Shown piece by piece: positions 1 through 64,000 of a stretch of DNA of 64,000 nt (position 1 is the first letter of the stretch; each line of letters begins with the position of its first letter). Made by a program: the position numbers and the translations under genes. Source of the DNA: Malacoraja senta. Taxonomy: Eukaryota. The notes beneath the pieces were generated by a model. That model was not told where the DNA came from. It made no database searches and worked only from the letters and a program-made list of their open reading frames with translations. The DNA lies in assembly GCA_038087875.1 (NCBI GenBank), contig CM075988.1:23252001-23316000 (forward strand), in the 5' to 3' direction.

Positions 1-291
1 GAACTTTTAAAATACTTCTTGCAAGCATTAACTAGCATAGTTGGCAGCTTTGGTGAAAAGCAGGTATTGTGTCCATAACCTTAATCGAAGATGCATAAAA
101 CCAACAGTAATGCGAGTACCATACGGGAAATGTAAAGATACGTTATCTGTATAAAGTAGATCTCTGGCTTATCGTACTTGCTTGAGTACTGAGTATCCTA
201 AAGGTCTAACTTTATGCCGGGCTGCCAGTATTGCCTTGAAGATCTACCCAAGGACTATTAAAGTTAACATAAAACCTTTCTATGCCTCATT

Positions 292-990
292 GTCGATGGT
301 TGAAAGGGTCAAGAGCTTCAAATTCCTGGGCGTGCACATCTCTGAAGATCTTTCCTGGTCCGAGAACACTGATGCAATTATCAAGAAAGCACATCAGCGC
401 CTCTACTTCCTGAGAAGATTACGGCGAGTCGGTTTGTCAAGGAGGACTCTCTCTAACTTCCACAGATGCACAGTAGAGAGCATGCTGACCGGTTGCATCG
501 TGGCTTGGTTCGGCAACTTGAGCGCCCTGGAGAGGAAAAGACTACAAAAAGTAGTAAATACTGCCCAGTCCATCATCGGCTCTGACCTTCCTTCCATCGA
601 GGGGGTTTATTGCAGTTGCTGCCTCAAAAAGGCTGTCAGTATCATCAAAGACCCACACCATCCTGGCCACACACTCATCTCCCTGCTACCTTCACGTAGA
701 AGGTACAGGAGCCTGAAGACTGCAATGACCAGGTTCAGGAATAGCTACTTCCCCACAGCCATCAGGCTATTAAACTTGGCTCGGACAAAACTCTGAACAT
801 TAATAGCCCATTATCTGTTATTTTCACTTTATCAGTTTATTTATTCATGTGTGTATATATTTATATAATGGTATATGGACACACTGATCTGTTTTGTAGT
901 CATGCCTACTATATTCTGTTGTGCTGAAGCAAAGCAAGAATTTAATTGTCCTATCAGGGACACATGACAATAAACTCACGAACTTGAAGT
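292..990 (+). mobile_element. 5'-truncated Rex1/Babar-type LINE (RT C-terminal region + 3' UTR)
   Basis: ORF 182-796 contains FKFLGVHISEDLSWSENTDAIIKKAHQRLYFLRRLRR...RYRSL...RFRNSYFPTAIRLLN, typical of the Rex1/Babar ORF end; 3' UTR ends GACAATAAACTC; near-identical copy at 25.8 kb. Confidence 0.85.
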
Positions 991-1240
991 TGTCACCTTC
1001 CCCTAGCTAACAATGATCTACATTATCCTTGAGCCTAGTCCCCTTTGATCTCCTGTTTTCACACCTTACCCTTCCATATCTCTGTGTCTCCCTCTCCCCG
1101 ACTCTCAGTCTGAAGAAGGAACTCGACCCGAAACGTCACCCATTCCTTCTCTCCAGAGATGCTGCCTGTCCCGCTGAGTTACTCCAGCATTGCGTATTTA
1201 TCTTCGGGGTAAACCAGCATCTGCAGTTCCTTCCTACACA
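990..1240 (+). mobile_element. Penelope-like element 3' terminus with hammerhead-like core (1110-1137)
   Basis: CTGAAGAAGGAACTCGACCCGAAACGTC followed by the terminal motif ...GATGCTGCCTGTCCCGCTGAGTTACTCCAGC...CAGCATCTGCAGTTCC repeated throughout the window. Confidence 0.75.
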
Positions 1241-1914
1241 ATAAAATATAACTGGGTGAGAGATAAAACAGGCTATGGTTTATTACAGCCTATTATGCAG
1301 CACTCCTAAAAGATGCATTTTCACACCTTGAGCTTTGCGGGCTTGATAGGATGTGTCTGAGAAAGCAGTTTGCCTTTGGCAGGCAGTGGCAAAATGATCC
1401 AGTTCACTGGAAATTACAAGCCTGCAGATGCTGAAAACCTGAAATAAACCCCCCCCAGAAAATGCTGTAATTACTCAGTAGGTCAGGCAGCATCAATTTG
1501 TCAAGCACTAGCATTCTAAACCAGCCTCAGAGATGGACACAAAATGCTGTAGTAACACAGCAGGTCAGGCAGCATCTCTGGAGAACATGGATAGGTGACG
1601 GAACATGGATATGCCAGGACCCTGCTACCCGACCCAACTGATTTACTCCAGCATTTTGTGTTTGTCTTTGGTATAAACTAACAAGTTCAGTTCCTTTTGA
1701 TTCAACCATTTTCAGGGTACTGTACCAAGAAATAATCAGCATGTTTTCTGATTAGCAACAAGGAACTGCAAGGGGAAGGGTTGCTAGTAATTGAAAAATT
1801 TAAGAATTCAATGTTCACACTGTTGGTTTGGAAGCGTAATAGGAGATGCTCATTCCATAAACCATAGGAGCAGAGATAGGCCATGTACAGTAGCCCATCA
1901 AGTCTACTCCACCA

Positions 1915-2250
1915 TCACAAAGGCAAGCTTGAGCAACAGATGCATGAGATGGAGGAGAATCAGGGAATACAATATACCACGGTAAAACATAAATTCATGT
2001 CCTTGGAGCAGAATTAGGCCATTCAGTCCATCGAGTCCATGCCGCCATTCAATCATGGCTGATCTAAAGGTTATGGGGAGAAGGCAGGGGAATGGGGTTG
2101 AGAGGGAGAGATAGATCAGCCATGATTGAATTGCAGAGTAGACTCGATGGGCTGAATGCCTAATTCTGCTCCAAGGACATGAATTTATGTTTTACCGTGG
2201 TATATTGTATTCCCTGATTCTCCGCCATCTCACGCATCTTGCCTTTGTGA
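1915..2250. repeat. Inverted duplication of a CR1 3' end plus ~80 bp flank
   Basis: 1915-2066 is the reverse complement of ~2112-2250, with a small insertion in the left arm. Confidence 0.85.
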
Positions 2251-2629
2251 CCTGTAGCAGTGCCCAGCACAGTGCTAGACTTCCACAGACAGCCCTCCCT
2301 AAACAAGACCCTGGAGATACCTGACCCTCGAACAAGACTGTGACTGCTGAACTCTGTCGAAGCCACACTGCCTTGGGAGCCTCCTGCATCCTTCTCTGTA
2401 TTTTTACAGAAAAGCTCTATTTGAGCTTCTTACGCACAGAGATAGATTTAAATATCCTGCGAAAGCCATATCACAATAAAAATCAGGAAAGTCCCAGGAA
2501 ATCTAAAACAACCTTTCAATTTACATACATGGTTAATGGTTAAATATTTTGTAACTCACTCGATAACTGGATTTGCATATTAAGTTATCTCTCTTGTACA
2601 TTATCAGTAGTGAGAAATCTTTCAATTAT

Positions 2630-2750
2630 TTAAGAAGGAACTGCAGATGCTGGAAAAATCGAAGGTAGACAAAAATGCTGGAGAAACTCAGCGGGTAAGG
2701 CAGCATCTATGATGCTGCCTCACCCGCTGAGTTTCTCCAGCATTTTTGTC
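2630..2750. mobile_element. Fold-back PLE terminal unit with 14-bp TSD
   Basis: Head-to-head PLE ends; AATCTTTCAATTAT at 2616-2629 and 2751-2764. Confidence 0.8.
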
Positions 2751-2872
2751 AATCTTTCAATTATCGTGCTTTATCCCTCGTGATATAAATTGACTTGGAA
2801 TCCATCCCTCGAAGTCTTTCCCTTTATTCGAGAACTTGATACCCAGTCTCAAGTTACCTATTATATTCCCCT

Positions 2873-3011
2873 GTTTGAAGTCTGAAGAAGGGTCTCGACC
2901 CGAAACGTCGCCTATTTCCTTCGCTCCATAGATGCTGCCTCACCCGCTGAGTTTCTCCAGCATTTTTGTCTACCTTCGATTTTGCCAGCATCTGCAGTTC
3001 CTTCTTAAATG
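2873..3011 (+). mobile_element. Solo PLE terminus with intact hammerhead-like core (2882-2909), 12-bp TSD
   Basis: CTGAAGAAGGGTCTCGACCCGAAACGTC; TTATATTCCCCT on both sides. Confidence 0.8.
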
Positions 3012-3193
3012 TTATATTCCCCTCGACATTTTCACTGATAAAGCTTCCTATGTCACTTCTTCTCCTGTCCCTTCACTTATTCTTGGGCGGTCCTCCAGGT
3101 GAACCAAGGTCTTGCTTCCACCCTGGTTGAGTTAAGGCCATTGTGGGGCCCATTGGGTGTTCCACAGAGAACGCAGGAGATGGTTGAAGGGGC

Positions 3194-3406
3194 AATAGAC
3201 AATAGACAATAGGTGCAGGAGTAGGCCATTTGGCCCTTCGAGCCAGCACCGCCATTCAATGTGATCATGGCTGACCATCCCCAATCAGTACCCCGTTCCT
3301 GCCTTCTCCCCATATCCCCTGACTCTGCTATTTTTAAGAGCCCTATCTAGCTCTCTCTTGAAAGCATCCAGAGAACCTGCCTCCACCGCCCTCAGAGGCA
3401 GAGAAT
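3194..3406 (-). mobile_element. CR1 LINE 3' end
   Basis: Minus strand encodes ...LDAFKRELDRAL...GYGEKAGTGY*; (CTATTGT)n tail. Confidence 0.85.
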
Positions 3407-4973
3407 GGGGTGGTGAACTTCATGCACTGCTTACGCTTCTGATGCACGGACTCAGGCTCAGGCATTTCTATGAGTCAATGATATATTGTATTGTATTTTT
3501 TCCAAGAGGGAGGCGTTGAGAACAGCCTTGTACCTTTTCCTCTTGGTAATACCTTCCCATGAGAAAGCACAGATTTGACAGATGGTTGCAGGAGACACCA
3601 AGATCTTCATATTGATATCTCTCCTCTGCTCGTTCAGTCCAGATGAAGAGTCCCAACACAAAATATGAACTGTCATATCTTCATAAGTGATAGGAGCAGA
3701 ATGAGACCATTCAGCCCATCAAGACTACTCTGCCATTCAATCATAGCTGATCTATCTTTCCCTTTTAATCCCATTCTTCTGCCTTCTCCCCATAACACCG
3801 ATACCTGTATTAACCATTTCCCTTCACGGATGCTTCTCAACACGCTAAGTTCCTCTTGCAGATTGTTGTTGATCCATATTCCCAAATACACACGAATGAA
3901 TGAATGAATAAGTTTATTGGCCAAGTATTCACATACAAGGAATTTGCCTTGGTGCTCCGCCCACAAGTGACATTACGACATACAGTAAACAATTAAGAAT
4001 AAAACATAAAACATTTAAAACATTAATAATAAAACATTCTAGTTTAAACATGAAATAAAATACCAGAGCATAAGGAGGCTACCTTTCAGCCAATTATTTA
4101 CCATTTGGAAAATCTAAACTTGACTATTAAAATCACGTTGAAATGTGTTGTGTGATTATCATCCCATTCTCTCCCTTCTGAGGGAATGTGGAGCTACACA
4201 ACTATTCCTTTTTAATTGCACTCTTGCCATTTGCTTGTGGAGGACGGGAACACCCAGAGAAAACCCACACACTCACAGGAAGGACGTGCAAACTCCACAC
4301 AGACAGCGCCCAGGGTCAGCGTTGAATCTGGGTCACTGCAGCAGAGTCAGTGGCTCAACGGACAACACCATTGTGGACTCTGAACAGGTACAACTAATCC
4401 CCCCCGGAGCTGTACAATTTCAGAGAACAATTAAGAATCACAATGTTTCAGGAAGACAGATTTCTTGCATCAGTGAAGCAGATGAATCTTTATAACAATC
4501 CAAACAGCCACTCAGAAACCAATGTTGTAAATTCCAGATTAATTTAATTGCCTTTATTTAATTTCCAAGACTACTTCCCTGCGATTCCCACTAACACTTT
4601 AACGTTTGGTCAATTCTGTTATTAATACGAAGACTGGTCGGGTGGCCTGCGGCCATTTGTAGGACAGGCCTGGTTCACCACTGCGGAGACGGCCCCAGTG
4701 GGCCGCAGCCTACAGGGGGAAGCTCGGAAGCACTGAAGACCGAAGAGTGGAGGGGGAGGGAACAGCTGGCGACAACGGACGAGATGAGTGGGCCGGTAGG
4801 GGAGTGACCAGGGTATTGCCTCCAGCGCCTTCAAGGTCGGCTGCAGGAGGCGTCCCCGGGACACAGAGGGGGTCAGGCGAGGAGAGGGATGTCGGGTCGT
4901 GGGCCTGCAGCCACCTGGGGCTCACCTGGATCGGGATGCTCTGGTACTCCCAGCACGAGGACTGGACTTTGTT

Positions 4974-6168
4974 CTTTCAGAAGGCTTTCTACAAGGTCCC
5001 ACATAAGAGATTAGTATGCAAACTTAAAGCACACGGTATTGGGGATTCAGTATTGATGTGGATAGAGAACTGGCTGGCTGACAGGAAGAAAAGAGTAGGA
5101 GTAAACGGGTCCTTTTCAGAATGGCAGGCAGTGACTAGTGGGGTACCGCAAGGCTCAGTGCTGGGACCCCAGCTATTTACAATATATATTAATGATTTGG
5201 ACGAGGGAATTGAATGCAACATCTCCAAGTTTGCGGATGACACATAGCTGGGGGGCAGTGTTAGCTGTGAGGAGGATGCTAGGAGGCTGCAAGGTGACTT
5301 GGATAGGCTGGGTGAGTGGGCAAATGCATGGCAGATGCAGTATAATGTGGATAAATGTGAGGTTATCCACTTTGTTGGCAAAAACAGGAAAGTAGACTAT
5401 TATCTGAATGGTGGCCGATTAGAAAAAGGGGAGATGCAACGAGACCTGGGTGTCATGGTACACCAGTCATTGAAAGTAGGCATGCAGGTGCAGCAGGCAG
5501 TGAAGAAAGCGAATGGTATGTTAGCATTCATAGCAAAAGGATTTGAGTATAGGAGCAGGGAGGTTCTACTGCAGTTGTACAGGGTCTTGGTGAGACCACA
5601 CCTGGAGTATTGCGTACAGTTTTGGTCTCCTAATCTGAGGAAGGACATTCTTGCCATAGAGAGAGTACAGAGAAGGTTCACCAGACTGATTCCTGGGATG
5701 TCAGGACTTTCATATGTAGAAAGACTGGATAGACTCGGCTTGTACTCGCTAGAATTTAGAAGATTGAGGGGGGATCCTATAGAAACTTACAAAATTCTTA
5801 AGGGGTTGGACAGGCTAGATGCAGGAAGATTGTTCCCGATGTTGGGGAAGTCCAGAACAAGGGGTTACAGTTTAAGGATAAAGGGGAAATTTTTTAGGAC
5901 TGAGATGAGAAAAACATTTTTCACACAGAGAGTGGTGAATCTCTGGAATTCTCTGGCACAGAATGTAGTTGAAGCCAGTTCATTGGCTACATCTAAGAGG
6001 GAGTTAGATGTGGCCCTTGTGGCTAAAGGGATCAGGGGGTATGGAGAGAAGGCAGGTACAGGATACTGAGTTGGATGATCAGCCAATGATCATATTGAAT
6101 GGTGGTGCAGGCTCTAGGGCCGAATGGCGTACTTCTGCACTTATTTTCTATGTTTCTATGTTTCTATG
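4974..6168 (+). mobile_element. 5'-truncated CR1 LINE (RT domain to 3' tail), premature stop after FADDT
   Basis: [36 protein letters not shown] (TAG 5245-5247), LVRPHLEYCVQFWSP, RVVNLWNSL; (TTTCTATG)n tail. Confidence 0.95.
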
Positions 6169-6469
6169 ACAACAACTCTTGTGCTACCAAAGCTTTCGGG
6201 GTGGTTTTCACACACACAAAAGTGACAACATGGAGACACAGGCCACTCGGCCCACCAAGTCCATGTTGACCAGCGATCACCCATTCATACTAATTCTATT
6301 CCTTATTCTAATTCCTCCCACATCCGCTCCCCACATACTGGGGGCAATTTCCGGAGGCCAATTAATCTACAAACCCGCACGTCTTTGGGATTTGGGAGGA
6401 AACCGGAGCGCCCGGAGAAAACCCGCGCGGTCAGAGAAACAGCGCGCAAACTCCACTCAGACACCACCG

Positions 6470-7080
6470 GGTGGCGCCAGCAATGCTGCCTCGCCAACAG
6501 TCTTCTCTGTTGTTTCTTTAGTATGTGCTAAATGTATGTTTTTAGTGTTCTTCAGCTTGTTTTATGTGGGGGGTGGTGGGGGGTGGTGGGGGTTGGAGGA
6601 GAAACTTTTTTTTTTAATCTCTTACCTCGACGGAGATGCGATTTTATTTCCGTATCGTATCTCTGTCCGCACTGCGGCCTAACATCGTGGGGCTGGAGGG
6701 CCGACTTCGGGAGCTCCAACCACGAGAGCCCGCCGGACTTAACATCGCGGAGCTCCCGATCCCTGGTTAGAGATCGACTTCGGAGGCTCAAAGTCACGGG
6801 ATCTTCGACGTCCCCGAAGCGGGGGCTTTGACCGCCGGCTGCGGGAGCTTCGATTGCCCCGACAGATGGTTCGACTGCTCCCACCGCGGGAGAAAAGTGA
6901 GGGAAGAAGATTAGACTTTATTGCCTTCCATCACAGTGAGGAAGGTGGGGAATCCGATGTGGTGGATGTTTATGTTAACTTTTATGTAGTTGTGTGTCTG
7001 TGTATGGCTGTATGGTAATGCGAATATCACTGTACCTTAATTGGTACACGTGACAATAAAAGACCGTGAAACCTTTGAAA
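6470..7080 (+). mobile_element. Non-autonomous GC-rich retroposon with Rex1/L2-like 3' tail, nested in a minus-strand HE1-like SINE
   Basis: SINE sequence breaks at ~6469 and resumes at 7081; ends GGTACACGTGACAATAAA plus short repeats; no credible ORF. Confidence 0.55.
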
Positions 7081-7306
7081 CCCGAGGTCGGGTTCGAAAC
7101 TGGGTCTCTGGCGCGGTGAGGCAGCAGCACTACCAGCTGCACCACTACAGTACTTTAACATTTGTATGTTGTCATTAAGGATCAGGCAACAACAGAGGGG
7201 AACAAAGCAATCTCTTCACCATTTAAAATTCACAGCAATTCTGACAACAAACACTGGCACATCTGATCAACTGTGGCAGGACTTTGAAGGTTATCCAAAG
7301 AAGATT

Positions 7307-7596
7307 GGCACATGGAGCAGCGGTAGAGTTGCTGCCTTACAACGCCAGAGACCTGGGTTCGATCCCGACTATGGGTGCTGTCTGTACAGAGTTTATACAT
7401 TCTCCATGACCCATGTGGGTTTTCTCCGGATACCTCCCACACTCTAAAGATGTACAGTTTTGTAGGTTAATTGGCTTTGGTAAAATGGTAAATTGTCCCT
7501 AGTGTGTGTAGAGGGTAGTGTTAATGCATTGGGATCGCTGGTTGGTGCGGACTCGATGGGCCGAAAGGCCCGTTTCCACGCTGTAACTAAACTAGA
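7307..7596 (+). mobile_element. HE1-like tRNA-derived SINE
   Basis: A-box-like TGGAGCAGCGG, B box GGTTCGATCC, 3' end shared with CR1-type LINE tail (GGGCCGAAAGGCCCGTTTCCACGCTG), CTAAA tail. Confidence 0.85.
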
Positions 7597-7727
7597 CAAT
7601 CGGCTCAGCACTGACACCATCAGCTGTGACAATACCCCATTCTCTCAGAGCCTGCTCTCATCCCTAACACTGGCTGGCAGACCTGGAGAGGCCAGTCCCC
7701 GGCATCAGTGGCCACTGATCAGGGGCG

Positions 7728-8289
7728 TGGAGGGAGGGGAGAGGAGAGGAGGGGAGGAGGGGAGGGGAGGGGAGAGAGGGGAGGAAGGGGAGGGGAGGGG
7801 AGAGGAGAGGAGGGAGGGGATGGGAGGGCAGGAGAGGGGGGGGGGGAGAGGAGGGAGAGGAGGAGGGAGAGGAGAGGAGGGGAGGGGAGGAGGAGAGGGG
7901 AGAGGAGGGAGGGGATGGGAGGGGAGGGGGGAGGGGGAGGGGAGAGGAGAGGGAGAGGGGAGAGGAGGGAGGGGATGGGAGGGGAGGAGAGGGGAGAGGA
8001 GGGAGAGGAGAGGAGGGGAGGGGAGGAGAGGGGAGAGGGGAGAGGGGAGGGGAGAGGAGAGGAAAGGAGGGGAGGGGAGGGGCAGGGAGGGGAGGGGGAG
8101 GGGAGGGGAGGGGAGGGGAGGGGAGGGGAGGGGAGGGGAGGGGAGGGGAGAAGAGAGGAGAGGAAGGGAGGGGAGGTAGGGAAGGAGGGAAGGGGAGAGG
8201 GGAGGGAGGGGAGGGGAGGGGAGGGAGGGAAGGAGGAAAGAGGAGAGGGGAGGGGAGGGAGGGAAGGGGTAAAGGGGGGAGAGGGGGGT
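7728..8289. repeat. Polypurine (GGAGG/GGGGA)n low-complexity tract
   Basis: ~560 bp almost exclusively G/A; the G/R/E-rich and P/S/L-rich ORFs are artefacts. Confidence 0.95.
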
Positions 8290-9189
8290 ACTTATTCCTT
8301 TGATTCTTACCATCATCATGTGGGTGTTGTAGTACACAAAACGCATCAACTTACTTTCTTACGCTAGCTAAGTTGCAAAAATAACAAATTGATGCTGGCT
8401 GGGGAACTTGTTTCAATAATGTTGGTTAATAGATAAATATTTCCCAGGGCTGCCTATACTCCTTCTTACAATGCCATAACTTACCAACCCTTGCATGAGG
8501 GTTTGGTGAAGTTAAACCAATATACAGTTGGGCACCAAGTTGGACCTGGTCCAATGTCCAGTGTGAGATTCTGCCCACGGCCAACAGAAAAGAAATGGGT
8601 CTTTCCTCAAACGAATATTCTACCTTCGATTTTACCAGCATCTGCAGTACTTTCTTAAACATTATTTAATATCAGTTGTATGCCTGTGGCATTTGTTGCA
8701 GAGAATTCAGCTGCAAAAACAGTCTGGTCACCTGGGGCAAATAAGTAAAGTGCTCTAACTTACATCTTGTCATCTCAGCAGGACAAATGTGTCATTCCTC
8801 TTTGAGGATCATTGCTTAAAAGGGTTGTAGAGGATAGTGCACTGCCACTCATCATTAATTGCAGCTTAAGTATGAAGTATGAGATGAAAATCAAAGTCAT
8901 GGGAGGAAGGCACTTAGCAGAGAAGTATAAACCAGGTAGATACCATCTGTTGTTGGGAAGACGCTGACATCTGTAATCAAGGAATAAAAAACTTCCATAG
9001 TTATTTACAAAGCTTGTGTAAGAAAGAACTGCAGATGCCGGTTTAAATCGAAGATAGACACAAAATGCTGGAGTAACTCAGCGGGACAGGCAGCATCTCT
9101 GGAGAGAAGGAATGGGTGACGTTTCGGATCGAGTCTCGTAAGTCTGAAGAAGTGTCCCGACCCCTAAACGTCACCCATTCCTTCTCTCC

Positions 9190-9505
9190 AGAGTCTCTTG
9201 CCCAGAGTAGGTGAATCGAGGACCAAACATAGGTTTAAGGTGAAGGGGAAAAGAGTTAATAGGAATCTTAGGGGTAACTTTTTCACACAAAGGGTGGTGG
9301 GTGTATGGAATGAGCTGCCAGTGGAGGTAGTTGAGGCAGGGACTATCCCAACGTTTAAGAAACAGTTAGACAGGTGCATGGATAGGACAGGTTTGGAGGG
9401 ATATGGGCCAAATGCGGGCAGGTGGGACAAGAGTAGCTGGGACCTATTGTCTGGTTTGGGCAAGTTGGGCTGAAGGGCCTGTTTCCACGCTGTAATGCTA
9501 TGACT
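9190..9505 (+). mobile_element. CR1/HER1-type LINE 3' end
   Basis: ...RGNFFTQRVVGVWNELP..FKKQLDR..EGYGPNAGRWD; tail shared with the SINE 3' end. Confidence 0.85.
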
Positions 9506-10018
9506 TTATCAGCCACTGAGATATTGAATAGTGGGGCAGGCTCAGGAGAGGCCAAATGGGCTATTCTTGTTTTCTTACATCTAATCCTGTGGGTAAACGT
9601 TTTGAATGTTACTTGAGTCTGAAGGATATGCTGCAACCTTCTGTAAAATGGATTCTAAAACCAAATTCTAAATTGTACATTTGTTGGAACAGATTTGCCA
9701 TTTACAGGAATGAGTTCATTCATTTACGGAAGTGGGAATCCCAGGTGTGTGTGTGTGTGTGGAGGTTCAGCTTGATGATGTTACCACACTAGTGGAGTGC
9801 CAGCGACAAGCAGCAGTGATGAAACACCAAAACTGTGCCACAGAGACTAGAGTCATTGAGTTACACAGCATGGAGACAGGCCCTTCTGCCCATCCCGTCC
9901 GTAACCACCAAGGTGCCTACGACCATGTTCCTGGTCCCATTGCCTGCATCTGACCCACATCGCTCTGACCCTTTCCTAGTCGTATACCTGTCCAAATGTC
10001 CGTTAAATGTTGCAACTG

Positions 10019-11252
10019 AATGACCGAGACACTGCATTTAGAAAAAATAAGGCTTGTTTTGTCTGACAAATCAGACCAATTTCCCAAAATATGGTCTCCT
10101 TTCATTGAATTTCTTCAACACAAATTCAACACAAATTCAAAACCGAGCAAGGGTCGGGTGAGCGGGCGTAGGGAAGGGTAGTGGGGATATACCCTTGTCG
10201 GGGTATGTGTGTGGGGGGGTGGGGGTGGGGGTGGGGGGGGGGGGAACTTTAAAATCTTTCCCTGCACGGGAGACCCGACCTTTTCTTAGTCGGGTCTCCG
10301 TTGTCGTTGGGGCTGGGCAACGTGGAGCGGCCTCCAGCAGGAGCGACCTGGGGCTCCAGGCGGACTACTCACCGTCGCGGGGCTGGCCGAGTCCGGAGCG
10401 GGTGGAGCTGTGGTGGAGACAATCGCTGCTGCGACCCGACCCCCGGAGATTCGGAGGCTACAACCGCGGGTCTGGCGGACGGCAACACCGTAAGCCCGCG
10501 GGTCCCCTGGTGGGAGACCGCTTTTCGGGGCTTCCACAGCGGCGACTTCTCCCGCCCGAGTTGCGGGGTTGAAGCGCACCTGGAGCGGGGCTTTATCCCC
10601 CCGTGCGGCTTGGAATGGCCACCGGACTTTGCGGGCGCGCGCCGGGGCTCTAACACCAAGACCCGGTGCGCCACCCTGCATTAACCGGCGTGGCTTTAAT
10701 GGCCGCGGGATAATCACCATCGCCCGCCGGGGGCTTTGACTTTGACTCTGACATCGGGGGGGGGGAGTGCAGTGGAGAGATACGTGTTTTTGCCTTCCAT
10801 CACAGCGCTGTGATGGATGTATGTGTAAATTGTGTTGTGTCTCGGGTCTTCTTCGTTTTGTAATGTATGGCTGCAGAAACGACATTTCGTTTGGACCTCA
10901 AGGGGTCCAAATGACAAATTTGTCCAAAAAGACAAATAAATTGAATTGAATTGAAATTGAATTGAATATATCTCCGCTTTTTTTCCACTTCTCCGTTAGT
11001 TCAGGGGTTTTTCTTTTTTCTTTTTCATATCTTTTTTGAAATTCTTTCTTTTCTTTTTCCTTTCTTCTTCCTTTCCCTTCTTTCCTTATTTTCTTTTTTC
11101 CCGATTTACTTATGAGTGTTATTACTTATTACCTATTATAAAATGTTAAAACTGAAGCTGTACGAACATTTTATAATTGTTATGTCGATTACTTTCTCCT
11201 TGTACAATTGCTTCTAATAAAATAAATATATATATTTTTTAAATAAAAAATA
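10019..11252 (+). mobile_element. L1-clade 3' fragment with TSD, containing a nested element
   Basis: Translates MTETLHLEKIRLVLSDKSDQFPKIWSPFIEFL (fish L1 ORF2 end); T-rich UTR, AATAAA and A-rich tail; TSD AAATGTTGCAACTG at ~10005 and ~11253. Confidence 0.75.
10150..10965 (+). mobile_element. CpG-rich non-autonomous retroposon with (AATTG)n tail nested in L1
   Basis: Sharp GC rise; shares the GCCTTCCATCACAG module with 6.9 kb and 16.8 kb elements; AATAAA + (AATTG)n end; left boundary uncertain. Confidence 0.55.
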
Positions 11253-11779
11253 AAAATGTTGCAACTGTTACCTGCCTCTACCTCGACCACCTTTCCACAT
11301 ACCCACCATCATCCATGTGAAGAAGTTGGCCTTCAAATCCCTGTGAAATCTTGCCCCTCTCACTATGTTTTAGACTTCCCCATGCTGGGAAAAACAATGT
11401 GCCTGTCCAGCTTGTCTGGACCCCTCGTGATTTTATAAACTTTCCACAAAGTCACTCTCAGCCACCTTTGTTCCGGGGAAAACAGTCCCAGTCTACCCTG
11501 TCCCTCCTTATAACTCAAGCCAGTAACATACTTGTGAATCTTTTCTGCACCTTCTCTAGCTTAGTCAGAGTCTTAGAGCACAGAAACAGCCCCTTCGACC
11601 CTACTCATCCATGCTGACCAGAATACACTTGAAATTTAAGCTCCTCACATTTCTAGTCATCAATCTTAGCTCGTCACATTTCCCTGTGTTTGACTCATTT
11701 CCCGATAAACCGATACATGTATCTGTCCAAGTGTCCATTAAGTACTGTCATTGTATCTGCCTCAACCACCTCCTCTGGC

Positions 11780-11954
11780 AAGGTAGACAAAAGTGCTGGA
11801 GAAACTCAGCGGGTGCAGCAGCATCTACAGAGCGAATGAAATGGGCAAACGTTGCCTATTTGCTTTTGCTCCATAGATGCTGCTGCACCCACTGAGTTTC
11901 TCCAGCACTTTTGACTACCTTTGATTTTCCAGCATCTGCAGTTCCTTCTTAAAT
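11780..11954. mobile_element. Fold-back PLE terminal unit inserted in CR1 fragment
   Basis: Inverted arms meeting at GGCAAACGTTGCC; TSD ACCTCCTCTGGCAA. Confidence 0.75.
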
Positions 11955-12289
11955 ACCTCCTCTGGCAACTTGTTCCATGCACCTACCAACCTCTGAGCGA
12001 AAAAGATTCATTTTACAGAGGCCAATTAACCTGCAAACCCACTCATCGTTGGGATGTGGGATGAAACTGATGCACTCGGAGGAAACCCACACAGTCACAG
12101 AGAGAACATGCAAACTCCACACAGATAGCAGCCGAGGTCAGGATCGAACCTGGGTCTCTAGTGAGCTGCTCCACCAGCTGTGCCACGGTGCTGCCTGTCA
12201 TCCACTTTCTTTTCTATCTTTCTTTTGCTGCCTTCTATATTTTCCTCTTTATCTCTCAGCTTGAACATTTAAAAAAAAACATAATGTTA

Positions 12290-12589
12290 GGGTGGCACGG
12301 TGGCGCAGCGGTAGAGTTGCTGCCATACAGCGCCAGAGGCCAGGGTTCGATCCTGACTACGGGTGCTGTCTGTACGGAGTTTGTACTTTCTCCCTGTGAC
12401 CTGCGTGGGTTTTCTCCGGGTGCACCGGTTTACTCACCCGCTCCAAAGAAGTACAGGTTTGTAGGTTAATGGCTTGGTAAAATTGTAAATTGTTGCCAGT
12501 GTGTACAGGACAGTGTTATTGTGTGGGGATCGTTGTTCGGCGCGGACTCGGTGGGCCTGTTTCCGTGCTGTATCTCTAAACTAAACTAA
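12290..12589 (+). mobile_element. Full-length HE1-like SINE, followed directly by a PLE terminus (12590-12683)
   Basis: GGCACGGTGGCGCAGCGGTAGAG (A box), GGTTCGATCC (B box), (CTAAA)n tail. Confidence 0.9.
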
Positions 12590-13157
12590 GTCTGAAGAAG
12601 GGTTTCGGCCCGAAACGTTGCCTATTTCCTTCGCTCCATAGCTGCTGCTGCACCCGCTAAGTTTCTCCAGCATTTTTGTGTACCATGGATAATCACTAGG
12701 CAATCTGTCCTTTGTTATGTGGTAATGAGATGATTATTAGTTGGAGAGAATTTCACTTTCTCCTCTTTGAATGGTGCCTGGAGTCACTTAAATCTACTTG
12801 AAATAGTGACTGGTGTTTTCATTTGCTGTCTCTCTGCACTGACTCAAATAGTCGAACTAAGTTCTCAGCAGTGAACCCGCAGTCTCGTGACTCTGGAGTT
12901 GAGACATCGTTACCATAACGCTGCCAATACCGGAGGGCACAAATTATCCGAAGACTGGATAGACAAGGACAAAGTCCCCTGAAGCAAAGGAGGCTGAGGG
13001 GCGACCTCATAGTGTTTGAGCAATTGTTCAACAAGTACTCCCGCGTATATAATAACACTTTTACATTAATGAGAAAAATCCATAGGAATTTCATGGAACA
13101 TTATGAGGACTTATTTAAAACGTATTTTAAAAGCAGTCCTTTAAAAGCAGATGGGGA

Positions 13158-14096
13158 AGGCAAAAAAACTTATACTTAAATTTTGGAAAAATACCAACGC
13201 TTAAAATGTGGATTTCAAACATGTTGGACACCGCACATCTTGAAGAAATGCGAATCCTCCTAACAGACAAAACAGACCAATTCTTAACAAGTTGGTCTCC
13301 ATTTATCGACTTCTTGGAAGCATATGGTGCAACAAAATCGTAGAAACCAACTGTTTCAGGACTGGGTGAAGGATGGTCAAAAGATTATCGGCTCCCCTCT
13401 CCTCACCTTGAAGGACCTACACAGTTCCCACTGTCTGAAAAAATCCAAGAAGATCATAAAGGACACACTCCACCCTGGTCACTCCCTGTTTGTACTGCTG
13501 CCGTCAGGCAGACGGTACAGATCAATGAGGACAAGGACAAACAGACTCAAAAACAGTTTTTATCCCACAGCTATAAATACACTAAATGTAGCCACCAAAT
13601 GAGTACAGGTGCGCTACACACCAAAGGGACTGGGAAATCGACAGAAGAATGTGTTTTTTTTCATGTTATTTATTTGAGTTGTTTATCTTAGACTTTTGCT
13701 CTTAGAAAATGTATGCACTGACTGGTTGGCATTTCTAATTTCGTTGTACATGTTTACATGTTATAATGACAATAAAGTATTCATTCATTCATTCATTCAT
13801 TCATTCATTCATTCATAAATAACTATCTCCTATAATCTACTCTCTACTCCCTCTCTTTCTCTCTCTTTTTTTTTACTCCCCCTCTTTCCCCCCTTTTCCT
13901 TTTCACACACCAATACATCACACGTTTTTCTAATTTTTTATTACCTATTCTCACTTTCTCTCTTTTAATATTAAAGGAAAAAAAATATGAAGCTGTACAC
14001 GAAATTTAACATGCCAATATATATATTAGGCACCTTGGTGCCACATTACTGTACTTACTTCTAATAAAATTAAAATATTAAAAAAAAATTTTTTTT
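13158..14096 (+). mobile_element. L1-clade 3' fragment with TSD; nested Rex1-like fragment ~13365-13815
   Basis: KKLILKFWK...WISNMLDTAHLEEMR...DQFLTSWSPFIDFLE; TSD AAGCAGATGGGGA; nested LLPSGRRYRSMRTRTNRLKNSFYPTAI with (ATTC)n tail. Confidence 0.75.
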
Positions 14097-14996
14097 TAAG
14101 CAGATGGGGATTATACGCATTAATCTTAAACACATTAAGGGCGGCACGGTGGTGCAGCGGCAGTGCGACTGCTTTGCACGGAAACAGGCCTTCATGTCAG
14201 AACCCTTCTTCACTTTGCTTCATGTTCAGCACGGACAACCGTGGGCCAAAGAGACTCTGAAGAGTCTCGACCCAAAACGTCACCCATTCCTTCTCTCCAG
14301 AGATGCTGCCTGTCCCGCTGAGTTAATCCAGCATTTTTGTATCTTTCTTCGGTTTAAACCAGCATCTGCAGTTCCTTCTTGCAATAACCTACTATCTACC
14401 TCATTGGAAACCCTCGGGTTATCTGTGATCGGACTTTACGGGATCTTGTCTTGCACTAAACGTTATGCATGTTATCCCCTTATAAGAGAAGTCTGTGGAA
14501 TTCTCTGCCTCAGAGGGCGGTGGAGGCCGGTTCTCTGGATGCTTTCAAGAGAGAGCTAGATAGGGCTCTTAAAAATAGCAGAGTCAGGGGATATGGGGAG
14601 AAGGCAGGAATGGGGTACTGATTGGGGATGATCAGCCATGATCACATTGAATGGCGGTGCTGGCTCGAAGGGCCAAATGGCCTACTCCGGCACCTATTGC
14701 CTATTGTCTATTGTCATAATGTATCTACACACTGTGGGTGGCTCGATTGTAATCATGTGTTGTTTTTTCCGCTGACTTGTTAGCAGGCAACAAAGCTTTT
14801 CACTCTACCTTGGTAAACGTGACAATAAACTAAACTCAACTCCACACAAGACGATAGCTCATTTGCTTCTCTATAGTTTAGGTTACCTTTGAGTTCTCCG
14901 GTTGCCTATAGAACAACTTTTGTAGCTATCTGCGGGAGTTTGTGCAGAGGAGATTCTGCTGATTTCAGCTGGCAAGATACATGATGCCAAAAATCA

Positions 14997-15280
14997 CAGC
15001 GCCGGAGACCCGGGTTCGATCCTGACTACGGGTGCTGTCTGTGCAGAGTTTGTACGCTCTCCCCGCGAACTGCGTGGGTTTTCTCCGAGATCGGTTTCCT
15101 CCCACACTCCAAAGACGTGCAGGTTTGTAGGTTAATTACAAGGCTTGGTAAATGTTTTTTAAAAACTTGTCCCTGGTGTGTGTAGGATAGTGTTAGTGTG
15201 CGGGGATCGCTGGTCGGCGCGGACCCGGTGGGCCGAAGGGCCTGTTTCCGCGCTGTATCTCTATACTAAACTAAGCTAAA
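14997..15280 (+). mobile_element. HE1-like SINE (5'-truncated) followed by PLE terminus
   Basis: B box GGTTCGATCC, SINE body and CTAAA tail. Confidence 0.85.
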
Positions 15281-16659
15281 TCAGTCTGAAGAAGGGTCGC
15301 GACCCGAAATGTCGCCTATTCCTTCTCTCCTAGATGCTGCCTCACCCGCTGAGTTTCTCCAGCATTTCTTTGTCCACTTTAAACTAAACTAAACATCCTT
15401 CTGATGACTCAGGCGAAGGAGTTTCACTGACGGAGAAACAAGCCCAACTCTGGTAAGGTTCCATGTTTGGTGCCTGACAAATGTTCTTTTATTGTTTGAA
15501 CAACGTGGCATTATGTAAAACAAACATAAGTAATTCACATTCTCCCAGAGATTTTGACTCAATTATGCGGTTTAGTACAATTGACTGGTAATTAGAAAGA
15601 GAATACCAAACGATGATGTGAAATTACACTGCAAGGAATTAGTCACCTGGCAGGTTGGCAAAGGGATGTATTTAGCTGACAAATTAGCTCTTTCTTTGAT
15701 GCCCATCATTAAAAAAAAGTGACTAGTCCTTTATGTGTCATTCACCTTATGGTGCATTCATTGCTTAGTCAATGGTAGCACCTTTTAAGAAAAACAACTT
15801 ATTTAACATATTTATTTCAATTGAATATCCAATTCAATGTAGATTAATTGGCTTCTGTAAAAATTGTAATTTCCCTTGTGTGTAGTAGGATAGTGTATGT
15901 GTGATCATTGGTCGGTGCGGACTCGGTGGGCCAAAGGGCCTGTTTCCGCGCTGTATCTCCAGACTAAACGAAACAAAACTATCTTTAATTTGAATCTTTA
16001 GGACGTTATCTCTAAATGTTGTACCCTGTATTTGTACACTCGACATGGCTTCATTATAATCATGTATAGTCTTTTCTTTTGCTGGAAACAATGCAAACAA
16101 AAGATTTTTCACTGTACCTCGGTACACGTGGCTTTAATAAACTAAACTAATCCGTGTACGTTGATCATAACCGCGTGGTCTAGTAATCTGTATGTGGAGC
16201 TCTGTATTTCACAGAAACAAAGCTAGGAATAGCAGTTATTTCTGGAATGGAGAGTATTGAATTGGGCCATATTACAAATTTAACTGGCTTATTTTGGTGC
16301 AAGTTGTTCTTGCACCGTTGAACTGATTTCTGGATGGATGTGTGTGCAGTTATATCATTCCCCTTGCGATAGCCATCTCGAGCGTTGCTTGGGAGATCTG
16401 GTCAGGTCCTTGTGTCCCTCAGTGCTACCAACTGAGCAGGTCTTTCCGCTGACTGGTTGGCACGCAACAAAAGCTTTTCACTGTACCTCGGAACACGTGA
16501 CAATAAACTAAACTAAACTAAGGTCCCCCACTCTGCACCAAGTAAATCCAGGTCACATTATTTACCTCCTCACCTGATGCCCTCACCTCTCTAGGACCTG
16601 TTTCCATTCCTACACCCACCCCTTCAGATCCCCTGTGGTTCTAGCTATGATTCTCGCTA

Positions 16660-16950
16660 TGACTAGTCCCGACCAGAGGGCCTGTACACCGGGCCGTCCG
16701 TAGCGGTGACTGCGGAGGTTTATGGCCCCGACCACGGTGAACAAGGGAGGAGGACTGACTGTACTTTGTGCCTTCCACCACAGTGAAGAATGCTGTGGTG
16801 AATGTTTGTGTTAAATTTTATTGTGTATTGTGTGTTCTTTTTTGATTGTCCCGCTGCTGGCAAGTTCATTTCACTGCACTTATATGTGTATGTGATGAAT
16901 AAAACTGATTGGTTGATTGGTTGATTGGTTGATTGGTTGGTTGATTGGTT
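16660..16950 (+). mobile_element. Non-autonomous retroposon 3' part with (GATTGGTT)n tail
   Basis: GCCTTCCACCACAG module, AATAAA and tandem tail. Confidence 0.5.
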
Positions 16951-17689
16951 CAGGGATAATTTCTTCCCAGCTGTTATCAGGCAACTGAACCATCCTATCA
17001 AGAACATCCCATCAAGACCATCCATCCTATAAAGAACAGCCTGACTTCCCATTGACCTTGTTCGAACTATCTTTAATCTGACTTTACTGGACATTATCTT
17101 GCACACCGATCACCCGTACACTAGTTGTTTAAGAAAGAACTGCAGATGCTGGAAAAATCGAAGGTGGACCGGAAGAAGGGTCTCGACCCGAAACATCGCC
17201 TATTCCCCCTCTCCATAGATGCTGCCTCACCCGTACACTAGTTCTATGTTATCCCATTTTCACATGCTACACACTAGGGGCAATTTACAGAAGGCAATCA
17301 ACCTACACATCTTTGCAGTGAGGGAGGAAACCGGAGCACCTGGAGATAACCCACACACGCAGGTCATGGGGAGAACGTACAAACTCCGTAAAGACAGCAC
17401 CCGTTGTCAACATCGAACCCGAGTCTCTGGCGTGGTAAGGCAGCAACGCCACTGCTGCATCACCGTGCCGCCCTCAATACCATTGGTGCTGAAGATAATT
17501 GGGAGATCGGGTTAGAGACCAAAGTTGTTGAATTCTTGAGACTGGAAAACTGCAAATGAGCTTGTGGGTAGCTTCAGCGGAACAGCGTGGCAGATGAAGG
17601 ACAGAGGGGAAAATGAGGTGGAAAGGTGAAGTGGTAAGTGACTGGAAGTTGAGGGTCACAAGTACGGAGTGATCGGTGGACCGAACACC

Positions 17690-17983
17690 ACAGTCCCACC
17701 CGGCTCGGACCTGGGTCGCCCTGTACCGGCTCCGTACTGGGGTCAGCCGGTTCAAGGCCAACATGCATCACTGGGGGCTGCGTTTATCAGCAGCCTGCGT
17801 GTGTGGAGCAGACCAGCAAACAGCGCAGCAGCACGTTATGTTCGACTGCGCTGTCCTCCGCCCCCCTGGTGGAGGGGTTAGACCTCACGGCCCTCGACCA
17901 CAGCACATTGAACTGGCCACAGTGCCTGGAGGGCATTACATAACCTCTGCTGCCTCAAACACAAGAAGAAGAAGAAGAAGAAG
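17690..17983 (+). mobile_element. 3' end of an I-group (Vingi/Ingi-like) or RTEX-like LINE
   Basis: WVALYRLRTGVSRFKANMHHWGL...CVCGADQQTAQQHVMFDC (CCHC-like knuckle), then (AAG)n tail. Confidence 0.6.
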
Positions 17984-18320
17984 CTGGTGGCATTCCTGTA
18001 AATCTTCAACAGGCTGCTTTATCTATCGTAGAAAAGGCTAAATAATTGTTGTATGAAAGTGAACGATGCACATATATTTTCTCCGTAGCTGTTGGTAATC
18101 CTAAACTTGTCCCACCAGCCAGCAAGACAGCAGGCCTCCATTTAGCCAGGATTATCACGTAATTAGAGGTTAACCTGCGATGGGTGACTCACCTCCTCAC
18201 AACCCAAGGCCTTTAAACCACCCACAATGCAGAAGGCAGGAATGTGATGGGATATACATTCCCTTTGCCCAAAGCTATGAACTTTCTACAGCACTTGAGA
18301 AACTCAACGCATTCCAAAAC

Positions 18321-19570
18321 ATGGGTGAGACCAAGCGGAGGCTTGGCGATCGTTTCGCCGAACACCTCCGGTCGGTCCGCAATAACCAACTTGACCTCCC
18401 GGTGGCTCAGCACTTCAACTCCTCCTCCCATTCCGTATCTGACCTCTCTGTCCTGGGTCTCCTCCATGGCCACAGCGAGCAACACAGTAAATTGGAGGAA
18501 ATGCACCTCATATTCCGCTTGGGCAGTCTACATCCTGGGGGCTTGAACATTGAATTCTCCCAATTCTGCTAGCCCTTGCTGTCCCCTCCCCTTCATAGAT
18601 ACATAGATACATAGAAAATAGGTGCAGGAGTAGGCCGTTCGGCCCTTCGAGCCTGCACCGCCATTCAATACGATCATGGCTGATCATCCAACTCAGTATC
18701 CCGTACCTGCCTTCTCTCCATACCCCCTGATCCCTTTAGCCACAAGGGCCACATCTAATTCCCTCTTAAATATAGCCAATGAACTGGCCTCAACTACCCT
18801 CTGTGGCAGAGAGTTCCAGAGATTCACCACTCTCTGTGTGAAAAAGTTTTTCCTCATCTCGGTCTTAAAGGATTTCCCCCTTATCCTTAAGCTGTGACCC
18901 CTTGTCCTGGACTTCCCCAACATCGGGAACAGTCTTCCTGCATCTAGCCTGTCCAACCCCATAAGAATTTTGTACGTTTCTATAAGATCCCCTCTCAATC
19001 TCCTAAATTCTAGCGAGTATAAGCCAAGTCTATCCAGTCTTTCTTCATATGAAAGTCCTGACATCCCAGGAATCAGTCTGGTGAACCTTCTCTGCACTCC
19101 CTCTATGGCTATAATGTCCTTCCTCAGATTTGGAGACCAAAACTGTACGCAATACTCCAGGTGTGGTCTCACCAAGACCCTGTACAACTGCAGTGGAACC
19201 TCCCTGCTCCTATACTCAAATCCTCTTGCTATGAAGGCCAACATACCATTCGCTTTCTTCACTGCCTGCTGCACCTGCATGCCTACTTTCAATGACTGGT
19301 GTACCATGACACCCAGGTCTCGCTGTATCTCCCCATTTCCTAATCGGCCACCATTTAGATAATAGTCTGCCTTCCCGTTTTTGCTACCAGCCCTCTGGTT
19401 GCCTCCTCCCCTCCCCCAGCCCTCGGGCTCCTCCTCCGCCTTTTTCCTTTTTTCCTTTCTTCTCCCCACCCCCTATTAGTCTGAAGAAGGGTTTCGGCCC
19501 GAAACGTTGCCTATTTCCTTCGCTCCATAAATGCTGCTGCACCCGCTGAGTTTCTCCAGCATTTTTGTGT
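18321..19570 (+). mobile_element. Penelope-like element 3' part: GIY-YIG endonuclease C-terminus + 3' UTR with hammerhead-like core, interrupted by CR1
   Basis: GETKRRLGDRFAEHLRSV...VAQHFN...LEE.HLIFRLGSLHPGGLN* (stop at 18572); UTR resumes at ~19385; CTGAAGAAGGGTTTCGGCCCGAAACGTT at 19481-19508. Confidence 0.9.
18595..19390 (-). mobile_element. CR1 LINE 3' portion inserted in the PLE
   Basis: Minus-strand ORF with LVRPHLEYCVQFWSP...GYGEKAGTGY; (TATCTATG)n tail. Confidence 0.95.
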
Positions 19571-19609
19571 GCATTCCAAAACAGTCTGGCTGTTTGACTG
19601 ATGCCCAAT

Positions 19610-19980
19610 TCACCATCTTAAACATTCAATCCACCTTCCACCAGCACATAATGATGCACCTATGTGTGTATCACCTACATATATAATGCACTACAACTAC
19701 TTGCCCGGACTACTTCAACTGCAGTTCCCAAACATACAACTACTGCCTCCAACAGGTGAATGAGACCACCCCCCATGCTAGGTACCCTTCCAAGTTCAAG
19801 TCTTCAGGTCTGTGCACCTGTACCTCACCGTACCTGTGCATATGCCAACAAACTCGACGACTTGAGGAGCTCCTTCCCCAGCAGCACAGTGCGAGCACTT
19901 TCACCAGAAGAATACAAGATGGTGTCTCATCACCATCTTCTCAAGGGCAATTGGCAATGGGCCTCGCCAACGACACCAGT
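19610..19980 (+). mobile_element. Old degraded LINE 3' end
   Basis: Ends CACCATCTTCTCAAGGGCAATT...GGCCTCGCCAACGAC, resembling a common elasmobranch LINE terminus (recalled). Confidence 0.4.
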
Positions 19981-20074
19981 GAACGCTGTCTCTATGTTCA
20001 TAGTTGAAAAGTTCATAAGTGATAAGAGCAGAATTAGGCCATTCGGCCCATCAAGTCCACTCTGCCATTCAAGC

Positions 20075-20800
20075 CCTTAACAAGATTGTTAAGGGCTTGG
20101 ACACACTAGAGGCAGGGAACATGTTCCCGATGTTGGGGGAGTCCAGAACCAGGGACCACAGTTTAAGAATAAGGAGTAAGCCATTTAGAACGGAGACGAG
20201 GAAACACTTTTTATCACAGAGAGTGGTGAGTCTGTGGAATTTTCTGCCTCAGAGGGCGGTGGAGGCAGGTTCTCTGGATGCTTTCAAGAGAGAGCTAGAT
20301 AGGGCTCTTAAAAATAGCGGAGTCAGGGGATATGGGGAGAAGGCAGGAACGGGGTACTGATTGGGGATGATCAGCCATGATCACATTGAATGGCGGTGCT
20401 GGCTCGAAGGGCCAAATGGCCTACTCCTGCACCTATTGTCTATTGTCTATTGTCAACCATGGCTGATCTATCTTTCCTTCTCAAGCCCATTTTCCTGCCT
20501 CTCCCCATAACCCCTGACACCTGTATTAATCAAGGATCCATCTATCTCTGCCTTAAAAATATCGATTGACTTGGCCTCCACAGCTTTCCGTGACAATGAA
20601 TTCCACCAATTCACCACCCTCTGACTAAAGAAATTCCTCCCCATCTCCTTCCTAAGGTAACATCCTTTTATTCTGAGGCTGTGGCCTCTGGTCCTAGACT
20701 CTCCCACTAGTCTCTCCCACATCCTCTCCACAACCACTCTATCCAGGCCTTTCACTATTTAATACGTTTCAATGAGGTCCCACCTCATCCATCTAAACTC
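20075..20800. mobile_element. Two tail-to-tail CR1 3' fragments (+ 20075-20455; - 20455-20800)
   Basis: KGLDTLEAGNMFPMLGESRTR... on +; MKGLDRV...RGYGE on -. Confidence 0.85.
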
Positions 20801-21065
20801 CACTCTTCTGCTTTGCCCCCTTCTTGTCCAACACGATGTGATTAGTCAAGTCAAGTCAAGGCAAGAGAGTTTATTGTCTTGTGTCCCAGATAGGACAATT
20901 AAATTCTTACTTGCTGCAGCACAACAGAGTATTGTAATGGCCCTGTCCCTGTCTGGTCGAGACCCTTCTGTAGACAGAGAGTCAGGGGAAAGGGAAACGA
21001 GAGATATAGACGGTGATGTAGAGAGATATAGAACAAATGAATGAAAGATATGCAAAAAAAAAGTA

Positions 21066-21395
21066 TAGCCCTGTCCCACGGTGCGAGTTCATTCCAGGAG
21101 CTCTCCCGAGTTTAAAAAAAATCAAACTCGCGGTAAGCACGGAGAATGAACGTAGCGGGTACGTCGGAGCTCGGGGACGTCTCTTAGCAGCTCGTAACGC
21201 TAGCGGCAGGTACTCAGGAAGACTCGCTAACGGCAGGTAAGCACGGGAAGACTCGTGAAGATTTTTCAACATGATGAAAAATGTCCACGAGAGCCCCGAG
21301 TACCGACGAGCGGCCATTACTGTAAATCTCCGAGTTCGAATCAGGGCAAACTCGGGAGAGCTCTTGGAATGAACTCGTACCGTGGGACAGGGCTT
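21066..21395. mobile_element. PIF/Harbinger-like MITE
   Basis: ~45-bp TIR AGCCCTGTCCCACGGT(A/G)CGAGTTCATTCCA.GAGCTCTCCCGAGTTT; TAA on right; homologous copies at 45.9, 47.5 and 53.5 kb have 3-bp TTA/TAA TSDs. Confidence 0.8.
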
Positions 21396-21917
21396 TAAGC
21401 ATGTGTCCCCCACTGGTGACGTTCCTCTCTTGCGCAAATGCTTTAACGGAACTGCTATTGCTATATTTCATACACTTTTTCTGTAGTCTGTAGTCTGGAG
21501 TTTGGGAGGTGTGGTGGGAAGTGGAGGGGGAATTGGCAAGAGAACTCGGTACACAAGCCTCCACATGACGGAAAGCCACACCTAGTGACTGATCATTGTC
21601 GTGCTACTTCTGCAGCTGGTGAAAGATCTACATTTCTTGATGTCCCCAGGAATTGGAACGGAGTGACAGTGGCAAAGTGCAGCAGGTGGAATCTCGGTGG
21701 TGACAAGCCGAGGCATGCATCACTTGGCCAACACCTGCTTAACCGCAGTGTCTCAGTTCACACCTGCCTCCTTCACTACACCCCTACTCCCCGTCAATGG
21801 GAATTCCATGCTGGCACATTGGGGGGCAGGGTCTGGTGAAGTCGCCCCTCAAACCCAGAGAAGGGATATCACCTCAGGGGGGCCACATGTGTGGCAAGGG
21901 TGCCTGGTGTAATGATA

Positions 21918-22695
21918 GCTTAGTTTAGTTTCGTTTAGAGATACAGCGAGGAAACAGGCCCTTCGAGTCCATGCTGAACAGCGATACCCCAGCGCACTAA
22001 CAATATCCTGCACACACTGGGTATAATTTACAATTATACCGGCCAATTAGCCTACAAGCCTTGGAGGAAACCGGAGATACAGAAGAAAATCCAGGCAGGT
22101 CACGGGGAGAATGTACACGCTCCATACAGACAGCACCAGTAGTCAGGATCGTAGCTGGGTCTCTGGCGCTGTGAAGCAGTAACTCTACCGCTGCGCGCCC
22201 AGTGTTCTGTGAACACTACTAAAGACATTAAATAGAAACATAAAAACATAGAAAATAGGTGCAAGAGGAGGCCATTCGGCCCTTTGAGCCAACACCGCCA
22301 TTCATTGCGATCATGGCTGATCGTCCCCAATCAATAACCCGTGCCTGCCTTCTCCCCATATCCCTTGATTCCACTAGCCCCTCGAGCTCTATCTAACTCT
22401 CTTAAATCCATCCAGTGCAGCGCCAGAGACCCGGGTTCGATCCCAACTATGGGTGCTGTCTGTACGGGGTTTGCACGTTCTCCCCGAGACCCACGTGGGT
22501 TTCCTCGCCGATCTTCGGTTTCCTCCCACACTCCAAAGACGTGCAGGTTTGTAGGTTAATTGGCTTGGTGTAAGTGTAAATTGTCCCTAGTGTGTGTAGG
22601 ATAGTGTTAATGTGCGGGGATCGCTGGTCGGCGTGGACCCGTTGGGCCGAAGGGCCTGTTTCCGCGCTGTATCTCTAAACTAAACTAAACTAAAA
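21918..22695. mobile_element. Cluster: HE1-like SINE (-), CR1 3' end (-), HE1-like SINE (+)
   Basis: SINE body/tail motifs at 21918-22197 (-) and 22417-22695 (+); CR1 tail at 22233-22416. Confidence 0.8.
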
Positions 22696-25600
22696 CTTTA
22701 ATCAACGCTAATGAATGTATGTGTAGCCGCTGAGAATGTAGGAAGAGATTTTGCACAGTTCTTGTTTTGTATATATTTTTTTTAATTCTGAATATAGTTT
22801 CAGTAAGTTTGTGAATGGCGACACCTATATCCCTGAGAAACTGGGCTTGAGACTTAATTGGGGAAAGAAACTGAGTAACTGCAGAGTGGCAGTGAGATTT
22901 ATAGGGAGATATTAAATGCAGATGAGAACATAGAGCATACAGTGGCAGAACAGGCCCTTTGGCACACGATGTCCGTGCCAAACATGAAGCCAAGCTAAAC
23001 TAACCTCACCTTCCCACACCCGATCTGCACCCCTCCATTCCCTAATCAGATCAAAGGATTCTGGAAATACTCCCAGGTTGGTTAGAGTATGTTGAGAGGA
23101 AAATTGAGTTAACATCAATAACCATTCATGAGAACTGGTCTTGAAAGAGAGGTAAGAGATTCTGCATAAACAAGTCTCGATCATTCATATCTCACATCTG
23201 TTGTAGCCTCGGGCATTGTCATTGAACTTTCAGAAGCTGGACACCAGCCCGCTGACCTTCTTGTTCTCCTGTGGACCTTTACCCACCTCCGAACATCAGG
23301 ACTTTATCCCCCAGGCAGTTAGTGAGCAGGTTTCATCAGAAGATCTTCCTTCCACAGCTTCTTCCGCAAAGCCACACTTCTCACCTCTATCTCCTCCCCG
23401 AGATCCACAGACAAGAGTCGCAGACGGCTGTGGAGGCCAAGTCATTGGGGATTTTTAAGGCAGAGATTGACAGCTTCTTGGTTAGTAAGGGTGTCAGGGG
23501 TTACAGGGCGAAGGCGGGTGAGTGGGGTTGAGAGGGAAGGATAGATCAGCCATGATTGAATGGCGGAGTAGATTTGATGGGCCGAATGGCCTGATTCTGC
23601 CACATCCACTCAGTCCCTTCATCTAATTCATGAACATGAATTGTAAATAGTTGAGGCTCTCCACTGATCCTGTGGTACACCTCATTAGTTGTAACTTGCC
23701 AACCTGGAAATGATCAGTCGAAATAAAGAACTGCAGATGCGATCTTTATATCAAAGATAGACACAATGTGCTGGAATAACTCAGTGGGTCAGGCAGCATT
23801 TCTGGAGATAAAGGATAAGTGACAATTCAGGTTGGGACCTTTCTTCACATTCTGAAGAAAGCCCTCGATCCAAAATGTCACCTATCATTTTTCTCCAGAG
23901 ATGCTGCCTGACCTGCTGAGTTACTCCAGCACTTGAAGTGATCAATTTATCTCAGCTCGCGATTTTCTCACTAATTAGCTAATTGGGAGTAAGGAATTTT
24001 GTAAACTTTATTCTTTACCCTTTGGATGCGTTTAAATCTTGTTTTAATCAGAACATTGGATAGTGGTTCAGCCATGCGAGGGGGATAATGGAGGCTGGCA
24101 ACAATGCAGATAAATATGACAGATTCAGCAATCACAAACAAGAGACCTCAACATTGTTTCCATAAATGACCTTTTGCTCCAATTTGCATTGCACTCCAGT
24201 AATCACGGGATAACTTAAGTGCTGGAGTCTCGTTAAGTAAAATATTAACAGCTTGATCCCAAATGGATGAGTTATTTAGTAATAATAATATGTATAAAAC
24301 ACTGAAAATTTGCCATCAACTGGTGATTACAAATATTCTGTTGCTGGCTTATACATTTATGATAATGGTCCCTGACATTGATTTGCACCTCTTTTATTCC
24401 CTCTGTAACTTCAAGTTAACTTGCCTTTCATTAATCTTGCTGTTAGGGCAATGCCTACACTTCTAAATAAACATAAGTGTTTTGACTGGATTATCTTAAT
24501 GATTGGAGATTCACTGACTTCCTTGTACAAACGATAGGAATGTTGAGTGGATTTTACCTCAGCGGTTTTATGCGGTGAAAATGCATTTGTTCAGGTAAGT
24601 GCACATTATTTAATGTCACTTTAATCTACAGCTCTAATCTATAGTTTGTTTTCAACGCCATATCTCTATTCATGAGTGAGATGCTTCCAGTCTTCCACAT
24701 TTTATCTCTGTTTTCTTTGTTGTTACCTTCTCCTAGCTAGCAATGATCTATTCTACATTTTCCTGCATCTCCATCCCCTTTGCCCCTGTTTTCCACCTTA
24801 CACTTCCTTATCTCTGTACCTCCCTCTCCCCTAACTCAATCTGAAGAAGGGTCTTGACCCGAAACGTCACCCATTCGTTCTATCCAGAGATGCTGCCTGT
24901 CCCGCTGAGTTACTCCAACAATTTACAGAAGCCAATTAACCTCCAAACCCACACGTCTTTGGGATGTGGAAGGAAATCGGACCACCCCCCCCCCCCAACC
25001 AGAGAAAACCCACACGGTCACAGGGAGAACGTGCAAACTCCATACAGACAGCACCCATAGTCGGGATCGAACCCGGGTCTTTGGCGCTGTAAGGCAGCAA
25101 CTCTACAGCTGCACCACCTTGCTGCCGACAGAGCTGCTGGCTCACAGCGCCTGAGACCCGTTCAATCCTGACTACGGGTGCTGTCTGTGCAGAGTTGATT
25201 CACACTGAAATCCTTATCTCTGTGCTTCAAATATTCTTGGCTCTCCGTCGGTTAACTTTTACTTTCATCAATGGGATTAACTGTTCTTTCAAAACTAATT
25301 GATGCAGATTAATTGTTGGCTGCTCTCCACTAACTCACAATTACTTGTCCTGTCCAGACAGTTTTTAAGCTTTCACTTGTCAGTCACAAAAATAACATTG
25401 TGTAAGAAGGAACTGCAGATGCTGGTTTAAACCGAAGATAGAGACAAAAATAGCTGGAGCAACTCAACGGGACAGGCAGCATCTCCCAGAGAGAAGGAAT
25501 GGATGACGTTTTGGGTCGAGACTCTTCTTCAGAGTCTAGATTATAAAAATAACATTGCTAGCCTGATTCACTGTCTGTCCTTTAGTTTCTTTAAAAAATA

Positions 25601-25828
25601 ACCGCATTGCGCTGGGAAAGGAAGCTTTCAGACCCATGCCATTAACCTGTCCACTGCCGAGTATTATTTTTCATTATTGGTCATGGCCCGAATATATTTG
25701 GGGTGAGGGTTGTGGCACTGAACAGGTTAATCTGCTTGTGTCTGGCTATCACGTCAATGGAGGAAAAGAAGAAGTTCATGGAGAAAAGGGACATGTTTTT
25801 GTGCAAATCTTCTCAAATTTCTTCTCAC

Positions 25829-26525
25829 GGGTCGATGGTTGAAAGGGTCAAGAGCTTCAAATTCCTGGGCGTGCACATCTCTGAACATCTCTCCTGGTCC
25901 GAGAACACTGATGCAATTATTAAGAAAGCACATCAGCGCCTCTACTTCCTGAGAAGATTACGGAGAGTCAGTTTGTCAAGGAGGACTCTCTCTAACTTCT
26001 ACAGGTGCACAGTAGAGAGCATGCTGACCGGTTGCATCGTGGCTTGGTTCGGCAACTTGAGCGCCCTAGAGCGGAAAAGACTACAAAAAGTAGTAAACAC
26101 TGCCCAGTCCATCATCGGCTCTGACCTCCCTTCCATCGAGGGGATCTATCGCAGTCGCTGCCTCAAAAAGGCTGGCAGCATCATCAAGGACCCACACCAT
26201 CCTGGCCACACACTCATCTCCCTACTACCTTCAGGTAGAAGGTACAGGAGCCTGAAGACTGCAACAACCAGGTTCAGGAATAGCTACTTCCCACAGCCAT
26301 CAGGCTATTAAACTTGGCTCGGACAAAACTTTGAACATTAATAGCCCATTGTCTGTTTATTTGCACTTGATCAGTTTATTTATTCATGTGTGTATATATT
26401 TATATAATGATATATGGACACACTGATCTGTTCTGTATTCATGCCAACTATATTCTGTTGTGCTGAAGCAAAGCAAAGAATTTCATTGTCCTATCAGGGA
26501 CACATGACAATAAACTCACTTGAAT
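25829..26525 (+). mobile_element. 5'-truncated Rex1/Babar-type LINE
   Basis: Same peptide as 292-796 with a 1-bp frameshift near the end; same 3' UTR. Confidence 0.85.
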
Positions 26526-27028
26526 CGTGAAATCTTGGCACTCCATTAAGTTGAGGGCTTCTTTTTGTAAGGTGTCCAAGTCCAAACAAAATTCTCACCC
26601 AGCAATGGGCAGGTGTGGAGGAAGAACCAACATGGAGAGACAGAGGTGAGCACTGCTATTGCATCCCAATCTCCAATCGTCTCTGATTTCTTAGGAAATG
26701 TTGAAGACATTTATAATTTATTTGTCAGGAAAAGGTGTCTTAATGAGCCGTTGTGAAGTCAGTGCTAAAAAAGGGATAGATTTCTTCAACTCAACAGACC
26801 TCCTCCTGATATAATTATTTCTTCCTGCTAAACCACCTCATAGAATAGAGTTCAGACTCTCGAGTCAATCGGGAGAATTAAAGAGAGAGGCAATGGGAAG
26901 CTCAGACTTGGCCCCCATGGACTGAAGATTCTCAGCTGACCTTGGCGTACTTCACTTAACGCATTTATGCTATTTTATCATCTCTGCTTGCCAGATTCGC
27001 AAGCAACACTAAAATGATGGATAAGTTA

Positions 27029-27683
27029 AGCCCCTGTCCCACTTACGTGTCCTTGGCACGCTGATTACGCGACCTCGTGGTCCCGTTGAGGCACGACGGT
27101 CCAGCGAAGGTCGCGCGCGACTTCATGCGCCCGCACAGCCGTCTGGAGCGCGTGACGTCATTTGAAGATGGACACAAAATGCTGGAGTAACTCAGCGGGA
27201 CCAGCGGCATCTCTGGAGAAAAGGAATGGGTGATGTTTCAGTCTGAAGAAGGGTCTTGACCCGAAACATCACCCATTGCTTCTCTCCAGAGATGCTGCCG
27301 GTCCCGCTGAGTTACTCCTGCATTTTGTGTCTATCTTCAATTTTCTTGGCCCCGCTCTGGGAGTAGAAGTGGGGGCGGATCCGGACCGCAACGGCCGTGA
27401 GCCCCAGGCCGAGCTCGGCGATCGTTTGCCTGCTTCTGCTGCTGTTGGAGGTGAGACCTTGCTTCGCGCCAGGGTCTTGGGCCTGTCCCACTTTGGCCGT
27501 CAGTTACGCGACAGGCCATTGGCGCGCGAAGATTTTGTTCGCTACAAAAATGTCAGAGCCCCGCGCGATGCCGCACACAACTACATACCCCTCCGCGCTT
27601 TTCAGTGGGACCGGCCCCGCGCGGCCACACGATGCCCGTGCACCTCAATGCGACCACGAGGTCGCGTAATTTGAGACAGGCCT
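27029..27683. mobile_element. Harbinger-like MITE containing a fold-back PLE unit (27163-27340)
   Basis: Left end TTA-AGCCCCTGTCCCAC, subterminal IR ATTACGCGACCTCGTGGTC / GACCACGAGGTCGCGTAAT, right end GACAGGCCT-TAA. Confidence 0.7.
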
Positions 27684-28247
27684 TAAGACACAAAAAGCTG
27701 GAGTAACTCAGCGGGTCAGGCAGCATCCCTGGAGAAAAGGAATAGCTGGCGTTTCGGATCGAGACCCTTCTTCAGACCCAATGTGTGGGTCTGTTTGCCT
27801 TCAGTGCTGAAGGGTCACTGAAGCCACACAGAGGCATTTTACATGACCCAGTACAATCAAATCTCATGCCGCAAGAAATCTGAACGCAACTAATTGATCA
27901 AGTCAATGCGTCAGATCATTATGGTCAAAACATGCTTCAAAGCATGTTAGATAAACAGCGTATTGTCCACATACAGTGGACACTGTGCTAGCTGGCCTGC
28001 ATTATCTTGTGGCCCAGCAATGCTGCAATCCTCTTTATCTGTACTCAAAACACCTCCATGACTTGGCCCCTTCGCCCTCTGTCTATTACACTCAGACCAA
28101 GAGCCCTCAGAGATCTCTGTGGTTTTACAAACCTGGGTCCCTTGCAGATTTTCATCATCATAACATTGATGGTCAGGCCTGCAGTTTCCACGTCTGGAGA
28201 GCGGAAATTCTATTTTTTTCGAAACTCTCCACTTCTCTTTTGTCCTT

Positions 28248-28885
28248 TAGAAACATAGAAAATAGGTGTAGGAGTAGGCCATTTGGTCCTTCGAGTCAAG
28301 AGACAATAGACAATAGGTGCAGGAGTAGGCCATTCGGCCCTTCGATCCTGCACCACCTCTCATGGCTGATCATCCCCAATCAGTACCCCGTTCCTGCCTT
28401 CTCCCCATATCCCCTGACTCCGCTATTTTTAAGAGCCCTATCTAGCTCTCTCTTGAAAGCATCCAGAGAACCTGCCTCCACCGCCCTCTGAGGCAGAGAA
28501 TTCCACAGACTCACCACTCTCTGTGAAAAAAAGTGTTTCCTCGCCTCCGTTCTAAATGGCTTACTCCTTATTCTTAAACTGTGGCTCCTGGTTCTGGACT
28601 CCCCCAACATCGGGAGCATGTTTCCTGCCTCTAACGTGTCCAAGCCCTTAACAATCTTATATGTTTCAATGAGATTCCCTCTCATCCTTCTAAACTCCAG
28701 AGTGTACAAGCCCAGCTGCTCCATTATCTCAGCATATGACAGTCCCGCCATCCCGGGAACTAACCTTGTAAACCTACGCTGCACTCCCTCAATAGCAAGA
28801 ATGTCCATCCTCAAATTAGGGGACCAAAACTGCACACAATACTCCAGGTGTGGTCTCACTAGGGCTCTGTACAACTGCAGAAGGA
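28248..28885 (-). mobile_element. CR1 LINE 3' portion
   Basis: ORF 28380-28874(-) YRALVRPHLEYCVQFWSP...GYGEKAGTGY. Confidence 0.95.
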
Positions 28886-30284
28886 CTCAGAACTGCAGAA
28901 GGAGTCAGCTTTCGATGATTATCCGTGATAATTATAACACTTCAGCCTATTTGTATCAAATTTGATTTGATGAAGCACCTCGGGATGTTTTTTAACTACC
29001 TAAGGCGCTCTTTAAATATGAATTACTAATACTGTACTTGAACTCCACTCTGAGCAGAGGAAACAATGGACAACTATAGCACAGTTCCCATTTGATAGCG
29101 ATCACCCCCTGCTGTAAATGTATACATTGTCAGCTATGTGTTTGGGGCTGCATCAAAACTAATGCAAATACTTTTGGTTATGTTCCGCTTCACGAGAAAG
29201 AAGTTCAAACTCATTTGTTTTTAAACGTAAACACATATAATTTCTGGACACATGCATTCTGAAAAGTTTTAATGACTGGGGTCAACTAAAGGATGAAATG
29301 GGAAGATGCTGTGTGGATTAACCTGTTGTTAGTAGGCATGCACCAGGTGTCCATCAGCAACCGTGGCTATGTGGACAGCCAGTGGCTTGGTTGGAATTAG
29401 GAAGCCCAATGTTGGGGACATCTGATCACGATGAAACCACCCTCCTCATTCAAGTGAGTAACGGAAGTAAAGAGCAGCACAGTCGCTGTCTCACCGCGCC
29501 AGAGACCTGGGTTCAATCCTGACTACGGGTGCTGTCTGTATGGATGTTTGCACGTTCTCCCTGTGACCGCGTGGGTTTTCTCCGGGTGCTCCGGTTTCCT
29601 CCCACACTCCAAAGTGTTTGTAGGTTAATGGGATTTGGTAAAATTGTAAATTATCCCTAGTGGGTAGGATACTGCTGGTGTAGGGGCGATTGCTGGTTGG
29701 CGTGGACTCAGTGGGCCAAAGAGCCTGTTTCTGTGCTGTTTCTCAAAACATATATATTTCAGTCTGGAGAAGGGTCTCGACCCGAAATGTCGCCAATTCC
29801 TTCTCTCCATAGATGTTGCCTCACCCGCTGAGTTTCTCCAGCATTTTTTGTCTACCTTCGATTTTTCCAGCATCTGCAGTTCTTTCTGAAACATATATAT
29901 TTCTAAGTTGCAATCCTATGTGAGTTTATATTTCTGCAGTCTGAAGGACCCAACCCAAAACATCACCTGATCATGTTCTCCAGAGATGCTGCCTGAACCG
30001 CTGAGTTACTCCAGCACTTTGTATCGTTTTTTGTAAACCAGCATCTGCATTTCCATGCTTCTACAGTCAATAGACAATAGACAATAGGTGCAGGAGTAGG
30101 CCATTTGGCCCTTCAAGCCAGCACCGCCATTCAATGTGATCATGGCTGATCATCCCCAATCAGTACCCCGTTCCTGCCTTCTTCCCATATCCCCTGACTC
30201 CGCTATTTGTAAGAGCCCTATCCAGCTCTCTCTTGAAAGCATCCAGAGAACCTCCCTCCACCGCCCTCTGAGGCAGAGAATTCC

Positions 30285-30484
30285 NNNNNNNNNNNNNNNN
30301 NNNNNNNNNNNNNNNNNNNNNNNNNNNNNNNNNNNNNNNNNNNNNNNNNNNNNNNNNNNNNNNNNNNNNNNNNNNNNNNNNNNNNNNNNNNNNNNNNNNN
30401 NNNNNNNNNNNNNNNNNNNNNNNNNNNNNNNNNNNNNNNNNNNNNNNNNNNNNNNNNNNNNNNNNNNNNNNNNNNNNNNNNNNN
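30285..30484. other. Assembly gap (200 N)
   Basis: Run of N; truncates a CR1 3' end on its left. Confidence 1.
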
Positions 30485-30625
30485 GAACTGCAATTGACCA
30501 TAATTGATTGATCATTCATGGAAGACTCCTACAGAAAATGCCAACTAGTCCTGTGTGCTCCTGTTTAAATAGGCCCGTCTGCCTCAGGCTCAGGCACAGA
30601 TGGAACTTGTCATACATTGGTATGT

Positions 30626-31291
30626 TTTAGTTTAGAGATACAGCACGGAAACAGGCCCTTCGGGCCCACTGAGTCTGTGTTAACCAGCGATCCCCGCACA
30701 TTAACACTATCCTACAGACACTAGGGACAATTTACAATTCTAACTGAAGCCAATCCACCTTCCAATCTGTACGCCTTTGAGATGTGGGGAGGAAACCGAA
30801 GCTCCTGGAGCAAACCCACGCAGATCATGGGGAGAACGTACAAACTCCGTACAGACAGCACCTGTAGTCAGGATCAAACCCCATTCTGTGGCGCTGTGAG
30901 GCAGCAAATCTACCACTGCTCCACTGGACGACTTCTAGTTCTTTCTTTCTTTCTTTTCCTTGTTCAGTTTAGTTTAGAGATACCGCGCGGAAACAGGCCC
31001 TTCGGCCCAACCGTGTCCGCGCCGACCAGAGATCACCCCCGTACACTAGCACCCCACACACTCACACTATCCTACACACTAGGGACAAATTTTACAATTA
31101 TACAGAGTCAATTAACCGTCAAGCCCGTACGTCTTTGGAGTGTGGGAGAAAACCAGATATCCCGTAGAAAACCCACGCAGGTCACGGGGAGAACGTACAA
31201 ACTCCGTACAGACAGCACCCGTATTCAGGATCGAACACGGGTCTCTGGCGCTGTGAGGCAGCAACTCTACCGCTGCGCCACCGTGCCGCCC
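30626..31291 (-). mobile_element. Two tandem HE1-like SINEs
   Basis: (TTTAG)n tails at 30626 and 30967; reverse-complement A box CCGCTGCGCCACCGTGCC at ~31270. Confidence 0.88.
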
Positions 31292-32304
31292 TTTTTGTTG
31301 TCTATTGTGGGTTTTATAGAGTATTATGTTTATATATTCTGTTGTGCTGCAGCAATTAGAATTTAATTGTTCCACCAGGACATATAACAATGACACACTC
31401 TTGACTCTTGACTCCCCCACTCACAGCTCTAGTTTGCCCACACCTTCACCCCTTCATTCTTGATATTCTCACAGAGAGTGGTGAGTCTGTGGAATTCTCT
31501 GCCTCAGAGGGCGGTGGAGGCAGGTTCTCTGGATGCTTTCAAGAGAGACCTAGATAGGGCTCTTAAAGATAGCGGAGTCAGGGGATATGGGGAGAAGGCA
31601 GGAACGGGGTACTGATTGGGGATGATCAGCCATGATCACATTGAATGTGGGTGCTGGCTTGAAGGGCCGAATGGCCTACTCCTGCACCTATTGTCTATTG
31701 TCTATTGATATCTTCTCCCATTTTACTTCAACGCTGTGCTGTAGTTTAGTTTGTTAAATGGAACTAACAGTCTCCCTTGCCTCCCCTGCCTCTACACTGG
31801 TGTCAGCCAGTCACTGTAGCACTCGCTTATTTAACGTTAGTTGATGGATGAAGCCTAGCTGCAGTCTCTGACACTTTCCTAAGTCGGAGCTGGCAGCCAG
31901 CCATGGGGCCTGCTGAAGAGGGCTTGGGGCTAGCTGTAAACATAACCTGCTTATCCTCACACTGCACACAGCCTGGTTTATTGAAGGCTCCGCTGTGTTT
32001 ATTGCAAGTCTGCCACTTCCACGGCTTTCGAGACTGGAATATGTATTGCAAGGGTACTCTGCTCTTTACATCTCCTGTAACATTCTCCCTGCAGACTAGC
32101 TGTCTGCTAACGTATTACTTCCACCTTCTACTCTCGCCTCAATAGGACTATTATTTTTGTGCGATGCATGAAAAGAGGTACAGTAGACAGTTAGACCTCC
32201 TGAAAGAGCAAACCATCTCTCCTCAATCGATCCGAAACGTCACCTATTCCTTGTCTCCAGAGATGGTGCCTGTCCGCTGACTAGTTCCTCCAGCATTTTA
32301 AGGG

Positions 32305-32668
32305 CGTTGTTAAGGGCTTGGACACACTAAAGGCAGGAAACATGTTCCCGATGTTGGGGGAGTCCAGAACCAGGGGCCACAGTTTAAGAATAAGGAGTAA
32401 GCCATTTAGAACGGAGACGAGGAAACACTTTTTCTCACAGAGAGTGGTGAGTCTGTGGAATTCTCTGCCTCAGAGGGCGGTGGAGGCAGGTTCTCTGGAT
32501 GCTTTCAAGAGAGAGCTAGATAGGGCTCTTAAAGATAGCGGAGTCAGGGGATATGGGGAGAAGGCAGGAACGGGGTACTGATTGTGGATGATCAGCCATG
32601 ATCACATTGAATGGCAGTGCTGGCTCAAAGGGCCAAATGGCCTTCTCCTGCACCTATTGTCTATTGTC
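32305..32668 (+). mobile_element. CR1 LINE 3' end
   Basis: ORF 32318-32581 ...RVVSLWNSLPQRAVEAGSLDAFKRELD...GTGY. Confidence 0.9.
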
Positions 32669-32946
32669 ATTTTGTGTCTATCATCGGTTTTAAACCAGCA
32701 AATGCAGTTCTTTCCTACACATTTTGTCTGCAGTTCCTTCCTACCCACCCACTCTACAACTGGAATCGCTGGTTTCTATTCCAGGACAATTGGTTCTCGA
32801 AGCAGGATGGAGTCCGTTCTGAATATTCTGTTTTCAGAGTCAAAGCGATAACTCTGCAAGACTGAAGACTCTCAGAGAGGCCACAAAACCAGATCTGATC
32901 TAAAAACAAACATTTAAAGTATTTTAAGAACAGTACAATTCTTTAG

Positions 32947-33132
32947 GTAAACAAAGTGCTGGAGAAACTCAGCGGGTACAGCAGCATCTATGGAGCGAAG
33001 GAAATAGGCAATGTTTCGGGCCGAAACGTTGCCTATTTCCTTCGCTCCATAGATGCTGCTGCACCCGCTGAGTTTCTCCAGCACTTTTGTCTACCTTCGA
33101 TTTTCCAGCATCTGCAGTTCCTTCTTAAACAA
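32947..33132. mobile_element. Fold-back PLE terminal unit with 15-bp TSD
   Basis: Arms meet at GTTTCGGGCCGAAAC; AGTACAATTCTTTAG at 32932-32946 and 33133-33147. Confidence 0.85.
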
Positions 33133-33699
33133 AGTACAATTCTTTAGACTTTAGACTTGAGAGATGCAGTGCGGAAACAAGCTCTTCGGCCCATCAAGTC
33201 CGCACTGACCACCGATCACCCCGTTATACGAGCACTATTCTACACACCAGGGACAAGTTACAATTTACAGAAGCCAATTAACCTACAAACCTGAAGATAG
33301 ACACAAAAAAGCTGGAGTAACTCAGCGGGTCAGGCAGCATCTCTGGAGAAAAGGAATATGGTGACGTTTTGGGTCGAGACCCTTCTTCAGAAGAAACATC
33401 ACCTTGTCTCCAGAGATGCTGCCTGACCCGCTGAGTTACTCCAGTTTTAGTGTCTATCTTCGGTTTAAACCAGCATTTGCAGTTCCTTCCTACACATTTA
33501 ACCTACAAGTTCCTTCCTACACATTTAACCTCTCTGGACTGGAGTGTAGGAGGAAATCAGAGCACCTGGAGAAAACCCACGCGGTCACAGGGAGAACGTA
33601 CAAACTCCGTACGGACAGCACCCGAAGTTAAGATCGAACGTGGCTCTCTGGCGCTGTAAAGGCAGCAACTCTGCCGTTGTGCCACCATGCCCTCCCTTA

Positions 33700-33972
33700 C
33701 AGCCCCAAATTTAATCTTCAACCAACATCACTAAATGTGGTATATAAATAGAAGACTGGGTTTGTGAACTAAAGAAGGGATAATCTTACTGATAGTAGAC
33801 AGATTTTCCAGTGATTACCACTTGATTCATTGTGAGACGCGCTGTGTGTGAATCGGCTGCAGTGTTTGCTTTGGAACAGCTTCAACGACACTTCAAAGAG
33901 CAGTTAATTGATCGCAAAGCCCTTTGGAACATCCTGAGAAAATAAGACGTGCAATATTAATACAGGTCTTTT
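33700..33972 (+). mobile_element. Ancient DeuSINE-like relic (SacSINE1/AmnSINE1-type)
   Basis: TCAACCAACATCACTAAA ... GCTGTGTGTGAATCGGCTGC ... ACACTTCAAA ... AAAGCCCTTTGGAACATCCTGAG resemble the recalled Deu domain and 3' tail. Confidence 0.55.
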
Positions 33973-34094
33973 ATTAGCTTTGGTTAAGGATACTTTTTGA
34001 ATATTTTCAAGTGGCATCACTGCGGCTTGCAATGTGATACCATTTAATCCCAGGCTCTCCTCTCCCCTCTCAGCCAGTTCCAAGGGTTCAAGAC

Positions 34095-34402
34095 GACAGC
34101 GTGGTGGTGCAGCAGAGTAGAGTGGAGGTCCAGGTTCCATCCCGACTACGGGTGCTGTCTGTACGGAGATTGTATGTTCTCCCCATGACCACGTGGATTT
34201 TCTCCGAGATCTTCAGTTTCCTCCCACACTCCAAAGACGTGCAGGTTTGTAGGTGAATAGGCTTGGTGTATGTGTAAATTGTCCCTATGGTGTGTAGGAT
34301 AGTGTTAATGCGCTGGGATTGCTGCTTGGGGCGGGCTCGGTGGGCCAAAGGGCCTGTTTCCGCACTGTATTTCTAACCTAAACTAAACTAAACTAAACTA
34401 AA
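34095..34402 (+). mobile_element. HE1-like SINE
   Basis: Degenerate A/B boxes, SINE body, (CTAAA)n tail. Confidence 0.85.
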
Positions 34403-34834
34403 AAAGATGACTTACTTCCACTCCAGTTCGATCAATTGAGGTAGGCACAAAAAGCTGGAGTAACTCCGCGGGTCAGGCAACATCTCTGGAGAAAAGGAAT
34501 GGGTGACGTTTCTGGTCGGAACCCTTCTTCAGGTGGAATCTGAATTCTTCTGAGTCCCGATCTGAAACGTCGCCTATTCCTTTTCTCCACAGATGCTGCC
34601 CTGACCCGTTGAGTTACTCCAGTGTTTTGCGCCTATCTTCGTCCATGGATTGTGAAATGGCTGATGAAGTTTACGTGGGATGCCCACAAGTCTGAAATAT
34701 ATGCAGCAGAAAATCACGCAAGGAGTCACGCAATTACTGAAGAGGGAAAACGAGCCTTTTGGGTCCACTGAATCCACACTAAGCATCAAGCACCCATTCA
34801 CACTAATCCCACACTAATATTTTCTTCCTCTGAA

Positions 34835-34998
34835 AGGGCCTGTCCCACTTACGCAAATTTTTTTCGGCGACATGCCGGCACCCGTCATAGTCGCAGCAGG
34901 TGGCCGAAAATTTTCAACATGTTGAAAATCCAGCGGCGACCCGAAAAAGGTACAACTCTTTGGGCGACTACCTCACGACCATACAGGCTTCACCCCGT
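34835..34998. mobile_element. Partial Harbinger-like MITE (left end only)
   Basis: AGGGCCTGTCCCACTTACG terminus and the internal palindrome ATTTTCAACATGTTGAAAAT shared with other copies. Confidence 0.6.
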
Positions 34999-35109
34999 GT
35001 TTATTTCTACACCTCATGTTTTTTAGGTGGTGTAGCGGGTTCAGGGGTCTTGTCCCTGGTCACCTGGAGATGAGTGTGTGTTTAGTCTCGATTGTCCAGA
35101 TGAGGACAT

Positions 35110-35830
35110 TAGAAACAGAGAAACATAGAAAATAGGTGCAGGAGGAGGCCATTCGGCCCTTTAGAGCCAGCACCACCATTCATTGTGATCATGGCTGATC
35201 GTCCCCAATCAATAACCCATGCTGCCTTCCTCTCCCCATATCCCTTGATTCCACTAGCCCCTAGAGCTCTATCTAACTCTCTCTTAAATCCATCCAGTGA
35301 CTTGGCCTCCACTGCCCTCTGTGGCAGGGAATTCCACAAATTCACAACTCTCTGGGTGAAATTTTTTTCTCACCTCAGTCTTAAATGGCCTCCCTTTATT
35401 CTAAGGCTATGACCCCTGGTTCTGGACTCGCCCAACATTAGGAACATTTTTTCTGCATCTAGCTTGTCCAGTCCTTTTATAATTTTATATGTTTCTATAA
35501 GATTCCCCCTCATCCTTGTAAACTCCAGTGAATACAAGCCTAGTCTTTTCAATCTTTCCTCAATCTCGTGAACCTACGCTGCACTGCCTCAATCACAAGG
35601 ATGTCCTTCCTCAATTAGGAGACCAACACTGTACACAATACTCCAGATGTGGTCTTACAACTGCAGAAGAACCTCTTTACTCCTATACTGAAATCCTCTT
35701 GTTATGAAGGCCAACATTCCATTAGCTTTCTTCACTGCCTGCTGTATCTGCACGCCAACTTTCAGTGACCGGTATCCAAGGACACCAGGTCTCGCTGCAC
35801 CTCCCCCTTACCTAACCTAACCCTATTGAG
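35110..35830 (-). mobile_element. Degraded CR1 LINE 3' portion
   Basis: Minus-strand fragments RLGLYSLEF.RMRG.LIETYKI and NLWNSLPQRAVEA. Confidence 0.9.
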
Positions 35831-36094
35831 ACATTGACCTGGGAGAGGAGGGGAAGGAGAAATGGCTTCACTTTATCCTGCCAATCAATTTGGAGAATTT
35901 CGCAGAGATAATATAGATGATACTTCATTAATGTCTTGAGATCCCTGTTGTAAAGTTCCAATATAGGAATGGTACTCTCACAGCCCTGGGATGAGAGCAT
36001 TGGTCTTAATGCGTATTGCTACAGCCAGTTCTAGATCACCTGCCTGGTCTGGTCGACACAAAATGCTGGAGTAACTCAGCGGGTCAGGCAGCAT

Positions 36095-38498
36095 CACCAG
36101 GGCCAGATAGGCTGCATCCCAGAGTACTTAAGGAAGTAGCTCCAGAAATAGTGGATGCATTAGTGATAATTTTTCAAAACTCTTTAGATTCTGGAGTAGT
36201 TCCTGAGGATTGGAGGGTAGCAAACGTAACCCCACTTTTTAAGAAGGGATGGAGAGAGAAAACGGGGAATTACAGACCAGTTAGTCTAACATCGGTAGTG
36301 GGGAAACTGCTAGAGTCAGTTATTAAAGATGGGATAGCAGCACATTTGGAAAGTGGTGAAATCATTGGACAAAGTCAGCATGGATTTACGAAAGGTAAAT
36401 CGTGTCTGTCGAATCTTATAGAATTTTTCAAGGATGTAACTAGTAGAGTGGATAGGGGAGAACCAGTGGATGTGTTGTATCTGGACTTTCAGAAGGCTTT
36501 CGACAAGGTACCACATAAGAGATTAGGATACAAACTTAAATCACACGGTATTGGGGGTTCAGTATTGATGTGGATAGAGAACTGGCTGCAAACAGGAAGC
36601 AAAGAGTAGGAGTAAACGGGTCCCTTTTCACAATGGCAGGCAGTGACTAGTGGGGTACCGCAAGGCTCAGTGCTGGGACCTCAGCTATTTACAATTTATA
36701 TTAATGATCTGGACGAGGGAATTGAAAGCAACATCTCCAAGTTTGCGGATGACACTAAGCTGGGGGGGCAGTGTTAGCTGTGAGGAGGATGCTAGGAGAC
36801 TGCAAGGTGACTTGGATAGGCTGGGTGAGTGGGCAAATGTTTGGCAGATGCAGTATAATGTGGATAAATGTGAGGTTATCCACTTTGGTGGCAAAAACGG
36901 GAAGGCAGACTATTATCTAAATGGTGGCCGATTAGGAAATGGGGAGATGCAGGAGACCTGGGTGTCATGGTACACCAGTCATTGAAAGTAGGCATGCAGG
37001 TGCAGCAGGCAGTGAAGAAAGCGAATGGTATGTTGGCCTTCAATAGCAAGAGGATTTGAGTATAGGAGCAGGGAGGTTCTACTGCAGTTGTACAGGGGTC
37101 TTGGTGAGACCACACCTGGAGTATTGCGTACAGTTTTGGTCTCCAAATCTGAGGAAGGACATTATAGCCATAGAGGGAGTGCAGGGAAGGTTCACCAGAC
37201 TGATTCCTGGGATGTCAGGACTTTCATATGAAGAAAGACTGGATAGACTTGGCTTATAAATGTGAGGTTATCCACTTTGGTAGCAAAAACGGGAAGGCAG
37301 ACTATTATCTAAATGGTGGCCGATTAGGAAATGGGGAGATGCAGCGAGACCTGGGTGTCATGGTACACCAGTCATTGAAAGTAGGCATGCAGGTGCAGCA
37401 GGCAGTGAAGAAAGCGAATGGTATGTTGGCCTTCATAGCAAGAGGATTTGAGTATAGGAGCAGTGAGGTTCTACTGCAGTTGTACAGGGTCTTGGTGAGA
37501 CCACACCTGGAGTATTGCGTACAGTTTTGGTCTCCAAATCTGAGGAAGGACATTATAGCCATAGAGGGAGTGCAGAGAAGGTTCACCAGACTGATTCCTG
37601 GGATGTCAGGACTTTTCATATGAAGAAAGACTGGATAGACTTGGCTTATACTCGCTAGAAATTTAGGAGATTGAGAGGGGATCTTATAGAAACGTACAAG
37701 ATTCTTATGGGGTTGGACAGGCTAGATGCAGGAAGATTGTTCCCGATGTTGGGGAAGTCCAGGACAAGGGGTCACAGCTTAAGGATAGAGGGAAAATCCT
37801 TTAAGACCGAGATGAGGAAAAACTTTTTCACACAGAGAGTGGTGAATCTCTGGAACTCTCTGCCACAGAGGGTAGTTGAGGCCAGTTCATTGGCTATATT
37901 TAAGAGGGAATTAGATGTGGCCCTTGTGGCTAAAGGGATCAGGGGGTATGGAGAGAAGGCAGGTACGGGATACTGAGTTGGATGATCAGCCAATGATCGT
38001 ATTGAATGGCGGTGCAGGCTCGAAGGGCCGAATGGCCTACTCCTGCACCTAATTTCTATGTATCTATGTATCTATGTATACTCGCTAGAATTTAGGAGAT
38101 TGAGAGGGGATCTTATAGAACGTACAAAATTCTTATGGGGTTGGACAGGCTAGATGCAGGAAGATTGTTCCCGATGTTGGGGAAGTCCAGGACAAGGGGT
38201 CACAGCTTAAGGATAAGGGGGAAGTCCTTTAAGACCGAGATGAGGAAAAACTTTTTCACACAGAGAGTGGTGAATCTCTGGAACTCTCTGCCACAGTGGG
38301 TAGTTGAGGCCAGTTCATTGGCTATATTTAAGAGGGAGTTAGATGTGGCCCTTGTGGCTAAAGGGATCAGGGGGTATGGAGAGAAGGCAGGTACGGGATA
38401 CTGAGTTGGATGATCAGCCATGATCATATTGAATGGCGGTGCAGGCTCGAAGGGCCGAATGGCCTACTCCTGCACCTATTTTCTATGTATCTATGTAT
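36095..38498 (+). mobile_element. CR1 LINE RT region with two internal tandem restarts, inserted in a PLE terminus
   Basis: [60 protein letters not shown]; restarts at ~37256 and ~38077; several 1-bp frameshifts. Confidence 0.95.
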
Positions 38499-38499
38499 C

Positions 38500-38837
38500 T
38501 CTGGAGAAAAGGAATAGGTGATGTTTCGAGTCGATATCCTTCTTTCTCCAGAGATGCTGTCTGACCCCGCTGAGTTACTCCAGCATTTTGTGTCACTCTT
38601 TGGTTTGAACCAGCATCTGCAGTTCATTCCTGTACATTTCGTCTGATACCTTTCCTTTCCTTTCTGTAGGTGAGCCCTTGGCAGGGGACAGACAGTTTGC
38701 GTTAGGCTGATGAGGTTTCGGAGAGACGCCAGGAGAATGGAACCTGCTCCAGGATGCTTATGAACCTGAGTCCATTGACAACCATAAAATGAGGCTGAGC
38801 GTAAAATGAGTGTGAAAACGCACACCTCCAGATTCAG
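38500..38837 (+). repeat. Dispersed duplicate of ~48865-49194 (PLE unit + ~200 bp flank)
   Basis: ACATTTCGTCTGATACCTTTCC...GCACACCTCCAGATTCAG present at both sites. Confidence 0.9.
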
Positions 38838-39410
38838 CATTTTGAGTCTATCTTCGGTGTAAACCAGCATCTGCAGGTCCATCCCACACATTTCACCTGC
38901 TTGGTAGGTGTTGTTCACGGGCAATGTAGGGTTAATTACTTTCTATGTGTTGCAGTTTGAACTCAGTTCAAAAATATTTTCCAATGATGTAATCAAATCT
39001 CACTATATATACACAAAATCTATTACTTTAAATCAACAAAAGGATAGAAATAAACAGAAAAATATTAAATATCATTCTTCTTTGTAGATGTCAAATTTAA
39101 CTGGAGTTGGCCAAGATGCTATCTGTAAATAACACATCTGCAAGTTATATATCAAATAGATCTATTTAAGTTGCCGCAGATTTGGACAAGAAGTTCTCGA
39201 CTGTTTCCCTTGTAATGTTGTTTAATGTAAAAACTAATTTGCAAGCTAATAGTGATGAGCATAGGGTGTTCATAATTATAGAACCCATATAACTTTGAAT
39301 GACGATTGCAATATTTTGTAGATTCAGTTCTATCCAATATCCAGGGAAAGTGGAACAATAGTTTAAAAACACAGAGGTTTAGGTTGGTTGATAAGTTTTT
39401 CAGTTTCAAA

Positions 39411-39728
39411 TAGGGTGGCATGGTAGAGCTCCTGCCTTATATAGCGCCAGAGACCCGGGTTCGATCCCGACTACGGGTGCTGTCTGTATGGAGTTTGTAC
39501 GTCTTCCCCGTGACCTGCGTGTGTTTTCTCTGAGATCTTCGGTTTCTTCCCACACTCCAAAGACAGGCAGGTTTGTAGGTTAATTGGCTTGGTATCAATG
39601 TAAAATTGATTGTCCCTGGTGTGTATTGCATAGTGTTAATGTGCGGAGATCGCTGGTAGGCTCGGACTCGGTGGGCCAAAGGGCCTGTTTCCGCGCTGTA
39701 TCTCTGAACTGAACTGGACTGAACTAAA
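39411..39728 (+). mobile_element. HE1-like SINE
   Basis: B box GGTTCGATCCC, body, (CTGAA/CTAAA) tail. Confidence 0.85.
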
Positions 39729-40014
39729 ATCAATCTTGCCCTTCATGTAAGTTTTAAAGGTTGGAACTAAGTGGATATGTAGTGTAGTTCTGGTGATGTA
39801 ATCTGCTTGTGTCCTGCATTCTAATCTTGGCTGCAGAGTGGAGGGGAATCAGATGTGTGTGCTGCGGAGAGGAGCCAGGTGCTTGATGTCTGGCTTGCAC
39901 AGCCATGATGACAGGCCTTTTGTCTTACACTTCAGGCCACAATGAATATCTTTTCATCCAAATTGCATTTGTCTGCCTTGCTTCTTATTTTTTTACTTTA
40001 AAGATACATCGTGG

Positions 40015-40787
40015 AAACATACAATCATAGGAAAATAGGTGCTGGGGTAGGCCATTCAGCCCTTCGAGCCAGCACCACCATTCAATATGATCGTGGCTGA
40101 TCATCTAAAATCAGTACCCCGTTCCAGCTTTTACCCATATCCCTTGATTCTGTTAGCCCTAACAGCTAAATCTAACTCTCTTTTGAAAACATCCAGTGAC
40201 TATGGCCTCCACTGCCTTCTGTTGCAGAGAATTCCACAGATTCACAATTCTCTGGGTGAAGAAGTTTTTCCTCATCTCAGTCCTAAATCGCCTTCCCCCT
40301 CATTCCTAAACTGTGACCCTGATTCTGGACTCCCCCAACATGAGGATCATTTTTCCTGCATCTAGCCTGTCCAATCCTTTAGGAATTTTATATGTTTCTA
40401 TAAGATCGTTGGTCCACTGGGGCAATTTACAGTGCCACTTAACCTACCATTTTGGATGAAGGAGGAAAATGGAAATCCACATGGTCTTAAGGCTTTAGTC
40501 TTTAGAAACACAGTGTGGAAACAGGCCCTTCGGCCCAACGAGTCTGGGCTGACCAATGATCACCCCATACACTAACACTATCTAAACACACTAGGGACAA
40601 TTTACAATTTTACCGAAGCCAATTAATCTGCAAACCTGCACGTCTGTGGAGTGTGGGAGGAAGCCAGAGAAAACCTACGCGGTCACATGGAGAACGTACA
40701 AACTCCGTACATACAGCGCCCGTAGTCAGGATCGAACCAGAGTCTCAGGCGCTGTGAGGCAGCAACTCTACCACTGCACCACCCCAT
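40015..40787 (-). mobile_element. CR1 3' end (40015-40407) and HE1-like SINE (40495-40787)
   Basis: Reverse-complement CR1 tail and SINE motifs. Confidence 0.8.
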
Positions 40788-42924
40788 GCTCTCGATTTGT
40801 CTACATATTCTCAAAAGCCAGAATTCCTGTTTGCATTCAATGTTATTTATTGATTTTCTTTACTTTATTTGCTTTGGAGATTTGCAATATTGACAAGCAG
40901 TACTTATTATTGCCTCTCCTTCTTGGTCTTGAACTATATATAAATAGAGCCACGCATTGATCAGGCTAGATCCTTACCGGACGAACGGTTTAAGCTGTGG
41001 GAGAGCGGGAATAGTGGGGATATTTGACCTTTCCTTTCCTCGAAAGTTGAAATTCTCTCGATTGCATTTCTAGATGTTGTGGTGGGTGCGGGTGCTCTGC
41101 AGCTTTCTACAGGGAATAGGGCTGGGACAGAGATCAAAGCCAAAGGGCCTGTTTCCATGCTGTATCTCTAAAGTAAAGTCTAAAGAATTGTTCTGCTCTT
41201 TAAAATCCGAAGTCTAAAGAGAGCACTGGGAGATATTGGCTGATTATTAATCTGTTTGTCTAAGTTCAAATTGTTACCCTCATCTAATGCGTTTGACTCC
41301 ATTGAAACGCAAAATAACGTGGATTTAAAAATGGTTGGCTGTGGAATATTTGCAACGGATTGCACTAGATATCAAGTATGGAACTGACGTCAGGACTTTT
41401 ACACTTCAAAGCTGCTTGAATTGGGTGTCAGGGGTTATGGGGAGAAGGCAGGAGAATGGGGTTGAGAGGGAAAGATAGATCAGCCATGATTGAACGGTGG
41501 AGTAGACTTGAAGGGCCGAATGGCCTAATTCTGCTCCATATGAACTTATGAATTCTTTCCCCAGCTCCCAGGCTGTCTGCTACATTCATTTTGTGCCTGT
41601 ACGCACCACAATTACACAGATAATGAGATGACACAGCCTGCACCATGTGTCTTACCCCTTCATTTCAGTCCCAGACTCCTGCTCCTTGGTCGTCAGGCCT
41701 GGTGGGAAGTCAGTAAGTTGGATGTCAAAGTCATGAGTGTGCTACTGATCCTGGCCAAAGGAGTCATTAACAAGTCCAGGTTACCTACTGGGAGTGATCA
41801 TTCTGCTTACTTACTTACCTGTCTTTCAGGCTCGTGCCCTTGTTCATATTGCCCTGGACAAGGAATAAACAATGTCGACAGATACACTTGGGATAATATC
41901 TTCAGTAAAGTAAATAGGAAGCAAAATGGGCTCATCGATGTACTATATGGGGCATCTGTGTGAAGTTATGTCCATGTGTTGTCGGAGCAGAATTAGGCCA
42001 TTCGGCCCATCAAGTCTACTCCGCCATTTAATCATAGCTGATCCTTATCAACCCCATTCTCCTGTCTTCTCCCCATAACCCCTGACAGCCATACTAATCA
42101 AGAATCTATCAATCTCCGCCTTAAAAATATCGATTGACTTGGCCTCCACAGCCTTCTGTGGCAATGAAGTCCACAGATTCACCAGCCTCTGACTTTCCTC
42201 CTCATCTCCTTTCCAAAGATACATCCTTTTATTTTGAGGCTATGTCACTGGAGACTCTCCCACGAGTGGAAACATCCTCTCCACATCCACTCTATCCCAG
42301 CCTTTCACTATTTGGTAAGTTTTAATGAGGTCCCCCCGAATTGGAAAGTTAAATGAGTAGTTGGATGGAGAGTCCATTACATGGAGGAGAAAATCTTGAT
42401 CACAACTTAAAGAGTTTGTTGTTGTAGTCTGATCAACTTGCGACTATTTACTTAAGAGACCCTGAGAAAGGGTCTCGACCCGAAACGTCACCCATTCCTT
42501 CTCTCCAGAGATGCTGCCTGTCCCGCTGAGTTACTCCAGCATTTCGTGTCTATCTTTGGTTTAAACCAGCATCTGCAGTTCCTTCCTACACATTTGCTTA
42601 TAATGTTGTTCAGTGTACTGACCGTCCATCAGTGAGAGGGACAGCAGTGAAGATAATGCATTACCTGGAGTAGGTGAAGCCATGCATTTAATGGGTCACG
42701 TAACTCCACAAGAGTTGTGTGTTGCGTCCCCCCTCTTTGCTGAGGATGCGAATCAGGCTGTTTGATCCATTTCCATCAATTTTGTAAAACTCTAGTGCCA
42801 CAATTGAGAGCTAATGGATTTCACTGAGTTCACTTCACAGGCATTAATATCAAATGCAAAAACCCATCATTGTTAAATACAAAGAGTGCAGCTGAAAGCA
42901 TTTGTGGAATATGGTTATTTGTTA

Positions 42925-43117
42925 TAACCATATAATAAATAGGAATTCTGTGCACAAAGAGTACGTTTAAATTAAACTTTTAGGTGCCCGCAAACTAAAG
43001 CAGCCTGGATATGTGTTGATGCATTTCCATTATCCAGGCTGCCTTAGTTTGCGGGCACCTAAAAGTTTAATTTAAACATACTCTTTGTGCACAGAATCCC
43101 TATTTATTATTTGGTTA
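42925..43117. repeat. Long inverted repeat (87-bp arms, 19-bp loop, 4 mismatches)
   Basis: 42925-43011 vs 43031-43117 compared base by base. Confidence 0.95.
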
Positions 43118-43428
43118 GCCAAAGCCTCTCACCCTCCCATCTTGTGGGTGTAGTTGACCAATCTATCACACTGGGAGAAAACCGGCATTGGGGTGGCACG
43201 GTCGTGCAGCGGTAGAGTTGCTGCCTTACAGCGCCAGAGACCCCAATGCGATCCTAACTACGGGTGCCGTCTGTGTGGAGTCTGTCAGTTCTCCTCGTAA
43301 CTACGTGGGTTTTCCCCGGGTGCTCCGGTTTCCTCCCACACTCCAAAGACATACAGGTTTGTAGATTAATTGATGTCGGTAAAGATTGTAAATTGTCCCG
43401 AGGGCGTGGGAGAGAGCTAGAATATGGG

Positions 43429-44050
43429 CAGGGCCGGATTTACATATAAGCTTCACAAGCTTAAGCTTCGGGCCTCGAGATCTAGGGGGGCCTTGGCAGG
43501 GCCGGATTTACCTATAGGCTTCATAGGCTGAAGGCAGCCCAGGGCCTCAAAATCGAGGGGGCCTCCGGCCAAGGGTTTTTTTTCCCAGAGTAAAACAAAT
43601 CCAGAGGAAAAAAAAATTGGAGCGCTATCAGCGTTTCCACTTTGACGGAAATTACCTGAAATACTCCAAAATAAGGCTCAGAATGCACCAGAGAACATCT
43701 AAAACCCCAGAGCTTCCAGGGCCCTCAAGCTGGCCCTGGACCCCAGCCGCAAGGGTCTTTGAGCTTCGCGCTTGTGATATGCGCTGCGTGCACTTATTTC
43801 ACATAACATTTTTGTAATCCTGCCATGCCACCCCCCTTTTTGAAAAGCTTCGTACGGGCCTGGTGTATAATATTTTTGACACTGTCATAGGCCTTTCTTA
43901 CATATGCTGTCACAACGCACTGCGGTCTCCAAACAACACTTCAGTAATTTTCCTTGCCCTCCATCTTCCTCTCATCGTGGGGGTGGGGGGTTGGGAGGGG
44001 CCTCACAAGTGGAATAGCCTAGGGCCCTTCTTCATCTAAATCCGGCCCTA
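43429..44050. mobile_element. hAT-like non-autonomous DNA transposon inserted in an HE1-like SINE (43190-44160)
   Basis: TIR CAGGGCCGGATTTA / TAAATCCGGCCCT; imperfect 8-bp TSD AATATGGG / AGCATGGG; SINE resumes after it; second TIR copy at 43497. Confidence 0.7.
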
Positions 44051-45856
44051 AGCATGGGGGTGATCACTGGTCGGCGCAGACTCGGTGGGCCGAAGGGCCT
44101 GTTTCCCCGCTATATCTCTATACTAAACTAAACTAAGCTAAGCTAAGCTAAACTAAACACACCAGTGAGCAAGGAAACAAGGCAATGCTGGAAACTGGAG
44201 CAAGACATAAAACAAACTGCTGGAGAAACACAGCCGTGCAGGGGGCATCTGTGGATGTGCATGGATGTACGCTCTCCCTGTGATCTGCGTGGGTTTTCTC
44301 CGAGAGCTTTGGTTTCCTCCCACACTCCAAAGACGTACGGGTTTGTAGGTTAATTGGCCTGGTATACATGTAAAACGTCCCTAGTGTGCGTAGGATAGTG
44401 TTAGTGTGCGGGGATCGCTGGTCGGCGCGGACTCAGTGGGCCGAAGGACCTGTTTCCGCACTGTATCTCTAAACTAAACTAAACCACAATGCTTTACGGA
44501 CATTCAGATAAGTGTTATAATGTATTAACTCTTGCAGAGTGAAAAAAAAAACAGCAGTCGACTTTTGCACATTAACCTCAGACAGACATTGAGATATTGA
44601 ACAGATAACGTTTCGCCAGTATTCAGTTGATCATTAGTTAAATTTAACATGCTACCACTACTTTCCTGATACCACCTTCAGCAGCATTAAATTACAACCC
44701 CTGTCGGCTAGACATCAATTATTGAGGATTTTACACCGTTTAGACCAATTACATGTTTTAATGAACAAATTAGCAGAATGTGTGTGTGTGATGTGCTGCA
44801 ATTTGTACAGCATCCTCGTTGGGAAATCTAAACTGGACCAGTGAAGCATGTGCCACTGAGAACGACACTTCATTATATACAGAAATACTGTATAGGTTCA
44901 AACTTTTCCTTTTAGCTTTGCATCTATTTCTGTATTTACACATCTTCCTGCTCCATTGCTGCCTTACAGGGCCGGAGACCCGGGTTCAATCCTGACTACT
45001 ACGGATGAGTCATAGTCTGTACGGAGTTTGTACGTTCTCCCCGTGAACGAACGTGGGTTTTCTCCGGGTGCTCCGGTTTCCTCCCACACTCCAAAGACGT
45101 ACAGGTTTGTAGGTTAATTGGCTTGGTATAATTGTGAATTGTCCTTAGTGTGCATAGGATAGTGTTAGACAATAGACAATAGGTGCAGGAGTAGGCCATT
45201 CAGCCCTTCGAGCCAGCACCACCATTCAATGTGATCATGGCTGATCATCCCCAATCAGTACCCCGTTCCTGCCTTCTCCCCATATCCCCTGACTCCGCTA
45301 TCTTTAAGAGCCCTATCTAGCTCTCTCTTCAAAATATCCAGAGAACCGGCCTCCACCGCCCTCTGAGGCAGAGAATTCCACAGACTCACAAGTCTCTGCG
45401 TGAAAAAGTGTTTCCTCATCTCCGTTCTAACAGCTCCAGAGACCCGGGCTTGATCCTGACTACGGGTGCAGAGTTTGCACGTTCTCTGAGGCAGAGAATT
45501 CCACAGAGAATTCCACAGACTCACCACTCTCTGTGAGAAAAAGTGTTTCCTCGACTCCGTTCTAAATGGCTTACTCCTTATTCTTAATCTGTGGCCCCTG
45601 GTTCTGGGGCCAGAGTTTAAACTACCTCCTCCGGCAGCTTGTTCCACACACCCACCACCCTTTGTATGAAAAAGTTACCCCTCAGATTTCTAGTAAATCT
45701 TTTCCCCTTTACCTTAAACCTACGTCCTCTGGTCCTCGATGCACCTTCTCAGTGTTTCATCCAGTGACATGTGTAGGAAGAAACTGCAGATGCTGGTTTA
45801 CACTGAAGATATTCGACACATAATGCTGGAGTCATTCTGCCTGTCCCGCTGAGTTA

Positions 45857-46156
45857 AAGCCCTGTCGCACGGTACTGAGTTAAAGCCCTGTCCCAAACTC
45901 GTGGTAAGCATGGAGAATGAACGTAGCGGGTACGTCGTAGGTCGTGGACGTCTCTTAGCGCTAACGGCAGGTACTCGGGAAGACTCGCTAACGGCAGGTA
46001 AGCACGGGAAGACTCGTGAAGATTTTTCAACATGATGAAAAATGTCCACGAGGGCCCCGAGTACCGACGAGTGGCCATTACCGTAAATCTCCGAGTTCGA
46101 AACAGGGCAAACTCGGGAGAACTCTTGTAATGAACTTGTACCGTGGGACAAGGGTT
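45857..46156. mobile_element. Harbinger-like MITE inserted in PLE terminus
   Basis: GCTGAG-TTA[MITE]TTA-CTCCAGC; left end rearranged/duplicated. Confidence 0.8.
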
Positions 46157-47536
46157 TTACTCCAGCATTTTGTGTCTATCTTCTTTGTCACTGCGTTCGC
46201 CTGGTCATCGTCAGTCATTCGGTGAGGCTGATTCTAAAGACCAGGTGTTCCTTCTCCGCAGAGATGCTGCCTGTCCCGCTGAGTTGCTCCAGCATTGTGT
46301 GTCTTATTCTGCTGGCAGCAGGTCCCGGCACAAGAGCAGTAACACCAGGAAGCTCCCAATCTGGCGAGCTATTCATCACACCCCAGTCATTTACAGACCC
46401 CTCCACCTCTCGCTGTCAGCACCGTCCAGGGTACCATTAATTAGCAACGCCCCAGACTACTCCTGACCACATGATGGATAACCCCCTTGCTAATTTGCTT
46501 ATAACATTCAACATTAATTCCAGCATCTGCAGTTCCTTGTGTCTCAACATTAATTGCCAGGGGAAGCGGAGGCTGGGTTTGAACTTATTTTACATCTCTG
46601 CTTAGGGGGGGGGTGGATTCTTGCCGCTGACTATTTTTTTGTCCCACATGTTAATATCACCAGACGAAATGTGTAGGGAGGAACCGCAGATGCTGGTTTA
46701 AACCGCACATAGACCCAAAAAGCTGGAGTAACTCAGCGGGACAGACAGCATCTCTGGAGAACAGGAATGGGTGACGTTTCTAGTCGAGACCCTTCTTCAG
46801 AGTGAGAGTCAGGGGAAAGGGAAACGAGAGATATAGACGGTGATATATAGAGATATAGAAGAACTGAATGAAAGATATGCAAAAAAAAGTTACGATGATA
46901 AAGGAAACGGGCCTTAGCTGTGGGCTAGGTGAGAACAAGTTACAGACAATTGACACAAAGTGCTGGAGTAACTCAGCGGGACAGGCAGTATCTCTGGATA
47001 GGTCGATCCGAAACGTCACCCATTCCTTCTCTCCAGAGTTGCTGCCTGTCCCGCTGAGTTACTCCAGCATTTTGTGTCTATCTTGGCTGGAAACCAGCAT
47101 CAGTAGTTCCTCCCGACAGACAATAGAACTCACCAGAACAACAGTGAAACTAGTACAACGACTGGGAACTGTTCAGTTGTCACCGCCCACGGACTACAGT
47201 TCCCGCTCCCCTCTGTAAGGGGATAGTATCAGTCGCTGCTCCACCTCCCCTTCCAAGATATAGATGCCTGCTCTGGCCACGTTAATACATGGCAGCTGCT
47301 TGCCCGTCTAACACGGGCGAGTGCAGTGAGCATCGCCACGTTAATCAGAAGACAGACACAAAATGCTGGAGTAACTCAGCGGGACAGGCAGCATCTCTGG
47401 AGAGAAGGAATGGGTGACATTTCTGGTCGAAACCCTTCATTAGACTGAGAGTCAGGGGAAAGGGAAACGAGAGATATAGACGATGATTTAGAGAGATATA
47501 GAACAAATGAATGAAAGATATGCAAAAAAATAATAA

Positions 47537-47868
47537 TAGCCCTGTCCCACGGTACGAGTTCATTCCAAGAGCTCTCTCTCGAGTTTTTAAAAAATCAAAC
47601 TCGTGGTAAGCACGGAGAATGAACGTAGCGGGTACGTCGGAGCTCGGGGACGTCTCTTAGCGGCTCGTAATGCTAACGGCAGGTACTCGGGAAGACTCGC
47701 TAACGGCAGGTAAGCTCGGGAAGACTCGTGAAGATTTTTCAACATGTTGAAAAATGTCCACGAGAGCCCCGAGTACCGACAAGTGGCCATTACCGTAAAT
47801 CTCAGAGTTCGAATCAGGGCAAACCCGGGAGAACTCTTGGAATGAACTCGTACCGTGGGACAGGGGAT
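47537..47868. mobile_element. Harbinger-like MITE inserted in minus-strand PLE 3' UTR
   Basis: TAA TSD; empty-site equivalent at ~46880-46900. Confidence 0.85.
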
Positions 47869-49426
47869 TAACGATGATAAAAGAAACGGGCCATTGTTAG
47901 CTGCGGCCTAGGTGGAGAAGGGTCTCGACCAGAAACTTCACTTAATCCTTCTCTCCAGATTTGCTGCCTGTCCCGCTGAGTTACTGCAGCTTTTTGTGTG
48001 TGTCTTCGGTTTAAACCAGCATCTGCAGTTGTTTCCTACACAGCGCATTAATCTGCCGGCTGGGGTCGGGCTCTCAGCACCTCGGGGACACAGCGGGACT
48101 GTCATTACTAGCCGAGGCACAGCTGAACCTGACGCGGACAGATTGCACCCACTCTAGTCTCCACTTTACCCTCTCCTGCTGCACCCAGGCACAATCTCCA
48201 GATGCTGCCTCGCTAACAACACACGGGGGAAAGTAAATTCACAAGCCACAGGAGCAGAAATAGGCCAACATTTGATCTACCAAAGGTTGCATTTCAAACT
48301 TTGTAATTACCAATTCACCACAACATCGCTTCACAAATTTAAAAATTGTAGGGACAGAATTAGGCCATTCGGCCCATCTAGTCTATACCGTCATTCAATC
48401 ATGGCTGATCTATCTTTCCCTCTCAACCGCATTCTCCTGCCTTCTCCCCGTAACCCCTGACACCCGTACTGATCAAGAATCTATCAATGCTAACTACAGG
48501 TGCTATCCGTACGGAATTTGTTCATTCTCCACATCACCACGTGGGTTTTCTCCAGGTGCTCTGGTTTCCTCCCACACCCCAAAGACATACAGGTTTGGTA
48601 AAAATTGTAAATTGTCCCTAGTGTGTGTAGGATAGTGCTAATGTGTGGGGAACGCTGGTCGGGGCGGACTCGATGGGCCAAAGGGCCTGCTTCCGCACTG
48701 TGTCTCCAAACTAAACTAAACTAAACTCAACTTTGAAGTGGAGGTCATAATCTTTGCATCTGTGAAGCAGGATATAGGAGGCACTGGTGCTGAGACCTCT
48801 ACATCTGATACTTTTCCGAAGATAGACACAAAAAGCTGGAGTAATTCAGCAGGTCAGGCAGCATCTCTGAAGAAAAGGAATAGGTGACGTTTCGGTTCGA
48901 GATCCTTCTTTCTCCCGAGATGCTGCCTGAGTTCCTCCAGCTATTTGTGTCTATCTTCGGTTTAAACCAGCATCTGCAGTTCCTTCCTGTACATTTCGTC
49001 TGATACCTTTCCTTTCCTTTCTGTAGGTGAGCCCTTGGCAGGGGCACAGACAGTTTGTGTTAGGCTGATGAGGGCAGGAGATACACCAGAAGAATGGAAC
49101 CTGCTCTAGGATGCTTCTGAACCCGAGTCAAATGACAACCATCAAATGAGGCTGAGCATAAAATGAGTGTGGAAACGCACACCTCCAGATTCAGGGACAG
49201 TTTCTTCCCAGCTGTTATCAGGCATTGAATCGTCCTACCACAACTCGAGAGCAGTGCTGAACTACTATCTACCTCATTGGTGACCCTCGGACTATCCTAG
49301 ATCTGACTTTACTGGCTTTACCTTCCACTAAACGTTATTCCCTTATCATGTATCTATACACTGTAAATGGCTCGATTGGAATCATGTTTTGTCTTTCCGC
49401 TGACTGGTTAGCATGCAACAAAGACT

Positions 49427-49735
49427 TTTAGTTTAGTTTAGTTCAGTTTAGAGATACAGCCCACCGAGCAGCGATCCCCGCACATTAACACTATCCTACA
49501 CACACTAGGGACAATTTACACTTATACCAAGCCTATTAACCTACAAACCTGTACATTTTTGGAGTGTGGGAGGAAACGGAAGCGATCTCGGAGTAAACCC
49601 ACGCAGGTCACAGTGAGAACGTACATACTGCGTACAGACAGCACCCGTAGTCGGGATGGAACCCGGGTCTCCGGGTCTCCGGCGCTGCAAGCGCTGTAAG
49701 GCAGCAACTCTACCGTTGCCCCCACCATGCCGCAT
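49427..49735 (-). mobile_element. HE1-like SINE nested in a Rex1-like 3' UTR (49175-49780)
   Basis: Reverse-complement SINE motifs; flanks continue ...GCAACAAAAGAC / ...GGTACATGCGACAATAAAC. Confidence 0.75.
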
Positions 49736-49886
49736 TTTGACCATTCCTTGGTACATGCGACAATAAACTAAACTAAACTAAGGCTGATAGATTATTGGTA
49801 AGGAAATTGTTATAGGATCACAGAATTATCGTGTCCGAAAAAGAAGTAATTCAACTCATGGGCGCAGTGGTAGAGTTGTTGCCTTA

Positions 49887-50094
49887 AGGGCATGTCCCAC
49901 TTGGGCATCATTTGCACGTCATTTACGCGACATAATTTACGCGTCATGACGCGCGCGTCGTGATGCGCGCATGGTGCGTGGTGACGTAGGCAGTGACGCG
50001 CGGTTGCAAACGGCGCCCCAGGATTTTGGGATGTACAAAATCTTTGTGCGCCATCTGCATGACGTGGAAATGATGCCCAAGTGGAACAGGCCCT
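49887..50094. mobile_element. Harbinger-like MITE (second family) inserted in HE1-like SINE head
   Basis: TIR AGGGCATGTCCCACTTGGGCATCATTT / AAATGATGCCCAAGTGGAACAGGCCCT; TTA TSD. Confidence 0.85.
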
Positions 50095-51261
50095 TTACAG
50101 AGCTTATAGCGCTGGAGACCCGGGTTATGGGAAGAAGGCAGGAGAATGGGGTTGAAAGGGAAAGATAGATCAGCCATAATTGAAGGGTGGAGTAGACTTG
50201 ATAGGCCGAATGGCCTGATTCTGCTCCTAGAACTTATGAATTATTTCGATCCAAACTACGGGTGCTGTCTGTACGGAGTTTGGAAGTTCTCCCCATGACC
50301 GCATGGGCTTTCGCCAAGATCTTCGGTTTCCACCCACACTCCAAAGACGTATAGGTATGTAGGTAAATCTGCTTGGTGTGAAGTGTAAAATTGTCCCTGG
50401 TGTGTGTAGGATCGTGTTAATGTGCGGGGATCGCTGGTCGGTGCGGACTCGGTGGGCTGAAGGGGTCTGTTTCCGCGCTGTATCTCTAAAACAAAAAAAT
50501 CAGGTTTAGTAGAGAATTCTCCTGAATCCCATGCCAGTCTCTATCCCCATGGTCATAGGGACATAGAATGAATGAATGAATGAATGAATGAATGAATGCT
50601 CTTTTGTCACATGTGACAAGTCACAGTGAAATTCTTTGCTTGCATACTCAAGGTATACAAATAGTCGCCATTAAAGGGCGCTTACAGTTACAATATACCC
50701 TTGGGTCAGGTCCCCCTTTGTTCTCCCCAGGCCAGGTCCTTCACTGTCCATTGTTCTACCCCCTCCCTCACGGCTGGTCCCCCCACGCCGGCTCGGCCTT
50801 TGTTCCTTCCCCCGGCAGCGGCGTCCTCACTTCATACAGTGTGGAAACTCGCCCTTCAGCCAGACTTGCCCACACCTACCAACATGCCCCATCTACACCA
50901 GTTCCACCTGCCAGCGCTTGGTAAATATCCGTCTAAACCTATCCGATCCATGTACCTGTCATAATGTTAAACGCTGCCATAGTACCTGCCTCAACCACCT
51001 CCTCTGGCAGCTTGTTCCATACACCTTTGTGGAAAAAAGTTACCCCTACTTTCATTCTCTACAAATAATTCTCTCAAGTACAATCCACACAGTAATGAAA
51101 CAGGATAATGATCAATTTTAATTGCATCACGGATCTAACTGGCTTACTGCTGTTTTTTTCTACCCCTGAATTTCCTCCAATCTGACATTATTCTCCTCCT
51201 AGTCAAAGTGGCAAGACTGATACTAGTAGCTGTTCGGAACAGGAGAATAGTCCGCAGAGAT

Positions 51262-51570
51262 AGGGCGGCATGGTGCTGCAGCGGTAGAGTTGCTGCCTTA
51301 CAGCTCCAGAGACCCAGGTTCAATCCTGACTATGGGTGCTGTCTGTGTGGAGTTTGTACGCTCTTCCTGTGACCTGCATGGGTGTTTTCCGAGATCTTGG
51401 ATTTCCTCCCACACTCCAAAGGAGTGTAAGTTAATTAGCTTGGTATAAATGTAAATTGTCCCTCGTGTATGTTTACAAGCGTTAATGTGCAGGTATCGCT
51501 GGTCAGAGCGGACTCGGTGGGCCGAAGGGCATGTTCCCGCGTTGTAGCTCCAAACTAATTAACTAAACTA
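51262..51570 (+). mobile_element. HE1-like SINE
   Basis: A/B boxes, body, CTAAA tail. Confidence 0.85.
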
Positions 51571-52035
51571 AAGATCAGCCAATTATCGGTGTTATCTCAT
51601 GTCCTGAGCTCAGTGACAAAGTGCATTGATAATCCAACATGCTGCTGTACTGTGACACAATCAGCCAGCTGCAACTTCAGGATTTATGCTTCATAGTCAA
51701 AGACCAAGATCTTGCCATACGACTCGAGGGATCTTAGTTTTTTCCCTGCTAGCTGAATTGTTTTTAAATTCTGGAAAGCCTAAAATGGAATAAACTGTCT
51801 GAAAGTGGTTATTGTTTTAGGATATGCAAGTTAATCCTGAAATGGATATGGATCCAATGTCAGAGAGCTACATGCCAGCGAATGCATTTCCGAAAGTGAG
51901 ATTCCATTCAATGCTGTGTGTATTACCAATGAATAATTGATTTTTCACACCACAGTCACAAATATGAATCTCTTTGGTTGGGTAGACAGTGAAGGGTCTT
52001 GTTTACACAGGGCACTGCACATGCCGATCATTATA

Positions 52036-52274
52036 ATGGGAATAGCACAAGAAATATATACTGAAGGTAGACACTAAAAGCTGGAGTAACTTAGTGGATC
52101 AGGCAGCATCGCTGGAGAGAAGGAATATGTGATGTTTCGGGTTGAGACCCTTCTTCAGACAAGGTGACCCAAACAAATCACCTATTCCTTCTCTCCAGAG
52201 ATGCTGTCTGACCCGCTGAGGTACTCCGGCTTTTGGTGTCTATCTTCAGTATATATTTCTTGTGCTATTCCCAT
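52036..52274. repeat. Fold-back PLE unit whose arms extend ~25 bp beyond the usual PLE sequence
   Basis: ATGGGAATAGCACAAGAAATATATACTGAAG ... CTTCAGTATATATTTCTTGTGCTATTCCCAT. Confidence 0.85.
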
Positions 52275-52388
52275 ATAATCAATGACATTACTAACGCCGA
52301 GTCTTCCATCATCAGCCCAGATCCATAGATGACCAGAAACTTGACTGAACCCCAGCAACGTTAATACTGTGGCTTTAAGGACAGGTGT

Positions 52389-52693
52389 GGGCAGCACAGT
52401 GGCACAAAGGTAGAGATGCTGCCTTATAAGCCAGAGACCCGGGTTGGATCCTGACTCCAGGTGCGGTCTGTATGGAGTTTGTATGTTCTCCTTGTGCCAG
52501 CGTGGGTTTTCTCCAGGTGCTCCGGTTTCCTCCCGCATTCCAAAGACGTACAGGTTTGTAGGTTAATTGTTTTCTGTAAAATTGCAACCTGTCCCTCGTG
52601 TGTGTGTAGGATAGCGCGAGTGTACGGGATGATCGGTGGTCGGTGCGGACTCAGTGCGCCGGAGGACTGTTTTCACGCTGTATCTCTAAAGTA
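52389..52693 (+). mobile_element. HE1-like SINE
   Basis: Degenerate A/B boxes, body and tail. Confidence 0.8.
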
Positions 52694-53507
52694 AAAATCA
52701 GCACTGATTGTGTAAATTACTCTGAAATCGTTTTTTCAATCCATCATTAACATGCAAATTATTCAAGATCATCATTGGAGATGCAACATTTAAGAAACAG
52801 TTAGACAGGTACATGGGTAGGACAGGTTTGGAGGGATATGGACCAAGCGCAGGCAGGTGGGACTAGTGTAGCTGGGACATGTTGGCCAGTGTGGGCAAGT
52901 TGGGCCGAAGGACCTGTTTCCACGCTGTATCACTCTATGACTCTATGCAATTTCAGGAAGTATAGCAGATTGTTCTTTTAATGCACAGCTGAGCAACTAT
53001 ACTTAACCAGAGGGACAAAAACAGACGCAAAGGCTAGTGTTTAATAAAACATTTATTCTGTAGCATGATACGGTGCTGGGGGTTAATATTTGATATGTTC
53101 CACTTGTCAAATCCGAAATTACTTCCAGATACAAAGCAGCATGGATTGGAATTAAATGCCTTCTACAAAATGGATCTTGAATCCTTTCAAGGCAAGTACA
53201 GAATTAAACTCAGTGGTTCTGGAGAAGCCTGGGGTTTATCAGGAAGAGTACAACAATATAGACAGTGACTCCCACTCCCTGGCTACCTGCAAGAACAATA
53301 TCACACACAACCCTGCTGCTGAGCTTGGCACAGCTCCATTTGTAACAAATCAAACTATGAGCCGATTTGGAAAGGGACCATGAGCAAACTACTTCAAATA
53401 GAATGCCCCTCAGATCCTCTGTCATCTGCATTTTGTGCTTATATTTGAATGTGTCCATTACTAAGTTTATTTGTGTTTAAATGCAGACATCTCCCTCTGC
53501 ACCGTTA

Positions 53508-53813
53508 AGGGCCTGCCCCACTGTACGAGCTAATTCAAGAGTTCTCCCGAGTTTCCCCTGATTCGAACTCGGAGAATTACGGTAATAGCCGCTCGTAGGT
53601 ACTCGGGGCTCTCGTGGACATTTTTCAACATGTTGAAAAAAATTCACGAGCACCGCGTTTCCCCGAGTAATAGCCGCTAGCGTTACGAGCCGCTAAGAGA
53701 CGTCCCGAGCTCCGACGTACCCGCTACGTACATCCTACGTGCTTACCACGAGTTTGATTTTTTTTTAAACTCGGGAGAGCTCTTGAATTACCTCGTACAG
53801 TGGGACAGTCCCT
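53508..53813. mobile_element. Harbinger-like MITE, intact, TTA TSD
   Basis: TTA-AGGGCCTGCCCCACTGTACGAG ... CTCGTACAGTGGGACAGTCCCT-TTA; interior homologous (inverted) to the 21066 copy. Confidence 0.88.
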
Positions 53814-53888
53814 TTAGTCTTAAACAGAGCACACAGACCTTAAAATGAAACTATTTAACTGACGGCAAAACAACACCTACTTTATTAC

Positions 53889-54079
53889 GTTTAAGAAGGA
53901 ACTGCAGATGCTGAAAAATCTAAGGTAGACAAAAATGCTGGAGAAACTCAGCGGGTGCGGCAGCATCTATGGAGCGAAGGAAATAGGCAACGTTTCGGGT
54001 CTGAAGAAGGGTTTCGACCCGAAACGCCTATTTCCATAGATGCTGCCTCACCCGCTGAGTTTCTCCAGCATTTTTGTCT
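53889..54079. mobile_element. Fold-back PLE unit with 14-bp TSD
   Basis: ACCTACTTTATTAC on both sides; hammerhead-like core at 54001. Confidence 0.85.
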
Positions 54080-56684
54080 ACCTACTTTATTACAGTCCCT
54101 TCATAATCACTTTATCTCTTGTCAGCATGTAGGATGACTCAGGTTTCTTAACTACTTCTGAATCGAAGATGATTCAATCATGTGCTTTGGTGGTTTCAAG
54201 GTTAGAACATCCTCATCCTGGAAGATAAATCATTCAACAAGCTAATGTGCCTCAACAGCTGAATGTTTGGTGCTCAGAAGAATGCACAAGAGTCACAGTG
54301 AACAAGACAATGTGTGGGAGAGAGAGTGGGAGAAATTAAGGAAAAAAGAAAAAAATGAGAGAGAGAATTAATGTTATAGTCATAGAGTCATACAGCATGG
54401 AAACAGGTCCTTCGGCCCAACATGCCCACACTGACCAACATGCCCACTATATGCTAGTCACACCTGCCTGCGTTTGACCCATATCCCTCTAAACCTACCC
54501 TATCCATGTACCTGTCTAAATGTTTCTTAAACATTGCGATAGTACAGCCTCAACTACCTTCTCCAACAGCTTGTTCCATACACCCACCACCCTTTGTGTA
54601 AAAACGTTACCCCTCGGCTTCCCATTAAATCTTTTCCTCCTTGTCTTACACCTATGTTCTCTGGTTCTCAAGTCCCCTACTCTGGGCAAAAGACTCTGTG
54701 CGTTAAGTGTGCAGGATTGGGAGACAATTATAAAATGTGAAACAGAATGTATGACAATCCATACAAGGCAAGATTTAACATGGAAGCAGTGTACATTTAC
54801 AATAAAGCCAGTGTGACAAATGTATTTGAATGAGCATATATCACTTACAAGAGAGAGCTAGATAGGGCTCTTAAAGATAGGGGATATGGGGAGAAGGCAG
54901 GAACGGGGTACTGATTGGGGATGATCAACCATGATCACATTGAATGGCGGTGCTGGCTCCAGGGGCCGAATGGCCTACTCCTGCACCTATTGTCTATTGA
55001 GAACAACTTCAAAATAAAGCAACAATTAAAACAGGAGAAATTAGTATGAAAAAGATTTTTTTGTTACCAAGATTGAAAACGGCAAGAAATTTACTGCTGA
55101 ATAGAATTATGAATAATGTTTGGGAGTTGACCAGTCGCTAAGCGCTTCAGGGCTGAGATAATGAGTAATTAGTTTGCACTCACCTCAGTCTGAACAGTTT
55201 CCACAATCATGCTACATCATTAGAAGAGTGGGGAGGGAATGTGCTGATCACTCTCAGAGGACAGCTGGGAGAGTGTCACAAATCAATCTGGCACATAGTC
55301 TGCCATCACAGAGATAATCAGCAAGCATTGACACACTGATATGTAAATTTCTGCTTCATATAAAGGCTGCCCATTCTGGTTAATGAATCACACTGGGGAG
55401 CAAGAAGCATTCATTTAACCATGAAAGTCGTGGGTCATACTGTATTCCATAGGTGGCTCCGTTTAATTAACGCACGGGGCGGTATGATTCCAGGTATATG
55501 GTGGGAGGGTGGGACGTATACAGAGCGCTGGTCAGCACGGATTTGGTGGGCCGAAGAGCCTGTTTCCACGCTGTATCTCCAAACTAAACTGAACGACTGT
55601 GTCGGGATGGGATGGTGTGAAGTGGAAGCCATTCACATGCCACAGGAACAAACACAATCAGGATCCCTGTTCTACCTGGTCATGAGTCTGAGTAACAGTT
55701 CAGAGCCTTGAGGGCAGACTCCTGGCAGCAGATCACTCAAACTCTCCAGATACTGTCCAGAAAAAATATATAGAACTGAGACAAACATTAGAGGAGACAA
55801 CTTCAAAAATAGAAATGTTTTGCTCCAAAAACCAGAGAACGAATGAAAGCAATCCATAAACTGTTAATTTCTGCTTTCATCTTGTTGCCCTTGTGATGCT
55901 TACCGCATTGGAACACGCATTATATTCCATCAGTAACATGACAATCCCCCCCCCAAGGGAAAGAGGAATGCCAGACATCAGTGAGTCCCTTTATACTCAT
56001 ATCATGGTGGCAGCAAATCCAGGGATTTATTGAGGGCTGGTACAGTGTCATTGCTGATGAACAGATCACACTGTGTCGATTTGAAGAACATCAACATGTT
56101 CAATTAAGTTTTGTGCTTTCAAATAAACTCAAGATCACTTTTAACAAAATGTCAGCAAACCTTTAAACATGCGCCATCTTCAACCAAATCAGCAGTGAAG
56201 CCACCTCGATTATTTCTTATCCGAATGAGAGTCCAGATCCAAAACACTGCCTACCCAAAACATTTAAGAAGGAACTGCAGATGCTGGAAAAATCAAAGGT
56301 AGATAAAAATGCTGGAGAAACTCAGCGGGTGAGGCAGCATCTATGGAGCGAAGGAAAAGGTGACGTTTTGGGTCGAGACCCTTCTTCAGACTGTCTGAAT
56401 GTGGCCTAACCTGCTGAATTCCTCCAGCACCTTATGTTTTCCTCAAGATTTCAATACCTGTGGTTCCTTGTCATAGTTGGTCATACAGCTCAGAAACAGA
56501 GCCTTCATCCCAAAAGTCCATACCGACCAAGATGACCCATCTACGCTAGTCCCACCTGCACGCATTTAGTCCATAACCCTCCAAACCTTTCCTATCCAGG
56601 TATCTGTCCAAATGTTTTAAAATGTGTGTCTCTCCATTAGTTCTTAACTGAACTGAAGATGTACCCATCATTAGGTGCAGTTCC

Positions 56685-57035
56685 AGAGCCAACAAGATCA
56701 TGGGAGACCCCTTCCACCTCAGCAACAGACTGTTCCAGCTGCTACGGTCAGGCAAACGCCTCCGTTGCCATGCTGTGAAAACGGAGAGGATGAGAAGGAG
56801 TTTCTTCCCAGAGGCCATTAGGATTGTTAACTCCTACCTCACCAGGGACTAACTTACTGTACCAAGTTACTGTTGTGTGGTATCTTTTTTTCTTTTTTTT
56901 TTCCTCCCACAAATGTGTAATATGTGGATATATGAGTCTGTTCCATTCTGTTTTGTAGTTTTTTTGCACAAGCATTGCCTCTTTTCATTTCACTGCACAT
57001 CTCGTATGTGTATGTGACGAATAAACTTGACTTGA
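56685..57035 (+). mobile_element. Rex1-like LINE 3' end
   Basis: LFQLLRSGKRLRC...RMRRSFFPEAIR; AATAAA(CTTGA)n tail. Confidence 0.7.
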
Positions 57036-57159
57036 CATTAATCAAGCTTATGTATAAATGAAATGATAGCTAGAAGTGTCTAATTTCCTATGACATACCC
57101 CAGAATAAATATGCATTTTTCAGAAAGAATGTTGAAATAGATATTCCGTTGTTTAAAAA

Positions 57160-57995
57160 GAACTTCATATCGCCTTAAGATATCTCAAAGCATGTTATAG
57201 CCAATGAAGTACCTTCCTTTCAGTTTGTGCAGACTAATCGGCCACAAACAGCCATGCAGTAAAACTGAAGAAGGGTCTGGACCTGAAACATCACCCATCC
57301 TTTTTCTCCAGAGATGCTGCCGAACCAGCTGAGTTACTCCAGCACTTTGCGTCTATATGGGTATAAACCAGCATCTGCAGTTCCTTCCTGCACTAAACAA
57401 TAAATGCGTTGTATAAAATCATGAGAAGATTAGATCGAGTAGATGCACTAGAGTCTCTTGCCCAGAGTAGTGAATCGAGGACCAGAGGACACAGGTTTAA
57501 GGTGAAGGGGAAAAGATTTAATAGGAATCTGAGGGGTAACCTTTTCACACAAAGGGTGGTGGGTGTATGGAACAAGCTGCCAGAGGAGGTAGTTGAGGCA
57601 GCGACTATCACAATGTTTACGAAACAGTTAGACAGGTACATGGATAGGACAGGTTTGGAAGGATATGAACCAAGCGCAGGCAGGTGGGACTAGCGTAGTT
57701 GGGACGTGTTGGCCGGTGTGGGCAAGTTGGGACAAAGGGCCTGTTTCCATGCTGTATCACTCTATGACTCTATCTGTTTTAAGGTTTTGGTTAAGGGATA
57801 AATATTGCCCAGGACATTGAGAAAAGCACTCCCCTGCTCTTCACTGAATTTTCATTTTACTGACCACCTGAGATGACGGAGAGAGCCTGGGTTTAATATC
57901 TCATCTGGAATGTTACACCAATGACAAAATACAGCAACTCTTCAGAGCTCCAGTGGAAGGTCACCCGAGATGATGCACTCATCAATGGTCTTGAA
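57160..57995 (-). mobile_element. Ancient DeuSINE-like element split by PLE (57264-57392) and CR1 (57405-57773) insertions
   Basis: GGTTAAGGGATAAATATTGCCCAGGACA...CTCCCCTGCTCTTC...CCACCTGAGA...GGTTTAATATCTCATC match the recalled reverse-strand Deu domain; tail part ATAGCCAATGAAGTAC on the left. Confidence 0.65.
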
Positions 57996-59747
57996 CTAAT
58001 ATGCCCCCTTCCCACCCCACTGAATGGTGGGGATAGGGATTGGACTCATTGGGAAAAACCCAAAGGAAAAGTTGACATAAAAAGTGTAAACACATAAAAT
58101 AATAAAGTGAGCTGCAGAAACCAGAGTAATACATTTGCCTGGTCTTAATAAATTGTTGGCTGCAGTTTTGTCAAGTGGGAGATCAACTTCCACTGGTTAC
58201 ATTTACAAATCATTTTGTACCACTTTCTCTTTGATAGTCATTAACACGAGCTACGTGGTGCCTGGAATACAGACTGCAAAACATTCCCTGCATACTTTGA
58301 AAGTGAGCTATACAAGGGAGTCATCTGTCTTCCACTCTGTAGTTTAAAGGGGTTGGTTTATCTGATAAGCAATGCTAATTAATCTAAATAAGCTAAAATT
58401 TAACAAATATTTTTCTGGGCCTCAGCTTTTACATGGTACGCACTACTCAAAACAGGAAAGTAACAACTGAGACAATTACTCAAAAGCAATTTGCACAAGA
58501 ATGCGTGTGTGTGTGTACTTTGCTCAGCACATTATCTATCAGACTGTGAGGAAATATTTTCATCTTCTGTCCCATTTACACCAATGTCAACATAGTTTAT
58601 ATCACCCCTCTCTTAAATATGGTTATGGGATAATGTTCTGCCTGAAGAAGGATTGTGTTGGTGTTGTGCTTGTCTGGTCATGGGAAGAGATTATGAACCT
58701 GTGCTAAAGTCTTTTTTTTTCAGATTTAGACAGGAGTGTTCCGATTGCAATGTAGATTAGTCTAAAGTTTAATTAATGGAAATACTCTGGACCGTTGCCC
58801 ATAGATGCGAGGCTACAGAGTGTGGACCAGCTTTCACCATAATGCACAAATCACTCTCCTGCATTCTTCAAAATGAATCATACATCTTAGAGGAACAGTT
58901 TCTTCCCGGCTGTTATCAGGCAACTGAACGGTCCTCTCATCAACCAGAGTGCGGTCCTGACCTCCCACGTTTGAACTATCTTTAATCGGACTTTATAGGA
59001 CTACAATGTTATTATATCTTGTACTAAATGTTGTATCTTTATCCTTTGAATTTAGGAAGGAACTGCAGATGCTGGTTTAAACCGAAGATAGACACAAAAA
59101 GCTGGAATAACTCAGCGGGTCAGACAGCATACCCAGAGAAAAGATATACAGATAAGTGACTTTTTGGGTCGAGACCCCTTCTTCAGACTGAGAGTTAAGG
59201 CCTTTTCTCAAGAGATGCTGTCCCACCCGCTGAGTTACTCCAACTTTTTGTGTCTATCTTTATCCTTTATCTGTGCACAATGGACGGTTTGATTGTATTC
59301 ATGTGCAGTCTTTCCTTTGACTGGATAACAAGCAAACAAATGTTCTATACCTTGGTACACGTGACAATAAATTAAATAAACTAAACTAAACTAGGAACAG
59401 GCGTGAAGGAATGATTTGGAGATTCAGGGTCTAAATAAAATCTACCATCGTTCAGGAAAGCAGAAAAGGCAAATTGTGGGAAAACATAAGTAGATCCGGG
59501 AGTTAATTCGATCGGGAGAGAAATCATAGGACTTGCTGTTACTGTAAAAGGAGCTTTATTAAGCGGAATGTTGTAGGAAATTATGTTTACTGTCTAGAAG
59601 CACAAGACACTTGGGTATTGCACAATGCCAGCGAGCTGAGTAATCTGAGCCAAGAGGAAGAAGTGGCTGTCAGATAGAGTAAATCTGCAGAGAGTTCTTT
59701 TGTCAATGCTGACATGAAAGGGAATTTAAAGTAAATGGATGTCCTTG

Positions 59748-59837
59748 AAGAAGGGTCTCGACCCGAAAAGTTGCCTATTTCCTTCGCTCCATAGATGCTG
59801 CCTCACCCGCTGAGTTTCTCCAGCATTTTTGTCTGCC
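59748..59837 (+). mobile_element. Short PLE terminus with 22-bp direct repeat flanks
   Basis: TTAAAGTAAATGGATGTCCTTG on both sides. Confidence 0.8.
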
Positions 59838-60214
59838 TTAAAGTAAATGGATGTCCTTGGGATCTGGAAGTACAAGGGAGGGAGGTTGCAGAGGGAGACA
59901 ATATCTATGGAAAAGGAGAAGAATGGAACTTTTAGAAATTCAAGCCTAGCCCTATTGGTGATACACTTCGACAATCCTGGAATCATTCTTGTAAACCTTC
60001 TCTGGACCCTCTCCTGAGCCAGCACATCCTTCCTCAGATGTGGTGCCCAAATTTGCTCAGTTGTTCTCAAGAACCTCCACTGCTGGTGATCCAGGCAGTG
60101 GTGAATCATTGGCTCAAAGGTACAGCTAATTGAGTTGCTGTCTCACAGTTCCAATGACATGGGTTCAATCTTGACCTCTGGAGTTGTTCATGCAGAGTTT
60201 GCACAATCTCCCAA

Positions 60215-60487
60215 CAGTAGAGTTGCTGCCTTACAGCCCCAGAGACCCAGGTTTGATCCCGACTACTGGTGCATTTTGTACAGAGTTTGTACGTTCTCCC
60301 TGTGACTGCATGGGTTTCCTCCGGGTGCACCCATTTCCTCCCACACTCCAAAGGTTGGTAGATTAATTGGCTTTGGTTAAATTGTCCCCAATGTGTAGGA
60401 TAGTGCTCGTGTATAGGGTGATCGGTGGTTGGCGCGGACTCGGTGGGCCGAAGGGCCTGTTTCCACGCTGTATCTTTAAAGTCTAAA
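60215..60487 (+). mobile_element. HE1-like SINE
   Basis: SINE head, body and tail motifs. Confidence 0.8.
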
Positions 60488-63295
60488 TTCTAAAGATCGT
60501 GTGGATTTCCATTTTCCTCCTACATCCAAAATGGTAGGTTAAGTGGCGCTGTAAATTTCCTCTAGCGTGGGGCTGTGTGGTAGAATTTGAGAGGAGCAGA
60601 TGTAAATGTTGGCACTTTTGCCCAACTTGCCCACACCGACCATCTGCACTAGTCACACCTGCCTGCATTTGGCCTATATCCCACTAAGACTATCCTATCC
60701 ATGTACCTGTCCAAATGTTTCTTAGACATTGCAATAGTACCTGCCTCAACTACATCCTCTAGCAGCTCATTCCATACACCCATCACCCTCTGTGGAAAAA
60801 CATTGCCTCTTAGGTTCCTATTAAATCTTTCCCCTCCCACCTTAAACCTGTTTGGGGATCAAAAAAGAACAAGAGAGGTAAGCAGAAGAACATGAATCAT
60901 TGTAAGTTTAATTAAATGGAGGGCTAAATACTGCAGCATGGAGATCAAAGAGTATTCTTACTCAACAAACATGGGAGCAAATACATTATTAAAACCAGAA
61001 AACCAATGAGACTACGATTAAAGCATATCAAAAATTAATCACATCTGCCGGTTGCTTTCTGTTGCTGCAAATCATTGATGGCTTGAATCTTCTTTTGTTT
61101 ACCTCTTTCATGTCGTCCAAGTGAGTAGTTTGGATGGAAGTGGAGGTTTCTCGCAGATTATATTTACAGCCTTCATCACAGTTGCCATGGTAGATGTTAT
61201 TAGCCTTCCTGACCAAGAGCTTTTCATAAGCATCAAGAGGTAAAACTCCACAACCTCTCCATATCTCCATTCCATAAAATAGACGGAAGGTAGAGGAATT
61301 TCATCAGTCTCATGCAGTGACAGTTTGGGTTTCCCGCATAACAACATTTATGGAATATTCAACCTGAATCAAAGCTCTTTATAGCTGGTTTTCTCCAGTG
61401 CAAGTTATTCAAACTGTTCTGTCGATTCACTGTAATGTATGCAACACCATCCTTTGGTTTATGAAAAGCAGCAAGATCACAAAGATTAAATGTGTAGGAA
61501 AAAACTGGTTTAAACCGAAGATAGACACTAAATGCAGGAGTAACTCAGCGGTTCAGGCAGTATCTCTGGAGAGAAGCAATGGGTGGCGTTTCGGGTCGAG
61601 ACCCTTCTTCAGATCGTGCATTAGGGTTAGCCTGAAGAGGGTTCTCAACCCTAAACGTCACACATTCCTTCTCTCCAGAGATGCTGCAAAATACTCCAGC
61701 ATTTTGTGTCTATCACAAAACAGATTAGTTCTGTACATTGGGGTGAATCTTACTGTTCACAGAGAATCTTTTTACCAATGTAAGACTTTCCCCTGTACCA
61801 TTCAGCTCAAATATTTTTGTGCTACAACTTGTAGGAAAATAAAATGACAACCCACTGAAGTAACAGGGCATCCAACACCTACCTCAGTGAGTATGGTTAT
61901 ATCTGTTTCAGTCTTTATATCTCCCGAGCCAATGAACTGAAACAGAATCAGAAGAATGATGAACATAGATGCTGGATTAGATTAAACTAGATGCAAAAAG
62001 AAAGGGAAGGATTGGAATAAGAGAGAAAGGGAAATAAGATTAACAATGTAAAATTTGTACGTTTTGAAATCACTATCAAGTTACAGCATGAGAATGAACG
62101 TATTTGTCTTGGATGGAGAGATTGACTGGCATTGAGTTAATATTGATCAGATTGTTAAAGAGACATTTATGTCCATTAAATAAGTTCCTGCACGGAGTTT
62201 AATGGGCAATTAACATGTAAATCCAGCAAGTTCATTAAATAATGGTGAAACTGAGTTTGAGCTGCAGTTTGTTAAAACCAAATGACATAGTGTGGAAAGC
62301 TGCTGGAAGGACTCAGCAGGTCAAGCAGCATCTCTGGAGGTAAAGGGATGGCCAAATGATGGATAGGTGCAGGTTGATCAGCAAGTTCTCAAGATTCTCA
62401 ACTCACTCCCCATCTACTGATTCTACACATTTACGTTAAGAACAATACATATTTTGTTTCTTTTGCCAAAGTTTTTCTTTTGTTTCTTTAGTTTATTGAC
62501 GTCTCCTTGTAGTTTAAACTGCTTATGGAATAAGCAAACTCTATATTAATGAATTAAAACCAGTCAGTGCCAGAAATACTCAGCAAGTCAGGAGCTGAAC
62601 AGGGGAAATGTACAGAATAAACGTCTCGCGTTAATAATTCTTCATCAGAGCTGGAGAAGTGAAGAAAACATTTGTTGCAAGTTGCATGGGGGAGTAGTTG
62701 CATGCCGTACACACGGCAAAAACATGAACTCTTTTTTTTCTTACAACAGATGCAGCCTAACCTGTTGAGTATTTCAAGCATTTTGTTTTATGTCAGATTT
62801 TCAACACATACAGGCTTTTGATTTATGTAACTGTAGCTTTCTGCCCTCTCATTGATAAATACAATGACAAAAATAAACCTTTTGCCCTTTCAATGGCTAT
62901 AACATTGGATAGCACCAGTCACATCTTGCATTTGATTCCTACTCTACTCCCTGCCCTTTCAACAATCTCCTAACTAGGCTAATAATCTGCCCGTAATTCC
63001 AGATCACAAGGACTTTGTTGGGTGACTTCCCGAAGTACATGTAAATAACACTCAACGCCATCACCTGTCAACTGAGTCAGTTTCTTCACAAAATTCAATG
63101 TGGTTTGTCAGAAGTAGACAGACAGGCCTTTTCATATCCATACTGGTTCTCTCATCAGCTGAAACTTCTCCAAAATGCCTTAAACACTGGGTGTCATCGT
63201 CATTGCAATGAAGGAGTAATGAAATTGAGCTTCTCCCCAGGTTTTTTTGTCTTTCATTTGTAAAAACTTCTACCCTGAATTGAACCGTGTTTAAC

Positions 63296-63605
63296 TTTTA
63301 GTTTAATTTTTAGTTGAGAGGTACAGCGCGGAAGCAGGCCCTTTGGCCAACTGAGTCCATGCCGTCCAGAGATCCTCGCACTCCAGCGTTATTCTACACA
63401 CACTAGGGGCAATTTACAATTATACCAAGCCAATTAAACTACAAACCTGTACGTCTTTGGAATGTGGGAGGAAACCGGAGATCACGGTGAAAACCGGCAC
63501 AGGTCAGGGGGAGAACGCACAAACTAAGTACAGACAAGCACCCGTAGTCAGGATCAAACCGGGGTCTCTGGCGCTGTAAGGCAGCAACTCTACCGCGCCG
63601 CCAGT
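63296..63605 (-). mobile_element. HE1-like SINE
   Basis: Reverse-complement SINE motifs ...GGCGCTGTAAGGCAGCAACTCTACCGC. Confidence 0.85.
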
Positions 63606-64000
63606 GTTGGGAATTTAGTGTTTAACCTGTACCTTGAATCGTGTTTTCATGTGGGGCCCAGTTGCCATCTTAATTACAGCTCAGATGGGAACCGACACAA
63701 AGAACATATCATAGAGCAGTGGGTCAGTTAACTCAGTTTATTCAAGACCTGAACAGTACACACTGGGAAAAACTCTGAAAGAACCCAAAGTGTTTTAAAG
63801 ATTCACAGCCTCTTATATTCTATGTTTCAGTGGTTACATAGATATTACATTCTTGAAATAATTAATCAAGGAGTGCAATAAATAAGCCTTACCTCAGGAT
63901 TAGTTTTATTGGTCTTAGCCTGGTTTACAACCTCCAATGTTTATTTTAAATTCAGCTAGCTCTGCCTTGGAAGCGAAACATATAATAAATCTATTTATTG

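Follow-up and report, generated by a model that had tools for sequence, protein, structure and literature searches.

A minimal type I hammerhead in the terminal repeat of a truncated Neptune-type Penelope-like element in Malacoraja senta and the ends of its copies

The locus and its hammerhead motif

The question raised by this locus is what a short sequence, built like the core of a hammerhead ribozyme and amplified across the surrounding DNA, does for the element that carries it, i.e. whether it cuts, in which RNA it would do so and which traces this leaves in the copies. The DNA analysed, called the window hereafter, is a stretch of 64,000 nucleotides from Malacoraja senta, and no host gene was identified within these 64 kb. 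The locus is the 5'-truncated 3' end of a Neptune-type Penelope-like element (PLE), whose parts are given below; element positions are counted from C3 of the hammerhead core.

18309..18321 (+): left target-site duplication of 13 bp, the last bases of which overlap the element start; the same 13 bases stand at 19571-19583
18319..18572 (+): end of the PLE frame, i.e. the last 83 endonuclease codons and the stop, aligning to the full-length copy L023 from -371
18573..18596 (+): beginning of the PLE 3' UTR, which in sister copies runs directly into 19388 onward
18597..19387 (-): secondary insertion of 791 bp, the 3' end of another repeat, with an open frame of 259 aa
19388..19478 (+): rest of the 3' UTR, pyrimidine-rich, ending in a YAGT common to the subfamilies
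19479-19510 (+): minimal type I hammerhead, predicted from sequence, descriptor match and published consensus
19479-80 with 19509-10 (+): hammerhead helix I
19481-87 (+): hammerhead core, followed by an extra A at 19488
19489-500 (+): stem II, followed by GAAA at 19501-04
19504-07 (+): stem III, palindromic and loopless, with the predicted cut after 19508
19509..19570 (+): downstream portion of the terminal repeat, reaching as far as the nearer of the two preferred 3' ends
19571..19583 (+): right target-site duplication

The initial annotation had placed the motif in the 3' UTR behind a GIY-YIG ORF. An endonuclease end is indeed present and agrees with the corresponding part of other copies at 94-100% identity (97.6% DNA identity to L023 over 18319..18572), but it comprises only 83 codons, lacks the GIY-YIG motif and found no match in Pfam. 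Likewise, the motif does lie in the 3' UTR, which is however broken by the 791-bp minus-strand repeat. This insertion is absent from the sister copies L002-L010, is repeated elsewhere at 79-87% and found no Pfam match either; we take it to resemble a CR1-type LINE. The YAGT preceding the core would appear to be initiator-like.

The motif was found at 19481-19508 exactly as it had been written. CUGANGA, GAAA and UH are all present in type I order, as are the extra base between positions 9 and 10.1, the G10.1-C11.1 pair and stem II, whereby the palindromic 15.2-16.2 reads ACGU and loop 3 is absent. Helix I comprises 2 bp, the 4 bp of stem II are closed by four loop bases, and stem III consists of ACGU without a loop. 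The 2-base loop formerly assigned to stem II is sterically implausible, hence the reading of 4 bp closed by a 4-base loop is the better one, and helix I, formerly given as GU/AC, is GU/GC in this copy. As stem III is loopless, a monomer cannot fold it, whereas two copies can share it, and the need for a dimer or a trans partner, as claimed earlier, is thereby supported.

The consensus of PLE minimal hammerheads, as given in the available part of the report on metazoan PLE pseudo-LTRs (Cervera and de la Pena 2014, PMC4209133), consists of CUGANGAH, stem II, GAAA, a palindrome and UH. The motif agrees with this consensus and further shares with the published class the extra base 9/10.1, the G10.1-C11.1 pair, the missing loop 3, the palindromic CG, the short helix I and the mostly solitary copies, so that its association with a PLE terminal repeat is, as had been stated, not new. 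The A at position 7, the extra A and the 2-bp helix I had been called peculiar; all three occur in PMC4209133 and represent the norm, CUGAAGA occurring 30 times in the accessible portion of its supplementary file 2 and a 2-bp helix I being listed for Culex, Drosophila virilis and Oikopleura. As compared to the published examples, the 4 bp of stem II and the 2 bp of helix I are each at the short end. Judged by its sequence, the motif belongs to the known class of PLE minimal type I hammerheads. In an Rfam scan of the window, 18 matches were obtained at E up to 1; none was to a hammerhead family, and the microRNA-like matches among them were rejected as candidates, being inverted pairs of the hammerhead-plus-tail unit.

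The parent element and its abundance

A protein search of the genome yielded 80,921 first-look candidates, and the copy L023 was found to carry the whole 1213-aa frame, a single frame with the reverse transcriptase (RT) followed by a C-terminal GIY-YIG, as in endonuclease-positive PLEs (RVT_1 at E 1.4e-4 and GIY-YIG at E 1.4e-3, both below the Pfam cut-offs). The linker between RT and endonuclease reads CX4CX2C. According to the available part of Craig et al. 2021 (PMC8557442), a CX2-5CxxC linker is the mark of Neptune and is shared with Nematis; a Neptune-type assignment fits the frame, resting on a linker that Nematis also possesses. Further likenesses to the Neptune PLEs described there are the domain order, partial tandems, inverted 5' copies, an optional tail of 30-40 bp and target duplications, and partial tandems forming pseudo-LTRs, inverted 5' copies and the optional tail were all found in the skate element. 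At E up to 1e-30, 908 protein relatives with RT annotation were identified, and no match to the element protein was found among solved structures. As compared to the relatives listed, which measure 667-1130 aa at 41-55% identity to the L023 frame, the 1213-aa frame is distinguished by a long proline-rich stretch. This stretch, at about residues 190-510, contains short repeats and differs in length from copy to copy (spacing of 3.9-4.3 kb), and most of the relatives listed are about 300 aa shorter than the L023 frame. As a side observation, L103, L104 and L107 represent one full-length insertion with an identical flank on three contigs, i.e. a segmental duplication or an assembly duplicate, and this flank contains a minisatellite and a GC-rich promoter-like stretch.

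In the window, a strict pattern matches exactly at four positions (2882, 12592, 19481 and 24841), as compared to none in 100 shuffles. The recurrence claimed for the plus strand holds for 1110, 15286, 27243 and 54001, each with point changes, and that for the minus strand for 27775, 33390, 46800, 56389 and 61612, again with point changes. A profile of the 88-base unit detects 56 pieces in the window, only 4 of which keep the whole core, and 243 pieces in 60 evenly spaced 10-kb stretches of the genome; extrapolated, and if this sample is typical, about 8e5 pieces per genome would result. A structural RNA descriptor gave 38 hits in the 600 kb sampled and 0-3 in ten Markov shuffles. Across the complete 1.94-Gb assembly, the intact-core pattern occurs 56,799 times without mismatch, its reversed control not at all. 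For coelacanth and Xenopus, about 4,000 and about 9,000 copies are given in the available part of PMC4209133, a comparison across differing methods, and up to 120,000 retrozymes are given for the axolotl in that of PMC7229834, so that the count obtained here is no record for hammerheads in general. For the known class, the motif means one more host and a very high copy number. Representative copies of the window are as follows.

2879..2977 (+): solo copy of hammerhead plus tail, the core of which is intact; it begins 3 bases upstream of that core and has a 12-bp duplication
12589..12681 (+): solo copy of the young subfamily to which the finding copy belongs, likewise with the core intact and a start 3 bases in front of it
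24820..24924 (+): member of an older subfamily that keeps the whole core
32953..33098 (no strand assigned): two units joined head to head in inverted orientation, with the fold-back point inside stem II; one of many
11780-11921, 27162-27340 and 53923-54083: further head-to-head inverted pairs

The head-to-head pairs, together with a further one at 46949-47081, are long hairpins with weak microRNA-precursor scores in Rfam and would be possible sources of double-stranded RNA if transcribed. The solo copies at 12589, 15280 and 29761 stand directly behind the end of one other repeat with a short A-rich microsatellite, which suggests an insertion preference. Other LINE-type retroelements are represented by fragments with RVT_1 and ALKBH8_N matches at 4663-6682, 36010-36609, 155-796 and 25646-26311.

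Ends of short copies and joints of full-length copies

From 299 profile hits 284 were scored, of which 266 passed the identity and length filters. Their 3' ends are bimodal, lying at +80 to +99 in 136 of 265 copies and at +115 to +129 in 80 of 265, whereby the second end is the known optional tail. At the opposite side, 92 of the 157 copies reaching the core stop at -5..+1, the density of 5' ends being 13 per base at this edge and 2.2 per base at +4..+45. At the predicted cut site no excess of copy starts was found in the 266-copy sample (6 vs 6.5 expected), which counts against an explanation by cutting. The edge is likewise seen genome-wide in the young subfamily, where 19,101 matches decrease to 13,305, 7,186 and 5,596 when the pattern is extended by 3, 7 and 21 bases upstream; per added base, 11-14% of the matches are lost as far as the seventh and 1.8% beyond it, whereby part of the loss between -3 and -7 comes from related subfamilies with another upstream sequence. 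Duplications of at least 8 bp flank 13 of 41 young solos and 11 of 1640 control pairs, and solos flanked in this way are therefore separate insertions. This copy-end pattern, which had been missed in the first reading, is more informative than the motif itself. Contigs of four runs, the RNA type of which is guessed, contain loose ends 2-7 bases upstream of the core whose flanks are mixed, thereby echoing the solo copies, and on the 3' part of the element they list no joint at the AG (6 joints not shown); such contigs cannot show starts, ends or strand and were not counted as evidence.

A fixed 5' edge could be a mechanical hotspot, where the near-palindrome TCAG-T-CTGA or a bound protein would cause the cDNA to fold back or drop off, or where copying would start on antisense RNA, antisense templating having been proposed in PMC3846280. 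An inverted arm does occur in 119 of the 266 copies (both arms counted), perfect palindromes centred on the edge site exist and the edge is spread over 7 bases, each of which a hotspot would accommodate. Yet 55 of the 96 copies starting at -6..+1 are devoid of an inverted arm, full-length copies pass the same sequence without stopping, and G exceeds A directly before AGT (2016 vs 1672, i.e. 55% vs 47% expected). This excess fits a copied cap, although fold-back arms could give the same. The flanks of the 55 armless copies are unrelated, 2 of them being pyrimidine-rich as compared to 28 of 33 in long copies. With these data, a hotspot is regarded as improbable. As an observation of its own, the close opposite-strand hammerhead pairs at L154-L164 are mostly a 5'-truncated copy with its inverted arm, head to head.

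The pyrimidine tract and YAG before the core invite another explanation, namely that they form a 3' splice site and that splicing supplies a longer helix I. The pyrimidine share upstream is 0.82 in long copies, a donor-like AAG/GTATG overlaps the start codon, the first ATG of the L023 5' UTR, and in Drosophila Penelope an intron ends at helix I (PMC4209133, in its available part; PMC2377424), which provides a precedent for splicing. What a common splice event should leave behind is however missing: the short copies have no common upstream exon, just 5 of 1485 pairs being alike (another repeat or a local tandem), and a frame-skipping junction has 0 matches in the genome. Splicing is accordingly held to be very improbable.

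A different picture was obtained for full-length copies, for which 30 loci holding the frame start (the first 30 of the 40 best matches, 28 of them independent) were considered. Here, 22 of the 30 run seamlessly through the hammerhead into an upstream 3' end and one more does so with a deletion, whereas 7 begin inside the motif or the tail, 3 of these sharing one flank. Starts at -5..+1 or at the cut site were found in 0 of the 28 independent full-length loci. A stop at -5..+1 is thus seen in 92 of 157 sampled copies vs 0 of 23 full-length ones (Fisher p 1.3e-8), and within the young subfamily (A) alone in 6 of 14 sampled copies vs 0 of 23 (p 0.0013). Short copies that stop before the core and full-length copies that read through it likely go back to two kinds of RNA template, and this contrast narrows the models to two, i.e. 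copying of a circle or a jump of the RT.

Twenty of the 30 loci were fetched whole, and at 15 of them both PLE terminal repeats hold a hammerhead, the two being 3.9-4.3 kb apart. Within 13,422 bases, 11 private variants were found to be common to both repeats of one insertion, while cross-locus control pairs share 3 in 187,866 bases; 6 of the 15 tandem loci contribute to these variants and 9 show none, and 9 of the 11 lie upstream of the core. Both repeats of one insertion were therefore likely copied from one template copy, although gene conversion or assembly smoothing may also account for the shared variants.

According to the jump model, which involves the same element and the same RNA start and dispenses with cutting, the RT copies a linear RNA as far as its 5' end and then switches to the matching 3' repeat of that molecule, templates lacking a second repeat yield solos or fold-backs, and the hammerhead serves as a protein-binding fold or a rarely used switch. 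Read-through, the shared private variants upstream of the core and the solos are explained equally well in this manner, and the absent excess of starts at the cut site, the insertion of the Anolis Poseidon element PAc from uncut RNA, as reported in the available part of PMC11167929, and fold energies disfavouring the active fold (see below) all speak for it. The jump would however have to succeed in 23 of 23 cases, and the catalytic positions, UH and the palindromic stem III are kept across subfamilies and animals, none of which a mere binding site needs. Overall, the jump is considered a possible explanation, albeit one to which we would commit only tentatively.

A retrozyme-like arrangement was identified at L153:2718-7730 (G000:C1:28902217-28907229), where 13.1 units of 384 bp, each with an intact hammerhead, form an array flanked by an 11-bp duplication, 11 of its 12 whole units being identical. 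The unit is a PLE monomer whose frame was deleted at a short microhomology, and the deletion junction has 12 matches in the genome, all at this locus. As proof of a rolling circle the array was rejected, the junction being limited to one locus and local expansion fitting equally. The read-through, the shared private mutations and the array fit both circle copying and a jump back on one RNA.

Proposed mechanism, known systems and constraint on the motif

The reading that we lean towards, as somewhat the better supported account, is that the locus is a truncated Neptune-type PLE end whose hammerhead would cut solely after the pairing of two copies within a single RNA, aided by protein. It is favoured over the jump because the catalytic bases are kept. 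In this mechanism, reverse transcription would start inside the tail, as was shown in vitro for PAc. RNAs starting at the initiator-like TCAGT, 3 bases before the core, and containing one hammerhead would stay uncut and would be copied to their 5' end, giving solos of 95-130 bp or fold-back palindromes. RNAs from partial tandems would contain two hammerheads about 4 kb apart, which would pair via ACGU/ACGU and then cut, and the cut RNA would close into a circle to be copied for more than one round. Cutting and circle formation are the least certain step. Neither the finding copy, which stands alone, nor the rest of the dispersed copies is likely to be active, and both would be by-products.

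A model of dimer cutting and circles has been proposed before in PMC4209133, the available part of which describes monomers as inactive and dimers as weakly active, and the PAc hammerhead was reported to cut only with protein (Frangieh et al. 2024, PMC11167929, likewise in its available part). Against cutting, the same portion of PMC11167929 reports that PAc hammerhead mutants still inserted in vitro and that no reads end at the cut site, and the accessible part of bioRxiv 10.64898/2026.07.22.740005 reports that 8 of 9 Xenopus dimers stayed uncut in vitro. A bolder joint reading, in which uncut lone-hammerhead RNAs gave hundreds of thousands of solos while dimer-cut RNAs closed into circles whose repeated copying gave the seamless partial tandems and their identical private mutations, and a deleted circle of 384 nt gave the 13-unit array within one insertion, is put forward with considerable doubt; if true, it would provide genomic support for rolling-circle copying of PLEs and present a retrozyme caught at birth.

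PAc resembles the skate element in that two internal RT starts define the tail, that uncut RNA is copied and that the hammerhead is located at the junction of repeat and frame, as far as the available part of PMC11167929 goes; it belongs to another clade and its frame begins in stem II, whereas the first ATG lies 163 bases after core C3 here. Non-LTR retrozymes share the type I hammerhead and a proposed origin from PLE ends (PMC7229834 and bioRxiv 10.64898/2026.07.22.740005, in their available parts), the latter, whose supplements include one cartilaginous fish, arguing for this origin. In the portions of these sources available, the retrozyme unit measures a few hundred bases, carries a hammerhead and is arranged in tandem, whereas the finding locus is a single truncated copy; tandem units with whole hammerheads were found solely at L153, which differs from retrozymes in being a plain internal deletion of the skate PLE at one locus only. 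The accessible portion of supplementary file 2 of PMC4209133 contains no shark, Callorhinchus or Leucoraja entry.

Earlier publications already cover the hammerhead class and the dimer idea as well as tails, inverted arms and solo repeats. In the literature searched, nothing was found on the M. senta PLE family, the fixed 5' edge or the shared private variants, which Lunse et al. 2017 (RNA Biol) and older papers may cover, the former reportedly dealing with dimers of PLE hammerheads. The young family offers ready substrates for dimer cleavage and circles, since its identical cores number about 19,000, full-length copies are present in intact form and a 384-nt tandem occurs naturally.

The constraint on the motif was assessed within and between subfamilies. 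For covariation, 64 copies chosen from 127 full-coverage ones, plus the window copy at 24841, were aligned, whereby 89.7% of the helix cells of the 64-copy set are paired (94.8% in stem II). The pairing of stem II had been described as kept between variants, yet the change concerned is one-sided (U-A to U.G) and not compensatory, and the observed covariation score was reached by 483 of 500 shuffles, there being only one-sided changes and copies too alike. Between the subfamily majorities, core and stems differ at 0 of 18 non-CpG positions as compared to 14 of 54 in the tail (p 0.015, post hoc); p amounts to 0.27-0.50 with CpG sites included and to 0.095 when one varying stem II position is counted. 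Among dispersed copies, decay is similar in core and tail (6.1% vs 7.6%).

Folding predictions gave -6 to -7 kcal/mol for the double-hammerhead fold vs -21 to -44 kcal/mol for rival dimer folds, the former thus being 14-37 kcal/mol less stable, and monomers are predicted to fold into a hairpin that buries the core. With the active fold disfavoured and the core buried, activity would therefore need help, as it does for PAc. Folded as single strands, the sequences showed no unusual stability (z -0.40 to +1.06). In the predicted folds of 19485-19520 and of the sister copies, a pyrimidine run just after the cut site pairs with the 5' half of the core, which is rich in purines; this pairing recurs in all subfamilies folded, at a level not above shuffles, and might possibly act as a built-in off state.
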